DNA from: Cyanophora paradoxa CCMP329
Taxonomy: Eukaryota; Plantae; Glaucophyta
Assembly (NCBI GenBank): GCA_004431415.1
Contig: QPMI01000621.1
Coordinates: forward strand, 150,034 to 214,033
DNA length: 64,000 bases
Direction: 5' to 3'
Part shown: piece after piece, positions 1 to 64,000 of the stretch
Layout of the letters: every line of letters starts with the position of its first letter
Position numbering within the stretch: the first letter of the stretch is position 1
Made by a program: the position numbers and the translations under genes
Notes under the pieces: generated by a model
Database searches by the model: none
What the model was told of the DNA's origin: nothing
Seen by the model: only the letters and a program-made list of their open reading frames with translations

Positions 1-228
1 CTCGCCCGTGTAGATGGGCCCGTCCCGCCAGCGGGCAGTGAGCCCGCTGTAGTGGTCGGCGTGGAAGTGGGAAAGGAAGAAGAGGAAGGGCCAGGCGTCG
101 GGCGCCGGATCGGCCTCGTCCTTCGCCTCCTTCTGCCGCCAACGGAGCTTGAAGTTGTCGACGAGGATGCGCGTGCCAGGCAGCGTGCGCCGGTACTCCG
201 GGAAGTCCGCCAGCGATGCGCTCGTCAT
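1..228 (-). CDS. SNM1/PSO2 (DCLRE1-type) metallo-beta-lactamase nuclease, 5' part; runs off the window edge
   Basis: Minus-strand translation from ATG 228: MTSASLADFPEYRRTLPGTRILVDNF...FLFFLSHFHADHYSGLTARWRDGPIYTGE. Contains the HxHxDH motif in the FLSHFHxDHYxGL...W..GPIY context typical of the SNM1 family. Not in the ORF track. Confidence 0.85.
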   Translation of the reverse strand, partial: MTSASLADFPEYRRTLPGTRILVDNFKLRWRQKEAKDEADPAPDAWPFLFFLSHFHADHYSGLTARWRDGPIYTGE

Positions 229-407
229 GGCAGCGGCTGCAGCTCTCGCTCCGCGTGCGGCTGCCGCCGCGCCGGCCGCTCTGGGCGCCGCCGGGCCGAC
301 CTGGGTCACTTGGTTTTCAGTCGGGTACGCGAATTCTGATCGCTCCTGGTGGTTCGGCGGACCCGCGTTCTGGGCTTTAGCTAGCGTTCGCCATTGGCTC
401 GGAGAAG

Positions 408-2250
408 ATGTCTCGCCGGCGGTCCGCGCCGGCGGTTGCCGATATCCAGTTCGACCCACAGGACTACAAGTACCACACGCACCTCTGTGGCTGTTGTGAC
501 GATATTGAGACATGTGCGTGGCCCTGCCGGTTTCGGAAGCCTAAGCGGGTCCCAGCAGCCGCCTTTCCCGCTAACGCCCGAACCCGCGGCGCAGGTGTAC
601 CGACTTGTTTCTGCCCGCAGCTGCAGCTCGGAATGAACGAATGGAGATTTGCCCGAAGGACTCCGCCGTGCGTGCCCCCGGGAGGGCTCGTCGCGATTCA
701 GCTTTTGAACCATAGAGGGCCGCCGCCTTCCGCAATCTCGGAGCCGGCCGGAATCGCGGCCGCGCGAGCCTAGGATCTCTCTAGAGGCGTTCGCAATGCC
801 GACGGCGGCTCGGCGGGGCCCTGCGGGGCGGTTGTCCGGTGGCTCCGCAATCAGCGGCGCCCTGACCGCGGGCGGCCCTCGGCGGCGCAGAGTGAACACC
901 TGTGCGCTTATCTGCTGCATGGATCTGTTCTCCCTCGGACTGGCGACCTGCATCTGCACCATGCTGAACCGGTCCAAGTACCGCCGGCACTACGGTCCGC
1001 CCCGCCGCCCCGCGCCGCCGTCGCCGCCGCCGCCCGCCGCTCCCCGCGCTGACCTTCGTCCCGCAGGCGACACGAAGGTGCCGCGACCTCGCGCGCCGGG
1101 CCCTGCGGCGCCCACCCAAACTCGCCTCCGCGCAGGGGGGCGACATCGACGACTGCTGCCGGGCCTTCTGCTGCAACATGTGCACGATCTGTCAGGACGC
1201 ACGCGAGCTGAAGTGCGCCCGCCTCCCACACCGGCGCGCCTCTCGCGCGAGCCGACGACGCGGCGGCGCGCGCGTAGGCTCCGGCGGGGCATGGCCGACG
1301 TGCGGGCCCGGACGATGCGCGCGCCGCAGCCCCAGCCGCAGACCGTGGCGCCCCTTGCGATGTACGCGCCGCAGATGCTCACGATGGCGCCGCCGCCGCA
1401 CAGCGACCCGCCCTCGACGCACTCGCTGCACGCCTCCCAGCTGAACTACGCCCTCCCGGGCTCCATCTCGATCGCCGCGCCCCAGCCGCAGCCGCAGCTT
1501 GTGATGCAGGCCCCGGCCCAGCAGCTCGTCCTCCCCGCCCCCCAGTTCCAGATCGCCTCCGCCCCGCCCCCGCCGCCCCCGCCCCCGCCGCCGCAGCCCA
1601 TCTACGCCTTCGCGGCGCCCCAGCCGCAGCTCGTGCTGCAGGCCCCGCAGCCTCCGCCGCAGCCGCCGCAGCCGCAGCCGCTCATCGGCGCGCGCGACGT
1701 GGCGCGCTTCGGGAGCACCTCGGGCGGCGTGCTGACGACCTCGACGGCGACGAACAGCTACCACCCGCGGGGCGGCGCGGGGATCGTGCACCCCTCCGGC
1801 GGGGGCTCCAACGCTATGCTAACGACCACCTACGCCATCTACCCCCAGGCGAGCCCAGCCCGCCTCGCGCCCCTCTTCTCTCTAACGCCCCCCGCAGTAC
1901 CACGCGCTCCAGCAGCAGCAGCAGCAGCAGCAGATGCAGCAGCAGGTGCAGATGCAGCAGCAGCAGGTGCAGATGGTGGCGGCCGCGCCGGCGGTCCAGC
2001 AGGCCACCACCACCACCTACGCCATGGTACGCCCCCCCCGTCCTCCCTCTTTCTTTCGTTCTTCAGCTGTCCCTCTCGGCCGGGCTAACCGGCCGCCGCG
2101 CAGGTCCCCACCATCACCCCCGCGCGGCAGACCATCACCAGCCCCATCTCCCCCGTACCCTTCCCGTCGTGCGCCCCTACCCCCCTCCCCTTTCCCGCCG
2201 CGTCGACGGCTCGCGCTTCCCTTGCTCACGGCCCTTTCAGCAGACTCTGA
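408..2250 (+). CDS. PLAC8-family Cys-rich protein with Pro/Gln-rich tail (multi-exon)
   Basis: Spliced: HLCGCCDDIETCVPTCFCPQLQLG...RSKYRRHYGDTKGGDIDDCCRAFCCNMCTICQDARELK, the PLAC8 signature. 11-nt exon at 1067-1077, GC donor at 1849. Confidence 0.8.
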
Positions 2251-2527
2251 GTTCGACTCTTCTGGGCGCGGGGCGGCCCGCCCCTCGGCCCCGCCGCCTC
2301 CGCTCCGGCCCCCGTTCTAGTCCCGTAGTTTCATGTGGCTTGAGCAGTTCAGCTTGTCCTGTAATTCAAGCGACGACGACGTTCGAGGTCAGGCGAGGGG
2401 GGCGGCGAGGGGTAGAGGGCCGATGTCCGGGGAGGCAGGCCAGGAGAGGGCAGACGGCCGCGGGGCGGCACCGGAAGGGGGTTGGGGGGAGGGGTACAAG
2501 GATGGGCCCGGGCTCGAGGGCGTCAGC

Positions 2528-5500
2528 TCAGGGGTACGGGCGGCGCCCGGCGAGGAGCCTGTCGATGGGGTCCCGGGCCCGCTGGAGGTCCTCCGGGGAC
2601 TCGAACTCGCTCACGTTCGCGACGTTGATCCGGACCGAGACCTCGGGCCCCAGGCGCGCGAGGACCTGGGGGGAGGAAGGGTGAGGGGGGCCGAGAAGGT
2701 GTGGGGCGGGAGGGGGTACCTCGAAGGGGCGGAGGGCGGAGCGGGAGTAGGGCTCGAGGGTGACGGCGACGTAGAGGCGGCGGAGGGCGGGGAGGGCGGC
2801 GATCGCCTCCGCCTCGGCGACGGAGAGGGGCGCGCCGGCCTCCTCCTCCTCGGCGTCCAGGGGCCGCCCGAGGCGCAGGTCGAGCTCGGTGAGGGCGCGA
2901 CGTCCTCCTCGGCGCAGGAGCCCGACGACGTCCTCCGGGCTCGCCTCGCGCGCTGCCGAAGCTCAGCTGAAGCTCAGCTGAAGCTCAGCTGAGGGCCGAG
3001 CGCGCACCGTTGAGCTCGAGGCGGAGGGCGGAGAGGTTTGGGGGGCACGAGAGGGCCTCGGCGAGGGCGGGGAGGAGCGCCGCGTTGGGGCCGGCCGCGT
3101 CGCTCCCCTCCACCCGCAGGACCAGCTCCCTGGCGCGATTGAATCTTAGATAAGCTTCAAGAGTTCTCTTAGGTTCTGGGCGGGGGTGATCCTGAGAACA
3201 CGATGATCTCTTAGGTTTCCGAGTTATAATTAGATCTTGAATCTTAGATAAGACCTGGGCCTGGGCACAAGTCTTAGGTGCCTTAGGACCAGCTCCCTGG
3301 CGCGAGTCTTAGCTATAGAGAGGGTTCTGCGCTTGTCTGGGATCTCTGTAAATGTAAGATTCTAAGTTCTAGATTTGTGCAGCTGTCAGATTCGGGGTTC
3401 CACATTTCTTTCAGATTTCTCTTAGGTTCCGGGCGTAAGATTCCTCTTAGGATCTGGGGGGGTGGGGGTACCGGAGGCTGGAGGCGCCGCGGCCCAGGGC
3501 CAGCACCGCCACCGGCGCCGTCCGGTCCGCCCGGATCTGGAGAAGCCCGAGTCAGAGAGCGGGGCCGTTACCGGTATTTATAATGAAATTTAACGGAAAG
3601 TGGAGCCTCACAGCGGAGCACGAATATTAGTCAGAGAGCGGGGCCAGATCCGGAATCTGAACAGCGCAAGGCCCAATCTGAGATCTAGCGGAAAGAGACC
3701 TAAACCTTAACAACGGAAGTCCTTCTCTTAAATCTAACCGAACGCGGGGCCGGAATCTATAACTAAACAACGCAAGTCCTTCTCTTAAATCCAACGGCGG
3801 GCGCGCACGGGGAGCGGGGCGAGGCGCTCGAGGCGGGGCATCTAACGGAGAGAAAGGCCCTGGGGCCTCTGTAGCTAGAATCTTCAAGGCTTACGGAGAT
3901 CTAATAAGAAATCTAACGGAAAGAACCTCTTATATAGGTAGATCTTATATACAGGGCGCACGCTCTCTTATTATAAAATTAAGAGGGCGCGCACGCAGAG
4001 GGGCCCGAGGGACTCGAGGCGGGGCATGCGCCCGAGGGCGGCGAGGGCGGCGTCCGAGAGCTCGACGCCCGCGAAGTGGCGGAGGTGGGGCCGCAGCGCC
4101 GCCGCGTCCACCTCCGCGAGCCGCGCGAGCTCGTCCGACCTGAAGAGGGGGCGGATGAGGGCCGGCCGCGGGGCGGAGGAGGCTAGTCTGGGCGGAGGAG
4201 GCTGGCAGAGGAGGCGCGCCGGGGCGGGGCGCGAGAGAGGGGGTGGAAGAGAGGCAGAGGAGGCTGCGCTGGGCTGGGCTGGGCCTCGAGCTCGCTCGCT
4301 CACCCGAGCTCGGCCTCGTTAGTTTGGGGCTAGTCTGGAGGAGGGCCAGGGCCCGGGCGGAGGAGGCTAGTCTGGGCTGGGCTGGGCCGGGCGGGGCCTC
4401 GCTCGCTCACCCGAGCTCGGCCTCGTTAGTCTGGGGCTAGTCTGGAGGAGGGCCGGGGCCGGGGCGGAGGAGGCTAGTCTGGGCTGGCCAGGCTGGTCGG
4501 GGCGGGGCCTCGCTCACCCGAGCTCGGCCTCGTTAGTCTGGGGCTAGTCTGGAGGAGGCCTAGGGCTGGGGCCCGGGTGGAGGAGGCTAGTCTGGGCTGG
4601 GCTGGGCCGGGCGGGGCCTCGCTCGCTCACCCGAGCTCGGCCTCGTTAGTCTGGGGCTAGTCTGGAGGAGGGCCGGGGCCGGGGCGGAGGAGGCTAGTCT
4701 GGGCTGGCCAGGCTGGGCTGGGCCGGGCGGGGCCTCGCTCACCTGAGCTTGGCCTCGTTGAGGAAGAGGAGGCGGCGGAGGCTGCGGCCGGCGGGCCCGG
4801 CGGCGAGGGCCGCGACGCCCTCGGAGACCTCGCCCCGCTGGCAGCGGAAGGCGAGGGCCAGGCGCTCGAGCCGCGCCAGGGGGGCGAGCGCCGCCAGCGC
4901 CGCCGACTCGGAGCCGTCCTTGGGGCGGAGGCCGAGGCTGCGGAGCAGCGGGCAGGCGGCGGCGATGGCGGTGGCGACCTCCGGCGGCATGCCGTTGTCG
5001 AGGGCCGGGAAGCATAGGGAGAGGGAGCGAAGGCCGCCGAAGGGAGCGAGGGCGGCCCGCAGCTCGGCGGCCGGGGGCGGCAGTATGATCGAGAGGGGCG
5101 ACCGCCGCGCGTTGGCGAGGCTGAGGTGGAGCCCCTCGAGCGGGGCGGGCGCGCCCTCGGCCTCGGGCTCCGTATCCTGAGGGCGGAGCGCCCCAAGCGC
5201 TCCGAGCAGGTACGCGGACAGGAAATCGGGGCCGTACCCCTCCGCGAATCCGTGCTCGTCCATGTACTCCGGCCCGAGCACTCGGACCACCACTTCCCGC
5301 AGCAGCGGCGCCGTCGCCGGCGCCGGCGCGGCGGCCGGCGCCGCTCCGCGCGATCCGCCGGCTGCAGCGCTGCGGCTGCGGCTCCGGGCGAACGCCGCGA
5401 GGAGACGGCAGGCCGCCGCCAGCTCGCGCCAGTCCGGGCCGAGCACGACGCCGGCGCCCCCGCCGAGCCGCAGCCTCCGATCCTCCACGAGCGCCGCCGC

Positions 5501-5915
5501 CGTCTCGTGCGCGCCGCGGTCCGGCTCGTGCCCGTTCTCGTCCCTCCACATCTCGAAGCCCGGCCACTCCGTCTCCTCGACCACCCGCCGCCACCGCCTT
5601 TGGCCCAGTGCCCTTATCATTAGCATGCGCGCGCGGCCGCTCCGCGGCCCGGCCCAGCGCGCGCGCGGGCGATGCGGACCTGCAGACGCCGCGCAAGAGC
5701 CAGCTCTCCCGAAGCCCGAGCGCCCTGAAGACGCCGCCCAGCAACGCGTCCGGCATCGCTTCGAAACCTCCCGCCGCTTCTAGATCTGCAGGCCTAGGCG
5801 AGGCTGGCGCCGCTGCGGCTGGCGCTTCGACGCGGGCCCGCTTCTCCTCGCGCCCTCCGGACCCCGATGCGGCACTAGTACTCGGGGCACGTGCACCCGG
5901 CGTCGACGACGACAT
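2528..5915 (-). CDS. F-box-like/LRR protein (multi-exon)
   Basis: N-terminal F-box-like FEAMPDALLGGVFRALGLRESWLLRGVCR, then LRR-like LRSLSL, ACPLLRSLGL, LERLAL. Last exon VLARLGPEV...RRPYP* ends at 2528. Confidence 0.65.
4180..4745. repeat. Intronic tandem repeat, ~110-bp unit, ~5 copies, each carrying a copy of the exon end and splice donor
   Basis: Recurrent GCTCACCCGAGCTCGGCCTCGTTAGTCTGGGGCTAGTCTGGAGGAG...GGAGGAGGCTAGTCTGGGCTGG units. Confidence 0.9.
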
Positions 5916-6403
5916 CGCTGGCCGCTCCACGCCGATCTCCCGGCTGCACGTGCACTGCGGCAGGTTCAGCGATCCATTCCGGATCCGCACGCTAAGCGAT
6001 TCGTTCCGACAGCAAGCCGCGCGCATGCACCTTCGGAATTCGAAAGCTGAACCCGTCGCCCACGTGCACCGAGCACCAACCAGCAGTGAGCCTGGAGGAG
6101 TGTACCCCCCACGCCGATCGGCGAGCTCGCGCGCGCACCGGCGTGCTTGCTTGCACGTGCACGAGCCAAGCTAGCGCTGATCATGACGTCGACCGCGCGC
6201 GCGGCGCGGGGGGAGGCCGAGGGGGGGGGGCGGGGGGGGGGGGGCAGGATTTTAATTTCCATAAATTAAATGCGATGACGAGCCCAGCGCTAGCGCAAGC
6301 TATCGCCCAGATGCAGGAGTACGGGCTACGGATACTCGCGCGGGTTGCATGCGCAAATTGCCAGCTGCAGGGCCGGGCTTGCCGGCGCCATGGCCATGGC
6401 CCA

Positions 6404-6439
6404 TGTGCCCCTGGCCACTGGTCAGTGGCCAGGGGCACA
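6404..6439. repeat. Perfect 17-bp inverted repeat (hairpin, 2-nt loop)
   Basis: TGTGCCCCTGGCCACTG-gt-CAGTGGCCAGGGGCACA. Confidence 0.9.
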
Positions 6440-6883
6440 GGTTCAACATAATAAATTCACTAGGACCGTCGGACAAGAGCATGAACAAAACGAAGAGCCA
6501 AAAGCGTCAACAGAAAGAGGAGACACACAGATATATAGATATCGATCCATGTCAGAAGAGACGACGTATACGTACCAAAACGGGAAAGACCAAGACTGAG
6601 AAGAGACAGAGCTAGAGCTAATTATATATAACACTGACATCCAAAGGGACTTTTTGAGATCATCGGATACAACTTGCAAAGCCTATAGCTATTACATGGA
6701 CAGGCTTGAGAAAATATACAATGACCGGCAGCAATTACCTCGAAGCCTACTGTATGACGGCCGCGGGGAAGTACGGCATCGATATCTGAGGTGCGGCCGG
6801 CGCCGCGGCCGGCGCGGCTGCAGCGGCTGCAGCTGGCCATGGAGCGTACGCGTACGGCGGGCTGATCGCTTGCCCCCCGCCGC

Positions 6884-9800
6884 TCATGTCGACGAAGACA
6901 TGCTGAGGGCCGGGGGCGGGGGGGCGGGGGGCCCGCTCACAATATTATAATTAATATTATTCCCGCCAGCGCCCGCTCCGGATCCCGGCTGCGGGGAGCG
7001 AAGGTCCGTAAAGCCGGCGCCTCCGGATCCGGATTCGGATCCCTTGGCGCCGAAGCCGGCGCCGGCGCCGGGGGACGGGTTCCGCTTGTGCATGTACCAG
7101 TAGGCGACCGACCCCAGCAGGACGAGAAAGGCGGCGCCTCCGATGGCGCCGCCGACAGCTGCTCCGATCGGGAACGTGCTCGAGGACTCTTCCCGATCCG
7201 AATTCGAAGGGCGCGGCAAGCCAGATTCTGGGGCACCGCTTGGGCTGCCAGACGCGGCAGGGGTAACGCTTCCGGAGGCGCTCGCGTCCGCGGACGTGTC
7301 GACGGTCGATCCCGCGGACGCGTCAACGGAGGCGGGCCTCACGACCCAGAACCCGGAGCAGGTCCTGATGCACGTGGCCACGCGTACGTGCACGGCCGCG
7401 GCCATGATCAGATTGCTGCAGCGTGCGGAGGCCAGGCCTAGGGCGGCACACGCATGAAAGGACGCACGAAGCAGGCGTAGAGGGGTAGATGGTCGAGCAC
7501 GTCGTCGCTGGCGGTGCAAACGAGGCGCCTCCGGACCGAGCGTTGTTTAGATTGGCCTGCATCTGAATCGAGCGGAAAGAGTGAAACGTTGCATCAAAAT
7601 TAGAATTAAAGCAAGAACGTTAACGCGCTGAATTTAAATTTGAATGACTGAGACTTTGAAAAATTAAACCGCACACCAGCACGCAGGCCCCGGACGTTCG
7701 AGAGAAACTATTCTGCTTGCAGAAGTAGACATCGACCGCGTCCCGACCCGACCAGGAGATCGAGCAGCTCGCAGACCCGCTGCGGCAGCTGGCGGGGGCC
7801 GACGTGATTGTGATTGCTTTTGCGGCAAGCGTCACTTCTTTGTAGTACTGCGATGGGTCCAGATCTGCCGTGAGCCTCCGACGTTGACGCTGGGCCTTGC
7901 CCTCCGCGAAGACCATCCAGTACCCCGTGACGGAGCCGGCAGCGGGCCTGCGGAATATTCATGCTGAGCTTTGAAATCATTTTGAGTAGCTATAATTAAT
8001 ATAAGTTTAAGACAGCGTTGGAAACTTGCAATATTTAAAAAGGGCACTCTTCTGGCATATATGCATGGAGCTCGAGCCGCGCACGTTTTCGTCTTCTTTG
8101 CTATCTTTGCGTAATGCGCCGTCGTCGGCTTGACGGACAAGGGGCTGCCCCCGGCGGCTACCCCTGCTGCAACCTGCGAACGTACGCGCGGGGTTTGCAA
8201 ACTTGGATTAATATTATTTTTGAAAACAGTTCCAGCTGCTGGAATTCGAATATCAATGAATTCGGAATAGATACAGACCGCTGCGCAGTACTCGACCTCG
8301 AACGATGTTCCAGGGCAGATGTAAATGTCGACTCTGGTGAGGATAGCCTCTGTGTCCCACCCGACAGAACACTCGGAGTCAACCGAGCACGAAGGGCTCG
8401 TCTGGGCACTCAAGGCGACCCGCGTGACCACCGAGGGTTTGCTGCTCATGATCAGCTGCAGTTCGACAGCCGCGCTGCGCGTCCTGGCCGCCTCGAATCT
8501 CTGCCCGCCGGCTGTCCCAGGAGATATCGATGGCGCGACGAGCCAGAAGGCCGAGCATCTGCTTTTTTCGTTCTAAGTGACAATTTCGAAGACGGCGTGC
8601 ACCGTGGCACAGATGCAGGCTAGGCTTTGCACTCAGAGCGCACCCGAGGGAAGAAGACCCGTACTGATTGCAGAAGCTTGAGATTTCCGTCGCCGTGAGC
8701 GCCACCGATTTCGGGCTCGCCGACAGGCGCGCACCGGTAGCGATCTGATGCAGTTAAAAAACATTTAGAGTTCAGTTTCATTATATACATGGTGCAATTG
8801 CGCATGCGCATGCACAAATTAAAATCTGTAAACGTTCCGCACCAGCGTGCACTTCGAGTCGTACTGCGCGAAGCCGCACAGCGCAATGTCGACGCTTGGG
8901 AAGCCGCCCCATGCGACGGAGCTCGAGCAACCGCTCTCGTCGCCCTCGCACTTCGATGACGTCGAGGACAGTATTGTGAGCACCGAAATATTCACGGGGG
9001 CCGTCCCACCGTGGCACTGAGCTTGTTCACAAGTTCTGGCTGCGTTTCGGAAAACCAGTCGAGTCCTAGGCTTGGGTCTGGCCGAACCACCCAGTACATC
9101 GTGCACCTGCGGTCGAAAAGCTTAAGCTTAAGTAGGTCGAACCTGCAGCGAACGTTAACATCTTTAATTTGAACATGAAACTTTACCCCGCTGGCGTCTT
9201 CGTCGATGTCTCAGGGCATACGTCCTGGGGCGAGATGCTGAGAGAAAGACTGGAAGACTGTGGCTGGGGACCGGTGCCATTGATCATGAGCTGCAAGCCA
9301 TCACAAAGCTTAAGCATGAGTTCGAATGCACGTGCACTGCATGCGTGCCGATTGACGAGCATGGGCCGGACAACTTATAAATATAATTAACTTGAATTCG
9401 AATTATGTGTACGAACGCACTGATTTGCACGAGGTGTCGTAGAGCTTCGTGTTGCAGAGGTACGCGTTCACCACAGACGGGGCGCTCCACGCGACTTGGC
9501 ACGGGCTGGAGGACCAGAGGGTGCACTCCGTGGAGGTCGGCTGGGCGATTCTGATCGGCTTGTAAACGTACGCGTTGTCCCCGCTGCCCGTGACCGACTC
9601 GTTCAAGCCTTCGGGATACACCTCCCAGTACAATGTGCACCTGATCATGAAATTAATTAACATCGAAAATAATTAAAGGTTAACGTCGACGTCGCGAGTT
9701 AAGACAGACCTGCCGTTGTATTTGTCAGGGTAATCTGAAAAATCTGGTTTCGCGCAGAACTCTTCCCAGAGGGCGTCTGTGAGGGGCATGGCCATGGAGC

Positions 9801-11397
9801 CCGCAGGCGTCCCGCCCACGAGCTTCCGGCAAATTCGCTCTTCGTCGTCGGGCAAGTATCGGTTGCACAGGTGCACGTCCACCACGTCGACGCCGGTGTA
9901 GGCGACGGTCACAGTCTCTCCGAGCACCAGATGCGGTATAGCCGGCGCCTCTTTGTCGGCTGCTCTCGCATAGACGTACACGTCGATCGCGGGCGGGTAC
10001 ACGAGGGTCATCTTCCTAGAGCCTGCGACAAAGCCCGCGTAGTCGTAATCGCCTGCAAGGGTGATGACCAGGTAGACTTCGCAGCTGCGGCGACGGTTAT
10101 ATTTAAGGTCAGCTGCAGCTGCGCATGCAGCCTGAAAATTAAATTGAAACGTGAACACACCTGTCCCCCGGAGAATCTATCCTGCTTGGTTTTGCGCAAA
10201 TTTCGCCATTCCACCATGCGAAGAAGTCTGTCGTGATCGTGAGAGAACCCGTTTGCGCAGGGGCCGATGCCACCACCTGCCACCAGAATTAGGAACTGGA
10301 CCCGGACGTCGACCGGAAATATGGCTGCGCATGTACACGAGGCCCCTAGCTCATGATCAAGCTTAAGGCAGATCTAGTTCTATATATATATAATATAGCT
10401 AGAGCTCACTTTTCGGCCTTTCTTGGACGCCTATTCTCCTTCCAGAAGCTGCGTTTTGCTGAACCAGACGTCTACGTACCCGGAGCTTGGACCTCCGGAC
10501 CACGCCAGATGGCACGGGTAGCCGACTAAGCAGCTTGAATTTGTGGCCGGGAGGATGGAGATCCGCGGAGGGAATTTGATTGTCACTGCGACTTGATCAA
10601 CCTCGTCGGAAGACGATTGAATCGACCAGTACAGCGAACACCTGCCAGTGATCATGATTGAAACAATTTGAGGATATGGAGATCTAGATCTATCTATCGA
10701 GACTGTAGCGCTAGCCGTACGCGTGCACGCGTGCGTGCACGTGCCACGTGCATGCGGCGGATTTCGAATGCGAATTCGATTTCGAAGCGCGCACTGTTCA
10801 GAACCTGGGCTGCAGGGGGAAGTCCTGCTCGGGGAAAGGTACAGGTGGAGGGTGCCCAGATACTCCGCCTCCATTGTAAAGACGAATGGGTTTTGCTGGT
10901 ACGGCGGGAGCGCCGTGTACTTGCTTATGTCAAACTGCGCAGCTGAGTCAATGGATCCCGGACAAGCATGCGCATGGCGTAGCCATGGCCATGGCACTAG
11001 CGTAGCTGCACGCGCATGCACGCGCGCAGGCCTATTAGGCTAGGCCTAGCTTTTTTTTTTAGGTACAAGAGATAGGCCTCGAGATAGGTACAAACTCGAG
11101 ATTGAACGTCATCCAATGCGCGCTCACTGTTAGAGATTCGCAATCACTGCTCAATTTGGGTCGATCGCCAGAAGGATACGAACTCGTCTCCACACTGCAT
11201 ATGTACGGGAGGACTTCCGAGCTGCCGGTCCAAGCAATCGTACACGCCTGCCCGACGGTGCATGTCGCGGATGTGTTCGGATAGAACAGCTGGAGCGTCG
11301 CCAGAGCGCTCGGCGCCGCCGCAGCTACCAGAGCCACAAGTACCAGCTTAAGAAGAGCACAGCTGCTCATGAGCTTAAGAAGAGCGCAGCTGCTCAT
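6884..11397 (-). CDS. Type-I membrane surface protein with ~7 Cys/Trp modules (multi-exon)
   Basis: Signal peptide MSSCALLKLVLVALVAAAAPSALA; repeated C-x4-6-C-x3-4-W...VD.Y.C...C modules; Ser/Ala linker; TM GAAVGGAIGGAAFLVLLGSVAYWY followed by HKR; short Pro-rich tail. Confidence 0.7.
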
Positions 11398-12507
11398 GCG
11401 GGAATTCGAAGACATTTGCATGCGATGACGCAGCAGACTTCTCGCTGCTTGCCGCGCGTTCATGATCATGATCAGCCACTGAGGCGCAGCGCCAGGTTCG
11501 CGATCGGAGGTCGCGTGAACGTGTATACGTAACTTGTAACGTTCAAGAGTCTGCAGCCGCTGATCATGAGCTGCGGCGCCAGCGCGCGCTGCGGCGTTGC
11601 AATTGCAATTGCAATTGGCTGCTGAGATGCGCGCGCGTACTACGGCCGCGGTACCGTATCCGATGATCCGTGGCACGATTCCGTGCACGGCCAGTACTAC
11701 CGGTAGTTGGCAGCTGCCAGGGGCTGCAGCCGTTTTCGAGCTGTATACGCACGTAAACGACTATATATATGCACGACAAGTATATATACGTATACGTATA
11801 CGTACGCGTATAACTACCGGTAGTGTACGCGTGTACGTATACAGCTGTATATATACGTACATGTACGTATACTAGACTACTAGTAGTCTACTACTAGTAC
11901 TAGTACACATGTACCTGTGCACTGTGCGCATGCATATGACAATTCTAGCGCTGACCCGCCGCTGACCCCGCGGGCCGGGTCGGCCGGCCCGGGCTGATCG
12001 ATCTTCGAATTCGAATTCGGTCGCTAGATCGACTAAATAAAAACATTATAGATCTAGCCCACTCAGCGAGTGAAAATATACACAGCTCCGAGTTTAGAGA
12101 GAACGTATGCGTATGCGCTGCGGTGCCCCGGGCCGGCGCTAGCAAAACCTAGGCCGGGCTACCTAACATTAATATTCCGCGACGCTCGGACGAGCTATTC
12201 CTGTACCCGGGGCATTCTCGATCTAGGGAGCTCGATCGATCTGGGGAGCTTGAGATCTGACCGGGTAATTAATCCGGCGATAAAAAAAGCCGGCCGCGGC
12301 GAACGAATAAAAAAGGCGCAAGAAATCAGAAAAGTTCGCGTGGTTGAATTCAAAAACCTAAAATCAGAAATCAGCCCCGCGCCGGCTCCGATCCGGTCGA
12401 CGAGTCGACGTCGGCCCCAGGCTGGATTCCCCGCCGCGCCGCTGGAATTCGAACCGCTAGCGCTGGCCATGGGCGCCCGGCGGCCGTAGGCGGCCGCCAG
12501 CAGTGGC

Positions 12508-14865
12508 CTAGGGGAGGGGACCCCCAGCCCGGCGCGGCCCCCGGGCCCCCGCGGCCGGCCCGGCGGTCACTGAGTCGCCGCTTGGAGCCACGATGTATTG
12601 TATATACACGCACAAGCCTCGGGCATGCACTGCGGCGGCTGCGCCCGGGACCTGTCCAAGCCCGTCTGCCCGCTGCGCAGCGTCCTGCATCCGTCCGGTC
12701 GCAGGGGCCGCTCTCAGCCAGGCCCCTCCCGAGGCCCCCTCCCGAGGCCCGCCGCCGCCAAGCGCGCCCACCTACTCCGACCCGGGGTCGGCGTCGGCGT
12801 CCGAGCCGCAGCCGGCCTTGGCCGCCCGCGCCTGCGGGGCGTCAGAGGGCGCCGCAGGGGCGCCACCGGCCGGGCCCGGGGGAAAGGTCGCCTTCTCGAG
12901 GTTGCGGGCGAGCTCGGAGGGGTCCCGCCGGCGCCGCGTCTCCACCGCCCGCCGCGACCCGTCCACCCTGCCCGCCCGCCCCGTACCCCTCAGAGGAGGG
13001 AGGGTACGGGAAAGTTGGGGGAGGATGGGGGGGGGGCGAAAGGCGGCCGCGCGCCGGTTCTTGTGGAGGCGGTTCGCGTACCCCGGGTCCTGTGCGGCCT
13101 GCGGGCGCGGGGGGACGGGAGTCGGGCGCGGCCCCAGAGCGGAGCGGGCGGGACAGGGGAGCTTCGAGCGGATCGCGGACCCGCAGGCGGCGGGTCTCGT
13201 GGCCGCGCCGGGCGATCTCGGCGCGGTCCTTCTTGATGAGCTTCTGCGCGGCCAGGGGGTCGCCGCCCTGCCTCTTCCTGGCCCCCAGGCTCTTCTTCTT
13301 CTGCTGCTGCTGCTGCCGAGGCGCGCGCCCCGCGCCGGGCTGGCGCTGGGGGGCGGGCGGCGGCTGCTTGAACGCGCTGGCGGCGAAGGGGGCGCTGCCG
13401 GGGGCGCCGGCCGTGAGCAGGGGCCCCTTCGGAGTGACGGGGCGCCTGAGAGCCAGCGCGTCGGCGTCGGCGCGGCGCTGAAGGGCGGGGCGTGTGCGTA
13501 CCCGTCCGTCTTCAGCTCGCAGGCGCGGATGGCGGAGGGGGCGAGCCGAACGGAGGGCTCAGAGCCTGCGGAGGGCGAGGCCGGGGGCCACGGGAGGGGG
13601 AGGGGTACGCCCTCCTCGCCGAAATCGACGAGGGACCCGATCGAGTCGCTGCGCCGAAAGCGGGTCAGGCGGCGCGGACGCCGAGCCGAGAGGGGGTACT
13701 GGCACCTGCGGCTGGGGGAGGCGGGCGCCGGCGGCTCGCTCATGCTGCGCGCGCGGTCGATGGCGGCGGCTCAAGAGTGGAGATAAGATCGGGCTATGGT
13801 CGGACCTCATGGCGGAGAAGCGGGCGCTGAGCGCGTCGATGTCGTGGCACGGGAGGGCGCCGGCCCGCGCGGGCTCGCAATCCCCTTCGACGGAGCTGCC
13901 ATAGCGTGAGCGACGCGAGGGCGGCGCGGGGATCGCGGAGGGCGCCTCGGCGACTCGTTCCGAGCGATCTCGGCTCCGGCTCCGAGCTGGCTCGACTGCG
14001 GCGCTTCGGAGGCGGCAGGCAGCTGGGCCGAGGAGCTGCAGAGCGAGTTCAGAGTGGAGAGCGCGTTGAAGCGGGGTACGCGGCGAGGACGTACAGCTCC
14101 AAATGGGCGCCGGCGACGGGCACGACGACGTCAGCCGCACGCGCAGGGCTGCGAACGCGGCCGGTCAGGACTTCGGCAGAGGATTTGAATTGAAAGACGA
14201 CGCACTTCGGCTGAAGGCCCTCCAGGCCCTCGATGGCGAGAAGATCAGCGGGGATCGCAGCTGCAGCCTGATTTGCGGGCGGCCGGAGCAGCCGGCTGGC
14301 GAAGCAAGTGAGTCGAGACAAACAGAAGCAAATCAAATGCGCACAGCAGCAGGCTCTCCTGGAAGTGAATGTACGCCTCGTGGCCAGCGATTATGCCCTG
14401 GGCCCTTCCAGGGTCGCTGCGAGGGACGTCAGCAGCTGCAGCGCTCGGCGCCGGGCGCGTGTTCTGTAGAAGCGGGCGCACATAGGCCGCTTGGCGAAGC
14501 CAGCCGCCTTCCCAAGAGCGCTCGTGGGGAGCCCGTATGGCACGGTCTGAGAGAATGGAGCCTGCGCATGCGCTTGCCCTCGTCAGAGTCACGAACGCAT
14601 GTGAAGCGCCTCGAGAGACACGAGTGGGAAGCCGAGGGCCGGCGAAGCGCGCGCGTTCCGAGCGCCAAGAAGGGATGCGGAGAAAGCGAAGTTGCCGAGG
14701 AAGTACGCGTTCGCAGGAAAGGTGGAGCGAAATCGGCGCAGGGGTCGAAGAGCACCTGCAGTGTGCCAGCGAACGGAGAGCTCGAGAATGCGTGCTCCTC
14801 TTCGTGAGCACCGGCGCCCAGGGCCTGCCGCGTGCGGCTCGCGCGGCGCCCTGGTCGCTGACCAT
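12508..14865 (-). CDS. Hypothetical multi-exon protein, Pro/Ser-rich; exon structure uncertain
   Basis: Exon-like segments bounded by CAG|...|GTGCGC (e.g. GIIAGHEAYIHFQESLLL); no recognisable domain. Confidence 0.35.
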
Positions 14866-15017
14866 GTCCGCGCTCGCACTTCTCTGACTCCGGCGACTGC
14901 GCGGGCGCCGGGCGGGCCGGCAGCACTGCTGGAGCGCCCGTAAACGCGGCCAGCTGCAGCATCGCTGCCATCGCCGCGGGCGACGATGCAACGAATGGAC
15001 TGTACCCCGACCCAGCG

Positions 15018-16003
15018 ATGGCAGGGATCGACGACCTGCCCGGGGAGCTCCTCGCGAGCATCCTGCGGCGGCTGCACGATGCGCGGGAGCTCATATCGCT
15101 CAGCCGCGTCTCCAGGCGCTGGCGCGACGCGGTCCTGCAAGTTTGCGGCACCCTGGACGGGCCGGGCGAGCTGTGCCTCCGCGTACAAGGCCGCCGAGAC
15201 CCAGCGGTCATCGGGGCGCGACCCGCGGTGACAGGGGCGCTGAAGCATCTTGGCGGGCTGAGCTCCCTCGTCGTCGAGTTCGCCGGCTTCGACGCGAAGG
15301 CCCTCGCCCTCGCCCTCGGCGACAGCCTCCACACGCTCGAGCTGAACGGCTGCCCCGCAGCGTGCTTCGCCAAGGTCCGCCGCCCGGCCCCGTACACGCG
15401 GTCCTGCCCCACGGCCCGACGCGTGGCGGCGGGCAGCTTGCCGACCAGCCCGGGGCGTTGGCCTCTGCGGCGCTTCGGAACGCGTCGTCCCTCCGGCGCC
15501 TCGTCCTGCGGCGGGTCGACGCGCTGCCCTCCGCTGAAGTCGTCGCGACGCTCGGCTCCGCATCGTCGCTCACGCACGTCGACCTGAGCTACGTGCGCGC
15601 TTTTCGCCCGTGGCCCACGGATCGAATCGCTTTCCGCCTGGATCGAATCTGCGCCGCAGAACTCGGACCTGCGGGACGACGTCTTCTCGGCGCTGGCGGC
15701 GCACTGCCCCTCCCTCTCCTCGCTCCGGGTACAGGGCTGCTGGCGCCTCCGCGGCCGCGGCATCGCCGAGCTGGCCGCCGGCTGCCCCCGCCTCGCCCGG
15801 CTCGACCTCGGCCTCGAGTACGTCCGCGTCACCGACGCCGGTGCGGCGTACCCCCCTCGCTCCGCTCTCGCACCCCTCTAAGCGGCTCGCGCGCCACAGC
15901 GCTGGAGGCGATCGCGCGGTCGCTGGGAGGGGTACTGGAGGAGTTCCGCATGGGCGGCTGGGGTGCGCGCCCCCTGTCCCTCCCCGCCCCCAACGCTTGA
16001 CCG

Positions 16004-16034
<31 letters not shown>

Positions 16035-17277
16035 CAGGCCTCTCGCCCCCTCGCTGAACCTCCTGCCCCGCCTCACCCGCCTCTCCGCGCTCTCCTTCGC
16101 GTGCGACTCGGCCCCCGAGTCCCTGCTGGACTCGATCCTGCGGTCCTGCCCCTCCCTCGCCCGCCTCCGCGTCCAGTCCGGGGAGAGCCTCTCGCCCGAG
16201 GCGGCGGCCCGCCTGGCGCCCCTCCTCGCCCGCCTCACGGACGTCGGACTGAGCACGCGGATTCCGATCGCGGCCGTGGGGCCCCCCGCGCCCCCCGGAC
16301 CCTTACCCCTCGAGCTCCTCACCCTCTCCTGCTCCCCCTCCCTCGCCAAGCTCGCCATCTACTCCGACTCCGTCACTAACGCGCGTGTACCCCCTCCCTT
16401 CCATCCCCCCTCTTCGTTTGAACCGCCGGTCCTCCCTCCCTTTTACAGGTCTGCGTCCTTCGCTCGGCGCCGCGCTGGTCCTCCCTGCGCACGCTGCGGC
16501 TCTGCTCCCGCCACGTCACCGGCCCCGCCCTCATCGTGCGCCTCGGCCGTATACGTACCCGCCTTCTGTCCCCCCCCTGCTCACAGGCGTACTCACCGGC
16601 AGCACATGGCGCGCCACTGCAAGGCGCTGCGCACGCTCTCCATCGCGAACGCGGCCGTGTCCGACGCGGAGGCCGCCGCCGCCTTCGCCCCCTCGTGCGC
16701 CGGCGGCCCCTGTACCCCTCCCCCTCCTTCCCTCTTCTTCTTCGCTTAGCCGGAGCTCCGCAGCGTGCCGTGGACCGCCACCCTCACGCGGTACCCCCTC
16801 TATCCCCTTCCGGAGCCCTCCGCTCCCGTCCTAACCGGCGCCCAGGGTGGACCTGAGCGGGACGGGCGCCGGGGACGCCGCGCTGTCCGCCCTGGCGGGC
16901 GCCGTCGGCCCGCGCCTGAGGGGCCTATCCCTATACGACACCCGCGTCTCCGACCGCGCCGTCTGCAAGGTCCGCCCACGCCCTGTACCCCCTACCCGCC
17001 CCGCCCCACCACCGACCGCGGCCAGTGGGCGGAGGAGGGCCGGCTGGCTGGCCTGGAGTCGGCGAACCTCTCGCGCACGGGCCTCGCGGACAGCGGGCTG
17101 GCCGCCCTCCTCGACGGCTGCCCCCGCCTCTGGTGAGCCGCCGCGCCGGTCCCGCATCTGAGCGAGCGCTCCGCTCAGCTGTCGTTGGCGCGCAGGCGGC
17201 TGTACGCGTTCGAGTGCCGGTACCTGGGGCCGGCCCTCGCCCGCGCCCGCTCCGTCCTCCCGTTCGTCGTCACCTGA
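15018..17277 (+). CDS. F-box/LRR (FBXL-type) protein (multi-exon)
   Basis: F-box IDDLPGELLASILRRLHDARELISLSRVSRRWR; LRRs CPSLSSLRVQGCWRL, GCPRLARLDL, LESANLSRTGLADSGLAALLDGCPRL; stop at 17275-17277. Confidence 0.85.
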
Positions 17278-17992
17278 TTGCGGAGCCGGGAATCGAACTG
17301 CCGGAGCCCGGCCCCCGCGGAATCGGGAATTTTATTTTACGGAATCTGCACACTGCACACTGCACTGCACAGCCGCGCGCACGTCGCGGCCGACCGCGGC
17401 CTGAGCATCACAGGGGGGCACTAGCTGCGCATCCAGGTCGACGTCGACGTGTAACTGTCCTGGTAGCGAGGTGCAGGGCCTAGCTATACAGGCTAGGGCT
17501 AACCGCATTTGTTTATATCCAACAGCCACGAAAACGCAAGTGGGGTCAGGCCTAGGGCCGACGTCGACTGGATGCAAGCACTCCGGAGGCCTAGCGCCGA
17601 AGTCAGAGTTGGCGGGGTACGTGTGCACAGTGAGTTCACCAACGACGTCGACGCCGGCGCCCGGCCCCAGCTTGGTGAGCTCAAACAAAACTTTAAAGCG
17701 CGCAGCTTCGACTCGCATCCAGCCAGCCGCAGCCGTCGGGTTGGTGGGCGCTCGTTCGAATTCCGAACGGCCGTCGCTGGTCTCTAGCTACTTATACAAG
17801 CTTTTGCTCTACTTCGTCAGCCGCGGATCCTTCGGTGCTTGTGAGCTTGCTCGCGCGTTCGGAGTCTGGAGCGAATTGAAGAAGTGAGCACGAGGCATCC
17901 GTGTATCGCACGATCACCCAAGCAGTCCCGACAGCTTGTTCAGGCGTAGGACGGCCGGGCGTTGCCGGCGCCCAGCCGTTATCGCATCTCGG

Positions 17993-18904
17993 ATGGCGCC
18001 GGCCGCGGGGGGACAGCGGCGAGCGGCACTGCTCCTCCTGGCGCTGCACGTGAGCGCGGCGTGGCTGGTGCTTCCCGCAGCTGCTCAGGTGGCGGAGGCC
18101 TTCCTCGGAAGGGGAGGGACGCCTGCGCGGGTCGCTGAGGGCCTCGCGGGCGCGGCGGCGGAGGCGGAGAATGGATCCGGCGCGGCGCATTCGTCTCTGG
18201 TCATGAAGCTCCTGCGGGGAACTCCGAGCCGGCTCCTAGGTCCCCTTGCCCCGCGTGCGCGGCCGCCCCGCCCCGCCCCGCCCCGCCGCGGCCCCGCAGT
18301 GGTCTTCTTGGGCGCCTCACGCCGCGCCCGGCGCAGCCGCCGGCGCCGCGCATCTCGATCCGCCGGCGACCGCTGCTGCAGGGCCCCACTCCACTCCCCG
18401 CCCGCCGGGTGCGCCGCCCCTGCAGCTGGCGCCCCCTACTCCCGCGGCTCCCTGACGGCGCCCCCGCAGCGCCCGGGGCACGTCGGGCCCCCAGGGACGC
18501 CCCAGACGGCTCGCTGGTCCCAGTGACCAACATCGAGGCCGAGCCGAGCCCCAGCCCGTCCGGCGGGCAGTCGGGCGGCAGCGCCCTCGGGGACGGCGCC
18601 ATCGCGGTACCCCTCTTTGGTGGGGATGTCGTTCCACTGGGCTACACTAAACTTGAAAACTTCGCAGGCGATCGCCGTGGCGGGGGGCGCGTTGCTGGCG
18701 GCGGCGGCGATCCTCGCGGGGGTACTCTATTTCCGCTGGAAGCGCCGGGCGGCGCTGCTGTCTCTGGGGCGCCTCCGCCCGGCGAGCCTCGGGCCCGTGG
18801 AGTCGGACGAGAAGGGCGAGTCCGGACCCGCGGCCGAGCGCCCGCTCGCGGCCGGGGAGGAGCCGGTGAGGCCGCGGCCGGCCACCCTGCCCGTCATCCT
18901 GTAG
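17993..18904 (+). CDS. Small single-pass membrane protein (multi-exon)
   Basis: Signal-like RRAALLLLALHVSAAWLVLPAAA; TM AIAVAGGALLAAAAILAGVLYF followed by RWKRR. Confidence 0.55.
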
Positions 18905-19928
18905 CCAGGCGCGAGGACGTCGCCGCGCCCCGCTGCCAGGCTTGCCCGGCGAACTTTCTTTCAATTGCAGTTTGTTTCGCTTTCTTTGACACCATCCTTC
19001 GAAACATCGGCCCTCCCCGCATGAGCAGCCCTCAGTGAGAGCAGCTCCGCAGCTTAGCTAGCTCGGCCGCGTGCACCTGGTTAGCGCTCCCCGCGGCGCT
19101 AACTTAATGCTCCGGAGGCTTCATAGGAAAGCATGTACACGCGCTTCGAATTCACGATCACATGCGCATGCTATCTTAATTATAAACGCGATGCACACGA
19201 TCTCGATGGCATACCTCCCGCGCGCGGGTCGTTCGGACCTGCGGGCCGTCGGCGGCGTTGCCGCCGTCGCACGAATAGGCGTACGCGTCACGGCGGGCCC
19301 CGGTCCACGCGCGTCACGCGCGCGCGCGCGCCAGTGTACAGAGCTGCCCGCTGCTCCGCGCGCGCCAGCGGTAGGTATATATCACGATCATATATCTACG
19401 TATATGTATAGCTGCGGCTAGCTAGTGCCGCGCGCCTTGCCATTGCCTAATCATCGGATGCGCCAGATGCTGACATATGCATGTAGCGCGGCCGCGTGCG
19501 GGCCGCGCGCGCGCGCCGCGCGCGGATCATTGGATGTGCACGTAGCTACCGCGGCCGCGCGAGGTGCTCGTAGCTGTAGCTAGCGCCGCGCGCGGCGCTG
19601 ACTTCATGCGCACGAGGCCCATGGATACATGCGCTTCAGACTGATGATCAGTGATCGCATACTATCCTAGACGCGCGCGATGCACACGACCGTACGCGTA
19701 CCTCGATCGCGATGGCATGCGCATGCCTCCGCTGATTATGAGCATCGGACAAGATGCGCAGACGTACCCCAAGGGACGATTCGATCTGTTACCCCTTCCC
19801 CGAATGTCCCCCCCGCCAGCCGGAGATGCGACCCTACGCGATTCACTTGGTCAGCCGGACTTGGACACTCCATCTCTGCGAAGCTCGGCAGTAGGGAGCG
19901 CATTCCTTTTGCAACGAGGGCGTCAACC

Positions 19929-21475
19929 ATGAAGGCGTCCGCAGCTATCCTCCTCCTCCTCGCGTTCGCCGGCCTCGCCGCCGCGGCGCGCTACGAGTTC
20001 CAGGGTGCGCCGGCAGCGATCGCGAACTTTGGCGGCGCCGTAGCTTTGCTAACGTCGCCTCCCCGCAGGCGTGTACCTGTGCGTCGCTGGCCGGCGCCCG
20101 CCGCCCCCTGCGCCCCATCGCCCGCTAACCTTGGGTTGCGTCTGTTCGCGTCCGCCTTCCTCCGCCATGATAGGGTGCGTCCAGCTGCTATCCAGGCTTT
20201 ATAGGCCAAGGTTGCTCCGCTGACGCGGCCGGCGCTGCGCCCGATCGCAGGACTTCTATGACAACCCAACTTGCTCTGTCCCCAGCGATCCCGCCGCGAA
20301 GGCTGCGTCCAAGCAGCACCTGTGGTCATTCTCGTACGAGTGGTGAGTTCTGGGCGCTCGCAGAGAACGCTGGTCGGGGCGGCGAATGATAGGGCGCCAC
20401 CGCAGGCCCATGATGGAGCCCGGCGAGGGCCGGGACACGTGGGAGTATGGCATCACGCCTGCGGACGCCACTGACCCTCTGAACGTCCCCGGCAAGAAAA
20501 CGATCGACGACTGCAACTACAACGGCAAGACCAAGACGCCCACCCTCTCCGGCCGCTGGTGAGCAGGGTTCGGTGCACGCCGGCCAGCCGTGTGCAGTAT
20601 TCTTATCATCCCGGCCGTAGCGTTTCCACCCTGGGCGCGATCGGCGAGGCGAACAAGAACAACTTTTACCGCTGGGGCGCGGACAAGCCCTCGGGCCACG
20701 CGCAGGACAAGTACTGTGCGCACTGGCGATTTTTGCACCAGCGCTATCTAGAATGTAGCTCCTGCTCACCATCGCTCCCGCAGCCCAGTGGAAGCACGAG
20801 CCGTACATTCAGGTCACCTGCCTGGACGCCAAAGGCAACAAGATGGCGGTCGAGGACGTGCGCCGCCCAGCACTGCTGCTGCGCTTCCGACGCCGTCTCC
20901 CTCGCTGACTGGGCCTGGATCGCCCGCAGGAGAGCACCTGGGCCACGACGTCGGTGACCGTGTCGGTGTTTGCGGGCTATGACGAGAAGAACAAGGGCCT
21001 TGGCACCCGCAAGCAGTCGGGCAACGAGTACACCTCGTCCGAGCCCAAGTGGGCCGGCAAGCTCGACAGCGCCCCCGACAGCTGGAAGGGCGATGGCAAG
21101 GGCGCCAAGATCGGCGGCTCGAACGCTGTCGGCCGCTACCGCTGCTGCGCTGAGAACAACGGCAAGGCCTGCACCAAGTACGGCTGGGACTTCAAGCGCG
21201 ACCAGGGCGGCGCCGTCATCTCCGAGAAGGACCGCTGCAAGACCATCACCAACGTGCCCGCTTTCTTCCCCGGCGTCTCCCCCGTCACCGGCATCGACTA
21301 CGCGGTCTCCGGCAATACCTTCACGTGCGCCTCGGCCGGCTCTCGATCCTCGCGCCCGCGCCTGACGCCCGCCCGGCGCAGCGTGGCGCACAACAAGTGC
21401 GTCCCTGTGCCCAACTCCAGCACGCGGTGGGTCATCGCCCGGTGTCACATGGAGTGGCGTGAGAACCGCGCCTAA
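19929..21475 (+). CDS. Secreted protein of unknown function (multi-exon, includes 10-nt and probable 1-nt exons)
   Basis: Signal peptide MKASAAILLLLAFAGLAAA; strongly biased codon usage; Cys/Trp/Lys-rich exons ending CHMEWRENRA*. Confidence 0.75.
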
Positions 21476-22130
21476 GCGGTCGACCGCCGCCCCGACGTCG
21501 ACGTATGCTAGTGCTAGGCTTAACAATTAACTAGGCGTAGTCGCCCATATCCTAGTTTCAGCGTAGATGCATTTCAGATAGTGTAGAGTTGCGCCCTTGC
21601 TTGTGTGACAGACCTGTCCCTGGGGATTTTTTCTCGCCTCCCCTTCGATGTGAGAATCATTTAATGATATTAATGATATTTCGGTGAACATGGGACACTG
21701 TTTGGTCGACCTGAGCCCCGGGAACGGGTTTAGAATCCCCGCCGGGCCGGGATCCCCGCCCCTCTCGACTCAGCTGCATAGACCGCGTCCAGCTGGCCGC
21801 CCGGCGGCCGGCCCTCGCGATCCGATGATCGGGCCTCATGATCAGCCTGCGGGGGGTGTGGGCCGGCGCGGTGTCACACGTGATATCGGTAGGCCGGTGT
21901 CACGCAGTGAGCACGTCGACGTCGCAGATCGATTTAAACCAGTTCGTGTTAAATTGGCCAATTAACAGCATTACCTAAGGCTAGTTAACTGCTCAAGCTC
22001 TGCTTTCAAACACTGCCTGCGGCGACTGCTTCTTATGCCTCGGAATGTGTAGGCTTGAAACGGAACATGCATGGAGACTCTGAGATGGATGCCGGCTCGC
22101 TCGACCCCGGCATCGGCGCCGGGCCGTCGC

Positions 22131-25100
22131 TCAGGAGAGGGCGAGGGGCGCGGGGCTCGGGATGATGTGCGAAAGAGAGTTCGCCATGTCGGGGCCTGCT
22201 CGCCCCGCCCCGCCTCAGAGGACGAAGCGGAGCGCGTAAAACGGTGAGCCGCGCACCCTCGAGCACGCGGGAGCGCTTCTTGGAGGCGGAGGAGGGGCTC
22301 GTCGGGATCGCCACCCCGTTCCCGTTCGTCGCCTGCGCCCCGCCCCGCGTGAGAGGGGCGCGCCCAAGGCGCGGGTGCTGTACGTCTACACGACCCCTTG
22401 GGCGGGGCAGGGCGGGGCGGGGCGGGGCGGGGCGGGGCGGGGCGGGGGCGTGCCTCGTGGGGCCGCTTGGAGACGAGGAGGAGGTTGTGCTCCTTCTTCG
22501 CCGCCTCCGCGCACTCCTTCACCATCTGAGGGGGCGTGAGAGGCGCGCGCGTGAGAGGGCGGCAGCCAGCGAGGTCGACGGCCCGGGGAGCCTAGCCGGC
22601 GCTGGAGCGGGAGAGGGGCCCCCTGGCCCTCCCAGCCCCTCCCCGGGCGGCACGGCCGGCGGCGGAGCCGAGACTGGAGCGGGAGAAGAGTCCCCTGGCC
22701 CTCGAGCTAGAGCCAGAGGTGGCGGAGGGGAGGGTACTACGGGGACGGATCCCCCGCCCCGGAGCGGGAGCTGGAGGTAGTCCGCGAGGAGCCCGGGCGG
22801 GCGCGACAAGTCCGCCCTAGCTAGCCCCCCCGGCCCCCCGCTAGCGCCAGAGCTAGGGCCAGAGCGCCCCGCCCCGCCCCTCCAGCTAGAGACAGCTAGA
22901 GACAGCAAGCAGAGCAGCAGCTAGAGACAGCGGAGGAGGCCCAGAGGCTCCGGGCCCGCCCCGCCCGCCCAGCCCCCCACTCGCCTCGAGGAAGGCGTCG
23001 ATCTCGGCCTCCGTGTGGCTCCACGACGTCACGAAGCGGTAGTGGCCCGGGTTCTCCCTGCCGTAAAGGTCAGCGCCGGGTCTCCAGGGCGGCGGCAGGA
23101 TTCCAGAGGGGCGGCGCGAGGCGCTTCTAGCTTCTTCTGGGCGGGGCCGCCGGGGGCGGGCGGGGCGGGACGGCGGCGGACCACCCCCTAGCGCTAGACT
23201 TCTTCTAGCCTCTTCTAGACTCGTTCAGGGCGTGGGTGGGCGGGGCGGGGCGGGACGGCGGGGGCGGACCACTCGTAGAACTTGGGCCCGCGGGCGCGCA
23301 GGGCGTCCGCCAGCACCGACGGCATCTTCACGAAGATCTGAGGGGCCGGGGGGCGAGGGGGCCTCAGACGAGATCCGGGGGAGGGGGACGGGGGGGTACG
23401 GGGCCGCGCCTCGTTGGCCATGACGGGGTGCAGGAGCTCCGCCAGGTCCGTCGCCAGCAGGCCCTGCCCAGCCAGGCCTTAGGGGCGACCAGGCGGGGCG
23501 AGGGGGGCAGAGCCGACCTTGACGAGGCGGTCGGCGAGGGCGTTGGCGGTGGAGGCGTTGCGGAGCCAGAGGCCGTCCTCCATGTACGCCAGGAACTGCG
23601 CCGAGAAGTACCGCGCCTGCGGGCGAGGAGGAGGTCAGAGCCGAGCCGAGCCGCGGGGAGGAGGTCAGAGCCGAGGGGAGGAGGTCTGCCGCGCGGTACA
23701 GCCGGGGCGAGCCAAGCCGCCCCGGCGCCAAGCCGCCCCGGCGCCAAGCTGCCCCCGCGCTCGCAAAGGGGGGTACGGCGGACCTTGGAGAAGAGCTGGC
23801 CGCCGCGCTTGTGGCGGTAGTCGAAGTCGTGCGCGAGGCCCTGCCCGCCCGGCCCGGCCCGGCGTCAGCGCGCCCGAGCTCTAGCTCCCCGAGCGAGAAG
23901 GCGAAGCCGGGCGATGGGGGCCAGGCAGACTAGGGGCCGGCGGCGGTGCGGGGCGGGGCGAGCGTGTGAGGCCAAGAGGGGAGGGGCGGCGGCGGAGCCA
24001 GGCGAAGACTAAGAGGGGCGGCCTGGTCGAAGAACCTGGTCGAAGAAGATGATGGCCTCCGCGGCGAGCGCCCCGTTCTTCGTCGCCCCGAAGCTGAGGA
24101 GGGGCCCGCCCCGTGAGGCCAGGCGCGGGGGCGGGGCGGGGGCGGGGGCGGGGCCGAGGAGAGAAGAGCGGCGGGGGCGAGGCCCCTGCAGCCCGGACTA
24201 GCTCTCCTAGCCCAGCGGGAGGGGGGCGGACCTGAGGATGTCGACGCCGCAGCGCCAGGTGACGTCGGCGGGGCTGCAGCCCAGCGCCGCGATGGCGTTC
24301 GCCAGCCGCGCCCCGTCCATGTGCACCTTTACTGCGGGGCCGGCGCTCAGACAAAGCTAGACGGAGGGGCGCCGGGGTGGTCTGGCGCGCGGGCGCACGG
24401 TTGTGCTTGTGGGCGATGGCGGAGAGCTCCTTCAGCTCGTCCAGGCTGTACACCGTCCTGCGTGCCCGGCGCGCTTAGCTTAGCTTGAGCTTGATTGGAG
24501 AGAGAGGGGAGGGGCCGGGGCGGGGGAGAGCTCGCACACACCCGCACTCGGTGCTCTGGGTGACCGTGATCGTCGCCGGCTTGTTGTGGTGCGGCCGGAA
24601 CGAGAGCGCCTGCGCCGGCGGACCACGCGCGTGCGTAAGCGGCACGGCGGCTCGAGGCGCCGCTTGGCGGGCTTGCAGGCGCGGCGTAGCCTAGAGACCG
24701 GGAACTATCGAGGACATCACGGCGCAGCCTAGGCGGTCCCGCGCGCGCGCACCTGGCGGATCTTCTCCTCGAGGGTCGCGCAGCACATCTTGCCGTGCTT
24801 GCCCGGCACCAGCATCAGCTGCGCGCCGCCTGCCGGCGAGTCAGGCGGGACGGAAGAAGAAGAAGAAGAGCGGGAAGGAGGAGGAGGCACCGGTGAAGAG
24901 CTCGGGGGCGCCGCACTCGTCGATCTGGACGTGCGCGAGCTCGTGGCAGAAGATGTAGCCTGCGGCGGGGCGCGTGAGCGGCGCGAAAGGCGCGGGAAGC
25001 GCGCGAGTGCTCGCCGTAGCTCGGCGTCATCGCGGCCAGCGCCAGGGCGTTCGAAATCGTGCCCGTCGAGGTAAGGTAGAAATCGATCTTCGTCCTGCGA

Positions 25101-25493
25101 TGGCGTCAGGGGGCCTCCCCGGTCCCCGGCGGCAGCAACTCACTCGAAGAACTCCTCGAAGCGCTTCCGCAGCTTGGCGCTCAGCTCGTCGGCACCGTAC
25201 GGCTGCGCGCGGTTGTTCGCGAGCACGGAGCGGATACCCGCCGACGCGCGCGCACGTTCGAGCCGTCGTGTGCGTTCGCTGCCAACATAGCCTGCATGAT
25301 GCTATCGGTGACCCCCGACGCCTGCGGGGCCCGTTAGACGCGCGGACGGCCGCGGCCAACGATCTTCCGGGACTCACATTGTCTGCGGGGGAAGGGGGCG
25401 GCGGCGGACGCGAACGAAGACAAGAGCACGTCAGCAGACGCGCGAGGGACGCTGCTGGACGGCTGGCGGACCTGACATAAAGTTGTAAGGCAT
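22131..25493 (-). CDS. ltaE: Low-specificity L-threonine aldolase (PLP-dependent), many introns
   Basis: Spliced motifs [66 protein letters not shown] (PLP lysine), [16 protein letters not shown]. Confidence 0.92.
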
Positions 25494-26270
25494 CTTGCAG
25501 TCCTTCGGCTCAGGCGGGCGGTTTCTCGGGCGGTTGCTACTTGCGGACGCCGGTTGCAACGCTGCTTTTGAGTGCTCTGCTGCTGCTCTTCTGCTGCCGC
25601 GCGCCTCGTCTGCTGCTTGGCCTTTTGTCTCTGACGTCACGCAGGGCTACGTAGGAGATGATTCGAGTTGCGAACGCAGTAAACTCCTACCCCCTCCCTG
25701 CTGCGAGCCAGTGCGAGGCTAGCGCTGCAGCTCATGATCAGCGGCGCGGCTGTGTGCGAGCCAGTGTGAGCTCGAGCTCGAGCTCGAGGTGCCGCAGTGC
25801 GCGGCGCGCACGCTCCCTAGCTATAGCGCGGGCGGTGCACGTAATTAGCTAGCTAGCCGCTGAGCGCTGCTGTGCATTCAGCTGCGGCGTATTGCCGAGC
25901 ACGTCGTAGTACTAATTTCATCTAGCGCTCCGAGATGACAAGATGACTTTCCCCTTGTACACATCACGTTTTCACAAAAACGCTTGCGAACGGCCCCTAC
26001 TTCCTGCTGCGGTTGATACTACGATTCATACCTAGTGCCCCACGGGGGGCGGGCGCCGACGCGCGTCTGCGCGGCGCCGGCGCCACAAAATCCAGAGATA
26101 CATACGTCAAACTAGTGAGGGGGCCGCGGCCGCGCGGCGGCGCGCCGAGAGACGCGCCGCCGGGCCCGAGCCCGGCCCCGGAGGAGAAAGCCCAACTAAC
26201 TCTCTTTATCTTAAATTAGCGAAAAGCCGGTCCGAAAGGACAAGCCGTGCCGCGCCACGGGCCTCGGGGC

Positions 26271-29200
26271 CTAGCGGGCGAAGCCAGAGGAGCGGGAGGA
26301 GGAGGGGGCGAGGGGCCGGATGGAGGGGGAGGAGTTGAGGCGGGGCACGGGGAGGGGCGGGGGCGAGGGGATGTCTGCGGAGACCTGGCCCCGCGTGACG
26401 GCCGCGATGGCGTCGGCGATGGATGCGCCGAAGGCCTGCGCCGCCACCGAGGAGAGCCCGCCGGGGACCGGGGCAGAGGGGGCGCCCGGCTCGCTGCGGG
26501 AGGACTTGCCGCTCTTCGGGCTCCCCGCCTGCGACGAGGCCGCCGAGCGGGCCGAGGGCGTGCTCAGCGCCGACCCCGAGGTGCCCCGCAGCGACGACGA
26601 GGCCGGGCGGGCGCCGGCGCCGGAGGCGGAGCCCGTGGGGGGCCGGCCCAGCGAGGGGTTGGAGGCCGGGGCGGGCCCCGCGGCGGAGGAGAAGGAGGCC
26701 GAGGGGCTGCTCCCGCTGCTGAACTTCTTCTTCGAGAAGGACTGGAACGGCTGCTGCGAGGAGGCGGAGGGGGCCGAGGCGGCGGCGAGGCTCAGGCCGC
26801 CGCCCGCCCCCGACGCCCCGTGCTGCGGGTACTGGCCCTTGGCGCCCGTGCCCGTCGCCCCCGCGCCCGCCGCCGCGGCCGCCGCGGCGGCCGCCCCCGG
26901 CACTGCGATGTTCTTCCGCCCGTTCACGCACTGCGCGGCGGCGGCGGCGCGGCGTCAGAACGCGCCTACGCGGAGAAAAGAAAAGAGGGGGGTACACCTG
27001 CTTGGCCTGGCCGAGCTCGACGGCGCGGACGTGCGTGCCGAACTCCATGGAGCGGCGCACCTCCTCCGCGTTCTCCTCCTCGGGGTTCACGTGCAGGAAC
27101 ATAGCGACCTTCGCGTCCCCGCCTGCCCGAGATTCGATCCGGGATTTGATCTCGGATGGATTTGATCCGCGCACCGAGGGAGTCGGAGAGGAGCTCGGTG
27201 AGGCGGGAGCGGTGGAAGGGGACGGGGGGCGGGGCGACGGAGGTGCGCGCGGCGGCGAGGGCGTCGAAGCAGGCGGCGAGGGCGCCGAGCGAGGCGTTGA
27301 TGTGGTCCGCCTCCACGAGCTGCTGGCCCCGCGCGTGGCTCCGCGAGACCTCCTCCGAGCCGGCGAGGTCGATGAGGGAGAGCTTCCCCGCGTAGCGGTC
27401 CCCCGTCACGCGGTGCCGCCCCGAGACGTGCACGGTGAGGACCGTGTGCGAGCGCGACGAGTGATCGTTCAGCTCCGTCGCCGCCATCACGCGGAACACG
27501 TTGCCTGCGCGCATGGATCGAATCAGGTCGAGTCGGGGCGGGCGGAAGGCACGAGGGAGAGGTCGGATCAAATCGGCTCGAACCGATGGTCATGACGTTG
27601 ACGATGTCGTCGACGGTGTTGACGGCCATCGTGAAGGCGCCCGGTACGGTCACGGTGCCGTCCGGCAGCCGCTGGATCGTCAGCCGCTTCGGCGGCCCGC
27701 CGTCCGTGTCCGCCAGCAGGTCCCTCACCTGAGGCGAAGAAAAAGAAGGGGACGTTAGAGAGAAAGAAAGAGAGAGAGAGAAAGAAGGGAAGGCGCGCCT
27801 CGTCGCAGTAGATCTCGACCATGGAGACGGTCATCTCGTACTGGTAGTCGATCTTGCGCTCCGCCTCGATCGTCTTGACCAGCTCCGTGAGCGAGCGGAA
27901 GTTGACGCCGCGGTTCTCGACGGGCCCGACCATCGTGTACGTCTTGCCCGAGCCCGTGCACCCGTACGCGAAGACGCAGACGTTGTACCCGTCCAGCACG
28001 GACGTGATCAGCGGCTGCATGTCCTCGAAGATCGTCTGCTGCAGCGTCTCCGGCCCAAAGACCCGGTCGAACTCGTAGCTCGCCATCTGCGGGCGGAGCG
28101 CTTCCGTCTCAGCCGCCACTCTCAGAGGAAGATTCGATTCGGATCAGATTCGTCGCGCCTTCCCGTTGCCCAGCGCGAGGCTGAGCTCGGCCTCGTCGCA
28201 GACGCTGACGCAGCTCTTCGCCTGCAGCCGGACCATCTCAGAAGGGGGCGGCAAAGAAGGCGGAGGGGAGGGGTGGGGGGGGAGGCGGGGTGGGGGGGGG
28301 GGGATGGATCAGCCGTACCCCGGAGAAAGTCGGCCGCACGCGCGTGTAGACGCGGACGTTGCCTGAGGAAGGGCAAAGGGGACGGGGGATCGGTCGCCCG
28401 CGGGGGGCCCAGATCTGCACACCCCCAAAGGAAAGAAGCGCGTACCCCGCAGCTCCTGAAGCTTGTTGTAAAGCTTGCGGCGCTCCGTCATCTCCCTCCG
28501 GAGTCTGTGGGTACCCGAGTGCGTGAGCCGGGGTACGTCCGCGTGCAGGGGGCGGGGGTACGGCACACCGCTGGACAGTGGCCTCGCGCTCGGCCTGCTC
28601 CTTCTCCAGGCTCGTCGCCAGGCGGTCGACCTGCGCGGGACGTCGTACCCCATTCTCTCGCCCCGCGCCCCGCTTCGTTCGCACCTCGCCGCGGAGCTCG
28701 GAGGCCATGGCGTCGCGCTCCTGCTGGAGGGCGGCGGCGTGCCGCCGGACGGCGTCGGCCGCCTTCATGCGCGCCTGCTCGAGCTCCCGCGCGAAGTTCG
28801 CCGAGAGCTCCGCCACCGACCGCTCCAGCTTCGCCCGCTCCGCCGAGAGCGCCTGTACCCCGGAGGCGTCAAGGGGGAGGGGGGGGGGAAGCGCCGGGCC
28901 GGGCCGGGCGGAGTCGGGCCGGGCCGACCTTGGCGGCGGCGCTGGTCATGATGAGCCCGCGGCCGAGCTTGGCGTGCTTGCGCTTCCACTCCTCGACCTG
29001 CGCGGGGTGTCGGCGTCAGGCCGGACTTCGGGAGGGGGAGGAAGGAAGAAGGGAAAGGAAGGAAAGGGAAGGGAAGCTCGAGGGGGGCGGCGGGCCTGGC
29101 TCATGAGCTGCATGTTCTGCTCGTGGGCGCGGTTCTGGGCGCCCTTCGCGTCCTGCTGAGCGTGCGCCACACGCGTCTCGAGCTCCCGGGACCGGCTCTG

Positions 29201-29858
29201 CGGAGGCGGAGGCGCCGGCGCCGTGAGCGCCAGGCGCAGCAGAGGTGCGGGGGGGGCGGACCTGCTCGTTGCGGAGCTCGTTGAGCGCGGAGGCGACCTT
29301 CTCGGTGAGCACGACGCATTCCCGCTTGTACTCCTCCACCTGCTGCGCCGCCTGCCGGTTCTGCTCGTAGAGCTTCCGCTGCCCGTCCGTCATATCCTCC
29401 GAGAGGCGCGCCACGCGGGCTTCGAGCTCCCTGGATCGGGACTGCGCGGGCGAAAGGACCGCGTGGCGGGCGGGGAGTCAGCGCGCCGGGCGCCAACCGC
29501 CGCTGGGGCTGCCGCGTGGCGGACCTGCTCCGAGGCATTGTCGCGCTCGGCTGCCATCAGCTTCCGGCGTAGATCATCCAGCTCCCGCTCCATATCCTCG
29601 ACTTTCTCGTTCAAGGCCTCCTCGTTCCGGATCGACAGCTTGAGGGCGTCGTTCGCAATTGTGAGGTTGTGGTTCGACCTCCGCAGGGCCATGCTAAGCG
29701 ACGCCACGTATTCTGGCAGAGGAAGAAGCTGAAAGAAAGGTCAGAAGGGCCGCCCCCCGCTCGCGCGCTGCGCCCTCGCGTACATCTCGCTCTTGCGGGT
29801 CCGCCAGGGCGAAGAGCGGGCTGCCGGGGACCTCCATGCTCCTTTGAGTGTCTACCAT
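26271..29858 (-). CDS. Kinesin-14 family motor (coiled coil followed by motor domain); 5' end approximate
   Basis: Neck ERRKLYNKLQELRGNVRVYTRVRP; FDRVF; LDGYNVCVFAYGCTGSGKTYTM; EIYCDEVRDLL; NDHSSRSH; LIDLAGSEE; SRLTELLSDSLG. Confidence 0.92.
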
Positions 29859-30196
29859 AGCTGTTCTGAACACGCCTCCCTTCAGGCCGAGCTGCGCCCC
29901 TCCTCGCTAGCTCTGTAGCTCCCACGCTCCTCTTCGGCCGTTATCGCTCCGAGTGCGCAGAAGGGCTTTTCGGCGGCACTACAAGCCGAGAATGCGAGTT
30001 TCGCGGGCTCGTGCGGGCTCCGCGAGGACTGCTTTTGAGACGTTGCGCCGATGTAGGCTGTACCCCGTTGCGGCCTCGTTCCGCGATTGGCTCGATCTGT
30101 CAGGTTAGAGCGATCGGGTCCCGCAGGCCGCCGCGCGCTCCCTTGCTAGCTCGCTCAGCTGCACACGCATACCGGTAGAAGAGTCGTTCCGACAGC

Positions 30197-32130
30197 ATGG
30201 AAGCCGGCTTCGCGGCGCAAGCGCTTCGACCACACGTCAGCTTCGCTCCGGCCCCACTTGCTCCCGATGCCCGCACGTACTGCGACGCTTCCTCGCGCCT
30301 CGGTTGGTTCCGTGGCGCGCCCTGCACTCCTGCAGGCGTTCAGGGCGCGCGGCGTGCGCCATTTGTGCGTGGGGCGCGGACGTTCGCCGCACGCCGCACC
30401 GCTCGACAGTTCCACATCGGAGGCGTCCTCTCGGCAACTGTTCCTCGGGCGAGCGCTCCCGAGCCTCGCCCTAAGCGGCGCTCCTCCGCGCTTCTCCTTT
30501 CCAGCGTGCTTGCCGCTGTGAAGAGCGTGCCGTGGCGCCGTCTCGCGCCGGTGCCCGTCATCGTCGCCATCGCGTACATCCTCGCCTCCCGCCGCGCAGC
30601 GAGTGCGCAGGCATCCCCTTTCTCGCTTACATTCGCTTCTCTCTCGTGCGGATTCATCGATACTCTAGCAGGCGCAGAGCCCCGCATGGTCCTCGTGCTC
30701 CGCGACGGGCTCGAAGTCGACGTGGCGTCGGGCTGCCTGGACCTGGATCTCGAGCCCTGCCAGCCCTCCGCGCTCGCCGCCCTGGCGCAGATCGCTCCCC
30801 TCGTTTGCTTCGGTAATCGCCTCATCGTTGTCGTTCCCTCGCTCCTGACCGGCGCGCCTCCGGATCCGCAGCTCTGATGCTCGTCGGGGTGGCCTGGCTC
30901 TTCCTGCGGCGGCGTACGCGGCCGGAGGAAAGCGCAGCGACAGCTGCCCAGGCCGAGCCACGAGGCGCCGTCACTGCGGCGGAGGCCCTGCGCGTGCGTG
31001 TCGCCACAACCCTCAATCTTCGAACGCCTTCGGCCCCCTCACCGCCTCTGACGCCCGCCGCCGCAGGAGCTGCAGCGGCTGCGGCACGCGCGCGGCCACA
31101 CCGGCGGCCTGTGCGCCCTCTGCTTTGAGCGCGTCGCGCGGCCCTCCGACGGCACCCTCTTCTGCGGACACAAGTGCGGGCCCTGAAGCATCACCCCCCT
31201 CCTCTCCCGCCCGCAACGTCCGCTGATGGCTACCGCAGCTTCCACCGCGCCTGCCTCGAGGAGCGGGGACTCGGGGGCGCCGCGGACCCCTGCCCCGCCT
31301 GCGGTGCCCCCGCCCCTTCAACCTCGCCCTCCAGAATCCGTCTGACGCGCCGGCACGCGCCGCGCAGGCGGCGCCGAAGAGGGCGAGAACGTGAGCGGCG
31401 CGTACCTCCGCCGCTCGCTCCGCGTGATTCGGGCGCGCCCCAGCCCTCGCCCCCTCGTCCCCGCCCGCCCGCCCGCCCTCCCTCCCACTCTGAGCCCGGG
31501 CGGGCGGGCGGGCAGGCGCGGCACGGGGAGGTGGGCGACGCGGCGGAGGCGGCGTTCCTGGCGGCTGACTCGCCAGCCCTCTACGAGCCCCACTTGGACC
31601 TACTCGTACCCCCCTCGGCCCCGGTGCAGGAGCTCGCCGGGCCGGCGCCGCCGGAGTCGCCGCTGCTGGAGGACCGGGGCCCGTGTTCCGGCATCTGTGG
31701 GGATGTGGCGGGATTGGCGCTCACCGTCACCTCGTACGCTCTCGTGGCGTGGGCCGTGCGCGCCTTCGCGGGCTGTCCCGCCGGTGACATTGCCCTCGCC
31801 GTCGCCCCGGCCCTCGGCTTCGCGTCGGTCGCCGCCCTCCTCCTCGCCCGCCCGCGGCAGGCCTCCCGCGCCTCCCGCGTCGCCCGCGGCCTCCTCCTCA
31901 CCCTCGTGCTCGCCACCTCGCCCCACGCGCCCGCCAAGGCCGGCCGCCTCTCCTCCGCCCTGTTCGCGGCCCTCCGCGTCTTCGTCCTATCCGCCCTCCT
32001 CCACGTCGCCGCAGGCGGCCTGCGGACGCGGCCGAGGCCGCCGCCGCCGCCGCCGCGCGCCGGCCGGGACGCAGGCGCCCCGTCCCCGTCCCCGTCCTCG
32101 GGGCCAGAGTCGAGGAAGAAGCCCGAGTGA
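30197..32130 (+). CDS. Membrane-associated RING-H2 finger protein (multi-exon)
   Basis: CALCFE...LFCGHK|FHRACL...CPACG RING-H2 pattern after splicing; hydrophobic segments before and after. Confidence 0.7.
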
Positions 32131-32980
32131 CGCCCGTTCTCGGGGACCGGTCTCCCGGTCCTCCGGTACCCCGGGCGCCGGCCCCGCCCGTTCCGGCCCG
32201 CCCCTCTCCAGAGCTGTAATTAGATCTGCGCGCGCGCGCGCCCGGCCCCGCGGCCGGCGCCGCTCCAGTCCGGTCGGCCCTCAAGCGCCTGCAGCCCCCC
32301 AGGGGCAGCTGCAGCGGCGCCGACCCTGCCAGCCGCAGCTGCATGCCGGCCTCGCGCTCGGACCCTAGCCTGGACCGCCCCTCCGGTCGATCCCGCCTTC
32401 GAATTCGAAATAATAATTCCCCGGCCTCGAGGCCCGAAACCTGGCGCCGCCGGGGGGCGCGGGCCGGCGCCGGCCCTTGGCTGCAGTGACGAATTTCGCT
32501 CGAGCTCTTGAATTAGCGGCTATGCCCACGATGCGTGTGCCGCGCCCGGGCCTCCGCCAGCGCCGCAGTACTTGTGCAATCCGATGATCAATTTGCAAGG
32601 GGGATACCGATCATCCGATGCCGCGGATCCAGTACTTCAGCTTAAGCTTAGTACTTAGTAGCTGCGGAGCTTAAGCGGGATCCGGGGACCGGGATCCGGA
32701 ATTCGAACTCGGTCCGGAGTCCGGAGTCCGGATCCGGATGAACCTGATCGGATCGACCATTCATGATTTCCGCATGTGCATGCGCGTGCGCATCGTCGAC
32801 GGGCCGCGAGCTCCTAGTAAGCCTCCTACTAGTCTCCTAGGACGTTTCATCGGTTCCGCTGACGGCCGTTACGTGCGCTTAAGGGGCGTCGACCGTACGC
32901 GTCGGACGGCGACGTCGACTCGACCGGGTACCGTACGCGTCGAGGCCCCGAGCCTGGGCCCGAGGGAGTCGAGGCCTATA

Positions 32981-33817
32981 CCGTGTAACACAAAAATATG
33001 GCTGATCATGACAGATTTATGTCGTTATAAAACTTGGCCCTTCTCTTGGTGCTGGAGTAGACTAGAGGCTGTGGCCGGTAATTCACCACAAAATTCTCTT
33101 GGTGAAATATGACGCTCTGTGTCTTTCCTTTTTTATTGTCGATTTTGGCTCTTTGTCTTATCTTTCTTCGTGCTCTTGTCTTAGTTATTTTGCTTTTTTG
33201 TCTCTATGCCCCCTGGGCAGCCCCCGCAGTGCTGGTGTCTAGAGACTGTGGCCGGTAATTCACCAAAAAACAAAATGACGGTCCCAAATTATGTCGTCAT
33301 GAAAATTTCAGGCTTATATGGGGCGGTTAATTGTATGGGGCGACTCACTGTACCCGTTTTATGACGGTCCCAAATTATGTCGTTAGATCATGTCCGAACC
33401 GACATAATTTGGTACCGACATAGTAAAGTGCCCGTCATACTGTAGGAATGCTTAAATTGCCGCGTAGTTAAATTGCCGAATTCGACCAAAACTGGAATTG
33501 CCGTGGCGATAAATTGCGGGCTAGGAAAGTACCTACCCCACAAGCGCAGTGGTATAAGGTCGTGCTACGACCTCCCGGATTCCCGGGTTCGGTTCCTGCT
33601 GTTTCCGCTACGTTGTACTTCGAATCCCTGTGATTCCCGATACCGTGACTTGTATCCTCGTTGTGTACTACGAGTGGGCACGCCCACCGTAGATCTTTAA
33701 AAAAAAAAACAAGCAATTGCCGTAATGCTAAATTGCCGAATTCGGCCTCTCGGCAATTTACGGCAATTCAAAACATCGGCTAAAAAAGCATTCCTACAGT
33801 ATTATTGTGTTATACGG
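32981..33817. mobile_element. Non-autonomous TIR element (MITE, Tc1/mariner-like), TA target duplication
   Basis: TA|CCGTGTAACACAA...TTGTGTTATACGG|TA; AT-rich, no convincing ORF; internal repeats ATGACGGTCCCAAATTATGTCGT x2 and CTGTGGCCGGTAATTCACCA x2. Confidence 0.8.
33440..33799. mobile_element. 360-bp MITE nested in the right TIR of the element above, TA target duplication
   Basis: TA|CTGTAGGAATGCTT...AAGCATTCCTACAG|TA, a perfect 14-bp TIR; subterminal AATTGCCG/CGGCAATT repeats. Confidence 0.85.
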
Positions 33818-34089
33818 TAGCTAGGCTCGCCGCGACTCGGCGAGTCGAGCAGGTGCATCACCGTGCATGCGCATGCTCGCCGACTCGACGCCGAGTCGAG
33901 CAGGCCGCGCGCCGGGCGCACACGCCGCGCGTACCGTAGTACGTACGTACGTCTACCGTAGTACGTCTGCAGAGATCTAGAGCAAAGACAGCTTTCAGTT
34001 TAATTTGAGGCGCTGCGGAAGCATCGCGCATCGGGAGCTCGAGCAGATCCTGCAGCACATTTAAGTTTCAATTGCAAGCTTTGAAAAGA

Positions 34090-36950
34090 ATGGGCGTCGG
34101 GTCGTCGGTCAGCAGCTGGGGGAGCGCCGAGGCGTGCTCGGCGGCGGTCACCGGGACGGCCCTCTCCAACCTCGCTCTGGACCGCAAGGCCGAGCTCCAG
34201 GACTACCTCGACGTCTGCTCGGCGCCCGGGGCCACGCACTTCTCCTCCGTGAAAACGAAGCTCAGCGGCACGACGAAGGCCTGCGAGCCATGGCGCGCCC
34301 GCCCGCCGACGCCGCCCCGTCGACGTCGACGCCGACGCCCTTCGATTCTTTGCTGACTCGTGGTCATCGATATATATATCGCGCGCGCAGCAAGGCGCTG
34401 TCGAAGGTCCAGACGTACAGCGCCCCCGACTGCGCTTCCAGCGGGCCGGCGCTCTACTCGAAGGTCTTCGAGGGGGAGCTCACGAACCAGGCCCTCGCGG
34501 ACTCGTGCGGCGCCTCGGGCGCGGCGTACTACGCGTCGACCAAGGGCACGAACGGGGGCTCGGAGGTCACCTGCACAAAGTGGTGCGCCCGGCCAGCGCG
34601 CTCGCTCGCATAAAATTACAAATCTAAATGGATCCGAATTCGAAGTCTTCAGCTGAATATTTAATGTGCATCCACGTGCACGCGCGCGCAGCCCGGCGGT
34701 GACGGCGGTCTACTCGTACTCGAGCGCGGCGGCGTCGTGGAAGCCGGCCGTCTGCTCGCCGACGTCCGTGGCCGCCGTCAAGTACCACTACGGGGCCCTC
34801 CCCGCCGGGTCCCCCGAGCTCTCCGCCGACGTCGCCTGCGACCCCGAGGACTCGCACGCCTTCGCCGCCAAGGGGCTCAACGGCGGCACCTCCACCGCCT
34901 GCGCCCACTGGTCCGCCCGCTCCCCCCCCCCCCCCCCCCCCTCCCCTAAGCCTGAGACGCGGCACGCGCGCGCAGCCCGGCGCGCAGCATCGTGACGGCG
35001 TACCCCTGGGACAACTGCGAGGCCGCCGGCGCGGCGTACACCGCCGCGCGGGCCGAGAAGCAGGCCGGCGTGGACAAGCTCATGAGCAAGGGGCCGGAGC
35101 CGCTGCTGCTCGAGGACGTGGAGGTCCTCCAGAACGCGCAGCTCGCCGTGGACGCCCTCACGCGCGAGTTCGGCGCCCAGGCGCGGCAGCTCGACGACTT
35201 CAAAGACCCCGTGCGCATTATTATATATATGCTAAAAATTATATATCGATTCATATTAATGCTGAGCTTGGCCCTATGTACGTATACGTATGTATATCGC
35301 TGATCGCGGCGGACTCGCCGCGCCGCAGTGGTTGAACCTGCAGGGGGTTCTGTCCGCCGGCAGGCTGACGGAGGGGGAGGGGAAGGAGCTGGTGCGGCTC
35401 GCTTCGGACCTGGCGGACGAGACGGACGGGAGCGCGCGGGTGAGCAGCTTCGACGGGACGGGCTGGGCGGAGCAGGCGGCGGCCATGGAGGCCGCCTGCC
35501 AGAACCTCTACACGGAGTTCCAGGGCTGGTGGGGCGGCCAGACGGGCCTCCTCTCCGCCGCCCGCTACCAGTCCTTCCCCTTCAAGAGCGTCTCCGTCTC
35601 CAAGGGGACCTGGTGCGGTACCCGTCCCACACGCGCCCCCCCCCCTCCCCCCTTCCCCCCCCCAACCCGCCCCCGCCCCTCTTTCTCCCCCCACTCCCGG
35701 CCCCCTCCCCTCCCGCGCGTTCTCCTCCCGCCCCCTTCACCATCCTCTACCAGCCCCCCTTCCCCCCCCCCCCCCCCCCCCCCCCGGCTCTTCATCATCC
35801 TCTCCCAGCCTCCCACGCCGCCCGCCCCCGACCCCGGTCCCCCACCCTTTCACCTCCCCTTCCCCGACCCTTCCCCGCCCTTCCTCCTCCTCCTCCTCCT
35901 CCTCCTCCTTCCTCCCTCCCTGCCCCCCCCCCCCCCCCCCCCCCAACCCTTATTAAGTTATTCAGACTCCCTAACTCTGGCCCCGCCCCTTTCCGGACTT
36001 TCCGGAGTCCCCCGTCCCCACGCCGGCGCCCTGCACCGACGTCATATGCTTGCTGGGCCATGACCACTGCCACCGCAGGCTTGGCAAGGAAGCTGCGTGC
36101 ACGCCCTGGTGCGGATGCGCCCCTCGCCCCACCCCACCCACCCCCACCACCCACCCCACCACCCACCCTCACCCCACCCCCACGTTGATGTTGATATTAT
36201 TCGGGGCGCCACGTGCACAGCCGCTGGAACAAGACCATTTACGAGTGCTACAAGGACTCGTCGTGCGGCACCAAGCTCTCGGAGTCCGATGCGCACAGCG
36301 GGTCCGCCCTATATATATATATATATAACATAGCTAGGCCTCGGGCCCCGCCTCGCCCGCCTCGCGATATGGATCGCCCTGATGGCCGCCGGCGCCCTCA
36401 GCTGTGAGAGCCTCACAGCCGACGGCTCCAGGGCCTACTACGTAGTCGTACGCGCCCGGCCCCCGCATGCGCACTAGTACTCGCGCACGCCTTTCGATTG
36501 GGCCAAGGCCGACGGGAGGGGCACGCGGGCAGCGCACGGAGAACTGCACGGCGTGGGGCGGCTGCGCGCAGGCGTCGCGCTCGCAGTGCTTCTCCTGGAA
36601 CAAGCGGGACCACCTCGACAGCGATACGCAGGCAAGGCCGCGCGCGGCGCCATTCATATACGCAGCCGATATCGATGCCTCCGCGGCGCGCGCAGGAGAC
36701 CGAGGAGGAGGAGGAGGAGGGGTGGGGGGCGGAGGTCGAGGGGGACCTGGAGGGGGTGGGCCTCGCCGCCGACAATCGCACCAATGATCGAGACGAGCTC
36801 CCTGGGGCTGCAACGGCCCACGCCACGGCCCGCGCCACGGCCCTCCCAGCGCCTTGCTCGCGCTCGCCGCCTGCGCCCAGGTGCGCATGCCCCGCGCCCC
36901 GCGGCCGGCCGCGGGCTCGGCGGCTTCTGCGACGGCCGCGGGCCTTCTGA
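34090..36950 (+). CDS. Cys-rich hypothetical protein (multi-exon); ends uncertain
   Basis: Series of codon-biased exons with CAG/GTGCG boundaries (KAELQDYLDVCS, VKYHYGALP, TAYPWDNCE, WNKTIYECYKDSSCG, CFSWNKRDH). Confidence 0.55.
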
Positions 36951-37640
36951 TCGAGTGCCTTCTCCCGTCGCGGCCCCCCGCCGGCCGGCTCGCAGACTGC
37001 GGATCCGGAGCTGATGGAGGATTCGATCGCGATGTAAGACTCAATTCTTTTGGCCTAGCACTAGTACTACGGAATTCGAATACCGTAGTACCGCAGTAGT
37101 ACGTATACGTATACGTAGAATCGCGACTGGAAAAATACAATGTACAGAACTAGTACGTATACGTATACTAGCCTAGTAGTACTCGAGCCTCGGAGATCTA
37201 TATATAGCTAGATCTAGATCTTCAGGGCTTCCGCTCATGATCAGCGGCTTTAGCAAGACTGGAATTTGCATCGCGATCATCGGATCGCCGGGAAGTGATC
37301 GTGAAGCACAAATCAAATTAGACTCTGCATGAGAGCCAGCGCTAACCGCTGATCAAGCCTGGTCACGGGTTGATCCCCCCCCCTTCCCTGCAGCTTTAAT
37401 TTAATTCTCCGTTTCCCGGCCCCGGCCCCTCCTTTAATTTCCTGTTCCATTTGCTTCGAGCGCTCAGAATCTCTCCACTTCTTCAATGATTTATAATTAC
37501 ATTTATACGTATGGACATCATGCTCACCATGGCATGCGCGAGCCTAATAGGCGATGCGCCCTACTACATCTTTACATGCGCCGCGGTACGGCTACAAATG
37601 GTTCAGATCTAGAGGTTCAAGTTCAAGATCGTGATCGTGA

Positions 37641-38575
37641 TCAGAGGACCCTGGAGAGGAAGGACTTGCTGACCTCGACGCAGTGCGAGAGGAGGGCGTG
37701 CGGGACCTTGACCTTGGTCGCCACGCCCCGGGCGACGCAGAAGAGTACGGTGGCGAGGACGAGCAGGGCGGCGAGGGCGCCCGCGATCCACGAGAGGTCC
37801 TTGGCGCTGAAGGACTCCAAAAGGGCCTTCAGCTTCGCCGCCCGGTCCCTCGCGACCTCCACCACGATCTCCTGAGCGCGCGCGAGAGTGCACGTGAGAC
37901 CTCTGCCCTTACTACGGCGGCGCCTCGCGCGTGCGCACGAAGGGCCTCGAGAGGAATGGAAGCACGATGCCCATGAAGGTCTGCGGGCGGGCGGCCGCGG
38001 GCGGGCAGGCGTCACGATTAGATCTAGAAGCAGATTGCATGGGAGCGCGCGCGCGCGCAGGATGCCGGCATGGAGCGCACGACATTCACTTTCATGTGGA
38101 GGTGCAGGTTCGTCAGGTCGCCGTCGCTCTCCATCCTGAGCGCCTGCACGAGGGCGCTGGAGGAGTTCCAGTTGAGGTTGTTGCTGTTGCTGTTGGCGCC
38201 GCCGCGAAGGATTCCCTCGGCGGCGGCCACCATTTCGCGGGGAGGCTGCGCTTCCAAGTCGACGCCTCCCAAGAGCGCGGGCGCCTGCCCCATCTGGAAC
38301 TGGCGCGCAGGGGGTGCAGCGGCGCCGCGGCCGGCGCCCGCCAGCGGCCCATTCCGGGCGGCGCGAGACACGATGGCCGCGACAGCGTCCAGGAGAGGAT
38401 TGGGAATCCGCCCAAGATTGATCTGCGAGAACGCATAAGCGCAGGCCGCCGAGGAGCCCCTCGGCCTTGTCCCATGCCAGATCTAGATCTAGACGCGTAC
38501 GTATACGCATAAACGCACGCGCATGCGCATGCGCACCAGGCGTCCATCGACAGCCGGGACGAAGTTCTGGGCCAT
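37641..38575 (-). CDS. Small C-terminally anchored membrane protein, paralog A
   Basis: MAQNFVPAVDGRL|INLGRIPNPLL...DLEAQ...AAEGILRGGA...TM WIAGALAALLVLATVLFCV; shares motifs with 42226-43046. Confidence 0.6.
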
Positions 38576-39029
38576 CGCTGCGCTAACTAGTACTGATGTA
38601 ATTTAAGCACTGAGGCCTAGGCACGCACTGCGGCGGCAAGTGCGCGCACCTTGGGCGGTCAGGGGAGGAGGCCTGGGTCAGCTGAAAGCTGCAGCTGACG
38701 CGGATCTGCAGCTGGAAGCGGTCAGTCAGGCCGCCGGGCGATAGCCAGGCGCGTGCGCGGTCGGTCGGTCATGATCACCTGACTCGGCGATAGTCAGGGG
38801 AGAAGGCGGTCGGTCACCTGACGTCGACTCGACCCGCAACCGCTGGTCATGGGTTGGTTGTTTGACCACGAACACCGCTCGCGCGCGCGCAAAATGCAGG
38901 CGCGAGTCCGACGGTGACGAGCGAGTCGCTGCGGTATGCGCTACGGCCAGCCGGGCCCGCAGCCTGGACCGCAGTGATCATGAGGTACGGGTACGTATAC
39001 GCGGCTGAGCCGGCACTTGTCGGGTGACC

Positions 39030-41804
39030 ATGAACAAGGAGGTCGTACGGCCCGCGCGTTCGGAACGCGCTGTGGTAGGCGCTGGGATTCACCGGGCGCG
39101 GGTCGGGGATGTCGCCCTCAAGCTCGGGCTTCACCTCCGGTTCCGGGCTCCCCGGTTGCTGGGCGCGCGACGAGGAGTGGCTTCGCGACCTCTTCACGTG
39201 CGCGGTGCTGTGTGAGGCCGCGTACGAGCCCCCGCATCGCGTCGCCGCTACCATCGCCACTCTGGTACGGTCCGCCGCCGCCTTTGTGGCGCTCCGCTCG
39301 CCGCCTGACCGCCCCGCAGGGCGCTGGGCTCCTCTGCAGGCCGCTGCGGTTGCATCGCAGCTCGGCGCGGGCGTTCCAGCACACCCTCTCGCGAGCCGCC
39401 CGCCGCCCCGCCGCCCGCGCGCTGCGCGCGAGGCTGAGCTGACGTACGCGTTGCGGTCTGCGCAGCGCGGACGATGGAGAAACGCTCTACTTTGTACTGC
39501 GGTGCGCAGGAGCGCGGGGCGCCTTGGCTGGCACCTGAGCGCGCTCGCCCCGCGCCGGCAGGGGCTCGGCGGAGGGGCGCTGCTGGGCCGTGAACGCCGC
39601 CGCTGACCCCGCGCCGGACCCGGACCTCGGCCTCGTTCACAAGGCGAGGCCACCGCCGCCGCGCCGAGCGCCCGCCCCCGCCCGCGCGCTCTGACCCGCC
39701 AGCAGGGTGCGAGTGCATGCACGCGCGGGCCCTCCCTCCGCTATCTTGTCTAGGGCTCCCAATCTGAGGGCAGCGTGGGCAGGCTTCGCGGGGCGGGCGG
39801 AGCGGGCGCCGCTGGAGGCGGTCGTCGACGCGGCGGCGCGGCTGGGGCGGCGGCTGGTGCTCGCCGGCCACTCGATGGGCGGGGCCGTCGCGTGCCTCCT
39901 GCTGGCGCGGCTGCTGGCGGCCGCCGAGGCCCGCCCGGGCGGCCCGCACGCCCGCGCCGCCCGCGGCGCCCGCTGCTTCACTTTCGGGCAGCCCCTCTAC
40001 GCCTCCGGCGACCCCGCCGCCCGCTTCCCCACGTGGCCCGAGGCGCGCGCGCTGTACCCCCCGCCGCCCTCCCCCCCTCACGCGCCGCCGGCAGCGCCTC
40101 TTCCCGTTCGCGGCGGAGGGCGATCCCGTACCCGTCTCGCACCTGCTGGCCCAGCGCGTGGCCCCCGGCGTGCTCGGGGCCGGGGGCCTGCCCTTCCGCC
40201 CCCACCACAGGACCTGGGCGAGTTCTGCCCCTCTCTCGCCCGCGTCCGTTGCTTCTGTTCCTGATGGGGGCCGCCCCGGCCGGCGCCAGGTCCTGGGCGC
40301 CTCGGGCCCAGTCCTGCGGATCGTGCCTGCGGCGGCCTACGATGGAGCGGCCTTCCTTCGGGCCGTGCGTCGCCCCGCGCCGCGCCGCGGCCGCGGGCCC
40401 CGCCGGCGGCCGATCCGCGAATCAGGTACCCGGGGACGTCCACCGCATCCAAGAGAACCACAGCCTGGCGAATTACACCCGGCTCTTGCTGCGGTGCCCC
40501 CGAGCCTTCCGTCGCGCCTCGTGTCCTTGACGGGGGTACGTCAGGATGGCCGGCCGCGGCGGGGCGACGGCCGCGCCCCAGGCGACGCCATCGTTTACCC
40601 CCGGGAAGATCGCCCTACCCCCTCGCCCCCGGAGCGCCGTCCTCGAGCTCGAGGCCCGCCGCCCACCCTATACCCCCCTTCTCCGCGCCTTAACCCTCCC
40701 CGCAGGTTCAGACCGGCCTTCTCGTGGCCCTCGTGAGGGGGTACGGCCTCGGCCGCGTCACCAGCGCCCGCCTCCGGTGCGCGGGCGCGGCTTCGGCTCC
40801 CCGCGCGGCCATATCGCTACTTACGTTCCGAGCCCGGCGCAGGCACGAGGGGTACTGGGTCGACGCGACGCGCAAAGGGCTCGACGAGGACGGTGGGGCC
40901 CTGTTCTTGGCGTTCCACGTACCCCCGGGCCGCGGCGCCCGTACCCGAGCCACCCTCCGCCTCGACTCGGACTTCGGCCGCGCGTCGGTACCCTTCCGCG
41001 GCCCTCCTCTAAAACGCGGGTACCCCTCTGAGCCGGCGGGCACTCAGGTCCCGGCGAGGGTTCGGTTCCCGCGGGTCGTAATTGTTGCGGCGGGCGACGG
41101 GGCCGCCGCCGCCCTCGCTGAGGGGGCCGTCCGCCTGCTCTCCGATCCCGAGGCCGGCCCCGGCCCCGGCCCCGCCCCCGCCTGGTGCGCGCCGCCCGTC
41201 CCGTCCGGGCTCGCGCTGTATGTAGCTCAGTGCGCCCAGGACCCGCGCCGGTACCCTCCGCGCCCGCTTCCTCGAAGTCGAGCCCGCGGTACCCCCTTCC
41301 AGCTCGCCCCTCGCCCGGGATTCGAACCCCGCGCAGAGCGTCGCCGGCGGCGCGCGGCTCCGCAGGGCCCTCGGCCGGGCCCCGTCGCCCCTCCTCGTCT
41401 TCCAATGCGCCCCCGGGCCCCAGCCCGTGGCCCCCGGCCTGCAGCTGCCCGTGTACCCCCTCCTGGCGGCCGGCCCCGAGCTGCAGGCGCGGGCCATCGC
41501 CGGGGCGATCTCCGCGGCCTCGGGGCGGCCGCGGGGGCGCCCCGCGCCCTCGCCCCTGGCCCCCGCGTACGCGTTCTCGCCTTCGTATAGCCAGAGCCAT
41601 CTCGCTCGCTCTGACGTCGCTCGCTTCGCTCCTAGGGAGGTGGAGGCCGGGGAGGCCCTCGCCTGCGGCCTGGTGCAGCGGGCCCTGGCGGCCGTGGCGC
41701 GCGGCGGCGCCCGCGCGCGCGTCTCCGTCAGCTTCGCCGGCCTCGCGACGATCACGTTCGGGCTCAGCGTCGGCCTCCGCCTGGACCTCGCCGGCGCCCG
41801 CTAG
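39030..41804 (+). CDS. Class-3 lipase (alpha/beta hydrolase), multi-exon; start approximate
   Basis: LVLAGHSMGGAVA nucleophile elbow, CFTFGQP, GDPVP (catalytic Asp), ENHSLANY (catalytic His). Confidence 0.8.
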
Positions 41805-42225
41805 CGCTAGCCTCAGATCTATAGCCAGACCCCCGATTTGTAGACCTAGACCTAGATCGGATCTAGATCCTGACGCCGGCTATAGCTATATAGCTATCAT
41901 AGTATGGGCAGCTCTTGCAGTGCTGCAGCTATAGACATCGATCTAACTCTCGGACCGGAAGCTTCACTCAGTACTAGTGAGGCATGCATACGCATACTAT
42001 GATATATGCATGCGCATGTGTATACGTACGTGCATGAGTACGATCGAAGCCTCTAATTCAAAGCCTTGAATTCGAATTCGAAGCACAAGGCTTTGACAGC
42101 GCCCAGTGACTATAGCTGTGTGTCACGGCCCCACGGCACTGTACATGTACAGACATGCACACGGCGGGGACACGCGCGCGTGCCAGCACGATCTCAAGGG
42201 GCGGCGAGGAGGGGCGGGCCGAGGC

Positions 42226-43046
42226 TCAAAGCGCGAGGCCGAAGTGCCCCTTCACGATGCGGGTGGCCGTGGAGAGGAGATTCTTCGGGAAGGAAGCGGA
42301 GAGGACGGCGGCCCCGATGAGGAGCAGCGCGCAGGCCACGACGGTCGCCAGCCAGGGGTGCTCCTTCAAGAAGGCCACGAACTTGTCCTTCAGGTCCGCC
42401 GCGACGTCGATAACGACCGCCTGCGCCGCCCGACGGTTACCGTTTCAGCGCACGCGTGGTGCAGCGCCCAGCTGCAGGCGTGCGCGCGCGCACCACGGGC
42501 CGGAACCAGGGGAGCCAGCTCAGGAAGTCCTGGCAGCATCCGTGGCATCGTCAGCGGCGCCGGCGGACGAGTTGCAAGCAGAATGTGACGCGCACCGGCC
42601 ACATATATATGTTCAGCTGCACAGGCTCAGCGGCTACGCGTTCAGCCTGGTGTGCCTGTAGCTGTGCGGCCCACGCGCCGGGAGGCCGGCGGTCCGCTCC
42701 AAAACGTAGGGCCTCCTCGGCGCCGGAGATCAGGAGAGGGATTTGCGCCTCCAGGTCGAAATCATGATCAAAGGGCGCCGGATGATAGCCGAGTGGCGCC
42801 AGCTCGAATGAGCGGCCGGCGCCGACAGCCTGGAGCGCGCGTGTGGCTCCAGGGCCCGCCCGCGGGCGTGTTGAAGCTGCATGAGCGACGCTGCTCACGC
42901 AGCTGGCCAGCAGCCAGCTCGGGATTCTCCCGAGGCAGACCTGCGCGGACGGCTCATCGGATGAGCGCCCCTCGGGTTCGAAGCTTGCGGGACCGGACCT
43001 GGCCAGGGACCGGACGCCCCGGGATGGCAGGCGGGGCGAACGACAT
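42226..43046 (-). CDS. Small C-terminally anchored membrane protein, paralog B
   Basis: MSFAPPAIPGRPVPGQ|VCLGRIPSWLL...DLEAQ...GAEEALRFGA...TM WLATVVACALLLIGAAVLS. Confidence 0.6.
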
Positions 43047-43100
43047 TTGATGGTCGCGCTGATACGCTGCGAAAGCCATCAAATGATGATGTCAGGAAAA

Positions 43101-43196
43101 GGATGTCAGGCGACCTGCGCAAGTCAGGCGGATGTCAGGCGACCTGCGCAAGTCAGGCGGATGGGCCGGGCCGGGGATGTCAGGCGACCCGCGCAA
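43101..43196. repeat. 29-bp tandem repeat (2 full copies and 1 partial) in a divergent intergenic region
   Basis: GGATGTCAGGCGACCTGCGCAAGTCAGGC. Confidence 0.85.
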
Positions 43197-43488
43197 ACCG
43201 CCGCGCAGCTCGTTATCGGATGGGGACCAGTACAACGGATCGCGATCGCGCGCGGAGCTCCAGAGGCGGGCGATGTACGCAGGCTGGCGACTCGGCGAAC
43301 GCAATCGCGCGACGCAGCGCGGAGCGCTCCGACTCTAGCCTCCGAGTCTTCTGATCGCACACAAGTACGCCTAGGTCTTGAATTATTAGATAACAGCGTG
43401 CTGGGCGATTGTACTTCTGGCCACAAGCGCTGCGGCTGTACCCCGGCAAGTGTTAACCAGCCGTGAAAACACCATCCAGCTGGCGACA

Positions 43489-45018
43489 ATGGCCTCGAAA
43501 GTCACCACAGTCGTAACGCCTACAGTTTCAACCAAGTCGGCGGCTTCGCCAGCCCCGGCGGCTTCGCCAACGCCGGTGACATCAGCGGCACCCGCCCAGC
43601 CGACTCCCGCGGCGGCACCCGCTGCCACTATTCCTGTCGCAACTCCTGCCGCAACTCCAGCCGCTTCTTCTGCGCCAGCAACACCCGCACCCGCCGCGGC
43701 TGCCAAGGCAGCACCCGCGGCGACTTCGGCCCCCGCCACAGCAGCCAAGCCCGCCGCAACTCCCGCGGCAGACAAGCCCGCAGCTTCTTCGGCACCGGAG
43801 AAGGCGGGCGCCGCAAAAGGCACGGCGGCGAAGCTCGGGACGGGTCTCGTTGGCAAGCATGTGATGCAGAAGCTGTGAGCGCCCGCCGGGGCGCCGTTTC
43901 TTCGGTTAAAAACGCTTAGCCTCGCCTCCAGGTTCATGTGCAAGGACGGCTCGGTCATGTGGTGCGCCCCTGCCCGCCCGCCGCCGAACCGCCCGGCCCG
44001 CCCCGAGCCGTCGCCGACGCCTCCGGCCCCGCAGGTCGAAGAACCCGTTCTGCAAGGGTACCCGCCCGCACGCCCTTCGAACCCGCCGCCGCAACGTTCG
44101 CCGCTGAACTCGCGGGCAGGGCACGGGGGCACGGTGGAGGTGCTGGGGGCGAAGGGCAAAGTGATGTACTTCGGGAAGCCGATCCTCTCGGCGCACGCGC
44201 TGAAGCACGGGCACGCGCACGGCCCCCAGGAGGACGCCAAGGCCCCCGCCCCGCACGTCCCCAGCGGGTGCGCCGCCGAGCCCGGGGCTGAACTTCTCTC
44301 TAAGCTTTCTAAGCTTTGCCTTTGGAGCCCGGGCGCGGCTGAGGGCCCCGCGGCAGGTTCCAGGAGATCCTGCCCCACGGCAAGGAGTTCAACGCGGCCA
44401 ACTGGACCCCCAAGGAGCCCGCCAAGGCCGCCGTGCGCGCACCCCGGGCCCGGGGCGCGGCTCAGGCGCCCCCTCTCCCTCGCTGACGGATCGGGTCGCC
44501 GTGCCCGGCCCGGCGCAGCCGCACAAGGGCCACATGAGCCTCCTGCACCCGCAGACCGTCGCGAACGCAAAGGCCGCCGCCGATGCGAAGGTTGCGGCGC
44601 CCACGGCGCCCCCCGCCGCGGCAAAGGCGGCGCCGGCCGCGGCGCCCAAGGCCGCCCCGTCCTCCTCCTCCTCCTCCGCCCCCGCCGCCGCCGCCGCCAA
44701 GCCCGCCCAGGTGGCCACGCGCCCCCTCCGCCCGTCCCCGTCCGCCTGCCCCTCACGCCGCCGCGCAGCTCGACGCGGAGACGTACGCCTACACGTGCGA
44801 CGGCGGCGCCGGGGACGACGACTGCGACGCCGCCGACGGCCCGCAGGTCCGAGATCCCTTACCCCCCGCCAGCTCCGCCCGCCTGAGTTTCGCCGCAGCT
44901 GTTCGACGCCGAGGGCGATGCGGCGGAGCGGCACGCGGAGGCGCACGCGGAGGGGTACGAGGAGCCCGAGGACAACGTCGTCGACAACTGGTCGACGGCG
45001 GCCAGCCCTTTCATTTGA
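43489..45018 (+). CDS. Ala/Pro/Thr-rich hypothetical protein with acidic C-terminus (multi-exon)
   Basis: MASKVTTVVTPTVSTKSAASPAPAA... with a consistent exon chain to ...EEPEDNVVDNWSTAASPFI*. Confidence 0.6.
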
Positions 45019-45146
45019 GCTTCACGCCAAGCTCCAGCCCGCGGGGCCCCTCCCGGCAGGGCCCCTCTAGCTCGCTCGCTAGGCTCGCCGCTCTGTACAA
45101 AGGACGATGGTAGAGCTACTGGTTTCGAGAGGGTCGGAGAAGGGCG

Positions 45147-46192
45147 TTAGCTGTCGGCGGGGATGGGAGCTTCGTAGAGGGGGCCGACGCCGAGCTTCGG
45201 GAGGGGCCAGAAGCGGAGGACGGCGCGCCCGATCAAGTTCTTCTCCGGGAGGAACCCCCACACGTGCGAGTCGAAGCTGTTGTTGCGGTTGTCGCCGAAC
45301 ACCAGCAGCGAGCCTGCGCGCGCGAGGCTCGGCGAGGCGGCCGCGCGCGCCCAATCTGCGAAGCCTGGCGCGCACCCTCGGGAACGGTGATGGGCTTGAG
45401 CTCGTACTCCATGGGCTCTTTCACGTAGCTCTCGCTGACCGGCACGCCGTCGACGTACAGCCGGCCGTCGTGCACGCTCACGGTCGAGCCCGGCGTGCCG
45501 ATCACCCTGCGGGCGCGGGCGTCGGGAGGCGGAAGCGAGCGGCGGCACTCCTGCGGGGGCGCACCGCTTGATGAAGGCATCCTCGCGCTTGTAGCCGGTG
45601 TCAACAAGCGCCTGCGGCGGCTCGAAGACGACGACCTCGCCCCTGCCGCAGACGCGAAGCCCGTCAGTCGAAATTTGATGCGGCACAGATCTTTCGACGG
45701 CGCGAGCGCGGGGGCTCGCCTGTGCGGTTCCCTGAACTTCAAGCTGACCTTCTCGACGAACAGATGATCGCCGATGTCCAGACCGGGATACATGGAGAGG
45801 GAAGGGATGAAGCGCGGCTCGCAGATGAACGTGCGGATGAAGAACGCGACGGCCAACGATCCGGCGATTGTGATGAAGTCCTCGTTGGCCAGCAGGTACT
45901 GGACGAAGCTCTTCTTCTCCGGCTTGGGGTCTTCCGGCTTCTTCTCCTTCAACTCCGCGGTGGCGAATCGCCGCGGAGCCTCGCAGCGGAATGTGATCTC
46001 CAGCGGCCTCGGTCGCAGCGACGAGACATCGCCCCGCCACCTAGCTGTGATGCTGTGCGCGGGCTCAGGCCGGACAGCACGCGCTGCCCCCAGCTGCGCG
46101 CGCGTCGACGCCGGACGCTCGCAGCAATCTGGCCGCACTGTCCATTGCCGCGGGGCGGCGCCGGGAGGCTGCACGAACGACGCAGAGAACAT
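45147..46192 (-). CDS. lepB: Plastid type-I signal peptidase (thylakoidal processing peptidase/PLSP-like)
   Basis: [32 protein letters not shown] (catalytic Ser), AFIKRVIG (catalytic Lys), [19 protein letters not shown]; N-terminal transit-like [10 protein letters not shown]. Confidence 0.93.
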
Positions 46193-46311
46193 CACAGAAC
46201 TCACCCCCCCCTCCACGGGTACAGCGGTATCTAGTTGGCGCCTCCGCGAGCGCCGCTCTGAGTGGTTTGTGCCTCCTCCGCGAACAATAGAGCGCAAGGA
46301 GAGTGTCAAGT
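46193..46311. promoter_or_regulatory. Probable bidirectional promoter (119 bp) between signal peptidase and UBC9
   Basis: Head-to-head ATGs at 46192 (-) and 46312 (+); no specific motif identified. Confidence 0.55.
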
Positions 46312-47144
46312 ATGAGCGGAATCGCACGCGGCCGTCTCGGCGAGGAGCGGAAAGCCTGGCGAAAGGATCACCCGCACGTGAGTAGACGCAAGCCAGGCGC
46401 TATCTACGATCGGCATCGCCGCCGCGCGCCATCGCTTGGCCGCAGCGCCGCCAGGTGCTCATTCGCTCGGCGCAGGGCTTCTACGCGCGGCCAGAGAATG
46501 ATCCTGCGACTGGAACGGCAAATCTGATGAAGTGGGAGTGCGGCATTCCCGGCAAGCAAGGGGTGCGTCGCTCAAAGCCCGCGGCGCTATGCGCGGCCCG
46601 AGGCGTGCGCTCGCCTGCAGACGGCCTGGGCGGGAGGCGTGTTCCGGTTGACAATGGAGTTCTCTGAAGACTATCCCAGCAAGCCGCCGAAGTGTTCGCA
46701 CCGCCCGCCGCGGCATGACCGCCCGCCGACTCTTGCACGGTGCTTTGACCGCGCTCCTCCATCCCATCTGCAGGCAAGTTCGTGCCACCGCTCTTCCACC
46801 CCAACGTGTATCCGTCCGGTACTGTGTGCCTTAGCATCCTGAACGAGGACGAGGACTGGAAGCCCTCCATCACTGTGAAGCAGGCGCGCCGGATTGTGCC
46901 GCCAGGTTCCAGGCAGGCCGCTGAACCCTGCCACCGCCTCAGATTCTGCTGGGCATTCAGGAGCTGCTGGACAACCCGAACCCCAAGAGCCCCGCGCAGG
47001 CCGACGCTTACATGTGCTTGATGTGCGTCTGAGATCTCCCTGCGCGGGCCCGGGGCCAACCTGACGCTGGGGGGCAGAAACAACCCGAAAGTGTACGAGG
47101 CGCGAGTTCGGCAGGAGGTCCAGAAGAACCCGCCCCCCGCATGA
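46312..47144 (+). CDS. UBC9: SUMO-conjugating enzyme E2 (multi-exon)
   Basis: [28 protein letters not shown]...[12 protein letters not shown]...[64 protein letters not shown]. Confidence 0.97.
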
Positions 47145-47429
47145 CCCCCCTCTCGCCTCTCCTTGCACACTCCCCCGGCCCTTCCCTTCGACATTCTCAC
47201 CTTCGCATCTCTGCTGCCTTCAACTTTCGAAATGATCTTAACCAAGCCTGATCTCATATGCCCGCCTTCCGAAGTTCGCTGTAGCTTCAACGGTACACAC
47301 GCGGCCACAACGGTCACAGTAACGGTCAGCAGGCCGGCTTGCTAGTCAGCTTCCCTCGGCTAGGCCGGACTAGCTAGCTTCCCGCCATCGCGCACGCCCG
47401 AGCGCGAGCATTCCTGCACGCCGCCGTGC

Positions 47430-49350
47430 ATGAAGCAGTCAAAGCGAAAGGAACCCAGCCTCTGGGATGACGGCTTCGACGAGGCCCGACGTCGGCACCG
47501 CTGGCACGGCAAGCGACCCGACAGCAGCAGCTCGTGGGCCGGCAAGGGCAACATGAAGCGTGTCAACAAGATCACTCAGCAGGCGCGCAAGGCGAAGGAG
47601 CCCAAGCTCCCTGACCTCGACATCCTCAAGGGCGAGCACCCCGCGGCAACGGTCCGCTGCCTGGACACCAGCGGCCGCGCCTACCACGTTCGCCTTGGCG
47701 ACTTCGTCATCTGTTCAGTTAGCTCAGACACCCAGCTGTGTCCAGAACTCAGCGTCGTTCGCCCGAAGCCCTTCCATTTCCCGCGCCCAGGTGAAACGAT
47801 TTTGGCGCGAGTCGAGGGCGAGTTCCCAACACAGACGAAGGCGAAGCGCGGCGACTTCAACTACTCCGTCAACGGCGTCATCCTTCGGCGCTTCGTGCGC
47901 CCGGAGGACTCCGATGTGAAGGACTGCGGGCTCGGCAGCGTGATCATCAAGGCAGACGGGAGCAGGCAGCCGTGGCCATCGCAAACCACCTCATCTACTA
48001 CTCGAACGTGACGGTCCGCCCGCCGCGCCCGCGCCCCGTTCCAGCGTCCGATGCCCGTGCGCGCAGGTTCACGCACCCGCGAAGGTGGTGGCCGCGGACG
48101 AGTACAAAGCCCTCAACCACGCCGATCCCCACATCTACGTCTGTAAGCAAATCATGACGTTCCCGGGCGACGGCTCCTTCCAGTTCGACGTCGCCCTCGC
48201 CTTCAACGCGAGGCTCAAGCGAGTGGCGAAGAAGAAGATGGCGTGCTTCCTCCGGCCGCTGTCGAGGCCGGAGGAGCGCGTGGAGGCGATTGGCTACCTT
48301 CAGGACGCCGCCGCGAACGCCCTCAAGCGCCGGAAGACCGGGACGCAGCTTGTCAACGTCAAGATCCCGGTGGCCGGGCCGGCAATGTTGGTCTGCGGCT
48401 CTTATGACTCGTTCGAAGTTCTTTTTCCTATCCTCTAACGGTGCGCATCGCAGGAGAACATCGTGGCGCAGGTCGCGCACGTCGCCACGCCCATCGACCC
48501 GAAGACGGGCCAGCCGATCCCGGTTGACAAGCTGCCGGCGGCGAATCGCTTCGTTATCGAGCTTCCGGACCGCGAGACCGCTGCTGGTGGAAGCCGCTTC
48601 CTTTTTCCCGCTCGCTGTTCTTTTCCGACCTCTTTGCAGCTGTTCTCGGTCCCTCCGGCGTGGCGCAAGCGTCCAAGCGCGTCTGCAAGCGGGACGCGGA
48701 CGGAAGGCGATCCGGAAGCACAGCGAGATGCAGACCGTCACCGTCGAGAAGGCGTACGGCGGCTTAATCGTGCCGCGCCACACGGGCTCCCATGACGTCG
48801 TCCAGTTCGACGAGCGTGCGCCCGGCCCGCCCTCGCCGCGCCGCTCGCTTACGAAGCTCTGCTCCTTGGGCGCGGCAGGTCCCGGTCGGATCGTGGCCAC
48901 GAAGCGCTCGGCAGGAAAGGTGGGCACGTCACGCTCGAGCTTCCGAGCTACGAGTACGGCCCCGACGGCGAGCGCATCGCCAGCCTCGCGGGGCCCCTCG
49001 CGGCTGTCCCCGTGAAGCGCCCGCGCCGGTGCCGCGCCGGCGCCAACACCGTCGCCAAGGCGCCGCCTGTCCCCGAAGCAGCCCTTCAGAACCTGCCGCC
49101 GCCGCCCTGCCGGCCCCGCCGCCGCCGCCCTGCCGGCCCCCGCCGTCGCCGCCCCGCCGGCCCCGCCGCCGCCGCCCTGCCGGCCGCCGCCGCCGCCGCC
49201 CGCCCGCCCCCGCCCGCCGGTCGCCGCCCTGTCGGCCCCTGCTGCTGCTGCCCCACCGGCCGCTGCCGCCCTACCTGCCCCCGCCGCATCCGCCTCGGTC
49301 CCCAAGTGCGCCCCTCCCCCTCGCCCCCGCTCGGCTACTTGCTCGCCTAA
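47430..49350 (+). CDS. BAH-domain-like protein carried by the transposon (multi-exon, 1-bp indels), copy 1
   Basis: YHVRLGDFVIC...ILARVEG...VILRRFVRPEDSD...LIYYSN...VVAADEY...YVCKQ follows the BAH motif order (Y.VGD.V / IARI / RWFYRPEE / V...EY / F.C); Ala/Pro-rich tail. Confidence 0.65.
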
Positions 49351-49463
49351 TCCTGCAGCAGGAAGGATCGCGCGGCACAGCTCGCGGCCGCGGTGGCGGC
49401 GCGCAAGAGGGCAAAGTCGTGAAGCTGCTACTGAGAATCGCACTATCTAGGTTACAAGGTGCG

Positions 49464-52400
49464 CTATGTCTGGTCCAAATCCATTTCGTCTATTTCCCCC
49501 TCCGCTAGATCGTCTGCTAGAACCTCTGCTAGGGCCCTATCATCGAAATCGAGCATGTTGGCGCCCTCATCCTCCGCCTCCATCTCCTCCTCCGCCTCCT
49601 CCTCTGCCTCGGCGTCGTACTCGGCGGTCTCCTCCTCCTCCTCCTCCTCGTCCCCGCTCTCCTCGGGCACCTCGTCCTCCGGCACCGGATCCCCCTCCTG
49701 CAGCTCAATATCCTCGTCGATCTCCTCCTCGTCCGCAGGCAGGGGCACCGCTGCCACCTCCTCGCCCCCGGCGGCGCCGCCGCCGCCCTTCGCCCTGCAT
49801 AGCCGCTGACCGGTGGGGACGGGCCGCAGGTCGGGGATGAAGGGCCCATCTGGCCAGGCCTTGGCGGCGACGGGCGCGTCGTACTCGGCGTGGGCAGCGT
49901 CCTTCCGCCGGCGCTCGCCTCCGTCATGTTCCGCATCCACAGCGCCAGGCGCCGCCGCTGGTGCGTCATGATCTGCTTGAGCATGTCGAGGTCCTTGTTC
50001 CACCCGCCACCGAGAGACGTGACGGTGTGTCGCAGGCGCCGAAGGAGGCCCATGTAGGACTCGATGACCTCGCAGCTCCAACGGCCGGGCGCGTTCGTGT
50101 TGTCGACGCGCGCCCAGAACGCGAGGTGCGCAAGCGTCGAGTGCATGTAGCGTGTGAAGATCTTCCATAACGGGAAGTGTGTCTCCATCAGGCCCTGGAG
50201 CTCGGCGACGGCCTCGATAACTTGCTGCCGCGCCTCCTCGTCGGGCTTCATGTTCCGCTCGTACTGGTAGATGATCTGGCGGAGCTGCCAAATCTCGTGC
50301 ATGCCCTCGTCTTCTCGCTCCAGCTCTCCTTACTGTCGCCGAAGCAGATGCTGAAGAGGGTGTCGGGCGCCTCGGGGTCCTCCAGGATCTTCTTGGCGGT
50401 GTTGGCGGAGATCTTCTGGAAGAACTTGTAGGTGGCCCGTTCTCGGTCTTCTCGAACTTGATGTTCCGCGCGTATTTATCGCGAAGATGACGCTGCAGGT
50501 CTTCGATGCGCTTCTGCTGGTCCTCGGAGGCACCACAGGCGAGGGCGAGGAAGAAGTAGACGAAGAACCCGGCCACCCAGCTCTTGATGCCGTGCAGGGC
50601 GTCGTCGAGCCGGACCTGAGGTGCGCGTTGGCGTCCGCTGAGGCGAGGTGTCGCGGGCTTCTCACCTCGACGGCAGCGACGGGCAGCATGCTGTTCGGGA
50701 GCGGCTGCAGGAGGGCGTTGGCGTCGTGCTCGGGGTGCGGATTCTCTGTTCGCTGGCTGGAGGGAGGCCGTCCCGATCCCGCGGCCCTGCTGCGCGCACG
50801 ACTTCGACCGCCGAGCAATCGGACCTGCAGTAACGTGAGCCCATGCCGAATCTCAGCGCGTGTGACTCGGCGAACTGACCCGCGTCGGTGGACAGAATCG
50901 CAGTGCGGGCACAGGTCGAAGCCGAGGAGGACGCGGAGGAACTTGTAGTCGCCCGTCACCAAGAATTCGACCTCGACGGGCTTGTCGTGCTCGTACCCGG
51001 GGATCAGGGTGAGCGGGTTCTCGTTCAGGTACTCGACCATGTCGGCGAGGGGCTTGATGCGTGGGCGCAGGTTCTCCTCGCTGTCGCTACCGCCGAAGAG
51101 CATTAGGGGCAGGAGGGCGTAGCAGCTCTGAACGCCCTTCAGCGGGTGGTACGCCTGCGTCCCGTCCTCCTCGATGACGTAGTAGCCGTCGACGATTGCC
51201 ACGATGCAGGTCATGCCGTCGGTCGTGGAGACGCTCTTCCCGCGGAACGCGATCGTCCCGTCGCCGCCAGGCGGACTCGAGGTCTGATCTTCTTCCCCCT
51301 GTGCTTGTGCAGCGGGACGAAAGCGCTGATGAGGGCCGACAGGGCGGGCGTCGGCGTGACAGCTCTGCGGGGCGGCGGCGCTGCCGCCTCTCCGCCCGCC
51401 GCCGGCGCTGCCGCCTCTCCGCCCGCCGCCGGCGCTGCGCTCGACGGAGGCACAAAGAGCTCGAGCATGACGCCCGGCTTGCCCTTGTTCTCCTCGTCGC
51501 CGACGCCCGCCGCTGTTTCGACGATCTGCACGATCTGCACCGCTCGGTGAGCCTCGTCCCTCACCCCCGCCCCGCGCGCGCGCGCCGCGCCTTCTCGAGG
51601 TCATCGTTGACCTTGCCCCGTAGCTTCGTGATGCAGTGCTTCGACGGGAGGAAGGCTCGCAGCCCCACGAAGTGCTTCTTCAGGGCCTTCTTGAGGAGCT
51701 TCGTGAACTCAAAGTACGTCGCCTGCCCGGGTCGGTTTAGAACGGGATGGGGGTTAAAACATTCGAGAAAGGGCGCACGTCCGAGATGCAGTGGCGGTCC
51801 TTCCACTCTAGAATCTCGCAGTCGGGAAGGTGTCCCGCAGCTTCCTGCAGGCGATGCTCATCGCCTTCTTCACTTGCAGCTGACCCGATTTGCTCGTTTC
51901 CAGGGCTCGTTGGGCCTGCGGACGGTGGTTCAGAAAGGTGCTCTTCTCCAACGATTTTGTAGCCTATTAAAGTACGATTCTCGGTAGCTCTTTTTATGTA
52001 TAATAACGCGCACTGCGTGTGGCCCGATGATGCTCACGAGGCGGCGTGCCTCCGCCTCCAGCGCCTCCCTCCTCTTCTGATAGGCGCCCTCCTCCTCTCC
52101 TTTGTTCCTGGGGCGCCCTGGATAAGCATGCATATGCCTGCGCGCGCGCCGCCCCGCCTTGTACCTCGCGAAGTTCTTTTTAAACATGGGGAGGCGGATC
52201 TGGATGTCCGGACTCGCAGCGTTTAGAATCGTCGAGAGCAGCATGCGGAGGAACCGCGTGCGCCGCTGCCTGGACGTATCCGAGCATCCCTTCCCAGGGA
52301 CCTGCCTAGCTATGCGCGAGATGGTCGCTGCACGCTGTGCCGAAGTCCGCGGGACCTTGGCGCGCTTCGACTGGTGCTCCTCCCTAAGCTTCTTGTTCTC

Positions 52401-52952
52401 CGCCTCAAGCACTGCGATGCGCTCGTCGCGCGCTTTGAGCGTCGCCTTGCGGACGATCCGCTCCTCAGGCGGCACATCTTCCTTGCCGCGAGCGCGTTTC
52501 GGGGCGGTGCCGGGGCCGGGGCCGGCCGCGGCGCCGGGCTCGGCGCCTCATTAAGAACTGCATTCGTCTGCTCGCGGCCGGGCAGAGAGCATACACTCGT
52601 AAGCGCGGGCAAGTCAAGTCATGACATCGAATTTGAATGAGCGGCATACCACGTCGGCGCCGAACGCGCGACGACCGCGCTGCTGCTGCTGCTCTGGGCT
52701 AATCTGAGGCGATTGCGGGCTCGCTGGAGCCGATGGCGACCCGGGTGGCGAAGCTGGAGGGCTCTGCAGGATGCACTGGAGGAACACAGCCACTGCGGTG
52801 GCCTCTTGAAGCGCCGCCGTGCAAGCTAAGCTATGCGGATACAATGGAGACGCAATGCCGCGCGCCTCCAGTTCCAGGTGGGCGTTTCGGCTGTGGGTGA
52901 GCACTGCGATGATCCGCATAAGCGCCTGGTACGCGACCGACGCGTCCGCCAT
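49464..52952 (-). CDS. RAG1/Transib-like DDE transposase with acidic C-terminal tail (multi-exon, 1-bp indels), copy 1
   Basis: Motifs in RAG1 order: GRPR; GGDG; PLMLFGGSDSEENL; FLVTGDYKFLRVLLG..CPHC; DALHG; FTRYMHSTLAHL; GRWSCEVIESYMGLLRR. Confidence 0.88.
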
Positions 52953-53433
52953 CTCTAAAACGACTGCTGCGGGCGCTGGAAACGTTTGGGGCGCGGCTGG
53001 GCCGCGGACGGGGCGCGATGGGTCGCTGCATCGCGCGGGCGGGTTCAAAACTCGGAAAAAAAGATCGCGTGTACCTCCCCTGCCATCTGCGGAAGCGGCA
53101 GCTCCGAGCGCCGCGAGCAAGCATACACATCCGCGACAGTTAGGCGCCGAAGAGCAGCAGGCGAGCCCAGCATGCGCGATAATGCGCAATTGCGATGCAT
53201 AGCTACCTTAGGCGAAGCGGCTGGTCCACCCGCGCGGTCCTTGCCGGCCGCGATGCTCGCTCGTCGATATGGGTATGACGCGCTAAGCAAGGGGAGCATG
53301 CCCAGACTGGGTACGCAAACTGCTGAACGTCCAACTCCAGCTGAACGCCCTGCAGCTGGTGGGCCTGAAGCAGCCTCAAGCGTTAGCTATGTCGCATCGA
53401 CAGTGTAGCTATGTTAGCTGTGGAGCGAAGCAT

Positions 53434-54627
53434 ATGCCCGCTGACTACGTGTCCGAGGAGGAGGACCAGGAGGAGACCATCAACGCGCCGTGCAATCGCC
53501 CAATGACTTCGTCTGTCATCGAGATCAACAGCAGCGACTCGGAGAGCGATGGACCAGCGGCAGCGCGCCGAGCGCAGGGCGCGCATGAAGGCGGACGAGG
53601 AGCGCGCGCTCGAGGAGGAGGATGAGATCAGGCGGCGCCACCAGGCAGCTTTGGAGGTCAACCTCGCAATAGAGCGCGACTCGGTGAGGCCATACAAGCT
53701 GGCCGAGCTCAAGCAGTTGCTGGAGTACGCGCGCGCGTGGATGCGCGAGCACGAGCAGCTGTACGAGCAGTTCGAGGTCGCGCTGGCGCACAACAACTCC
53801 TCGAGGCCATTAACCTGCGGTCGGAGATCCGCAAGCACCGCAGCACGGCGCGCTTCTGCGGGCAGGACCCCCTCGGGCTCTACGAGGAGGCGGCCTTCAA
53901 GCCTCTCTATGACAACGTGACGGCCTTGCAGCGGCGGGCGGGGCAGATGGAGCATTTCGGCGACAATCTCTTCAAGTGCGCGGAGCACTTCCAGCGGGTG
54001 CGCATCCGGCAGCAGCAGGCGGCGGCGGCGGCGGCGGCGGAGGCGGCGGAGGCGGCGGCGGAGGCGGACGGGCTGCTGCTGCTGCTCGGTGCAAGCGCCG
54101 CCGCCTGCGTCGCGGCGACGGCGTGCTCGTCTCGCGGCCGGACGATGCCGACGACGAAGCGTAGCGCCGTTAGCCGCCCCCGCCCCGCCGTTAGCCGCCC
54201 CGCCCCGCCGGCCCCGCCCCCGCCCCGCCGGCCCCGCCCCGCCCCGCCGGCCCCGCCCCGCCCGCCCCGCCCGCCCCCGCCCCGCCCGCCCCGCCCGCCC
54301 CCGCCCCGCCCCCGCCCCGCCCCGCCCCGCCCGCCCCGCCCCGCCGCCCCGCCCCGCCCCGCCCGCCCGCCCGCCCCGCCCCGCCCCGCCGGCCCCGCCC
54401 CGCCCCGCCGGCCCCGCCCCGCCCGCCGGTCGCCGCCCTGCCGGCGACGGCGTCCTCGTCTCGCGGCCGGACGATGTCTGCAGCTAGAGTCACCAGCTGC
54501 AGTCTGCACCTGGCTTGAATACGACAGATTTACTAGTTATTCTGCTATCGTGCGCGCACCGTGGCACCGTGGCACCGTGGCACTCAGTGACTACCGAGAG
54601 TGGCGGCGGGCTGGCGGGGCGGGCTGA
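53434..54627 (+). CDS. Helical/coiled-coil cargo protein of the transposon (apparent frameshifts; 3' end uncertain)
   Basis: Overlapping codon-biased ORFs MPADYVSEEED.. / RMKADEERALEEEDEIRRRHQAALE.. / LEAINLRSEIRKHR..FKCAEHFQRVR. Confidence 0.5.
54170..54430. repeat. (CCCCG)n-type GC microsatellite
   Basis: About 260 bp composed almost entirely of CCCCG/CCCG units. Confidence 0.9.
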
Positions 54628-55931
54628 CAGGGCGGGGCGCCTGGCGGGACAGTCGGGGCCTCCGGGACACTCTGGCAGTCCGGGGCCTCGGGAGCCTATT
54701 TTCGCGCCATACAAGGCCTCCCCGACCCTGCAGCTGCATAGGAGGCCTTATATAGTGCTTTAAAAAGGTTCTCTAAGCTTTTTTCGATGTCTCCCAGCTC
54801 CTGGGGCGATGGGCCCAATTTGGAAGGGCCAAAAGTCAGCAGAAGACTAGCTGTAACGTAGTGTATAGGCGTATGATGAGTCATATGGTATGACGGGTTA
54901 AATGGGCCATCGCGGGGGCTTTGTGCAGGGCACTAAATAACGCCGTGTGACGCCTCTACATCTTGAATAAAAAGTTCTAATCAAGATACGAGGCTGCCGT
55001 GCTTCAATCGCAAGCCTCGGAGTGCAGATTCCCTGGCAGATCAAAAATTGCGAACGCGATACCGGGGTCGCCGCGCGCTCGCAGCCTTGCGAAACCTTGA
55101 GAGCGGATAAGATTGCCGCCGACAGCGAGCCCAGCTCCCCGCTCGCAGTGCAGCCGCGCGCTTAAGGCGCCGGCCAGCCACTTGGCCCGGCTGCAGCTGC
55201 TCCGGCACGGGCGGCCTCAGCCAGCCGGCACCATGCTATCGCAGCTTCAGCCATGAGCCTCGGAGAGGCGGAAGTCTCCGAGGCTCGGTCCGCGATCCAG
55301 GGCAGGCGTGCGTATGTTCCAAGTTCGCGGGCGAGGGCGTGCGCCTCGCCGAATCGTTGTCGCGGCGTGCGCCTCGCCAGGTGTACTACAGTGCCACAGT
55401 GCCACGTTGTCGAAAGCGCGAGCCGCTCAGTCAGCCGAGTTTCCTCCGCTGGCCAACCGGTACGCATACGCCCGGCCCGGCCGGCATGCCACGAGAGCGC
55501 CCGCGGCGCTTCACGCGGTCTTCCTTCATCTCCGTGACCCGCTTCTGCGAGACGAGGTCGGTGGGGGCAGCGGCTGCTTGCCGCAGTGCATGGATTGCCA
55601 GCCCCAGGTGCGAGGCCTTGACTCATCCCGAGCTTCCCGAGCAGATTACCAGGCGCGCCGGCGTAGCTCAGCGCCGATTGGGTCTGGCACGGTCCGCCTT
55701 TGCGGCCGACCCGGTTCCGTGCCCAAGCCGTTCCGACCTTCCCGAGCAGATTACCAGGCGCGCCGGGCGCACCTAGCTCAGCGTCGCCGAGCTTATAGGC
55801 TAGGCTTGCTCGGAGGCTCCGGATGCACGCACAGTTAGCCAACCAGCCGCGCCCGCGTCCCCGCCGGCTGTCGTGTGGGCGACGCATGCGCAAAAGGAAC
55901 ACAAATTTTTCTCATCCGATGAGAGCTCTAG

Positions 55932-57709
55932 CTATGCAGGACGAAGCGAGCGGCCGGGGCTAGCGCCCGATGGCGGGCGCCTCGAAAGGCGACGTCTCCG
56001 GCGGCACAGCAGCGTGTAGCTGCTGGACCGCGGCGACCCACCCTGCGACCCTAGGCCCCGGGGTTCCCGCATGAGCACGTCCCTCATGTAGAGATACTCG
56101 ATAACGGCCTCCAGCTCCTCCACCTCCTTTATGTACATGCGCTCCTCCTTCCGCCACACCTTCGCCTCACGCTCCAACTCCAAGTCCCAATTCCTCTTCA
56201 TCCTTGAGACCTGCGCCGCGCCGCGTTACGCGCCAGCGGGCGCACGCACGCGTGTGGGCAATCGCGGACCTTGTTTCCAAGTCATCCACCTTCGTCTGCA
56301 GCGCAGCGTTCTGGTTCTGCAGCTCCTCGCACTCCTCTTCGAGGTTTTTGACCCGAGTCGCTCTCTGCGGGCGCCGGAGGGACCGCCGTCAGCAGCGCAT
56401 TGCGGGCGCCGCGGCGCGGGCGGCGCGGCGGCCGGCGGGCTCACCAGACTGGCGTTGAGCTGCATCATCTCCTTCTCCAGCTGAGCGATCTTCTCCTCCC
56501 GTTGAGCGATCTGCCGCTGCTTCTCCCTGTTGGCCCACCGCAGATCAGGGAGCTCCCGCTCCAGGGAGCTGCACTTCTGTTGGAGCTCCTCACGCTGCGC
56601 CGGTGCACGGAGGAACACGTCGACTTTCGCCTTCAGTTGATTGGCGAGCTCCGCGCCAGTTAGACCCTTGTCTAGGACATCCTGCGGCCCGAATCAGCGA
56701 GGCAAGCTGCGGGCGAAGCGCACGGCGGCGTGAAACGGCGCGCGCACACGCTGCTGAAGGTACTCGATCGCTTCAAGGAGCTTGGACGCCATGCGAACCG
56801 CATCGGAAACCCGCTTGCAGCCGGTGAGCCTCCGATAGAGTGCGGCGTCCTCCTCCTCGATGCGAAAGCGGTGCCGCCCGGGCTTGTCCCAGGGGGTGAA
56901 TCGATCTTCCTCCTCGCCCGTCATCTCGACATCGCACTTGCGCCGCTTGCACTGCTGCTTGGTGACGTGGCGGGCTTCTTCGGGCTGGCTTCTTCGCGGC
57001 TGAGCTGGCAGGCGACGGCGCGACAGAGGATCGTCCATATACCGCTCCATGGCAACGAAGGGATCCTCATATTGCTCGCTCGGTGCCGCCGCGGGCGAAG
57101 GCTGGGAGGTCGCCGCCGCTGCCCGCTTGCGACTCACGCGCTTAGGCATGTCCACGGGGTCGCTGGCGAGGCCGCTGCCGCCGGCGGCTGCGTGCGTGGA
57201 GGCGTGGCCGGCTGATCATGCGAAGGCTGCGATTGCGAGGGCGCAGCTACTACCCGCTTGCGACGCGGGCGATCAGGCGTGTACACGGGGGTCGCTGATG
57301 AGGCAGCTGCGACAGGCGGCGTACACGGCTGTACAGGCGTACCCCCCCCCAAAGGCGTCCCTGGCGTCTCACAGCAGCCGCTGCCGGGGCTCTGCTCGAG
57401 CTCTGAGCGTACTGGCGAGACTTGTGGGGAGTCGCTCCCGCCCGCCGGCTCCGCCGCGGGAGGCGCCAGCGCGACCGCGGCCGTCGCATGCGCAGCTGGC
57501 GCTGCATGCGCAGGCTGAACGACTTGCTCGCTCAAAGCTGCGTCGCCAAAGTCGTCTGGATTCACGTCCTCGCCGAGGTCGTCCTGGCTGCCGCAGGTGC
57601 TGCCGCCAATCTGGCCGTGCCGCGGCCTGCCATCGCTGGCGCCGCCCAGCCACGCTCTAATGGAACCGAACGCTGAGCCGACCTTGGCAGACAGCACAGA
57701 GAGCGGCAT
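55932..57709 (-). CDS. Coiled-coil cargo protein of the transposon (multi-exon; probable frameshift)
   Basis: Disordered N-terminus, then heptad-rich REELQQKCSSLERELPDL..IAQLEKEMMQLN..WDLELEREAKVWRKEERMYIKEVEELEAVIEYL. Confidence 0.55.
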
Positions 57710-58270
57710 CTCGATCGCCGAACGCTAAGCTATAAGCGCTTTTGCTTTTCCCGCGCAAGTCCGTGGCTGGCCGCAATCTAGCTGCAGCTGGCCGTGGCTT
57801 GGAAGGGGGGGGAGATGGCTTGGGGGGGATATAGAATTTGGTCTAGCCAGCTCGAACTCGAACTCAGCCGGCTGATAGCCGCCGTGACACGGCCGTGTTC
57901 AAAATTCAAATTCCATCCATTGTTAAAGCTCGCGAACTAGCGGGATGTCCAAAAGGTCGCGCCGTTTTCGGCCCGTCGAGGTCCGTCCGGGGCCGTCTGC
58001 GACATGCGAAACAGCTCCTTACGTTTCAAACTGAACGGAGTTTGCGTCACGCCCCGCCCATTGTTAACTTCTTCCGCCAATGAAATTAGCCCAGCGCAAA
58101 CTTGAGCTCGAACTTGGCCTCGTACACAGTGGCGTACACACGCGGCCACAACGGTCACAGTAACGGTCAGCAGGCCGGCTTGCTAGTCAGCTTCCCTCGG
58201 CTAGGCCGGACTAGCTAGCTTCCCGCCATCGCGCACGCCCGAGCGCGAGCATTCCTGCACGCCGCCGTGC

Positions 58271-60193
58271 ATGAAGCAGTCAAAGCGAAAGGAACCCAGC
58301 CTCTGGGATGACGGCTTCGACGAGGCCCGACGTCGGCACCGCTGGCACGGCAAGCGACCCGACAGCAGCAGCTCGTGGGCCGGCAAGGGCAACATGAAGC
58401 GTGTCAACAAGATCACTCAGCAGGCGCGCAAGGCGAAGGAGCCCAAGCTCCCTGACCTCGACATCCTCAAGGGCGAGCACCCCGCGGCAACGGTCCGCTG
58501 CCTGGACACCAGCGGCCGCGCCTACCACGTTCGCCTTGGCGACTTCGTCATCTGTTCAGTTAGCTCAGACACCCAGCTGTGTCCAGAACTCAGCGTCGTT
58601 CGCCCGAAGCCCTTCCATTTCCCGCGCCCAGGTGAAACGATTTTGGCGCGAGTCGAGGGCGAGTTCCCAACACAGACGAAGGCGAAGCGCGGCGACTTCA
58701 ACTACTCCGTCAACGGCGTCATCCTTCGGCGCTTCGTGCGCCCGGAGGACTCCGATGTGAAGGACTGCGGGCTCGGCAGCGTGATCATCAAGGCAGACGG
58801 GGAGCAGGCAGCCGTGGCCATCGCAAACCACCTCATCTACTACTCGAACGTGACGGTCCGCCCGCCGCGCCCGCGCCCCGTTCCAGCGTCCGATGCCCGT
58901 GCGCGCAGGTTCACGCACCCGCGAAGGTGGTGGCCGCGGACGAGTACAAAGCCCTCAACCACGCCGATCCCACATCTACGTCTGTAAGCAAATCATGACG
59001 TTCCGGGCGACGGCTCCTTCCAGTTCGACGTCGCCCTCGCCTTCAACGCGAGGCTCAAGCGAGTGGCGAAGAAGAAGATGGCGTGCTTCCTCCGGCCGCT
59101 GTCGAGGCCGGAGGAGCGCGTGGAGGCGATTGGCTACCTTCAGGACGCCGCCGCGAACGCCCTCAAGCGCCGGAAGACCGGGACGCAGCTTGTCAACGTC
59201 AAGATCCCGGTGGCCGGGCCGGCAATGTTGGTCTGCGGCTCTTATGACTCGTTCGAAGTTCTTTTTCCTATCCTCTAACGGTGCGCATCGCAGGAGAACA
59301 TCGTGGCGCAGGTCGCGCACGTCGCCACGCCCATCGACCCGAAGACGGGCCAGCCGATCCCGGTTGACAAGCTGCCGGCGGCGAATCGCTTCGTTATCGA
59401 GCTTCCGGACCGCGAGACCGCTGCTGGTGGAAGCCGCTTCCTTTTTCCCGCTCGCTGTTCTTTTTCCGACCTCTTTGCAGCTGTTCTCGGTCCCTCCGGC
59501 GTGGCGCAAGCGTCCAAGCGCGTCTGCAAGCGGGACGCGGACGGGAAGGCGATCCGGAAGCACAGCGAGATGCAGACCGTCACCGTCGAGAAGGCGTACG
59601 GCGGCTTAATCGTGCCGCGCCACACGGGCTCCCATGACGTCGTCCAGTTCGACGAGCGTGCGCCCGGCCCGCCCTCGCCGCGCCGCTCGCTTACGAAGCT
59701 CTGCTCCTTGGGCGCGGCAGGTCCCGGTCGATCGTGGCCACGAAGCGCTCGGGCAGGAAAGGTGGGCACGTCACGCTCGAGCTTCCGAGCTACGAGTACG
59801 GCCCCGACGGCGAGCGCATCGCCAGCCTCGCGGGGCCCTCGCGGCTGTCCCCGTGAAGCGCCCGCGCCGGTGCCGCGCCGGCGCCAACACCGTCGCCAAG
59901 GCGCCGCCTGTCCCCGAAGCAGCCCCTTCAGAACCTGCCGCCGCCGCCCTGCCGGCCCCGCCGCCGCCGCCCTGCCGGCCCCCGCCGTCGCCGCCCCGCC
60001 GGCCCCCGCCGCCGCCGCCCTGCCGGCCGCCGCCGCCGCCGCCCGCCGCCCCGCCCCGCCGGTCGCCGCCCTGTCGGCCCCTGCTGCTGCTGCCCCACCG
60101 GCCGCTGCCGCCCTACCTGCCCCCGCCGCATCCGCCTCGGTCCCCAAGTGCGCCCCCTCCCCTCGCCCCCCGCTCGGCTACTTGCTCGCCTAA
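58271..60193 (+). CDS. BAH-domain-like protein, copy 2
   Basis: Duplicate of 47430-49350. Confidence 0.65.
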
Positions 60194-60305
60194 TCCTGCA
60201 GCAGGAAGGATCGCGCGGCACAGCTCGCGCCGCGGTGGCGGCGCGCAAGAGGGCAAAGTCGTGAAGCTGCTACTGAGAATCGCACTATCTAGGTTACAAG
60301 GTGCG

Positions 60306-63300
60306 CTATGTCTGGTCCAAATCCATTTCGTCTATTTCCCCTCCGCTAGATCGTCTGCTAGAACCTCTGCTAGGGCCCTATCATCGAAATCGAGCATGTT
60401 GGCGCCCTCATCCTCCGCCTCCATCTCCTCCTCCGCCTCCTCCTCTGCCTCGGCGTCGTACTCGGCGGTCTCCTCCTCCTCCTCCTCCTCGTCCCCGCTC
60501 TCCTCGGGCACCTCGTCCTCCGGCACCGGATCCCCCTCCTGCAGCTCAATATCCTCGTCGATCTCCTCCTCGTCCGCAGGCAGGGGCACCGCTGCCACCT
60601 CCTCGCCCCCGGCGGCGCCGCCGCCGCCCCTTCGCCCTGCATAGCCGCTGACCGGTGGGACGGGCCGCAGGTCGGGGGATGAAGGGCCATCTGGCCAGGC
60701 CTTGGCGGCGACGGGCGCGTCGTACTCGCGTGGGCAGCGTCCTTCCCGCCGGCGCTCGCCTCCGTCATGTTCCGCATCCACAGCGCCAGGCGCCGCCGCT
60801 GGTGCGTCATGATCTGCTTGAGCATGTCGAGGTCCTTGTTCCACCCGCCACCGAGAGACGTGACGGTGTGTCGCAGGCGCCGAAGGAGGCCCATGTAGGA
60901 CTCGATGACCTCGCAGCTCCAACGGCCGGGCGCGTTCGTGTTGTCGACGCGCGCCCAGAACGCGAGGTGCGCAAGCGTCGAGTGCATGTAGCGTGTGAAG
61001 ATCTTCCATAACGGGAAGTGTGTCTCCATCAGGCCCTGGAGCTCGGCGACGGCCTCGATAACTTGCTGCCGCGCCTCCTCGTCGGGCTTCATGTTCCGCT
61101 CGTACTGGTAGATGATCTGGCGGAGCTGCCAAATCTCGTGCATGCCCCTCGTCTTCTCGCTCCAGCTCTCCTTACTGTCGCCGAAGCAGATGCTGAAGAG
61201 GGTGTCGGGCGCCTCGGGGTCCTCCAGGATCTTCTTGGCGGTGTTGGCGGAGATCTTCTGGAAGAACTTGTAGGTGGCCCCGTTCTCGGTCTTCTCGAAC
61301 TTGATGTTCCGCGCGTATTTATCGCGAAGATGACGCTGCAGGTCTTCGATGCGCTTCTGCTGGTCCTCGGAGGCACCACAGGCGAGGGCGAGGAAGAAGT
61401 AGACGAAGAACCCGGCCACCCAGCTCTTGATGCCGTGCAGGGCGTCGTCGAGCCGGACCTGAGGTGCGCGTTGGCGTCCGCTGAGGCGAGGTGTCGCGGG
61501 CTTCTCACCTCGACGGCAGCGACGGGCAGCATGCTGTTCGGGAGCGGCTGCAGGAGGGCGTTGGCGTCGTGCTCGGGGGTGCGGATTCTCTGTTCGCTGG
61601 CTGGAGGGAGGCCGTCCCGATCCCGCGGCCCTGCTGCGCGCACGACTTCGACCGCCGAGCAATCGGACCTGCAGTAACGTGAGCCCCATGCCGAATCTCA
61701 GCGCGTGTGACTCGGCGAACTGACCCGCGTCGGTGGACAGAATCGCAGTGCGGGCACAGGTCGAAGCCGAGGAGGACGCGGAGGAACTTGTAGTCGCCCG
61801 TCACCAAGATTCGACCTCGACGGGCTTGTCGTGCTCGTACCCGGGGATCAGGGTGAGCGGGTTCTCGTTCAGGTACTCGACCATGTCGGCGAGGGGCTTG
61901 ATGCGTGGGCGCAGGTTCTCCTCGCTGTCGCTACCGCCGAAGAGCATTAGGGGCAGGAGGGCGTAGCAGCTCTGAACGCCCTTCAGCGGGTGGTACGCCT
62001 GCGTCCCGTCCTCCTCGATGACGTAGTAGCCGTCGACGATTGCCACGATGCAGGTCATGCCGTCGGTCGTGGAGACGCTCTTCCCGCGGAACGCGATCGT
62101 CCCGTCGCCGCCAGGCGGACTCGAGGTCTGATCTTCTTCCCCTGTGCTTGTGCAGCGGGACGAAAGCGCTGATGAGGGCCGACAGGGCGGGCGTCGGCGT
62201 GACAGCTCTGCGGGGCGGCGGCGCTGCCGCCTCTCCGCCCGCCGCCGGCGCTGCCGCCTCTCCGCCCGCCGCCGGCGCTGCGCTCGACGGAGGCACAAAG
62301 AGCTCGAGCATGACGCCCGGCTTGCCCTTGTTCTCCTCGTCGCCGACGCCCGCCGCTGTTTCGACGATCTGCACGATCTGCACCGCTCGGTGAGCCTCGT
62401 CCCTCACCCCCGCCCCGCGCGCGCGCGCCGCGCCTTCTCGAGGTCATCGTTGACCTTGCCCGTAGCTTCGTGATGCAGTGCTTCGACGGGAGGAAGGCTC
62501 GCAGCCCCACGAAGTGCTTCTTCAGGGCCTTCTTGAGGAGCTTCGTGAACTCAAAGTACGTCGCCTGCCCCGGGTCGGTTTAGAACGGGATGGGGGGTTA
62601 AAACATTCGAGAAAGGGCGCACGTCCGAGATGCAGTGGCGGTCCTTCCACTCTAGAATCTCGCAGTCGGGGAAGGTGTCCGCAGCTTCCTGCAGGCGATG
62701 CTCATCGCCTTCTTCACTTGCAGCTGACCCGATTTGCTCGTTTCCAGGGCTCGTTGGGCCTGCGGACGGTGGTTCAGAAAGGTGCTCTTCTCCAACGATT
62801 TTGTAGCCTATTAAAGTACGATTCTCGGTAGCTCTTTTTATGTATAATAACGCGCACTGCGTGTGGCCCGATGATGCTCACGAGGCGGCGTGCCTCCGCC
62901 TCCAGCGCTCCCTCCTCTTCTGATAGGCGCCCTCCTCCTCTCCTTTGTTCCTGGGGCGCCCTGGATAAGCATGCATATGCCTGCGCGCGCGCCGCCCCGC
63001 CTTGTACCTCGCGAAGTTCTTTTTAAACATGGGGAGGCGGATCTGGATGTCCGGACTCGCAGCGTTAGAATCGTCGAGAGCAGCATGCGGAGAACCGCGT
63101 GCGCCGCTGCCTGGACGTATCCGAGCATCCCTTCCCAGGACCTGCCTAGCTATGCGCGAGATGGTCGCTGCACGCTGTGCCGAAGTCCGCGGGACCTTGG
63201 CGCGCTTCGACTGGTGCTCCTCCCTAAGCTTCTTGTTCTCCGCCTCAAGCACTGCGATGCGCTCGTCGCGCGCTTTGAGCGTCGCCTTGCGGACGATCCG

Positions 63301-63792
63301 CTCCTCAGGCGGCACATCTTCCTTGCCGCGAGCGCGTTTCGGGGCGGTGCCGGGGCCGGGGGCCGGCCGCGGCGCCGGGCTCGGCGCCTCATTAAGAACT
63401 GCATTCGTCTGCTCGCGGCCGGGCAGAGAGCATACACTCGTAAGCGCGGGCAAGTCAAGTCATGACATCGAATTTGAATGAGCGGCATACCACGTCGGCG
63501 CCGAACGCGCGACGACCGCGCTGCTGCTGCTGCTCTGGGCTAATCTGAGGCGATTGCGGGCTCGCTGGAGCCGATGGCGACCCGGGTGGCGAAGCTGGAG
63601 GGCTCTGCAGGATGCACTGGAGGAACACAGCCACTGCGGTGGCCTCTTGAAGCGCCGCCGTGCAAGCTAAGCTATGCGGATACAATGGAGACGCAATGCC
63701 GCGCGCCTCCAGTTCCAGTGGGCGTTTCGGCTGTGGGTGAGCACTGCGATGATCCGCATAAGCGCCTGGTACGCGACCGACGCGTCCGCCAT
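60306..63792 (-). CDS. RAG1/Transib-like DDE transposase, copy 2
   Basis: Duplicate of 49464-52952; ORF 60370-61689 reads through DALH...YMHSTLAH...SCEVIES in one frame. Confidence 0.88.
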
Positions 63793-64000
63793 CTCTAAAA
63801 CGACTGCTGCGGGCGCTGGAAACGTTTGGGGCGCGGGCTGGGCCGCGGGACGGGGCGCGATGGGTCGCTGCATCGCGCGGCGGGTTCAAAACTCGGAAAA
63901 AAAGATCGCGTGTACCTCCCCTGCCATCTGCGGAAGCGGCAGCTCCGAGCGCCGCGAGCAAGCATACACATCCGCGACAGTTAGGCGCCGAAGAGCAGCA

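Follow-up and report, generated by a model that had tools for sequence, protein, structure and literature searches.

The 64-kb window analysed here, the whole stretch of DNA that was examined, comes from Cyanophora paradoxa, and the host is thus an archaeplastid, as a first-pass annotation of the same DNA had supposed. Two copies of a repeated unit lie in the window (47293-53159 on the plus strand and 58134-64000); they are 99.3% alike and differ almost only by one-base homopolymer indels. The unit holds about four probable genes, in agreement with the multi-gene copy proposed in that annotation, and no complete copy with both flanks falls inside the 64 kb. Its features are as follows.

47293-58021: copy 1 of the unit, 10.7 kb, without the first 112 bp of the left end
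58022-64000: copy 2, starting at the probable left end and cut off by the window edge
47430-49422, plus strand: partner gene, convergent (tail-to-tail) with the transposase gene, spliced and transcribed; in copy 2 it begins at 58271
49464-52952, minus strand: transposase gene of copy 1, about 950 aa, with predicted exons at 52952-52650, 52567-52164, 52106-52014 and 51915 or 51844-51779 (5' part), and 51722-about 51600, 51534-50880, 50824-50666 and 50615-49464 (3' part)
50880-51534, minus strand: exon of the pre-RNase H and RNase H parts, with the LAGDG Asp codon (51262-60), PLMLFGGSDSEENL, the TGDYKFL Asp codon (50950-48) and CPHC (50911-50900, first Cys codon 50911-09)
49464-50615, minus strand: last exon, with DALHG (50603-50589), the helical Zn-binding domain, His codons at 50143-41 and 50128-26, the Glu codon (50062-60) and an acidic tail
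63792-60306, minus strand: transposase gene of copy 2
53433-54170, plus strand: third probable gene, no family match
56040-57151, minus strand: fourth probable gene, coiled coil, no family match above cut-off

The partner gene appears BAH-like by eye only, and neither its exons, searched one by one, nor the partial model P0009 matched anything in Pfam or the PDB. The element also contains a 270-bp repeat of G and C only (54175-54440), related to a partner-gene repeat at 49095-49260. To its left are two host genes with GC-AG introns, judged by eye to encode a plastid-targeted signal peptidase-like protein (45147-46193, minus strand) and a SUMO-conjugating enzyme-like protein (46311-47144, plus strand). 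Elsewhere, the window carries a tandem repeat of about 107 bp in four to five copies (4235-4759) and a perfect 17-bp inverted repeat with a 2-nt loop (6404-6439).

Catalytic residues and reading frame

The first-pass annotation had assigned eight key residues to the transposase; a codon check found all of them present, with RAG1-like spacing. In the numbering of the public gene model P0004 they are D418, D522, C535, C538, H606, H757, H762 and E784, separated by 104/13/3/68/151/5/22 residues; in mouse RAG1, for which the D600...E962 numbering was taken from the same annotation, the spacing is 108/19/3/65/142/5/20. None of 20,000 shuffles of the core reproduced the ordered motif and spacing, a sanity check only, the pattern having been written after the protein was seen. 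P0004, of 944 aa, has the same structure as that predicted for copy 1; it and the other matching public models are those of Cyanophora paradoxa in EukProt (EP00741).

In the window, the frame breaks before the first Asp, where one base is missing after 51265 in copy 1 and after 62109 in copy 2. RNA contigs and the public models P0001, P0004, P0005 and P0006 restore this base, and the first motif then reads RPRVRLAGDG. LAGDG replaces the GGDG read by the first-pass annotation, which had explained the break by one extra G or an unseen intron: the one-base insertion held, the intron was rejected, and the break is an assembly deletion. Several one-base deletions of this kind interrupt the copy 1 frame. 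At each of the indels listed, Illumina contigs of two DNA runs restore a base whose depth equals or closely approaches the element contigs' own, and for most of them the short form of the window is absent from every Illumina contig. The frame breaks are therefore long-read assembly errors and not decay. The genome assembly is a PacBio one (PMC6704402), and one-base homopolymer indels such as those between the two copies are a signature of PacBio assembly. With the corrected bases, the minus strand is stop-free over 313 codons (through CPHC) and 499 codons (from DALHG to the stop), and the core requires only two short predicted GT..AG introns (50879-50825 and 50665-50616). GC3 in the two long sense exons is 0.91-0.93, like that of host coding DNA.

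At 61662 (50818 in copy 1), all four Illumina runs have C, and both window copies and P0004 have A. The change, Asp to Glu, lies immediately beyond the CxxC intron. The Illumina base is also that of P0005, and the A is a minor variant or else a shared assembly error.

Relation to RAG1

Window exons were searched one by one, and whole-protein searches and folds used the public gene models. Firstly, sequence searches with the exon carrying the paired His and the Glu gave RAG1 as the only Pfam match (E 0.068) and mouse RAG1 932-974 as the best PDB match (E 0.16), with H937, H942 and E962 all aligned; TRYMHSTLAH is identical to mouse TNYFHKTLAH at 7 of 10 positions. Longer transposase queries gave zero matches in both databases, so that the profile comparison proposed in the first-pass annotation singled out RAG1 for this exon and stayed blank beyond it. 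Secondly, the ten best named neighbours in the ESM Atlas all belong to the family or clan of the best match, RAG1 (0.94). For the core, the named neighbours were RAG1-clan and DUF1280 clusters (0.92-0.94), and for the last exon three unnamed animal clusters (0.96-0.97) stood above RAG1 (0.94). Thirdly, we compared AlphaFold models with known structures. The first was a single-sequence model with a mean pLDDT of 45 and an unfolded RNase H part, in which only the helical Zn-binding domain is comparable. Its top five matches among 48,161 chains were BbRAG1L and RAG1 (Z 10.3-8.8 over about 148 residues, rmsd about 4; mouse RAG1 range 791-951), HzTransib reached Z 7.4, and a repeat comparison gave Z up to 11.5, values near Z 10 being ambiguous for helical domains. 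When the Zn-binding domain was modelled by itself, BbRAG1L came only at rank 27 (Z 7.2) and this ranking was not reproduced; an Atlas search with that second model found nothing, and Foldseek with both models returned no match under E 0.001. The AlphaFold comparison, which the annotation had likewise suggested, ranked RAG1-type chains first with the helical domain of the first model and not with the second. To our knowledge, RAG1, BbRAG1L and HzTransib are the only CMCT members with solved structures, so a best structural match to RAG1 is expected of any member of this clade.

No relative outside Cyanophora was found by phmmer with one exon against 1.84 billion representatives or by word-indexed searches; metagenome, viral and prokaryote contigs and plasmids gave none either, and a DNA-pattern search for the left end of the element had no match outside Cyanophora. 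The homology tests are individually weak, none of those on sequence being significant, yet they are concordant: the language-model neighbours and the weak structural match point to a RAG1 fold.

Element ends and copy number

Two further features concern the ends of the element.

58019-58052, plus strand: probable left terminus, CGTTTCAAAC at 58022, preceded by TTA, a candidate 3-bp target site
47238-47295, plus strand: candidate displaced right end, TTA, 52 bp ending in ACG, then GTA, adjoining copy 1 on its left

The left end is probably at 58022, where the element begins with CGT after a 3-bp site. A high-depth contig begins at 58023 in both DNA runs, an RNA contig departs from the window sequence just before 58020, and another copy has GTA in place of TTA, the two left flanks sharing only TA. 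The depth in the left-end bin exceeds what the listed contigs explain, and a slight chance is left that the element ends further left than 58022. CACAGTG (58124) and CACACGC (58137) were tried as CAC-heptamer ends and rejected, being internal to the high-depth contig 58023-58163 and having no inverted partner; CACCGTG repeats at 54557, tried as RSS-like ends, are also internal and fit the X-C-X'-G-X scar pattern described below.

No inverted match to the left end was found on the right of copy 1, and the window showed no right end, pair of terminal inverted repeats or matched target duplication. If the 52 bp at 47241-47292 were the true right end, the full length would be 10,893 bp, and copy 1 may, from its layout, be a circularly permuted unit produced by self-integration at element position 112. 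Before the first TTA (47238) stands a C that follows GAT, which is what the scar pattern would produce.

In DNA run X5, contig depth was 966-1141 over the transposase and 1758-1945 over the left part, and about 45 for unrelated contigs, giving roughly 20-40 near-identical element copies, contig depth being a rough measure of copy number only. At least six distinct public gene models lie on different contigs, and the collapsed Illumina contigs are nearly free of variation and keep the frame open, with every catalytic residue in place. Loose ends in the RNA lead from the transposase region to 53661 and to 57250, so the element comprises the entire 10.84-kb period. The two types of joint in the RNA contigs (63487 to the 53661 type and 62908 to the 57250 type) suggest internally deleted element copies; the 63487-53661 joint, seen in two studies, removes the transposase start codon.

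Placement within the CMCT clade

We conclude, with a probability of about 85%, that the element is a young cut-and-paste DNA transposon of Cyanophora paradoxa, that it measures about 10.9 kb and carries about four genes, and that its lineage is an orphan one within the CMCT (CACTA-Mirage-Chapaev-Transib-RAG1) clade. The clade is defined by DDE, two Cys (C(2)C), H(3-4)H between the second D and E, and a third His; its termini are mostly CA..TG and its target duplications 2-5 bp (PMC12730594). The same DDE, C(2)C, H(3-4)H and third His occur in the Cyanophora transposase, which is very probably a RAG1-fold DDE enzyme of this clade. It shares DDE, two Cys and three His with EnSpm/CACTA, Mirage, Chapaev, Plavaka, ESTA and Lanisha, and 2-5 bp duplications and extra passenger genes also occur among CMCT members, of which ESTA is likewise RAG1-like by HHpred (PMC12730594). 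In contrast, most of them have CA..TG ends, and the Cyanophora protein has no detectable sequence similarity to any. The element is best seen as an orphan variant within this known clade, probably active in recent times.

The best of the alternatives, though an unlikely one, is a genuine Transib or RAGL affiliation: the element would branch close to RAG1, and its partner gene would take the place of RAG2. The resemblance lies in the TLAH motif compared above, in the higher structural scores of RAG1 and BbRAG1L (PDB 4wwx, 6b40) than of HzTransib (PDB 6pqn), in the order and spacing of D, D, CxxC, H, HxxxxH and E, in the weak superposition of the helical Zn-binding domain, in an acidic C-terminal tail as in vertebrate RAG1, and in a tail-to-tail gene pair as in RAGL and ProtoRAG, a likeness of layout only. 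The His-to-His distance (151) is not shortened, unlike that of Transib subgroup II (PMC9435367). With Transib (subgroups I and II, PMC9435367) the element shares a core without RAG2 and the same catalytic and Zn-binding residues. Measured against the features that define the RAGL and Transib families (bioRxiv 2023.08.20.553239; PMC9435367), however, the element, as far as it lies in the window, showed neither a RAG2-like gene nor a CCGHC tail nor a CAC terminus. The partner gene is not RAG2-like, and neither it nor the other two element genes matched kelch or PHD; CCGHC is absent from the acidic tail of the transposase. The left end is probably CGT, where Transib has CAC, and CACAGTG lies about 100 bp inside a contig of element depth. 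The candidate duplication is of 3 bp and not of 5 bp as in RAG1/ProtoRAG and Transib, a RING is lacking, identity to RAG1 and BbRAG1L is at most 20% over the aligned part, and the element differs from Transib in its four or so genes, its introns and its lack of CTT1. GRPR, the RAG1 nonamer-binding motif, is present only in a 57-nt intron that RNA shows to be removed. Against a close branch to RAG1 also stand the unnamed animal clusters that outrank it in the Atlas and the blank outcome both of the word-indexed search and of the one across 1.84 billion representatives. The proposal of the first-pass annotation, a RAG1/Transib-family cut-and-paste transposase, accordingly survives as a RAG1-fold DDE enzyme with its Zn-binding set and is not supported as a specific Transib or RAGL assignment.

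An alga is not new ground for such enzymes. Publications already describe RAGL in the alga Aureococcus and Transib-like proteins in plants, fungi and bacteria (PMC9435367), and the taxonomic surprise that had been claimed is thereby largely gone. Like the Cyanophora element, AanRAGL of Aureococcus anophagefferens is a multi-copy RAG1-like transposase of a unicellular alga; it differs in its RAG2L gene, its co-oriented single-exon genes, its CACAC ends and its 5-bp duplications (PMC9435367). A glaucophyte RAG1-like element was not found in the literature searched, and the text part of the supplements of PMC9435367 makes no mention of Cyanophora.

Transcription of the transposase region

Expression was read from contigs of two probable RNA runs from different studies, and such contigs drop rare RNAs. 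The partner gene is spliced on the plus strand in both runs, with at least four introns, and a loose end (about 60300 to 60671) links its 3' end to a further transcript.

60671-62949, plus strand: spliced transcript running antisense across the transposase (coordinates in copy 2; about 49830-52106 in copy 1)

All 11 of the core joints listed are plus-strand GT..AG introns of 49-192 nt and were rejected, by their strand, as transposase introns. Several of these antisense introns remove transposase coding sequence, and one removes the His motif. The antisense exon chain, its exons joined only to count stops, has no convincing open reading frame; a coding role was rejected, the longest stop-free run (301 codons) being a shadow of the sense frame. 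The depth per bin equals the exon fraction of the antisense contig within about 2% in six of the seven bins, in both runs. A single antisense contig thus explains the bin depth and leaves no room for sense or unspliced core RNA at contig level, and no sense RNA of the catalytic core was seen at that level in the two studies. Sense splicing was seen once, in an RNA contig that removes the 57-nt intron at 62950-63006 (about 52163-52107 in copy 1) and appears to come from a copy without the start codon. For the spliced product described by the first-pass annotation, this confirms one sense intron in the 5' part and leaves the core introns as predictions, the listed core joints being antisense. 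The 62950-63006 intron is in frame, is retained in the public model P0006 and ends in the GRPR codons, about 190 residues before the first Asp.

In the Cyanophora paradoxa genome, 3' UTRs often overlap (PMC6704402), and the organism has small RNAs in abundance along with four homologues of RdRP (PMC3700990); silencing is therefore plausible. A further reading, about as unlikely as a Transib or RAGL affiliation, sees in the copies relics that have lost activity, or else a gene cluster that was domesticated and silenced; the transposase would have ceased to be expressed, and the only working parts of the locus would be the partner gene and its long antisense tail. It would account for the missing sense-spliced core RNA and for the lone sense intron on a contig apparently from a start-codon-less copy, and overlapping 3' UTRs would suit it; the nearly invariant Illumina contigs, with their open frame and complete catalytic residues, and the spread of copies over many contigs speak against it, as does the loss of rare transcripts from contigs. 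A chance likeness to RAG1, arising in the GC-rich shadow frame of some plus-strand gene, is largely refuted: the dominant RNA is indeed plus-strand and spliced, bidirectional open reading frames have been reported in this genome (PMC6704402) and every individual homology score is weak, but the plus-strand exon chain lacks a long coherent frame, the minus frame is stop-free over its 313 and 499 codons at a host-like GC3, three kinds of search indicate RAG1, and the His motif lies inside an antisense intron.

A possible route of transposition

For the preferred reading, a young transposon of an orphan CMCT lineage, the route can be sketched by analogy with RAG1 and Transib. The enzyme would nick one strand at each element end, the host flank would then be closed into a hairpin, and the freed 3' ends would be inserted into new DNA, with probable C...G ends and a 3-bp duplication on insertion. 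In ordinary cultures, the transposase would be kept off by read-through from the partner gene, through collision or double-stranded RNA, and its sense mRNA would be rare or conditional.

The window contains 40 occurrences of the pattern X-C-X'-G-X, against 5.6 in shuffles, with no tie to this enzyme seen, and 420 of X-X'-X, against 62 in shuffles, which are denser in host DNA than in the element. The first pattern would arise if the first nick fell one base inside a C...G-ended element and both flanks then formed hairpins, opened and annealed over the 3-bp site; the left end of the element is compatible with this scar model. A bolder version of our reading, which we regard as a speculative one with the odds clearly against it, though slightly better placed than a Transib or RAGL affiliation, makes the element a new CMCT superfamily with RAG-type chemistry, a shifted first cut, a scar-writing enzyme, an antisense brake and a copy 1 permuted by self-integration. 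Under it, the enzyme would nick one base inside the C...G ends, leaving flank hairpins and 3-bp duplications; the element and its non-autonomous derivatives would write the X-C-X'-G-X scars common in the genome; and the element's own brake would be the partner gene, with a spliced 3' extension antisense to the whole catalytic core.

Significance

The first-pass annotation had expected this element to extend the lineage behind V(D)J recombination. That expectation is not supported: algal RAGL and non-animal Transib are already published, neither a RAG2-like gene nor a CAC end was found in the element, and it gives no direct indication of how V(D)J recombination arose. Because of those earlier publications, the element alone leaves the account of V(D)J origins unchanged. 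What it adds is an apparently intact, recently amplified glaucophyte RAG1-fold transposase without a detectable sequence relative; solved structures in its clade are limited to RAG1, ProtoRAG and one Transib. The element also supplies a clear example of antisense coverage encoded by a transposon and a candidate enzyme for the many palindromic scars of the Cyanophora paradoxa genome, and it can serve as a test case for whether hairpin chemistry reaches elements with non-CAC ends and 3-bp duplications.
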